From positions 1 through 38,857 of the forward strand of contig JBHJMP010000866.1 of assembly GCA_043381765.1 (NCBI GenBank): 38,857 nucleotides of DNA, given 5' to 3'. Under the pieces are notes generated by a model. That model saw nothing but the letters and a program-made list of their open reading frames with translations, did no database searches and was not told the origin of the DNA. A program made the translations under genes and the position numbers. The DNA is from Collodictyon triciliatum (taxonomy: Eukaryota). Positions 1-38,857 of this stretch are shown piece after piece (position 1 is the stretch's first letter; each line of letters begins with the position of its first letter).

Positions 1-41
<41 letters not shown>

Positions 42-170
42 AAAAAAAAAAAAAAAAAAAAAAAAAAACAAAAAAAACAAAAAAACAACAAAAAAACAAA
101 AAAACAAAAACAAAAAAACAAAACAAAACAAAAAAACAAAACAAAAAAACAAAACAAAACAAAACAAAAA
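1..170. repeat. Poly-A / (CAAAA)n low-complexity tract in an intron
   Basis: Direct reading; lies upstream of the acceptor CAG at 181-183. Confidence 0.9.
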
Positions 171-183
171 ACCTCTGTTCCAG

Positions 184-3100
184 GTTTGGAGGTGTCATGA
201 AGAAAGGCTCTTTACTTCGTCACTATCAACGAGTGCGCGAGGCAGCATTAAAATTTATCTACTACGAAAGGTGATTTCTATGACATCGACAGATGCTTAC
301 AAGCTAATTCAATTAATTTTCTTTATTTTACCTTTAATGTTTGACAATCAAATATTTTGACTATATACTTCCATCGGTTTCATCTCGCACTGCAATTCGA
401 AGCTTGGACCCTGAAAATACAGAAAATACAGAACCCTTATCCATATCGGTAATATGCGACCACCTGTTAGGAGAAAGGAAGAAGCTACAGTTGGTCTGTT
501 TCTTGAATATCCATTTTGTTTCGCTCTTTGAACTATAATATGATTGTATTATTCTGAATTTGAAAACAGTTTCTTTTTTCTTCTTTTTTTTATTATTATT
601 TTCATTCACTCTATGTATTGCCATAACAATTAGAGCCATCGGGTTAGTTTCCGAAACCTTAAAGAGGCACTTTTACTTGGCCATGCAAATTTTATGAAGC
701 GGGACTACGACAAAGCGGCGGAATATTACAACGATGTATGTCAAACTTCACCTCTTTGTTCCATTATCAAATTCAATTGATTTACCATCATCATATTTAT
801 ATTAGAGTGGCGATTCGGGAATACTCCCTTTAATAAGCTGTTTCTGTATTTCGGGGGCATTTGAAAGGGCAGAATCCCTCATCAATTCTCTTTTGGAGAG
901 GTTAATTTCTATCAGACATATTCAGGATAATAAATGGTCAGACCTAAAATGACTTTGTTCGGTAGGGAAGAAAAAACCTCTATCCTAACGAGAGCTGTAG
1001 CTTTTCTTGCTGCTACACTGTTGACGTTCTATAAAAATCCAACCTCAACCACTGTCTCTATCATACCCGCCACTGTTTTGGACGAATGTGAATGTTTTAC
1101 TTTTACAAAGAAAATTTTAATTTCTTTTGTTTATAGGAATTAATTATACTATCCAAAAACGAGCTTTTAGCGATTTCTCACAAACTATTCACCAGTAAAT
1201 CGTAAACTGAGTTTTTTTTTCTCTACACTAAGTCAGTTTTTACTTGCATGCGTATAACAGCATTAGCCGAAGAGATTTACTTAAAATGGGTAAAAGCTGC
1301 ACTCCACAAAGAAATGCCCCAGCCAAGGGATTTATTTCGGTACGCATTATGTTACATCATCAAAATTTTTTTGTCACCAAATAATTACAAATAAAATCCA
1401 TGCATGACCTCCCTACGCATATATCTATCGCAAACACATCTTCCTCCTTGCTACTGTACCTTTCCCTCCATGATTAATATATGTAAAACCTAAGGGAACA
1501 TGTACCAAGGAAATATTTTATCGATGCTTTAAGACACACGCAACTGCTCAATCCGACGATTTTGAGTAGAATGTTGGTAGAATTAAATATGCTTCCCGAA
1601 GCACTTGAATTGCTCCGCAACGCCGGGAAGTGGCGTGAGGTTAATCAAACAAACATATTGCTATGCTGGTTCAATCGAATTAAAAGTCTATTACTTAATA
1701 CTCAAAAGCCCATATTTACGAAGCTTATCATCTCACTTTTTATTTCCTTCTTACTCTCTTCTTTTATTTTCTGTACTTCAGGCTTGCACACTTGCCTTGG
1801 ATATGAAGAAGTTTGAGTTTTGCCGAGGCATCTTGCTATCTGCGATGCTTTCAGCTTCGAAAAGGACAGATATATCATCCATGATTGAGTAAGGAATATT
1901 ATACTGCGAAAATAAACGTGAAATAGCCAGATCATATACTTTTTTTTATGGTTAGTCCTATTCGTAACGTCCCAATATTTTTCAGCGTGTTGAGTGTCGC
2001 ACACACCCTTCCAATGAATACAACCCCTTTGAGAAAGGAAGCTCTGGACATCCTACTAAAACAAATCGGAGACATCATAAAAAGACTTCCATTAATCGTT
2101 CCAATAGAGTTCGAGCTGCCATTTCCATACGATTTATCGACAGGTTAAATCGCTTATAAAATTTCGATATGCGCTTTAATTTATCCAAACAAAAAATATT
2201 TGATGATTCAAATTGCCCATCCATATAGTTTAACGGAATTAAATAAGCTCAAACCGAAATAGACCCGTGGGATTCCTCTGTTAGCCTTTCCAGTAGTATC
2301 ACGGCTTCAGATAAAAGTTTGTTTTCAAATCACTCAGACACATCCATTCTGTGGCCAGGTAGCCCAAGACCTCAAGTGTATCACGGAGTCAATACATCTG
2401 AGCAAATACCAGCACTACTCAGCCCAGGGACTAAAAATATAAGGACAAATCTTTCGGTGACAAAAGAAAAACAAAGTAGACTCGAACTTATCAACTTGAT
2501 ACGAATATGTCTAGTTTTCTTCAAATACGACATGCCAACTTACGAATCGCTCTATGAAGCGAGATATGAGCAACTGCAGTCTCTTTCAATTTTGGTGACA
2601 AGTGTTGACCAAGAAACAGGGGCTCCTCATGAAACCATGAGCAATGTAGGGACAGGTCAAAGTCATACCGACCGACATTGTTCCGGATTTGTGATTCCGA
2701 CTGATATAGAGCAAGACCCGCTTTTTGGAAACTTTAGAGAGCTCTGTAGGTTCACATGGTTTGTTATTTTATTCCATAGCATAATAAGGTGTATGTCGCT
2801 TATTCATTGAAAAATTATTATATGGATATATAAATAGTTTCATTGTTGTTTTTATGTCTGAAAATATGATGATCCTCAAATAGCTGGAACTCTCTGGTTT
2901 GAAAGAAAATCTATCACCGAAACATAACATCACATCCCGACTTTTTCTCTACAAATCAATCGCAGGTTTTTGCACATTCGAGACCGACTGTCACTCTCAT
3001 TTCGTAAGAAGGACACAATAGTCGACGGAATATGGAAAAAACATCTCACATCTACGCTGAAAAAATCTCGAACCCCCCTTTTTCATTCGGAATCAGAGAA

Positions 3101-6100
3101 ACATTGGATATTAATGGCGGCTAAATGGGCACATCGGCTTCTGTGCATTGGTAATTTTTTTTCTCTTTTCTGATTCAGCAATATTTTTAGAGGAGGAAAT
3201 TTTATCTGACACAGTTTGTTTTCCATCTTCAAACACTCACATAGACACACATAGACACACAAAAAGACAAAAAAGACAAAAAAAAAAAAAAAAAAAAAGA
3301 CAAAAAAGACAAAAAAGAAAAAAAAGACAAAAAAGACAAAAAAGACAAAAAAGACAAAAAAGACAAAAAGAACAAAAGACAAAAAAGACAAAAAAGACAA
3401 AAAAGACAAAAAAGACAAAAAAGACAAAAAAGACAAAAAAGACAAAAAAGACAAAAAAGACAAAAAAGACAAAAAAGACAAAAAAGACAAAAAAGACAAA
3501 AAAGACAAAAAAGAAAAAAGACAAAAAAAGACAAAAAAAGAAAAAAAAAAAAAAAAAAAAAAGACAAAAAAAAGAAAAAAAAAGACAAAAAAAGACAAAA
3601 AAAGACAAAAAAAGACAAAAAAGACAAAAAAAAAAAGACAAAAAATATAACAAAATAATGACTGTATATCCTACTGTAACAAAATTTACTTTCCATTATT
3701 CTTTATTTTTCATTTTTTTTTCATTTCCCTTTTTCATTTCCCTTTTTCATTTCCCTTTTTCATTTCCCTTTTCATTTCCCTTTTTCATTTCCCTTTTTCA
3801 TTTCCCTTTTCATTTCCCTTTTTTTTTCTTCCTTCTTGCCTGTCTCAGGTGATTTGGCCTCTATGAGTTCAGTGTATGATATCCTATTGTCTCTTGTCAC
3901 CAATCTGGACTGGGAATATCAAATCGAAATACTTTGCATGTTTCCAAGAGATACAGATTTAAAGCTGTAAGTAATTCTTTTCTCTGCAAACAAACATCAA
4001 TCGTTTTTACATGCCCAAATTTTGTCAATTAATGAAGCAAATACTTTAATGGATGATGAACCTGAATCATAAATAACTCATTTATAGAAGCTCTCAAAAA
4101 TACAACAAAATATTGGAAGCGCTTCGGAAAAATTCACCAGAGAATTATGAAAAATTGAAAGAAAAATGGGCCACCATACAAAGGGTCTCTAATATTCAGG
4201 TAATTCTTTCCCCAGGTCCCTTCTCAGATCGACCCGTACAATTACTTATCCAATTAGTATTCAATGATACAGGGTATATGGGCTTGCGAAAGTGATTTAT
4301 CATTCATCGTATTTGTTCGATCTGCAATAAGTTTACCGTCTCAAATGGATATCATTCAAATACCTGAGCTTGATTCTATATGTAAGGGCCACTTCCACCA
4401 CAGAAAACATACATCACGAACCAATGATAATGTAATAATCTTATTTATCTACTACGTAACAAGTGTCTGCGATACATTCGAGTGAGAACGAACTAGATGA
4501 ATCAGAGTAAGTTTGATACTGACCTCTGTTGCGAATTTAAATGAGCATATTCTAATGATGATTTTCCTTTCTTTTTTTTTTTTTAACACTACCTACTAAT
4601 GCATTTTTAAATATTAATCATTTATCATCAACAATCTAAGTGGCTACATGCTCGAAAACGAATATGATGTGGACTCATATGAAGAGTCAGACAGCGTATA
4701 TGATGAAATGGAGAACAGCCGATATACCGAAGGAAATACATACGAGACAGTCCATACCGAAAGCGCCACATCACCAGATGTTCCTCATGAAAGGGTTTTA
4801 ATTGGTACAACGGACTCTCTTCCAAGAAGAATTTCTCAACACTCGATGAGTCTTGATGGACACAGTTTCTACAGCGAATCCCCAGTACCAAGCGTTTTGG
4901 AAGAACTGATCCCTAAAGCAAAGAAACTCGATTCCAAAGCGTTATCCCAGTTGCACACAATCCCCGAAAGTGACTCTGGAATTAAGGGAACCTCGCATGG
5001 CCAAGATTCTAATGTTGGAGAATCAAAATCTAGTCCTGAAAAGGGAGACTTGCTGTGTGATGACAGTAGAAACACTATCATTTTCCATGATTATCAAGGT
5101 CATGACGCGGTTGATATAGAGAATACCATAAATGAGCAAGGAAATAGCTTAACAGAGATACATCGGCAAGATAAGCGTGATGAAGCAAACGAAGAGGTTG
5201 ATGATTTCGACGGAGACCTTCCGATTTATGCCGATAAAAATCCTTTGAAAGTAAGCACCCCTCGCAGACCCACTTCAAATTCGATTATTTCTCCAAGGCC
5301 AACAAAAGATACAGCCGCGCCTCAAACTCAGCGAGTTCAATCCATGCTTCTCACAGTCGAATCATCCCCGATTGAAAGTCCCATGGAGATACTTTTCTTC
5401 CCTCAGACAGGCATGCAGTTGCCAACCCCATCCTTCCCAGGTAAAATATCATTCACGCACCTTATCATGAAAGAAATAATGAAAAAAGCTGCAAATTATC
5501 TCCAAGAGGGTGAATTAGTGGTTCAAAATTGTTTTGGACAACATTAGTTTCCTCGCTTATAATTATCTTTAGTGCATAATTTGCAATATATTTCCCTTTT
5601 GATTAGAAGCTTTTTTTTTTTCATTCTATTTTCCTTTCATGCAAATTTTAACACCTCATCTATTTCTTTTTCAACTCTTTATTATATTTATAAAAAACCG
5701 ATCTATTTAAAGACATCAAGGCGCCTGGTGACGCTACTAAAAGTCTGGAGCCAAGTGTTGCAGCTCTACCTCCTGATAGACCAGAAACGATGGATTCGAA
5801 CTCAGGTTCACATCAGCTTCTGCCCGACCAGAGTGGACTTCACCAGGAAACAAAAGAGCTTTTGAGCAGTGCGATGGTATTATTGCAAAGGATGGAGGAA
5901 AAGATGAACCGGTTGGAAATGAAGAGCCCAAGCTCTCGCTCAATCAGCACAAATTCACTGGATGTTCAGCCACAAAGCCCAAGAAATGTAAAAAGCCCTC
6001 GTTCGTCCTCACTAGGGACTTATCAACCAGTCCAAATAACGACTGCAGGTGGTTCTACATCCATCCAGGGATTCAGACAGACCCCATTCCTCCATCTTTT

Positions 6101-9100
6101 CAAGGCAGATACGCCTGAAAGGTAAGTAAGCTCATTCCATCCTTTCCAAATATTGTACACCTATTTTTTCTTCATTTCTCAATTCTCTTGAAACTTTTTT
6201 TTAATATCACATGCTTTTCTGTTCCATTTTCTTTGAATAGATTTTCGAATTCTGTGGACCTCCCGCTAGTATCTGCGAAAACTAATTCAACGTTGTCGAC
6301 AAAACCTTTACTACAAATGTCCAAGCCGACTGCCGCCCCTACCCCTTTTTTTCATCTGAGCCAGCGAACATCAACACCACAGTATCCCATTTCTCAATCA
6401 CATGGAAATAATCTCGCCCCGGAATTTCCCACCGCACCTATCCAGACTCCATTTTTGCAAAATACTCGGGCAAAGTTGACAAGAGTATCACCATTTTTGT
6501 CGATTTCCACGAACCCACAGGTTTTTTTATATTAATTTTAATCATGCCTTTTGCATGATTTCATCTTTATAAGTCGAAAAATCCAAAAAAGAATGTAAAA
6601 TTCAACTGCATCACGCGAAGTCAATAGTGAACACATCATGCTTTTTTTTTACATAGGCATTCCCTGCCGACGCAATCACCATTCTGGAGAAACCAATTAC
6701 AGAGAAAAGCACACAACTCACCTCAGAATTACCCATTCAATCAGAAAAGTCAGCAGAGCATATATCTCCCTCTCTGCCATCCTCTCCAACAGCTTCGCCA
6801 AGTGGTGAAGCAACAGCAACAGCAACAGCAACAACAACACATGTACAAAATCATGTGAAGTTACCTCGTCTCGTGGATTCACACACACAGACACTGATTA
6901 ATTCAGAAACTCAAACCGAGAATCAAACCAAGGTACCTGATTCTCAACCGCCACACGAGCCACCACCAGAAACCCCATCAGCAAAAGTTAATGCGAAGTT
7001 AATCGAAGCCAAAGCAACACCAACGTTGGAAGAGTTTCATATTGGCATTCAGTGTCAGCCAGCGACATGTTCGGTAGCAATCAATACAACATCGCCCAGA
7101 AAGCAAGTTTTCTCGACAGGGACATCAACAGAGGACAATGAGCACCGAAGCATCGCAGTGTCTACAGAGATGGTACCAGTTTCGTCCCAATCAATTATGA
7201 CAGAGAATACAACAGTTCCAGAAAGTGACAGAGTCCACGAGCAAGTTTATCCAGAGTTAGTAGATAAGAGCGCAGCTAAACCAGACGAATTGAATACTGG
7301 GACAAGAGAGACGAATGAACAAGAGGAGGGAACAAAACTAGTCGATGACCATTTGCCAGTCAGCCGCCCGGACAAACACCGGCCAGATGCGCTGACTGTA
7401 GCGTCTCATTCATCCGAGCATCCAAAAGGCGAATTTAGACCGGCGACACCCAATCCATTTGCGACATCGTTCCTCTTGTCCTCTGGATTCTCATCTCGAA
7501 ACCCACAGATAAATGTTGTCCGCGGAGTCCAGATTTTACAGCCAAAAGGGAAAGTCGTGGCGAATGTCTTACCAACACAAATGCTGCATCAACGAAAGGA
7601 CCTCTCGAGCAAGTTCCACACGAAATTCTTGGATCTACTGGGAGATGAAGAAAAGAACGCAGGCGATGAGGTATTAACATTGCTGTGATTTTTTTTTTAT
7701 AGATAATAATAGCTTATCTATGCCATAGTAAAATACAAACCACAGCATATAAGAGATGTATACCTCATAAAATTGTTCGCTTCATCTTATTACTGGAGTT
7801 TGGGCTTCATTTGTTTACATAAACAAGAGGGATATTCCCAATTATGCTTACGGGCTAAAAAGCCCTGAATTTCGTCTCATTTTTTTATCTGTTTTCAATT
7901 AAAAATGTATAGTATGAAAGTAATGATGGTTCAGAGAGGGTTACAGAGGTCACTGAGGACAACCCAGTAGAAGCCAGAGGCCGAATCTCAATCAATGCAG
8001 AGAAGAGTGCATAACCCTACCTTATCTATCACACAATTAATTTTACATTTTCATCGTTCAAGATGTTTTGCTCAGAAAGCTCCTTCTAACTCTTGAATTC
8101 CATTCCAATAACAAAGGACCATCGAGTTTGCAGCTATCCATCCCAGAATCTGACACTCAAAAGCCACGTGTATCATCCATGTAACATTTCAGTTGCATTT
8201 ATAATACCTTGTTCTCTTGGAAGAGACAGCGACAGCTTTGAATGCTGTTGCATTTTATTTTAATACTAGACCATCGTTTTCATATTTTCAACTGCATAGA
8301 CTCATCTTCATAAATCCGTCCAGGTCAGCGTACAGGTCTGGGGTTGACCATATGAAGGAACGACTTGATGAGCTGAATCAAATTCTTTCGCGTGTAGAGA
8401 AAGCTTCGAATGACTTAGGGCGTGATTTTGACCGTTCTCGCAAGGTTTATTCTCCACAAAAAACCCCAAATAAATTCTTTCCAGAGGTTTTTTTCTAAAA
8501 AAAAAATAATAATAAAAAATAAAAACAAAAGTCATATTATGTTGTTACGCGTTTACTTATCTGAGGACATTTTTTTTCTTGTAAAAATAAAAGAACCATT
8601 CAAGGGAATCACTTCGTTTGCCTCTTTTTCCGGTAGTATTTGTCATATCCACAAATCTTCCGTAGGACCTTCGTGAGATAGAGACCGAGAGCATCAAGCT
8701 GAAGTATGAAGAGCCTCCAACCCTAAGCACTCGTCAGCACCGCCTGCAAGAAAAAGCTCGCTCTCAGTAAGTTGTTGATGAATATGCCATACATTTCTTT
8801 CTCAACCTCATTCGCATCAGACATCCACCCCGTAAAGACCATTGACGATGAAAAAGTGTTTAGCTAACACAAGAAAAAGCTGTTGAAAGTAGTCTCAACC
8901 ATGTGATGTTAACTTTACCAGTATTATTATTATTATTACTAATACTGCTAATAATTATTTATCGATGGTTAAAGTTCCAGGTCGTTGTCGATTGATTGTG
9001 TGCCCAAGGGCAAAGAGCGACCGCGTTCCGGCCCGTTCGTGTCTCCGTTGGACTCTGGCAGAACAGCGACAGCGCCGGATTCCACCCACCACCCCAATCA

Positions 9101-9329
9101 CAACCATCATCACAACACAAGCTCTCCAAGAGGAGACGGACCACCCAAGCATGTTGAACCAACGCCATCTACGCAGGCAGTCGAGACTCAGAAGCCAACA
9201 ACCCACAGAAGACCCGGAAGCCGCCGCGTGAACGACGAGATTCTTCTAAGGCGCGTGAGTTCGGCGGGTCAGTTGCTCAGCCACATCATGACGTCCGGCT
9301 CGGCTTCTCATGCCCAGGAGAAAAGATAG
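184..9329 (+). CDS. CPLANE1: CPLANE1 (C5orf42/JBTS17)-like ciliogenesis and planar polarity effector; multi-exon, 5' end lies upstream of the window
   Basis: Spliced exons give LPEALELLRNAGKWREACTLAL (~1590-1800), IIKRLPLIVPIEFELPFP (~2075-2128), FRELCRFTW|FLHIRDRLSLSFRK (donor ~2759, acceptor ~2965) and AAKWAHRLLCIG|DLASMSSVYDILLSLVTNL. These match, in order, motifs I recall from vertebrate CPLANE1 (PEAVWLAYKLGDWK; FSKRLWGLVPFGLYLPAPP; FRELCALCWMLHVRDKLSYSCR; EWAYRMLPF...QDIILSLIGEL). A long Ser/Pro/Thr-rich disordered half follows (4648-7670), then a coiled segment (8323-8443, 8666-8767). The phase-consistent last exon 8981-9329 ends in TAG. Some internal boundaries are approximate. Confidence 0.72.
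3261..3825. repeat. Intronic (AAAAAAGAC)n array followed by a (TTTTTCATTTCCC)n array
   Basis: 9-mer array at ~3261-3645 and 12-13-mer pyrimidine array at ~3705-3825, inside the CPLANE1-like intron ~3151-3849. Confidence 0.92.
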
Positions 9330-9686
9330 TCTTGCAGGAGACGGTCTCATGATGTTCTGTCTGAAGATGCCTATTTATTTATATCAACAATGCCAAGGTC
9401 GTCTTTTTTAGGGAAAAAAAGGAAAACAGAAAGGGATGAAGGTGGCGAATCTGTATAAACTAAAATCCAGATATAGAGACGGTTGATCTGGCTCTTGTGG
9501 CAATCTATTTACTTTCTTGGAATGGAGCGGATCAAACAAACAAATAAAAAAAAGAAAAAAAAGAAAAAAACCCAACAGAAAAGAAATCTGAAGCAATCGG
9601 CTCGGAAGCAGATCGGTGTTTGCCAAGAGTTCTCAATGACATCCTTCCCATCCTGGGCCGCTTTCAGCCGGGACATTAACCAACCC

Positions 9687-9689
9687 TAT

Positions 9690-9732
<43 letters not shown>

Positions 9733-9735
9733 TTT
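9687..9735. repeat. (TATT)n microsatellite just upstream of the cyclase-like ATG
   Basis: Direct reading. Confidence 0.9.
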
Positions 9736-9762
9736 GCTTTTAAGCGTCATTGGCTGGAATAA

Positions 9763-12700
9763 ATGGCCTCTTCGAAGTCGCGCCGTCCAGAAAGTCGCGG
9801 TGTGAATGTAAGTCGCCTTCCTTCTCGAACACCCCAGTAGTAAAGCTGATGGGAAGTCTATGGATAAGACAGCAAAGCCAAGCTTTTCAGCATTACACCC
9901 TCTTTTCTGTATATTTTTTTTTTATCTTTATAATCGCGTACGCGTATTCCTAAAGCTCCTAGCATCGTGCCAGGAACTTCGTCTCAGCATTATCTCCCAT
10001 TTGGTGTTTATGATTTGCATTCATGCTTCTTTTATGTTTTCTTCACTGTCTTTTTCCCCCCGATTCTTTTGTTAAAACTCATTTGCATGTGTGTTTCTTT
10101 TTTCAAGCAGGAGCACAGTTTTGGAGAGTTGGCCCTGCTGGCGATGGATGAGGAGCGGTTGCCAACCATGGGCGACCGTAAAAAGAAATGTAAATTCTAA
10201 ACTCCACATCGCACTTTCATTAAACCAAAACAAACTCAATTAAAAACATCGTGCAATTATTAAGTCCTTCCAATTCTATCTCGTTATAAATCTCTTCTTT
10301 TCTTTTCTTTTCTTTTCTATACCCGCTTTTTTCTCGACTCTAGCCAGTGAGGGTTCCAGAGGCAGCCGCCCAGGCACAGGAACGGCCACATTGTCCTCAA
10401 CATGGGTCTGAAGATAGAAAAACCTATTTGATATTCGCGTCTTTATACACTTTTGATAAAATTTTGATACTGAAACATAAAAGTATGATGCTCTTGCATG
10501 TCGCAACAAGTGCGTTTATAGCATATATATGCTTATCTGAGATTTTGAATGAAAAATAACAATCAAAAGAATATTTATGAAAATACAGAGCGAAGATATA
10601 TCCGCAAATATTGATAACAGACCAAAGAGCGAAGGTTGCTACCCAGGCACATCTCTTTCTCGGCCCTCAACTTCGCTTGGAATGGAAAGAAGTTCGGTAG
10701 GTATCGAGTGTTTATAAAGTCTATTCCATCAAACATGGTTTATATGCAATCATTGACGATTTTCACATAAGCTTATTTTGACAACAGGTTTATTCACCAG
10801 ATGAGCCAAGAGCAAAAACTGCGCCCACGAGAACGAAGCCGAGGCTAAATGCTTACTCGGCAATGGAAAGAAACACTGCGATGGAGATGGCGGGGTTGCG
10901 ACATGAGGTAATCAGTGCTTTGAAAAATAACAGTTAAATCCGAGTACTTCGCAATTATGTGTAAATATTCAGAATAAACCACATTACCCCTATCGTGCTT
11001 TCGACATAGGGGTCGGGATTTTTACCAACAAAAACAGAAACCAAACTGAAACATCTAGTGCGTCCTCTTATTCTTTGATTTCAATTAACCATGAAAACTC
11101 ATATCCAGCCTTCCTATATTCATTCCGTGGGTTAGTTGTCTGGACTGTTTATCATTTCGTTTATTTTCTCATTGGCGTACTTTTTTTTTATAACAACGCC
11201 TGCTCATTCTCGATCAGCTTCCGAATCTTTATGAAAAAAGAATTGACTGGACCAAATTGGAAGAGATGGAAAAACAGAGAGACGATTATGGGGTCGTTTT
11301 GCCTGTGAAGCCCATCGAATCGCAACATATTTTAAGGTACTTGGATGATGAAGATGTCTTGAAGCACGAATTCAAAGCACCCAATCGCATGAAGTCCTCA
11401 GGTACTTTAATATAGCAATGGCTCATCATCAAATGTTAAAATCAAATCGCCATTTTCTTACTGCGGATATGTTCATCTCTGCATTGCATTTGCCAGTCAT
11501 TCAAACATTATTTTCTATTTGGAATTGGGTTCCTTTATCAAAATTAGATCCGTGTTCCACATCTGATGTCTTTGCATCACATGTACCGCAGCTTCTAATT
11601 CGCCAGTTTTTAAAGAACCGCCGACCCGTCAAAGATTGCCAGATCTACCACATGGAAGCCAGTGTCCTGTACATTAATATTCTAGGTAGAGCAAAATAAC
11701 CTACCACAGGTGTTTTGTGGTTTGATATCTTTGCTTCTTTATATATATATATATATTTTACGAGAAAGCGTCAAACCCCTCAGCTATTGGAGAAAAAATG
11801 ATTCACTAGATAGCTGGAAGCAGTAACATATCACAAATACCAACAAAATTCTAGGCTACGAACCCATGGCCGAAAAATGCAGTGCATATGACTTTATGAA
11901 AGCAGAAGAGTTAAAATCGTCTCTGAATAGCTTCTATGGCATGATTGTTCGAATAATAACCCGTGACTTTGGGGGAGACAGTAAATTATTTTGGACAACC
12001 CTTGCACTATCTCCTCCTCCCAATAGCAAAAGCTAAAAGACATCTGACCCATTTTAAAATTTTATTGTTGAAATGTATGAGAATTATATGGAACACATGC
12101 ACGTTTAAGCTCGTATCATATTTTCATGGTTACATAGTTGTGAGTCTCACTGGGGAGGATATTACAGCTGTTTTCGGACACCCAGTTCCTACAATAATCA
12201 CAAAAACCAGTGACGGAAATATATCCCCAACAAAGGTGATTCGACAATAGTCTCCTGCTGCAATTCATTTACTCGTGCTCTAATGTGAAAAATTGTGCAT
12301 GGAATTCTTGTTCTTTCTCAAACCAAAACTAAGGGAAATCTTTTTATCATTTTAGGTGGGTCGGCATCACACTCGCTATTTTAACTCTCAGGTAATTTGA
12401 ATCCATATATTTCATTATTTTTTTTTATTTTTTCTGTAATTTATTCAGGACATTCTCAATGATTTACTCAATTTTGAGACAAATCTTTTTCATAACCTGA
12501 ATTATACCACCCAGTTATCGAAGCGAGTTCCAGAGTTCAACTCCAAAAAGGTTACCTTCTGACTACTTTCTCTCATAAGCAATACAAGATATGGTGTTTT
12601 TATTTTATTTACCTCTACAAAAAGATTATTTGTGGTAACACACATCTTCAATAATCAAGAATCCTCTGTTGCCATTGGGATGTCTAATAATCTTTCCACT

Positions 12701-15700
12701 CTTGCATATATTGCTCGACGTAGGCTTTTTCATCGGCCCTGGATTGTGCCATGGAAATACAAGAAAACTACGGAGAAACAGTTCTAAACAACACAAAAAT
12801 CAGTCTGCGTGTTGGGGTCGGAGTTGGAAAGATTTATCAGCTGCTTATAGGAGGTGTCAAGGTATGGATATTAATGGGACATTTATCGATTTCATACTCA
12901 CACCCTTCAGTGGTTTTTAACATTTGAAGTTACTTGTCTGATTCAATGAGCTTTCTCATGTAAAGGTCATGCAGCAAGGTTCTTTACGGCAATATTTTTG
13001 TTTTACACCAGCTTCTTAATGTCATCATTTACATAGGGCGTTTGGCATAACCCATTGGCCGGAGATGTTCTTTCTTACTTAAAGAGGGCAATATCATCAT
13101 GCCCGGCAGGTAGCACTGAAAGTCGCATATTTTAAGCAATTGCTCTCTTCGTTGACCTGCGTGGTATTTCTACAAAGACATTATTTTCATTCAGTCTGAT
13201 TGTCGTAGACAAGGAGTTTATTTACTATCTGTTGTTTTGGTTTCTAGGCCAGGTGGTTGTGCCTTCAGAATGCTGGCAATACGCAGTTGGCTGTCAAGGA
13301 AATAAGGTCTCGTGTGGTGAATGGGTTGTCACAGCTGCAGCTCCAAAGACTGGGGCAGCCGTGAGGCCATCGACAACTAGAGCAACGCCTGATATTATTG
13401 ATGTAAAAGACAAAAGCAAACGCCTATTTCTTTTGTTTTCTTTCCCTCTCAAACTCATGTTCCAGTTCACACAGCTGTCTTTAATTTTCGGTCACTCTGT
13501 TAATTTATTTTATCTTGTTGGGTCCAGAATTTGAAGCCATTTATACCGTCATGTGTTCACGGGGCGTTGGAAGATGGTTATCAGGAGCTACCATGTGCCT
13601 TTAGGCGAGTAACATGTGTGCATCTGATGATATCTAATCTGGGTTATGGTAAATCAGAGGTGATTCTTTTCTTATGATATGCCTCGATTTTCTATCCCCT
13701 TAAAATTGATTATCTGCTTTATATTACATCCTGTGGATCTCTTGAAAAGGACTAAGAATAAATTGCAACGGGCAATATTTCATTCTAGACTCCTGATTGC
13801 TTCCGCTATCACCAAGTTGTTACAAACATTCAAAGAATATTCTACCATGCCGGTGGCATGATTCATTCTATCTTAATTGAAAACAGACAAACAGTACTGG
13901 TCATTCTATTTGGAATCCCGCCAAACGCCTACACTGGTTAGTTCATAATTTATTTATTTACTTGTTCATTTATTCACTTACTTTTTTTTTACTTACCATT
14001 AATTCAATCAGATTCGTCTGTTATCATCACCATTTTCTGCCATAGATACCTGATATCAATTTCAATGTTTTATTTTGAATAATTAATGTCACTGTACTTT
14101 AAGATGACCCTGCACGTGCTGTAAAGGCATCTATTCACGCTAGAAACGCCTTAAGTGAAGCCAGGTACAGCCTCACCATCGGAATAAGGTTCGTGGTGTT
14201 TTGATTCATCGAGCTTTGATTATTAAGCAAGAAAGTTCCGTTAAATAACACTGTCGTTTAATCCTTAAATCTTGGCAAACACTTCGACACTTTTCTCGAA
14301 TAAAATAACGACTCAGCACTGGCGGCGTGTTTTGCGGTGCTTTGGGTGTACCTCGAATCAGAGAGCAATTTACTATTGTAATTGAATTATTTTGTCCTGT
14401 TCTTTTGTCCCTTTTTCCTGTTCTTCTCTATAATCCTGAATATTTAATTTAAAACATCATCATCATCAATATCGCCATCATTGTCTCAAACTGAGCCAAA
14501 ATCATTCGTTCGACCCATTAGATTGGGAACAGTCCAACACTGGCAGCCATGCTTTCCAGTGTGGCCGACGAGCACGGAGGTGTTATTGTTGATGAAAAAA
14601 CATATGAACTGGCTCTAGGTAGCTGCTATTTACCACCTCGCTCCATCGAGTCAATATTATGCTGTTGAGATTGATCTCTCAAAAGATTCCGAAAATTAGA
14701 AGAACCCACAGCTATTTTTCATCTTAACTTATTTAATAAACACATGAAAAAGGGGAGGTTGACTTCGAGTCCAGAAAGGCGACCCTTTTAGAGGGATTGT
14801 TCTTCCCTGTTCCCATATACCGCCCAAAAGGCTTCGAGTTTATCGCAGGCTATGACCAGAAAATCATAGCCAGAGACGAGGAAAAAGCGCTCATTCGCCA
14901 TGAACTCAGACTTCTCTTGCAAGGAGGCGACGGAAAGGTATTTTGAAACTGTTTGTCTTATCTTAAGACTATTCCAAAATACTGTTCTCCGTACTTTGAT
15001 ATCCTTGGTAATTATTCGGACATCAAAGGGTATTCCCTGCAATCAAAGGTGCTGTCTCGCTGGACTTCTTACCCAGATACTGGCTCATCTGTGCGTATGG
15101 CACTAATCAAACTCTCTTTCTTCCATCTGTTTCTTCTGATAGGTAATTGTATTAGAGGGAGACAAGGGCGTGGGAAAGACCGCTCTTTTGCTCTTTGCCC
15201 TGGAGCAAGCAGAGGGATTTTCCATCAGGCATCTGAGTACAAGTGCAGAGCACATGCCTGCCGCTCAAATGAAGCCTTTTGCTCCGTTCTCTGTAATCAT
15301 ACGGCAGATATTTGGTGTTAGTACCATATCTAATTTGCCTCAAAAAAAAAGCCGAGTTACTTAATTATTTGCCATAGGGCCAGGGCGTTGATGATGGCGT
15401 GATTCGTGACAATTTGATGATGACCCTGAAGAGCGAGTCATCAAAGAAATGGGTATCTCACTTAATTTTTGCAATAAATGCATATTGTATTGAATTAGAA
15501 TTTGCTGAGTGTTTTTACTTGGTAATTTGTTTCCCTTTTTAAGTTTAGCGAATTAAAAGCCTTTATTTCTATTATTCGATTACTTAGCTTCATCTGGCCT
15601 GCTTACTGAACTATATCGATACTTTCAACATTCCCGTAACAAAACACTTCATGGATTTGGGTGATAAGGAAAAATACAATCTCCTACCAGAGCTGCTTTT

Positions 15701-16681
15701 TTTTATTTTGAAGAAGTATTCTGAAGAAGGTCCGTATCTGATTTGCTTTGATAATGCCCAAGACTTGGATAGGTAGCATTAATTTTAAAAAATTTGATTG
15801 TTTTTTTTTCTTTTTTATTTTTGTCACAATATCTTTTCTTTGTATGGAGCAATGGTCAAATTTTATCATCCTGAAAAGGGGCTCTTGGGAGGTACTGCTT
15901 TCTCTTTCACGGAGAGTCCCAAGAATCCTAGTCATCCTCGCAAATCGGCCCATGAGGACGCCACCTCCTTACTATGGCCAAATATTGCGCTTGCCCAACG
16001 CCACAGAACGCATCATCAATCGATTGACACCCGAGCAAGTCATGATTCTGACTTCGAAGCACCTTGACATCGAGGTGATGACATCTTCACATTTATGGAA
16101 TCCTTGTGAACAGTCCTGCTTTAAACATGTCATCTTCACCTATGCCAAACAGCTAGCTTCTAAACCGAGTTTGTAAGCTTATTTGGTAACTAAAACATGT
16201 AGACCTTGCCTGAAGAATTACGTGACCCGTTGGCTAAGTGCCGTGGAAATCCGCTTCTGGTTGAGGAAGTTTTAGAAGCACACAGAGTGCGTCACGATTT
16301 CATACAATCATATATAAGGAGCATCATAATCTATGCATGCTTACCATTTCCAAAGTCATGCAGTTATCTCTAAAAAAAAAAGAATTGTTTGCTTCATACT
16401 TTAAAGCCCTTATGTAGTATTTTTAAGATGGTGAATGTCGGATGTAAATTGATTCAAATATATTCCACAATTATGACATCTGAAAAACTCTCCCTAATAA
16501 GATTGCAAAGGCTGCACAAAAGGTGGTAGAAAAGCCTCCCTCCATTCTGGACAACCTCCCTGTGTCGGTGGCACTCGAAATGGAGCCCATCAACTCAGGG
16601 TCGAAGGAATTCGACCGCTTCTTAAAATCTCTGATTACGCCGGGCTCCTTCGTAGGCGGAGTTAAACCGGGTCCGAAGTAA
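9763..16681 (+). CDS. Soluble adenylyl cyclase (ADCY10/sAC)-like protein: tandem class III cyclase domains + STAND-type P-loop NTPase; cyclase active site degenerate
   Basis: ATG 9763 (MASSKSRRPESRGVN|gtaagt) joins in phase to the exon at ~10110. C1 domain: ASHVPQLLIRQF..ASVLYINILG|YEPMAEK..GGD|IVSLTGEDITAVF..LRVGVGVGKIYQLLIGGVKG. C2 domain: LKPFIPSCV..RRVTCVHL..LVILFGIPPNAYT|DDPARAVKA..TIGI|STGGVFCGALG..REQFTI|IGNSPTLAAML. Walker A VIVLEGDKGVGKT (15143-15181), Walker B PYLICFDNAQDLD (~15732-15770), STAND GNP motif RGNPLLVEEV (~16242-16271). Last exon 16502-16681 ends in TAA. Confidence 0.8.
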
Positions 16682-17187
16682 CGGTGTCACAAGTCGACAT
16701 TGTCATGTGCAAAGCAATTATGTTGGGCCTTCTTTCCGTGTATTGTATGCATACATCCTGATTACGAAGCTGATAGCAAGTTCCTTGGACTGTCTCTGGG
16801 CAGACCAGTCTCATTCCTAAACCGAGCTCTGGGACATATTCCTGATTAATTTTTGGTGTGGTGTAGAAACTGCGCTGTGGTGTTTCCATTGTGATTTTGC
16901 ATTTCTTTTATTGTGTTTATATCAATTAAAATCCTTCCTCCCTTTACCATTATTTAATCATTCTTGATATATCCATGTATTTTTTTTTTACGACATTTAA
17001 GTAAAAATCTCGATTTTATGCTTCGAAAAGTGCCGATCCATAAGACACAAAACAATAATCGGTATCATTACCAACTTTTTTTTTTCAAGAAGAAAAAAAT
17101 AGTTTTCGAATCAAAATATCGTGGCAGAGTTCCACGGTCTCTTTTTATTCTTTCTCTTCTTCCAAGCCGTCTTGGCTTATCAACAAT

Positions 17188-17408
17188 TCACTCTTGGCAG
17201 ATACACTATGTAAAAAAGGGGGGGAAAACCAACATAAAAATCACCATTATTTCCAGAAAAAATGAGTCAAGATATAGATTGCGGCCACTGATGTCAGAAG
17301 ACTGGTGTGTGTTACATTTTCAAGAGCAGCGCTGACACGGCGCCGACCTAAGGCCTGATAACTTTCGCAGATATGAGTCGACCCTTCTACGACCGAGCCA
17401 GAAGGCAT
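17188..17408 (-). CDS. Putative two-exon micro-protein (36 aa): MPSGSVVEGSTHICESYQALGRRRVSAALEN|CICQE*
   Basis: GC-rich island between two convergent 3' ends. AAAAATG start at 17408, donor GTAACA after 17316, polypyrimidine tract + CATAG acceptor at 17206, TGA at 17190-17188. No recognised homology. Confidence 0.3.
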
Positions 17409-17686
17409 TTTTACTTCACCCTTCTCTGCCCACCGACCTTGTCCTTCGCACACGTATCGAGTGAGATGTTGTGATGAGAGAGAAGCAACGACAGAGCGCT
17501 GTCGCTATTATTGTTATCTATTGTTAGTTTTTTTTTTTTTTTTGCACTGATTGTCGAATTTTTTTTTTTCATTTTGCCTTCATTTTATTTTATTTTATCC
17601 TAAAGTTAGGGTGGCGGGTGTTTGTGTCGTATTCTCACAAGTGATTCCTTTCGACCTCCAAAGCGTATATCTTCACCTGTCATTGC

Positions 17687-20600
17687 CTAGCCAGTGTAGC
17701 TCAGAACAGTGTTATCAAGCTTTTCCTTGTAAGCCTCCAGCTTCCTCTTGATTTTCGCCATTCTTTCTCCATCACACCGCGATACGATGGCTCGGAATGC
17801 TCCAAAGACAGGCCTGATTATGTGCCAGACAAAAGGAACCAAAAACGCTGCAATAAAGCAGCCATTCAACCCGATGACTGCAAAGGCTATCCAATCATTT
17901 CCTGGGACGAGCTTCTGAACCAGCGCAGCGAAGAAGGATATATAAAGCAAGAGCCAGCAGTTGATGGAAAAGTTGTCATCTGATTCGAGAATGTACGGCT
18001 TGAAACGCGTTTGGAGTGTAATCGAAAACTGGTGGTTTATAAAGGGGATTTTAAAAGATATGGAGCAGTTGGCCTGTCAATTTGAATATTTTCAGGGGTG
18101 GGGAAAATAACCACAAATACCTGAATCAGGATGAAAAAGACAAAGTAAAGGATGGCCGGAGACGTGTACGGAACCACAAACGCCGCAAAGCTGAAGAATA
18201 TAGACTGAATCACACGGACGATGACCCACCAATCATGTCTCTGTGAATATAAATCTGGTCAACACTTTTGAAACCAAACAGGTAATTCTGTGTAAGAAGA
18301 AAAAGAAAAGAAAAGAAAAGAAAAGAAAAGAAAAGAAAAGAAAAGAAAAGAAAAGAAAAGAAAAAGAAAAAAGAAAAAAGAAAAAGAAAAAGAAAAAGAA
18401 AAAGAAAAAGAAAAAGAAAAAGAAGCCAAAAAGACAAAAAAGACAAAAAAGACAAAAAAGACAAAAAAAGACAAAAAAAGACAAAAAAAGACAAAAAAAG
18501 ACAAAAAAAAAGACAAAAAAAAAGACAAAAAAAGACAAAAAAAAGACAAAAAGACAAAAGTGTGGATAATGCGGCTGAAATTAACCTCTTCATAAACAGC
18601 TGAAAATCGGTCGATTTGAATCTGGCACATAAGGTGAATAGTGGATTGCGATAGGTCAAGTTCCTTGGATCCTTCCTTTTTTGAATTTGATTCTTCAGCA
18701 GTGTCTGCCTTTTGCTGTTCACCTGTTGATGATGGCCCTGCAGGTTCTTTCTCTTTGAAGTCATGGTTGACAGACAGACCACCTCCTGGACTCACAGGAG
18801 TAACATCTATCTCATTCATTTCTATGTCGATAGCTTTGCATTCAATGGTGGTCGATTTCTCCTAAAATCCTTTTATTAGTACGCATGAACTCACAGGAAA
18901 CATACTGAAAACGAAATGAAAGGACATACCATGTTTTTTTCGTTACCATCGTAATTGTGTTCATGTTGCCTCGATTTCCTCGCCCTAGCGACGATGTACC
19001 ACAGAAATCGAGGGTATGCAAACATGTAAATCATACCAGGAATCACAGCTAGCAGCATGAAAAGGTAGTTGTCTGTTACAGGGCTACACTGGATCCAGGG
19101 ATATGTATTCACAAACCACAAATCGAGCCCTTTGTCATACAAAGTACATCCGAATGTGCCGATGACATCTTGAACGACAGAAAAGTATGTTGCCTCGAGG
19201 AAAGTAAACATAACAACTACAACCTACATTGTTCATTATTTTGTTAAGGCCATATTCTTTAGCTGTTTTTGGAATAGAAAATTGTGTCGATTTATTTCAA
19301 TTGCGTATCTTTGGGCCGGTATAAATTTGATGAGCCTGATAACCTTTTCAACATTCTTGGTATCTCTCTTGGCCAGGACTTTCTTCAAAACAAGGAAGCC
19401 AACCAGCACAACCAAAGGAATTCGAGCCAAATTCAAAAGAGAAGTGTAGTGTGGCTTATTTCCAACCAAACACTCGAGAGTCGGCAACTTGAGCGAAAAT
19501 AGAGAACTGACAAACCTTCCAGCAGAGTTAACAAATGGAACAGATACAATATTCCCCAGAACTTGAAGAATTTGAGTGTAAAAAAGGAAAATATCTAAAG
19601 ATGCTGAAGTGAGGTGGTTTAGAATGCAAGTAAAGGCTAAAATAGTGAAGATTTACGATTACCTGAATCATGATTTTCTTCACTTTCATCATGCTCTTCT
19701 TTTGTGTCATCGACGTCCATACTTTCTTCGATCCACGCCAGTCCAACTTGATAAATCCCGCCAATAATTAGTAACACTATGAAAGCAACAACCTTGATGA
19801 CTGAATAATCAGACGAGCATTCATTGCATTCCCCACTCTCGAATAGGTATCCATCCTCACAAGAGGAACAATCTCTCCCGGTGTACCCTTTTTCACAGGG
19901 GAACTCATAGGAGCCATTATTAATCTGCATTCTCACATTCGTCTCATCCTTGACAAGAAAGTTACAGACGTCTGGATTCAAGCAGGGAACTAGGTCGACA
20001 ACCCTCGTGATGTTTGGTGTGAAGTAGCACCTTCTCAATGTGATTCCATCACTGCAGTCGCATTCTGTCGGGCATTTCATGCAATTATTTCCAAAGCCAA
20101 AAAATCCTGGTAAGCATTTGCATAGTCCGTAATCGTAGTAATTTGGATTCATATCAACATCAAGTATGGCTGATCCGAATGTGGATATGATTGAAGGGCA
20201 CGTGTACGAGTCTGCAGTTTTTTCCAAAGTATATGAGTTCGTTTGATTCATAAATGAAGGAATGAAGTTGGCTATTCCATGATTCATGGAAGTGTTTTGA
20301 ATTCCAAGGTATTCCAGGGACAGGAAGCGACTGTATGACTCAGGAATATTTCCCACAGTCGGGTTTCCTGAAACATCGAAATGTGTCCAACTGATGGGAT
20401 TTCCGGGTTCTCCAAGTTTGGTGATATTATTGTCTCTCAAACTAAATTTTTTCAAATGATCGCCCAGATATTCGAATATCTTCCAATTGAGCTCACCCGA
20501 GAATCGGTTGTTATCAAGAATGAGAGTATCGTAATAGTAAATAGGATCAGCACTAAAATTAATCACGAAAGATGCAACATCACCTGAGAAAATATTGTTT

Positions 20601-23600
20601 GATAGATCTATTGTGCTAATATTGGGAAGAATCCAAAATCCAGCCGGTAGGCGCCCAGAAAATCGATTATTTGACAAAACTAATGTCTCAAGATTTTTGA
20701 AGTCTTGAAGCATTTTTGGTAATTCACCATCTAATTTATTAGATGAAAGTATGATTGTCTTGATAGAAGGGATGGCCCAATCAGATGGAACAGAACCAGT
20801 CAATAAATTTTCGCTGATATCTAGAACCGACAAGTAACTGTGCCTGAATGACGGGAGCGGGCCACTTAGTCTGTTCTTAGACACTAAAATTTCCTCTATA
20901 TGAGGGCAATTTTCAAAGTTGGGCAGCTCTCCGTCCAACTGATTATCAAATGTGTCCAAATATTTTAATCTGGGAAGGTTTGAAAATTTTCCAATCGTGC
21001 CTGGTTTCCCGAAATTGAAACAATCAATATTTCAATTTACAAAAAGAAACTTGAGTGATTATTGTCACATTACAAGTAATTTTACCCTCAAGTCGATTCT
21101 TTGATACGAATAAATACTCCAGATTACTCAGGTTCGAAAAATCGGGCAAAGTCCCTATAAGGTTCATGCGAAGTAAGAAAAAGTGGATACATCTCTAACC
21201 TTTTTGGAAAATTATAAAAACTATAAACCTGATAGAAAATTATCGGACAGGAATAACGCTACCAGATTTGGCATATTTTTGAAATCAGGTATTGGTCCTA
21301 ATGAAACGGGGAAGTAATTATATTCATAAAATACATAAAGATGTCAATCAATTATATTAAAGTGCATCACAATACTTGCCTTCCAATTCGTTGTAAAAAA
21401 GAAAAATGATCCTGATATTTTCTATCCCCTTAAAGTCAGGGATAGTACCTAAACATGAAGTAATAAGTTTTCAATGAAAGTCATGAATGAGTGCAGATGC
21501 TACTTCAAAAGTATGGCACCATTACCAGTTAATATATTGTCTGAAAAGTTTATGTCATGAACCACCGGAAGGTTCATGAATTCGGGTAAAGAACCTATTA
21601 GGATAATATAATATATGTATATATTATAACGTCAATGAATAGAAAATTATATATTCATTCTTATTGAATTACTACCGTTCAAACGATTATTCGAAAGATC
21701 TAGTGAGATACACCGAGGGATATTTTCAAAACTAGGAATTGAGCCTATAATTGAAACAAGACGTTGAATGCTTTTAATGTGAAAAAGGTGATGAGCAAAA
21801 TGGTAATTCCATATTTTACCATGCAATCTATTGTCAGAGAGGTTGATAATTTTTATGTTGGCGATGTGACTGAAATTTGGCATTTCTCCTATAGGAAAAT
21901 GTACTGTTTTGAAGGAAGGTGTGTAGTTGTGTATGGAGATTTAAATGGGTATCTGTGTTTTTTAAAAAGGAAATTTTCGTATTTAAGAAGATAAGAAAGA
22001 ATCAAAAATATTGATTTGCCATCGCACCGGTTATCAGATTAAAATGGAGGCTTAAATCAATCAAATTGGGAACAAACTCAAAGTCGGGAAGTGTTCCTAC
22101 ATGATAAGGGAATTATGTGATAAACAATAAACTAGATATCCATCAATGTCGCATAGAAAACCCATGAGCACTATTAAAAGGAAAAATCCGCTTTCACCTG
22201 TCAATTGGTTATCAAACATAGTGATGTTTTGGATATTGGGTACACCACTGAAATTAGGTGTCGTGCCTGTAGTAATTAAAATGTGCTGATATGTACAAAT
22301 GTGACTTCTTTAATCATCGGGTCGATTTTTTTTTTAAAAAAAAAAAACTACCAGACAATTTGTTCAAGAATACATTGATCACGATAACGTTTGGTATTCT
22401 ATTGAAATCGGGTATTGTTCCTGAGAAAAATATTTGTTAGTATTGAAAAAGTGGAATATGCACTTAGATTTGATCATTAATAGCACCTGTCAGCTGATTA
22501 ACGAATAAAAATATCATTCGAACATTAGCTAAGCCGCTGAAATTCGGTATTGTTCCTAAATTTCATGTGTTAAATAATGAAGATAATACCCGAGGCCATT
22601 TTTCTATCAACATTTTTTTGTTGGATATAGGACGTTACGTGATATACATAAACTGATTACCTTTCAATTTATTGATGGAAAACTGAATGTAAAGTACATT
22701 CGGAATATCAGAAAAGTCTGGCACCGTACCTATTCAAGAGATGTCTAAGGGGCTGAATTTGTGTTAGTTAATTATATAACAGCAAGCTGACCAATCAGTT
22801 GATTATCTTCCAGCCTGATATATTGGATGTTTGGAAGTCCACTGAAATTTGGGATTGTTCCTAAAGTAAATTCATTAGTGCATTGAATCATAAGAAAATT
22901 GTGTATTCCAAATTTGTAATTCTCACCGGACAGCTTGTTCATAGAAAAATCAAAAGTAATGATATTTTGTACGCCGTCGAAGTCAGGTATGGTTCCTCAA
23001 AAGATAAAGTAAGAATATTTGAATTGAATGAAATGAGAGGTTCTATGTCACTCAATCAATAAGGTATTTACCAGTAATTTGATTATCCATTAGGAAAATA
23101 TATTGAATATGGGGTAAGCCACTAAAATTTGGAATTGCTCCTGTATGTAGAATTGAGTATGTTAAAATGAAGGTAGTATTTCCCATAGCGAAATTGGACA
23201 AATAATTTAATATTTTCTTATACTCAACAGATAATTGAATATAGTTAATAATCCTACCTCTTAATTTGTTAAGAGAAAGATCGACGTAAATCACATTCAT
23301 AATCCCAGAAAAGTCGGGCAGCGTACCTAGAAATAAGTCATTAGTATTGTTGAACATACCTTCAAGATTCAAACCAAACGTCAAACTTACCAATCAGTTG
23401 ATTATCTTCCAGCCTGATATATTGGACGTTTGGAAGTCCACTGAAATTCGGGATTGTACCTGAAGTAAATTGATTAGTTTGTTATATCAGGAGAAAGTGG
23501 TATACATCTGATAAGGTATTTACTATACCAGATAGGCTGTTATTGGAAACAAAAATGCTAATTATATTATATATCCCACTGAAGTCAGGAATAGTTCCTA

Positions 23601-24670
23601 AACAAACAAAAAATTACGCGGTGAGGATAATCTGGAAATATATATGGATGAAGACACGAAATTCGCACTTGATAAGCATCAAAATTAGGAAATCATGTTC
23701 TGAAACAACCTGAAATTTTGTTATTCGAGAGGTCTATTTGGCTCAGATATGGAAAGCTAAAGTCAGGTAGGGTTCCAAAGATCGAGTTTGAACTCAAGTC
23801 AAGTTCCAACAAGAGTACAAAATTTTGAATAATTGGCGGTAACAGTCGAATGTCTCCATAAAGATTGTTGTTCGACATCAGTATATGTGATATCGGGCAT
23901 GTATTTTCCTGATTTTGAAATAGCGTGATGAAAAATATATCACATTAAAAATGAAAGAAAGCTTTGAAAGATGAATTTGTATGGGATTCTATCAATACGA
24001 AATCATACGAAATAATCCTCAATGGAGCAGAAAGAGTGACAGGCAATTCCATTCCAAAAACATAATGGAATGGTTTCATCCTTCCATCCATCCTTATTTT
24101 TCCAATTATCCCCTCCAAGTAAATCATAAAAAAAGTACAATAGTTCAAGCTGTCCGATTTCTTTCCTTTTTGGGTTATTTTCTATGGGGTGGCTGCCATT
24201 TTTACTGTAAGCTGAATAAAGGTCTGATAGTTGTATTGCATGGTCTTCTTCGATCTGATTGTGCGATTTTCTCAGTTTGTTACCATATAGACTATCAGGT
24301 TTATCGGCATATATTTCGCCACCGTTCTCATTCAGAAAACAATTTGAACTCTCCAGATAATTTTGTTCAAGGTACAAAGAACTAGCACATGTCTCTTCGT
24401 AATATTTGAGTAGTATTTCAAGCGCGTCTTCAGGTTTCATGGACAAAATCTCATCTCGAGTGTATTGACATCTAGAACTGAAGGATATGTGTTAGAAATC
24501 TGAGGAGAAGGAAGACATCAGGGTAATCCATCAAAGCAAACCTTCGAGAGGAGACCGCAAGAGAAATCAGGGACACAAGCACCATAATTGAAAGGAGGAT
24601 AGTTATGCTTTTCAAACGAAAGCTACTTGATTTCTTTCCTCCATTATTTACGTTGTGTGACCTGTATTAA

Positions 24671-24704
<34 letters not shown>

Positions 24705-24816
24705 AAGATAAACTAGTGTTTTGGATCATGGGCCAAAATTTGAGACTCAGTTACCTCTTATTGGTTTCAGAACAAAATTTTTGATTTAAGAGTGGCGTAT
24801 CATTCAGAACTTCCAT
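17687..24816 (-). CDS. LRR-containing multi-pass membrane receptor: N-terminal hydrophobic signal/anchor, LRRNT cap, roughly 30 plant-type LRRs, Cys-rich EGF-like region, multi-TM C-terminal domain
   Basis: Proposed ATG 24816 (MEVLNDTPLL..) splices in phase to the exon containing ITILLSIMVLVSLISLAVSS. LRRNT cap FYDLLGGDNWKNKDGWKDETIPLCFWNGIAC (~24040-24135). Then 17 single-LRR exons (23597-21086) and a large exon (21000-~19660) with more LRRs plus CKCLPGFFG..CEKGYTGRDCSSCEDGY..CNEC and a first TM. TM exons follow, including RFSAVYEE|RHDWWVIVRVIQ and TLQTRFKPYILESDDN. Stop TAG at 17689-17687. Confidence 0.85.
18296..18556. repeat. Intronic compound microsatellite (AAAAG)n/(AAAAAG)n + (AAAAAAGAC)n
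   Basis: Direct reading; lies inside an intron of the LRR receptor (18241-~18584). Confidence 0.92.
21086..23597 (-). repeat. Array of 17 tandem 69-nt phase-1 exons, each encoding one 23-aa LRR (consensus GTxPxFSGxPNxxxIxLxxNxLx)
   Basis: Exons (+ coordinates): 23529-23597, 23391-23459, 23258-23326, 23072-23140, 22927-22995, 22792-22860, 22661-22729, 22487-22555, 22352-22420, 22198-22266, 22028-22096, 21820-21888, 21676-21744, 21526-21594, 21380-21448, 21229-21297, 21086-21154. Each is bounded by AG and GT (one GC), and each intron splits the Gly codon. Confidence 0.9.
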
Positions 24817-25559
24817 TTCTTCTCGTAGGATGGATATTAATATAAATGACGTTAATATGTATCTTCACGGGCAAGGTATTCAATTTTAATCAATTAATTG
24901 AGAAAATGTCCTTAAAAATTTTTCTTGAGTGTTATTTTGGATTTAAATAAAAAAAATTCACTACTAAGAGATATGATTGTGTAACAAGACACCTTTTTCT
25001 AATGATTACTCAGGAAAGATTTCCTATAGTGTTTCAGAGCAAGCTTTCTGATGAGTGCTGCGATCTGGTGTCGATTTTAAAAGGTTCTGTGACATTTTTT
25101 TTGTTAGCTTGTTGCATTTCTAGTTATTTGACTATTTTTTTGAAAAAAGTTTAGAAGGTGGGTCATTCACTGGACCGTGCCATCGTTAGATATACTCATT
25201 ATTCTAGAATTTCAATGCAAGATTGGACGTGTGAAGCAGACAGATGGTTTGATTCAATGTAGGACAAGTATCATTTGAAAAACTACCAATGGTACAGAAG
25301 AAAGTAATAGTTTGTGGTGAATTGGTTAAGGGGATGAGATGGCAAGATGTCCGAAATAATTAAAGTTATATTAATAATCACCAGTCTAACTGATACGCTC
25401 GTACTCAAAAACTTATGTAATATTTTATTGTAGAGATTTCAAATGAATGACTAATTAAATTATAAAAAATAATAAAAAAAAAAGATTTCTCTTGAAACAT
25501 GTACTAAGCTACATAACAAAAAAAAAAGGAGCAAACAACTTGCAAATACTCCCACAGAG

Positions 25560-26815
25560 TTGCAGATGGATAGAGTGGGTGAAATTGTAGACAAAATTTC
25601 TAAGAGGTTCATTTTATTGAGGAGAATTGATGAAGTGATACTACTATACATGAAAAATTAACAATTAATAATTATTTGATCTTGAATATTGGATAATTTT
25701 AAAGTCGATCTGGAAATGGTGAATACAACTGATGGATGCACTCTTATATTAGTGGATATCTTCAGTCATTTGTGCGTATGTTGGGCGATAGTGTGCCGGG
25801 CTGGCCTTCGATATTTCAGGTGAAAAATATATTTGATTGAGATTAATTGGTAAGATAATTGTAAGGGTTTAATGTTACTTTGCTAGTTCAGGTTTTAGGC
25901 TTTAGAATTAAAGATTAGTCAGATGAATTTTTGTAATTGAGTAAAAAAAAAAAAAAAAGGATTAAGCCCGTGAAATGGAAATGGGTAAAGTATAAGCCAT
26001 TACACTTTTGATTTTTGGGCAGGTGCAGAATTCAAGGAACTGACATGCGTTCCCTTCATGTATGTGACTTATTTTTTTTTCATTATGGTGGAATAAGAAG
26101 AAGAAGAACTTTGTTCAGAAAATAGCATGAAATAAAATATGACATAATGCAGATTTAAGGGGCTCGAATGGTGGGCTTGCACGAAAGATCAGATAGTATT
26201 ATTGGCTAGTTGAATTATATCGTGTCCTTGCTGTTTACTTCCCCTATTATCTCCGCTGAAAGCATTTATTGGAAATAACATCGTTTTTCTTTTATCAGGG
26301 TTTCCCATTCGACTCGTGAGAATATTGGTACTATATCCAATACAAACTCTTGCTTTTATGACTTTACACGCCTATCTGAAATGCGAGGTACAAACCCCCT
26401 AATTCTAGAGAAGCTTGGAAAGGAAGAGCTCAAGGATACACTTCCTTTAAGACGATACATGTATTAAATCGTCGACTACAGCAACAAGGACTGGCCCAGT
26501 ACGCCGCTACCTCTTTGACTCCAGCGATCAGCGGAAAGAAACATCACGATCAGGTGCGCTATCGTGACCGTAAAGGAGAGAAGGCGAAAAAAATGTGCTG
26601 CATTTTTGGGTAGATCCCACCCCGAACCACAACTATACGAAGGAATTATGGATGACTTTTGTTTCATATGGGAGTCGCCGTGCAAGTCAATAGCTTGTCT
26701 GTTCGAAGTTGCGTATGCGATTATAATGAGTAGGGTGTTTGATCGAAGGGAAAACCGTGGTGAATATGATACATGGGTCGAGAAGTTAGCACGAACTGGG
26801 ATTCCCCCTCGGTAG
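25560..26815 (+). pseudogene. Possible decayed multi-exon gene of unknown family
   Basis: Splice-bounded GC-richer blocks at ~25766-25819, ~26023-26059 and ~26153-26195. One frame from ~26300 to 26815 is interrupted only by TAA 26465-26467 and TGA 26516-26518. There is also an in-frame TAG in the 25766 block. Confidence 0.3.
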
Positions 26816-27159
26816 CTGACATACATATTGTGGAATATATATATGCGCATGAAATGTAGATTTTTTGTGGCCAATAAACCAGCCAATATGATTGATTATG
26901 AAGTATTGTATAAAATCCACAAATAGTTTACATTGATTGATTGAAACAATGATATATTTTTGGACATACTTTGCAATCACTGAAACTCCTTCGAATGACT
27001 CAAGCTAACAAATCGAAGATGCAAACAAGCAAAACCGTTCCAGCACGCCATCGTCCACAAAGAGAGGCTGCCCAACCCCGAACTCCGAAGCAAGCAAACG
27101 TCGCCCTCTTTTCTTGAATATCAACAATAATAATATACTCCGCGACTTAGAAGCGCACA

Positions 27160-30100
27160 ATGGCCAGTCAGACGCAAGTCTACCAAGTCCCGGGTAAGCT
27201 TCAAAACCCCTTTCAGCAATCATCTTCCCGCACTCGTATTCCTGTGACAGGCCGCCCGAGGGCCGCTCTCGATTTCAACCATAAACACAATCGTTGAAGG
27301 AATAGAATAAAAAAAAAGGAAAAGAAATAATAGTCATCAACGGTGTTTTTTTTTTGTTTTTCTGACTTAACATCAACTACTCCCAACTCTTTTTTTCTTT
27401 TGTCTTTGTTGTTCCCACAGTCATCTTTCCTGACATCCTACCTGCGGAGGCCATACTTCAAACGCTCGACGCGCTGGATTATCTTGATTCTGTCGTCAAT
27501 GATGTTTTCACAAAGATTGCTGCTCGCGTTTGTTATTTTTTTTTTAATCAACACGCTCTGGTTTTTTTTTTTTAACCCCGCTTCTTTTGGCAACTGGGGT
27601 CGCTTTTCTGAGGATCTCAAAGTACTTTCGATTGAAGTGAAAAGCTTGTGTTCACCCCATGCATGTGGTGTCATGTTCAATATTAGCATGTTCTCACTTT
27701 TTTTCTCCCTTTGTCCTTATCTTCATTTTTTTTCTTATTGCGAGCAAATACATGAAATCATACAGTCTCTTGAGATCGTTTTTCTCTCTGATCAGTTTAC
27801 TTGAGTCCCAGTCATCCCTTTCATATTCTTCGATCATGGTTGCAGGTGGATCAGAACAGGAAGAAGGTGGAACACTTGGGACAGAGATTGGCAATTGTCG
27901 AGGTTTGACAAAAAGAACTGAAGTCATATCAGCTGAACAAAGACTCCTTTAATAGATGTGTCACTTGGATAATTCTAGAAAGTTTGAAAAAAAAAACAAA
28001 GTTGATTCAGATGCACTAAGCTTATGTTAAGCCAAAATATTACTGCATGCGATATAAATCAAAATGTGGAGCCAATCTCTCAATGTATATCTGTATTTAC
28101 AAACGCTTAGAAAGACACCCAATTCATCGAAGGAAGCAAAAGTGCCACTCTGGTCAAATCTGCTGCAAAATATCCGGCCCCGAAGCTCCCAAATAATTAT
28201 GCGCCCATCTACCATGATGTTCCAGTCCATGTACCAGACCGCAATGAATACGAGCTTCCTGAAAAGATGCCTGTGAGTTCCAGTATTTATCTGCTGGCAC
28301 AGTTTATATTTGTTACTGAGTATAAATCCAGAAGGCATACGAAAAAGTCAAAGCATATCAACCATGTCACATACTTTACTCTTCTTTGCAGTATTTTCAA
28401 AAACTTAAATGCATGTCCATATGTTTTGAAAAAAAGCAACCAGCTGCGCATATATCTGACTCCATGGTCGAAGTAGTCGCCATGTTAGACTCTACAGGAA
28501 AGTCCAAAATGAAGATTGCCATGGTAGCCACCGCATCATATCTCTTTATTATAAAATGCTGTCTTCATTAACCTACAAATGTCCACTTGGTCTATTTTTC
28601 CCTCCAATTCTATTTTAACGCATAACCTTGTTACCTTTTTTTTTTGTTTTGTTTTTTCGGCTGATACATTGAGTATTGATATATCCTATCTAGTGTTTGA
28701 AAATGATGTACGTCCTCTTTTTCATTCTATATCGTGTTTTTCTCTCTCCCCGCAGGATGGCATGGGAAGACTTCCAGACAATCTCTTGTCTGCATCAAGC
28801 TTGCTTCTGTTTAACAGCGATGAAAATCCGTACAAGAATTACATTCACCTGGACAATTTACTTGGTGTCGAAGGAAAGGACCGTCCATCTCAAAAGAAGC
28901 GCATCAGAGCTCAGCCAGAGTCATTCATCAAGGGGGATGGCGTCGTTTGTTTCATCACGCCACTTGATCTCCTCTTTCCTCTCATTAACTGTCATCTCCA
29001 AAATCTATTCAAGTTCGCAACATTCATGGCTCACTTTTTTTTTTATTTTTCTTTTATCGTATACGACCATTTTTACGTCGAGATTTCATCGTAGCTAGTC
29101 TTTGTCCTCCAGCTTGACACAAGATTTGCATTGTTATCTGACTGTAGGGCGGCGGAACTGGTCAGGACATAAGATACAAGCCTGTAATAGGCAACGTCCC
29201 TGTCCTGGATACTCCTGAGAACATGCCTGGGCTTCAAAATATCGCCGATATCAGTCTTTCAAGTATTTAGTTCCTAAATATTTAGGTTTTGGGGAAAGAA
29301 AATAAAATATCTTCTAGGTATCGCCCAATAGTGTGCGATATATTACTTGAGGATATTGTTAAGTGATAAAATTAAGAAAAATAATAATCCGTCTGATTCA
29401 CATAAAAACACTCCTCCATCAACCCGCAGCCATGGAGCTTCCCCCAATCGCCCCATCCACCGACTCCATTCTGAGCCTCCCTGATTTTTCTGGTGGGACT
29501 TGAACCTATCAAATCATATCATATCATATCATATCATATCATATCATATCATATCATATCATATCATATCATATCATATCATATCATATCATATCATATC
29601 ATATCATATCATATCATATCACATCACATCACATCACATCACATCTTGAAACAGGAGCTACCACTCCCGGTTGGAACAGCATCACCAGCCGAAGCGCATA
29701 TCCTGGCGGCTCGGGACCAAACTCTGCGCCTCCGCCTCCGCCCCCTGGAAACGCAGAGGGAGGATTCCCACCACCGCCTCCGCCTCCGCCCGGTGCATTC
29801 TCCGAAGCAGATGCATCGTCAGGATTCTTCCCGCCTCCACCTCCGCCGCCTCCACCCGGTGCATTCGGCGCGTCTGCATCACAGTCCAACCCGAACTCTT
29901 CGTTTGCCGCGCCACCTCCGCCACCTCCGCCACCGCCTGGATTCTCGTCTGCTGGCTACAATGGCGGCAATGATGATGAAGATGAATCCACCTTCGGCAC
30001 ATCGGCCTTCCCTCCGCCACCTCCGATGTTCTCCTCCGCTGCCCCGACTGCGGCTGACGATTTTGGTTTCACTCATGACTTTATTCCAATCATCATTGCC

Positions 30101-31074
30101 ATCGTTTTATATTTTTGACTATTATTATCAGGATTATTTTGTGGACTAGATTCCTTCATCGCTTCTCATTTATTTATTCACATTCTTGGTATGTCAATCT
30201 GCTTTTATAAATGGACAAATGCATTAATAAGTAAATAAAATCGCAGACGAGACCGCAGGCTTTGAAGAGCTGACCTCGAGAGCACAGCCTGAACCTGCAG
30301 CACCTGGTGAGTCTAATCAATTATTTTGTAAACTCCAAAAAATGAAAAAAATGAAAAAAAATGAAAAAAAATGAAAAAAAAATGAAAAAAAATGAAAAAA
30401 AATGAAAAAAATGAAAAAAATGAAAAAAAAGAAAAAAAATAAAAAATAAAAAAAGAAAAAAAATGAAAAATGAAAAATGAAAAATGAAAAATGAAAAAGA
30501 CAAAGAGAATGACAAGAGATGAGAGATATCAGTAGAACGCAACGCTGGACACTTTACCCGCCTATCTGACAACTAAATACCAAATTACCTTCCGTAATCA
30601 CTCGACATCATTTTTGACGCACAACCCACACAACCAGCGATGGACTTGTTTGCCCAAATCCGCGCGAACCAGAAAGAACGCTTGCGAAAGGTAGAATCGC
30701 AGCCTGTCGAAGCACCAAAAGCTCCGCCACCGGGCGACATGTTTGGGACGCTTATGCAGGGCCTTGAAATGCGGCGCAAAGCCATCAAAGAGGAGGACTC
30801 CGACGACGAGACAGAGGACGAGTGAGTCAGCGAAGCGAAAAAAACCCGACCAGTTTTCTAGACACTCGCCTACATCTCCTTTTCTTACGCCGTCTTCTGA
30901 AATATGTTTGATGTGTTATCGCTTGAGACGTCGCCTGGACAACCAACCGAACGACTTATTCAATGATTGCTTGCATTTTCTTACTCTTTATATGTCTCTT
31001 CTTGCATTCCTTTCATTTTCTTTTCATTCTTTCTGGTATCTAATGCATGTGCTGGTACGTTGTGTAGTTGGTAG
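27160..31074 (+). CDS. WASHC1: WASH complex subunit 1 (WASP-family Arp2/3 nucleation-promoting factor)
   Basis: MASQTQVYQVP|VIFPDILPAEAILQTLDALDYLDSVVNDVFTKIAAR, then SAAKYPAP and the WAHD signature GMGRLPDNLLSASSLLLFNSDENPYKNYIHLDNLLG (~28760-28866). Poly-proline exon ~29655-30066. WH2 MDLFAQIRANQKERLRKV, central GDMFGTLMQGLEMRRKAI, acidic EEDSDDETED|DW* completed by exon 31068-31074. Confidence 0.93.
29513..29645. repeat. (ATATC)n grading into (ATCAC)n microsatellite in a WASH intron
   Basis: Direct reading. Confidence 0.93.
30337..30497. repeat. (AAAAAAATG)n degenerate microsatellite in a WASH intron
   Basis: Direct reading. Confidence 0.88.
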
Positions 31075-31506
31075 AGACGAGCGAGAACCCGGCGCTTGTG
31101 AGGCAGTTTCAGGGGCTCTCCGCCAATTGTGTCTCTCACAAAGCTGTGCAAACAAGCACAGCCACAAATAAAGAAAAGAAAAAGAAATAGAAATTAATTA
31201 GAAGAGAAAGAGAAAAGAAAGAGCAGGAAAGTAGGAGTTTATGGAAGTGTATTTATCAAACTATGTCGATATGATCAAAAGAACATACAAACAAAAAATC
31301 GCGAAGGAGATGACTTTTGGTGACTTCCGATACGACAATAGCTGCGTTCACTTTCATCTTTTTTCATGTCGCGCTTAGTGTCGCGTTCATTCACGTGTTC
31401 CTTTGCCTTTGTCATTTGTGTGGATGGAGCCTATGATCTCCTGTCAGAGTAACATACTCTACGTTGTTCAGCAGCAAAGCGCCTGTGCGAAGGGAACAAG
31501 CGAGTA

Positions 31507-34500
31507 ATGGACGCGCTTATGAGTCGCCGCCTACTCTATCAGTTGATGATGAGGTGATTGACGTTGTATTTATATTATATTTATATTTATATTTATATTT
31601 ATATTTGTATTCATATTTATTTCTTCCTTTATTTCTTTATTAGTTGTTTTTTTTAGTGTTATTCTTCGCCCTCTCTTTTTTGCATTATGTCAAGCGGCCT
31701 TTGAGAAAGCAGTTGCTGAAGTTGCAGTGACCTCCCTCTTGTATTTTTGTTTTGATATGCTTTAATCTTTCTATGGTTTCAGTCAGCTCAGCGCGGATGG
31801 GTTTCCGATCGTGGCTTCTCAGCTCTCCCAAGCGTCCATGATTCGTGAGTTTATTAATTGATATATATATATTTATTTTATTTTTTTAATTATTTATTTC
31901 TTCTCACAGCCCAGCCTGAAGAGGGAGCCTTTCCTGAGAATTATCTCTTCAATCTCATGTCTGTGGGTTTAGCCAACGATGGTGGTTCATGGGGTCAGAA
32001 GCTGTATTAAATATATGAAACATAAATCCGCCTGTTATTGCTGCTGCTTATATATCGAATCCAATTGTTCACCTGCTTCGTTACACACTGGCAGATGACA
32101 TCCCATCATACAAGAAGGTATCACCGGCCAACAGCCTGTTGAATGACATAAGCGCACCTGGTACTCACCATTGATGATATTTGGCGTCTCATTTTTTTTT
32201 TTTTATGATGTCCACAGTCTCTCCATAAAGACCTAGCAAAGATAAATAGCAACCTTGCGTCTATATACTTATGACATCTCAAATGTAACGCAATATGCCT
32301 GAATAAGCTTATGGTTTATTGAAATTAACATAACCAACGATTTATATTAATTACAAAACGACGATACAATAAAAGAAGACAAAGATACTAAAAAAAATAC
32401 TTAAAAATATCCATAATGTAAATATATAAGGACAAAAAGCTGCCATTTTTCATAAAAAGCAAATGACCAAGGATTTCAATATGTATTTTCAGAGAAAAAG
32501 AAGAAAATAGCCGGGATTGCAAACTCGTCCGTCATTTCACTTCCTCAAGTTGGGCAAATTGTCAGGTTCAGTCCGGATGGTGGGCCCTTTTTTTGCATGA
32601 TATACGAAAATGAAATATTATTTTACGTTGGTGCTTGCAGTATGTTTATGAATATTCTTTTTTCACCATATTCGATGGAATCTATTTTACCATCCGACTT
32701 GATGAACTTTCCAATCGGCTGAGCCTAACTCCTTGCGCTCACTCTGTAGGTCAACACCTCGCAGTTACTTTGAGTGACAACCAAGTTCGCATTTTGGATG
32801 CTGAGAGACTTTGTAATCCTTCCGATGGTGTAATAATAACTCATAGCAAATCGATTATCACATTGCTATGCCTAAAACAACTTCTATAAATGACTCGAAA
32901 AATGTTTGAAGATGCTCATTTATTTCTAAACGTTGGTCGTGGGTCAGGTTATGCGTGTAAAGCTGAATGCACTATCTTTTTAAAGTCCTATCCTTCCCTT
33001 TTATACTACCCAGGTCGAACAGGAAACACTATCAAAGACTGCAACTCTTCGTATTTTGGCTGAAAATAGAGAGGTCTTTGTCTGCAAATGACTGATCTAA
33101 TCCCTTCTTTGCATATCAATAGCATATGATAAATATTTCTTCCAGGAAAGTGTCTCGTTACTTCAAGAAGAAAATGATTCTATCGTTTTTAATGCAGTTT
33201 TTTTTTATTCGGGCAGCCAATCACCGATGTTTCGTTCCATCCATTTATCCCGATGGTGGCTACATGTTCATCCGATTGCTCCATCCGCATCTTTGATTAT
33301 CAAAAAGCATTTTCGAAAAAATCACACCTTGCCTTAACCGTATAAATCTTGCTTAAAATCAAACATTGTTTGTCTTTTTCATTTCGAAAGCTTATAATCG
33401 CGGCAATTTTGCAAAATTTTGTAATGTGTTTTATCGTTATGGTTTTTTTCTCCCATTTTAATCTCTCGATTAGTTTCATTTTTTTTTTTTGTGTGTGTAT
33501 AAAAAAAGTTTACTCACTATATTCGACTATGCAGGATACGCATTCTGTGAACAGCATAGATTTTCATCCGTCTGGACAATTTTTACTGTGCGGCACGAAT
33601 CACAACTTAGTTCGTCTTTATGACGTCAAGAATGCGCCATATGAATGTTACACATCGCGCGAACGGGCTCAACACTCACACGGGATTAATGTGGTGGGTT
33701 TATCACCAGCTTTGCTTCATTTCTAAGATTCATATTTTTATTTACGAGAATGAAAGCTTCTTTTTTTTATTTTTACTTTATCCTTGAAATTACTGAACAT
33801 TTACTATCGAGACATAATATACATATACTGTAAGTATGAGGGGCGATAGACACCTTTTGTTGACATCCTTTCTGACATATAGTCCTTTCCTCTACTTTAA
33901 AAAATCCATCCAGTTTTATTTTTAATATGATGAACTTATTTATGTGGTTATTTATTCATTCATTCATATGTGTCATCAGGTGAAGTTTTCAAAGGACGGC
34001 TCCATGTTTGCCACGGGCTCTCAAAACGGGCTTGTTCGAGTCTGGGATGCCGTTTCGTTCACACCCATCAAAACCTTCAACCACTCAATCCGACACCAAG
34101 AGATTCAATCCTTGGAGTTTTCGAGAAACGGCAAGTACATTTTGTCTGGAGGGAAAGGTTTGTTGTTCGCCATCATAAGCGCAGAGAAGATTATAAATAA
34201 CGAGTCTCAAAAAAATCGGAGGCAAAGGAATGACTTCAATTTATTTTAACAACAATATATATTCACTAATGACGCGTGTCTCTTCCTCGTCCTAATACCA
34301 CAGACGCAATACTCAAACTGTGGGACATTAGAAAAGGTTTGCAGCCCATCGGATTTATTAAACATATGACATCATTATTTATTGATTCCTCTCAGCCGAA
34401 TGCAGCGCAGCACAATTTATTCGTATGGCCTCTGGGGTCAATACATGATGCCGATACTAAATCCCATTGTTCTGATTATCGCTCATATCATAGACCAACC

Positions 34501-35088
34501 GCTGCTGTCCTTCAGTGGATTCCACATTGTTTGATTTGATTTGATTTGATTTGATTTGATTTGATTTGATCTGATTTGATTTGATTTGATCTGATTTGAT
34601 TTGATTTGATTTGATCTGATTTGATTTGATTTGATTTGATTTGATTTGATTTGATTTGATTTGATTTGATTTGATTTGATTTGATTTGATTTGATTTGAT
34701 TTGATTTGATTTGCCTCACTATGCCCATGGAATGATTCCTCGCCTCTAAATGAAGCATCGCCGTACAATCGGGGCGTTCAGCGGAGATGAAGCGCATGTG
34801 ATGGCAACAGATGCATCAAACAACAGTATTGTTCTATGGGACACACACACCGGCGAGTATAGCCACCGCATCCTTGGTATTATTTTTTCCACTTTGATTT
34901 TCTTTTCTTTTCTTTTCTTTTCTTTTCTTTTTCCCAAAGCGTGTTCCTCAACCACCTTCTTTGTAGGCCATCGCGCCCCTGTTCTTGGCATCGCCTCATC
35001 ACCAACCGAAGCACTGGTCTTCGCATCCACAGCAGGAGACAAAACTGTGCGCCTTTGGTCAACACCCAGACAAGAATCGCCCATCTGA
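31507..35088 (+). CDS. CSTF1: Cleavage stimulation factor 50 kDa subunit (CstF-50), N-terminal dimerisation domain + WD40 repeats
   Basis: N-terminus MDALMSRRLLYQLMMS|QLSADGF resembles the CSTF1 dimerisation motif (RQQLYKLIISQLLYDGY, recalled). WD40 exons SVNSIDFHPSGQFLLCGTNHNLVRLYDV, VKFSKDGSMFATGSQNGLVRVWDAVS, LEFSRNGKYILSGGK|DAILKLWDIRK, HRRTIGAFSGDEAHV..IVLWDTHTG, GHRAPVLGIASSPT..TAGDKTVRLW. TGA at 35086-35088. Confidence 0.88.
34530..34713. repeat. (TTTGA)n microsatellite in a CSTF1 intron
   Basis: Direct reading; begins at the GTTTGA donor. Confidence 0.93.
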
Positions 35089-35530
35089 TGAGCCTCTTTA
35101 TCCTTTTATCCTTTTTTCTTTTTTCTTTTTTCTTTTTTTCTTTTTTTCTTTTTTCTTTTTTTTCTTTTTTCTTTTTTTCTTTTCTTTTCTTTATTTTATT
35201 TTTCTTTGCCCGGCACACCTTCACAAACTCTCTTGTTCTGCAACATCGCACCGGGCAACCCCATATCGGATTTTAAAAAAAGCGACCAAAGAACAGAACC
35301 AACAAGCCCACTCGCCAAACAGAAACACAGCGCGTTCTCCTTTCCGTCTCCCTTTTTCCTTCCACTCCACCTTTGTCTGTGTTCTGCTTCCTCGCGAGCG
35401 AATATCACTGGCAAAAGACGATGCCAAACCCACCGATTTCGCCCGGCGCAGTTGCCCAAGGATCAAGCGTTTCACGTGTATGAGAGACAATCATACTGAC
35501 GCGTCTTTTGCTTTCTTCACTGCTTCCCAG

Positions 35531-38571
<3,041 letters not shown>

Positions 38572-38758
38572 GTATGTTTTACGGGGAAAAAGTGAATCAT
38601 TTATAAGATTATTTATTATTCTTTTGACTTTAGGGATTTTCAAACGATTTTATGCCTTAGTCAATTTAAATTATAGGTACGGAAGCACTGGTAGAGTGAA
38701 CAAAAAAATTTTATGATTTTTTTCTCTTCCGATAAAAGGAATGCATTTTTAAAGCACC

Positions 38759-38856
<98 letters not shown>

Positions 38857-38857
38857 T
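38759..38857. repeat. (ATT)n microsatellite running to the window end
   Basis: Direct reading. Confidence 0.92.

Follow-up and report, generated by a model that had tools for sequence, protein, structure and literature searches.

The window, by which we mean the whole 38,857-nt stretch of DNA that was analysed, carries on its minus strand (24585-17687) a gene for which we built a model of 26 exons, with 4,548 nt encoding 1,515 aa and no internal stop (Table 1). The model uses 24 GT donors, 1 GC donor, and 25 AG acceptors. The predicted protein runs from a signal peptide through an LRR cap, about 29 LRRs, a Cys-rich stalk, and about nine TM helices to a cytosolic tail. The tentative exon 1 codes for a short, hydrophobic, signal-peptide-like start (MVLVSLISLAVSS...); the start of exon 2 aligns with the N terminus of the Diphylleia rotans homologue P0128, and the cap aligns with the cap motifs of P0125 and P0128. 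Within the large exon, Pfam matches were to LRR families only (LRR_1, LRR_4, and LRR_8), and four other minus-strand frames of the gene gave no Pfam match. The candidate 26-nt intron has flanks that are conserved in the homologues P0124 and P0125, with an acidic stretch before it and a helix after it.

Table 1. Features of the LRR gene in the window, in order of transcription
Feature	Position	Strand	Details
Exon 1 (tentative, predicted)	24542-24585	-	ATG at 24585; GT donor at 24541; in frame
Exon 2: N-terminal region to LRR N-terminal cap (Cys/Trp motif)	24009-24477	-	ORF; acceptor tentative
Exon 3: end of cap and first 2-3 LRRs, intron-free	23710-23908	-	Ends in phase 1 within a Gly codon
Array: 17 exons, 16 introns	21086-23597	-	Motif scan, frame, phase
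Array exon 1	23529-23597	-	69 nt, one LRR
Array exon 2	23391-23459	-	69 nt, one LRR
Array exon 3	23258-23326	-	69 nt, one LRR
Array exon 4	23072-23140	-	69 nt, one LRR
Array exon 5	22927-22995	-	69 nt, one LRR
Array exon 6	22792-22860	-	69 nt, one LRR
Array exon 7	22661-22729	-	69 nt, one LRR
Array exon 8	22487-22555	-	69 nt, one LRR
Array exon 9	22352-22420	-	69 nt, one LRR
Array exon 10	22198-22266	-	69 nt, one LRR
Array exon 11	22028-22096	-	69 nt, one LRR
Array exon 12	21820-21888	-	69 nt, one LRR
Array exon 13	21676-21744	-	69 nt, one LRR
Array exon 14	21526-21594	-	69 nt, one LRR
Array exon 15	21380-21448	-	69 nt, one LRR; sole GC donor in the array
Array exon 16	21229-21297	-	69 nt, one LRR
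Array exon 17	21086-21154	-	69 nt, one LRR
Large exon: about 9-10 intron-free LRRs, Cys-rich stalk, first TM helix, acidic stretch	19663-21000	-	Continuous frame, Pfam
Candidate 26-nt intron (GTAA...TTTTAG)	19637-19662	-	Predicted; required to hold the frame
Multi-pass module and cytosolic loop, exon 1 of 5	19344-19636	-	tblastn of P0122, P0124, P0125, P0128
Multi-pass module and cytosolic loop, exon 2 of 5	18930-19223	-	tblastn of Diphylleia homologues
Multi-pass module and cytosolic loop, exon 3 of 5	18586-18861	-	tblastn of Diphylleia homologues
Multi-pass module and cytosolic loop, exon 4 of 5	18121-18240	-	tblastn of Diphylleia homologues
Multi-pass module and cytosolic loop, exon 5 of 5	17687-18028	-	Stop codon 17687-17689

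The array consists of 17 consecutive exons of 69 nt apiece, each holding one 23-aa LRR. An initial annotation of this DNA had described such a series, with phase 1-1 boundaries and short introns, and every element of that description is present on the minus strand. The LRR motif filter caught 16 of the 17 exons, and array exon 13 was added from a local scan. All 17 exons have an AG acceptor, 16 have a GT donor, and array exon 15 has a GC donor. The 16 internal introns measure 62 to 139 nt and the two flanking ones 112 and 85 nt; all 18 introns that bound array exons are in phase 1 and cut a Gly codon after its first base. Joined, the exons give an open frame of 1,173 nt with 390 complete codons. 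Between positions 21000 and 23700, segments of the form AG-69 nt-GT/GC that are open in phase 1 numbered 17, versus a mean of 1.8 and a maximum of 6 in 200 shuffles, and the same scan with the LRR motif found no further 69-nt exons in the rest of the window on either strand. The motif scan also returned one 66-nt match within the large exon, together with array exons read with alternative boundaries. The introns are poorer in GC than the exons (0.29 versus 0.36), their acceptor regions are T-rich, and CTAAT/CTAAC-like motifs were seen upstream of several acceptors; judged from these features, they appear to be real introns. As had been claimed, the LRRs downstream of the array are intron-free, lying in one uninterrupted frame of 464 codons (19637-21031).

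This layout has consequences for the reading frame. Since each exon is 69 nt long and in phase 1-1, any of them could be removed or duplicated in frame, as the initial annotation had stated. Introns 3, 5, and 12 have lengths that are multiples of three and are open in frame, so their retention would also keep the frame.

We compared the gene with other proteins, using its Cys-rich part as the query. HMMER returned 211 representatives with an E value of ≤1e-3, of which 59 were at ≤1e-10 and 18 at ≤1e-30, and phmmer matched the module to P0124 (E value = 2.4e-57) and P0125 (E value = 3.9e-56). Taxonomy was looked up for 20 matches, which came from Diphylleia rotans (11 matches), Rhodelphis (2 matches), Rigifila, Planoprotostelium, and Papus (1 match each), and environmental samples (4 matches). 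By sequence similarity, the closest relatives are a large family of D. rotans transcripts. Fifteen Cys residues of the module are invariant across 50 relatives. The gene model is collinear with P0125 (model residues 34-1474), P0128 (295-1469), and P0124 (867-1465), and tblastn and blastp against the Diphylleia homologues extended this collinearity to the C terminus; model residues 867-1465 share 41.7% identity with residues 1-570 of P0124. This collinearity with full-length homologues bears out the earlier description of the product as an extracellular LRR, Cys-rich, multi-TM protein. The gene shares with P0122, P0124, P0125, and P0128 the cap motif, 22- to 23-aa LRRs of the form G-x-x-P-x-F, the Cys-rich stalk with its invariant Cys residues, the acidic stretch after TM1, and a multi-pass module with a W-W motif, all in the same order. 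It differs from them in that identity is just 30 to 46%, and several relatives have NIDO domains at the N terminus that are absent from the window gene. The Diphylleia homologues were compared as transcripts, and the exon array is known from the window gene only. Among the 50 relatives, the number of LRR motif matches ranges from 0 to 36, with a spacing of mostly 22 to 24 aa.

Other searches reached the LRRs alone or nothing. A search among longer proteins returned mostly generic plant-type LRR proteins that matched in the LRRs only (25 to 38% identity), and one among proteins of similar length returned two weak LRR matches (30 to 33% identity); they included neither a close paralogue nor any protein of the organism itself. 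The Cys-rich region alone had no matches in the protein word index. When metagenomes were scanned with the Cys-rich piece, 51 stretches fit a pattern and none was confirmed; a scan with P0127 yielded one locus (L001; 2,014 nt, GC content of 0.49), in which no 69-nt LRR exons were found.

For the membrane module, an AlphaFold model of the homologue P0124 (pLDDT of 84.9, pTM of 0.83) predicts about nine long helices after a Cys-rich beta domain. Foldseek with this model against the PDB found nothing at an E value of ≤0.001, and GPCR chains appeared only at an E value of >1; in a wide search with VIA-align, the best Z score was 7.7 for an alignment of 73 residues, a value within the noise that helical bundles produce. 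Both searches took the 608-residue model as a whole. Neither the window pieces nor 10 relatives had a match to a 7TM Pfam family. PF06011 (TRP, fungal TRP-like) is carried by 18 to 25% of the members of clusters from the Atlas feature search, and by hmmscan at an E value of ≤1 it was found in 0 of 10 relatives. On the basis of these profile searches and the predicted fold, the membrane module appears to belong to no Pfam family and to have no convincing solved structural relative.

The array repeats share a conserved framework, in agreement with the initial annotation: P3, F5, and N19 are present in 17/17 repeats, the junction Gly in 16/16, and L21 in 15/17. The variable strings that had been quoted (QYIRLED, IYVDLSL, and others) were all found in array repeats, and hydrophobic residues (I, Y, F, V) are frequent on the concave face. 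The initial annotation pointed to strong differences at the exposed positions; greater variability there is found in any LRR solenoid and is therefore no mark of a diversifying system.

Array exons 1 to 12 alternate between two types. Type A exons read G-T-x-P-D-F...N-K-L and type B exons G-T-I-P-N-F-S-G-L-P-N-x-Q-Y-I...D-N-Q-L, with strict alternation at position 4 (D/N) and position 20 (K/Q). Exon pairs of the same type are on average identical at 41.4/69 nt and pairs of different types at 34.4/69 nt, a difference reached in 39 of 20,000 permutations of the A/B labels (32 of 20,000 when pair 2/6 was left out). One pair stands apart: exons 2 and 6 are identical at 66/69 nt, the differences being two synonymous changes and one conservative change, and their likeness continues for about 45 nt of the upstream intron and for about 12 nt on the downstream side before it decays (a repeat of 128 nt at 85% covers the tract). 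The remaining pairs are identical at 26 to 50 of 69 nt, so that 1 of 136 pairs exceeds 50/69. The A/B alternation and the near-identical pair support the proposal that exon duplication gave rise to the array, and the alternation over exons 1 to 12 implies that it grew by duplicating a two-exon unit. The array probably arose as an exon-plus-intron unit was duplicated in tandem again and again, over most of its length a unit of two exons, and most likely through unequal recombination between equivalent introns. That each repeat had acquired its intron independently at one and the same site was considered and rejected, since duplication accounts more simply for the shared phase and for the A/B periodicity.

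Most of these copies are old, since synonymous sites between array exons are saturated (pS of 0.6 to 0.9; 0.61 to 0.88 over all classes) and the introns can no longer be aligned, intron identities being at background level except beside exons 2 and 6. Between exons, pN is 0.5 to 0.6 at concave positions and 0.15 to 0.23 at framework positions, and the corresponding dN/dS ratios are 0.7 to 0.8 and 0.2 to 0.25. The excess of nonsynonymous change at exposed positions that a diversifying system had led the initial annotation to look for did not emerge, concave pN not being above pS; as the synonymous sites are saturated, the ratios neither show nor exclude positive selection. The 2/6 tract suggests that one of these two exons is the product of a recent copying or conversion event spanning about 130 nt. 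The array is thus not completely static, and we infer that exon-scale exchange still takes place occasionally.

We consider it probable that the array, a product of mostly old tandem duplication, forms the central part of an intact surface-protein gene of 26 exons and is most likely spliced constitutively. The 17 exons would then be joined into one long solenoid, forming a ligand- or partner-binding ectodomain. The modular layout would matter over evolutionary time, as LRRs are gained, lost, or replaced in frame, and the diversity of the family would come mainly from many paralogues that differ in LRR number rather than from splicing. An improbable alternative is somatic combinatorial diversity, in which 69-nt cassettes are skipped, in a regulated or stochastic manner, to give many receptor isoforms for the recognition of prey, pathogens, or kin. 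Every subset of the 17 exons is removable in frame and donor strength varies (one GC and several nonconsensus GT donors), as this alternative would have it, but short introns are usually recognized by intron definition, which favors retention over exon skipping, and those of the array span only 62 to 139 nt. Multiple splice variants are reported for brown-algal genes whose 72-bp LRR exons have been shuffled (PMC11378527), and human NLRP3 LRR exons are reported to be alternatively spliced (PMC6642158). Against these precedents, a clean insertion or deletion of one or more LRR units was found in none of 35 Diphylleia isoform sequences in 11 clusters, which are short-read Trinity assemblies clustered at 90% identity, where skipped isoforms can be missed. 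One of them, P0281, is missing 12 aa, the gap beginning precisely at the conserved Gly of a repeat, so some splice variation may exist at the equivalent position; a 46-column gap in the alignment of P0293 is read as an artefact, since it lies amid six scattered gaps used in aligning a divergent tail of 37 residues. Furthermore, concave residues are often hydrophobic, and the alternation of neighboring types suggests a co-adapted A/B surface, which one skipped exon would break. Combinatorial mixing and matching of LRR exons is unsupported, and a Dscam-like system with an independent origin outside the animals and algae, in which single LRR exons or A/B pairs are skipped, stochastically or under regulation, so that each cell or condition has its own receptor variant, is likewise improbable.

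Modularity could instead be exploited in the germ line, with the array as a recombination hot spot whose exon number, order, and sequence vary between strains and paralogues. This proposal is modelled on that made for the Ectocarpus ROCO genes and would give receptor diversity at the population level. Exons 2 and 6, with their tract decaying into the flanking introns, are what it predicts, as are the uniform exon length and phase and the wide range of LRR motif counts in the family. All other exon pairs are far less alike and saturated at synonymous sites, however; the motif scan found 0 LRR exons on the plus strand, and a stray exon would not fit into introns of this length; and the ordered A/B alternation over 12 exons speaks against frequent reshuffling. 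We regard ongoing shuffling as unlikely, though less so than somatic skipping. That the array is instead a decaying or misassembled repeat region outside any functional gene is very improbable: although a 26-nt downstream intron must be assumed to hold the frame, all 17 exons are open with framework residues and splice signals kept, the whole model is free of internal stops and collinear with expressed homologues, and framework pN is far below pS.

The locus is a very clean case of one exon per repeat, with exactly 69 nt and phase 1 in all 17 exons. We found no literature on 69-bp LRR exons in protists or on LRR proteins of Diphylleia rotans, and as far as the literature was searched, the exon-per-LRR layout is new for the lineage and the protein family of the window gene. 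The gene also highlights a large and as yet unnamed family of LRR/Cys-rich/~9-TM surface proteins of predatory protists. Provided that the organism can be grown in culture, the locus would be a direct test bed for the combinatorial use of modular LRR exons in a protist, and were the cassette reading true, there would be Dscam-like recognition diversity in a deep-branching heterotrophic flagellate, attached to a membrane module without a match among solved folds.

Among known systems with related designs, vertebrate glycoprotein hormone receptors and LGRs have about one LRR per similar-sized exon, a Cys-containing hinge, and a multi-pass domain that lies mostly in one big exon. The membrane domain of LGRs is a rhodopsin-type 7TM domain, whereas the window family has no 7TM Pfam match and the homologue model has about nine helices. 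The intron phase of LGR-type receptors is given as 2 in PMC11378527. In plant LRR receptor kinases and receptor-like proteins, such as ERECTA, a single TM helix precedes a kinase domain or a short tail, whereas the window gene has no kinase and a multi-pass C terminus. Dictyostelium ComC is a multi-pass membrane protein with LRRs and EGF-like domains that acts in cell-cell communication. The Pfam model PF24141 (LRR_ComC) scored above the cutoff in 1 of 10 scanned relatives and below it in 2, although this model may match any similar LRR. Human NLRs have a strict LRR exon modularity that is described as a precondition for alternative splicing (PMC6642158); they are cytosolic, with another LRR class and other exon sizes, and splicing was demonstrated there.

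The brown-algal precedent named by the initial annotation is confirmed by the literature. Brown-algal LRR-ROCO and LRR-kinase genes have one LRR per exon, with many consecutive 72-bp exons in phase 2 (Zambounis et al. 2012, PMC3341825; Front Plant Sci 2024, PMC11378527), for which exon duplication or shuffling was proposed and which have already been put forward in print as a candidate recognition repertoire. The same sources describe recent shuffling, similar exons, exons on the noncoding strand, and exon numbers that differ between recent duplicates. The window array differs in exon length and phase (69 nt, phase 1), and its exons are mostly old and ordered and, pair 2/6 apart, without the signs of recent shuffling seen in Ectocarpus ROCO genes. 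The proteins differ as well: those of brown algae are cytosolic LRR-ROC-COR GTPases or kinases, whereas the window gene has no ROC-COR GTPase or kinase domain in Pfam, and its product has extracellular LRRs and a multi-pass C terminus of about nine predicted TM helices. Another case is the Tetrahymena LRR family, likewise of protist genes whose exons are strikingly alike in length and intron phase, in which exons of exactly 90 bp in phase 2 encode a 30-aa repeat, number tens of thousands genome-wide, and belong mostly to proteins without TM domains (Xiong et al. 2019, PMC6564038). That uniformity was ascribed to exon duplication or shuffling, and the authors were unaware of tandem exon arrays of similar uniformity in any other eukaryote (PMC6564038), a statement to which the window array is a small-scale counterexample. 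With 69 nt in phase 1 here, 72 bp in phase 2 in brown algae, and 90 bp in phase 2 in Tetrahymena, such arrays have evidently arisen independently several times, and the one in the window is a further case of an exon-modular LRR array, with identical exon lengths, one LRR per exon, and symmetric phase.

When we scanned for open-frame segments flanked by AG and GT/GC and carrying an LRR motif, 16 exons of 69 nt came up on the minus strand, and a local scan added a 17th, in which S replaces D/N at motif position 4. Elsewhere in the 38.9-kb window, the whole plus strand included, the LRR-motif exon scan detected no such exon; the extra matches were only one of 66 nt within the large exon downstream of the array and alternative-boundary versions of array exons. 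All 17 exons, each exactly 69 nt long, were preceded by AG, with GT after 16 and GC after 1, and the internal introns measured 62 to 139 nt. Intron phase was 1 throughout, with the Gly codon cut after its first base. The 1,173 joined nucleotides gave an open frame of 390 codons, with P3, F5, and N19 invariant (17/17 repeats) and the junction Gly likewise (16/16). In the 2.7-kb array region, 17 AG-69 nt-GT/GC segments were open in phase 1 (200 shuffles of this region, mean = 1.8, maximum = 6). The GC content of the introns was 0.29, versus 0.36 for the exons; their acceptor regions were T-rich, and CTAAT/CTAAC-like motifs were seen upstream of several acceptors. The array is a real, unusually tidy feature: the scan, the joined frame, and the shuffle control bear out in every detail the initial annotation of 17 consecutive phase-1 exons, each encoding one LRR, with short introns. 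Array introns 3, 5, and 12 have lengths divisible by three and no in-frame stop, so that their retention would preserve the frame; given 16 introns, this may be chance.

We extended the gene model beyond the array with homologue-guided boundaries. The 26-exon model has a coding sequence of 4,548 nt (1,515 aa, 0 internal stops), with 24 GT donors, 1 GC donor, and 25 AG acceptors, and the phase-1 Gly position that bounds the array exons also bounds exon 3 on its 3' side and the large exon on its 5' side. Its introns are 62 to 345 nt long, apart from a candidate 26-nt intron (GTAA...TTTTAG) that is needed to keep the acidic stretch following TM1 in frame with the next helix. The coding sequence flanking this candidate is conserved in relatives on both sides; the site could be an assembly frameshift instead, and exon 1, the exon 2 acceptor, and the 26-nt intron are predictions. 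The longest intron is filled by a low-complexity tract, to which a second tract in the window is similar. Simple repeats are abundant in the window, and the WAHD match and proline-rich frame, judged from sequence, probably form a WASH-like actin-regulator gene.

Features of the receptor gene and of the rest of the window
Feature	Position	Strand	Detail
Gene model	ATG at 24585, stop at 17687-17689	-	26 exons
Gene part 1			short hydrophobic start
Gene part 2			N-terminal region, LRR cap at its end
Gene part 3			exon 3, 2-3 LRRs
Gene part 4 (array)	21086-23597	-	17 single-LRR exons
17th array exon found	21676-21744	-
Array introns 3, 5, 12	22996-23071, 22861-22926, 21745-21819	-	117, 66, 75 nt, as listed
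Gene part 5 (large exon)	19663-21000	-	1,338 nt; ~9-10 further LRRs, Cys-rich stalk, TM1, acidic stretch
Candidate intron	19637-19662	-	26 nt
Gene part 6			five exons, remainder of multi-pass membrane module and cytosolic loop
Longest gene intron	18241-18585	-	345 nt
(AAAAAGACAA)n tract	18300-18559		within longest gene intron
(AAAAAGACA)n tract	3261-3631
WASH-complex WAHD domain match	28555-29094	+	PF11945, E=3.2e-11
Proline-rich open frame	29504-30118	+	downstream of WAHD match
(TATCA)28 microsatellite	29507-29645		reported between WAHD match and proline-rich frame
WD40-repeat gene	33346-34249	+	several exons, Pfam WD40 matches
(TTTGA)37 microsatellite	34530-34713		after WD40-repeat gene
Poly-A-rich start, (TTA)33, (TAT)33	1-171, 36251-36349, 38759-38857		listed positions

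Pfam recognized only LRR families in the gene. A full HMMER search queried with the Cys-rich stalk and TM1 yielded 211 representatives at E<=1e-3; 59 of these reached <=1e-10 and 18 reached <=1e-30, and the best were 40-46% identical to the query. A taxon look-up covering 20 of the 211 representatives yielded 11 Diphylleia rotans transcripts, 4 environmental sequences, and proteins from Rhodelphis marinus (2), Rigifila ramosa, Planoprotostelium fungivorum, and Papus ankaliazontas (1 each); judged by this gene, the nearest sequenced relatives are collodictyonids. The full-length Diphylleia relatives P0125 (1,780 aa), P0128 (2,178 aa), and P0122 (1,869 aa) have their parts in the same order, and our model is collinear with them; some full-length relatives carry NIDO domains at the N-terminus. 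For the stalk and membrane module of P0124, a further relative, the AlphaFold model was confident (pLDDT 84.9, pTM 0.83), showing a Cys domain rich in beta structure and, after it, about nine long helices and a single disordered loop; given LRRs outside the cell, this loop would be cytosolic. Family collinearity and the P0124 model thus show that the architecture first proposed, an extracellular LRR, Cys-rich, multi-TM protein, was right. The membrane module (P0124 residues about 160-600, model m61ef7e276304) is a high-confidence prediction without a Pfam family, and neither Foldseek nor a wide VIA-align comparison (best Z 7.7), both run on the whole model, returned a convincing solved relative. 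A Pfam TRP identity, a language-model lead, found no confirmation (hmmscan, 0/10 relatives matched). The analysis also recognized, as its most useful by-product, a large unnamed family of LRR/Cys-rich/roughly 9-TM receptors in predatory protists.

Array exons 1 to 12, counted 5' to 3' in the gene, alternate strictly between type A (G-T-x-P-D-F...N-K-L) and type B (G-T-I-P-N-F-S-G-L-P-N-x-Q-Y-I...D-N-Q-L), the pattern being less regular in exons 13 to 17. Exon pairs shared on average 41.4 of 69 nt within a type and 34.4 of 69 between types, a difference reached by 39 of 20,000 label permutations (32 of 20,000 without pair 2/6). The permutations and the alternation support exon duplication as the origin of the array, and the alternation together with the pairwise identities indicates that a two-exon unit was duplicated in tandem. 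These duplications are old, because the proportion of synonymous difference between array exons (pS, 0.61-0.88) is at saturation and the intron sequences show background similarity to one another. Array exons 2 and 6 are the exception: they share 66 of 69 nt, differing by one V/I replacement and at two synonymous sites. The likeness continues upstream through about 45 nt of the intron and downstream for about 12 nt before it decays, and the neighbouring exon pairs, likewise four exons apart, share only 50, 46, and 42 of 69 nt. We read this identity as a putative recent exon-sized copy or gene conversion.

The initial annotation saw in the array a candidate combinatorial recognition system. The layout does permit in-frame skipping of the array exons, the only hard fact in favour of such use. 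Among 35 Trinity isoforms from 11 clusters of another species, Diphylleia (short-read assemblies), we saw no clean loss of one or more 23-aa units from the LRR regions; the isoforms differed by truncations, alternative termini, and small indels. Isoform P0281, compared with P0283, lacks 12 aa (GPIPNFCCIPNL) at alignment column 549, and the deletion starts exactly at the conserved repeat Gly, the site of the phase-1 introns in our gene; it may reflect an alternative 3' splice site in a homologue of the array introns. A 46-column gap in isoform P0293 was read as an alignment artefact, because it falls amid six scattered gaps with which the alignment accommodates a divergent tail of 37 residues. 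No close paralogue of the gene was found in the protein collections searched.

Variability was indeed highest at the exposed beta-strand positions (an entropy of 2.5-2.8 bits for positions 12, 13, 15, and 18 and 1.8 for 17, versus 0-1.7 at framework positions), but such a contrast is expected of any LRR solenoid and is no special sign of diversified recognition. Nor was there an excess of non-synonymous change at exposed positions, where pN, its proportion, was 0.5-0.6 and not above pS. Many concave residues of the array LRRs are hydrophobic, which, with the ordered A/B pattern, suggests a co-adapted continuous surface. Combinatorial use of the array exons is unsupported, and we consider it very improbable. 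The array is more probably spliced constitutively into one solenoid, its modular structure mattering over evolutionary time, and most of the family's diversity would come from its numerous paralogues, which differ in LRR number; among 50 relatives, LRR motif matches ranged from 0 to 36 per protein.

Neither protist arrays of 69-bp LRR exons nor LRR proteins of Diphylleia turned up in the literature searched, supplementary files aside. The array belongs to a known kind, the exon-modular LRR arrays. Brown-algal ROCO and LRR-kinase genes are described as encoding one LRR per 72-bp phase-2 exon, with recent, dynamic shuffling, reported splice variants, and an already published immune-repertoire hypothesis (PMC3341825, PMC11378527). 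Tetrahymena is reported to have tens of thousands of LRR exons of exactly 90 bp in phase 2 (PMC6564038), and human NLR genes strict exon modularity, with NLRP3 LRR exons alternatively spliced (PMC6642158). Gonadotropin receptors place roughly one LRR per exon upstream of a multi-pass domain (PMC11378527). When compared with the dynamic Ectocarpus type, our gene showed, apart from pair 2/6, neither similar exons, stray exons, nor a ROC-COR domain. Its array has an exon length of 69 nt and phase-1 introns, unlike these systems, which implies that it arose independently, and it sits in another host protein and another lineage and is mostly ancient and ordered.
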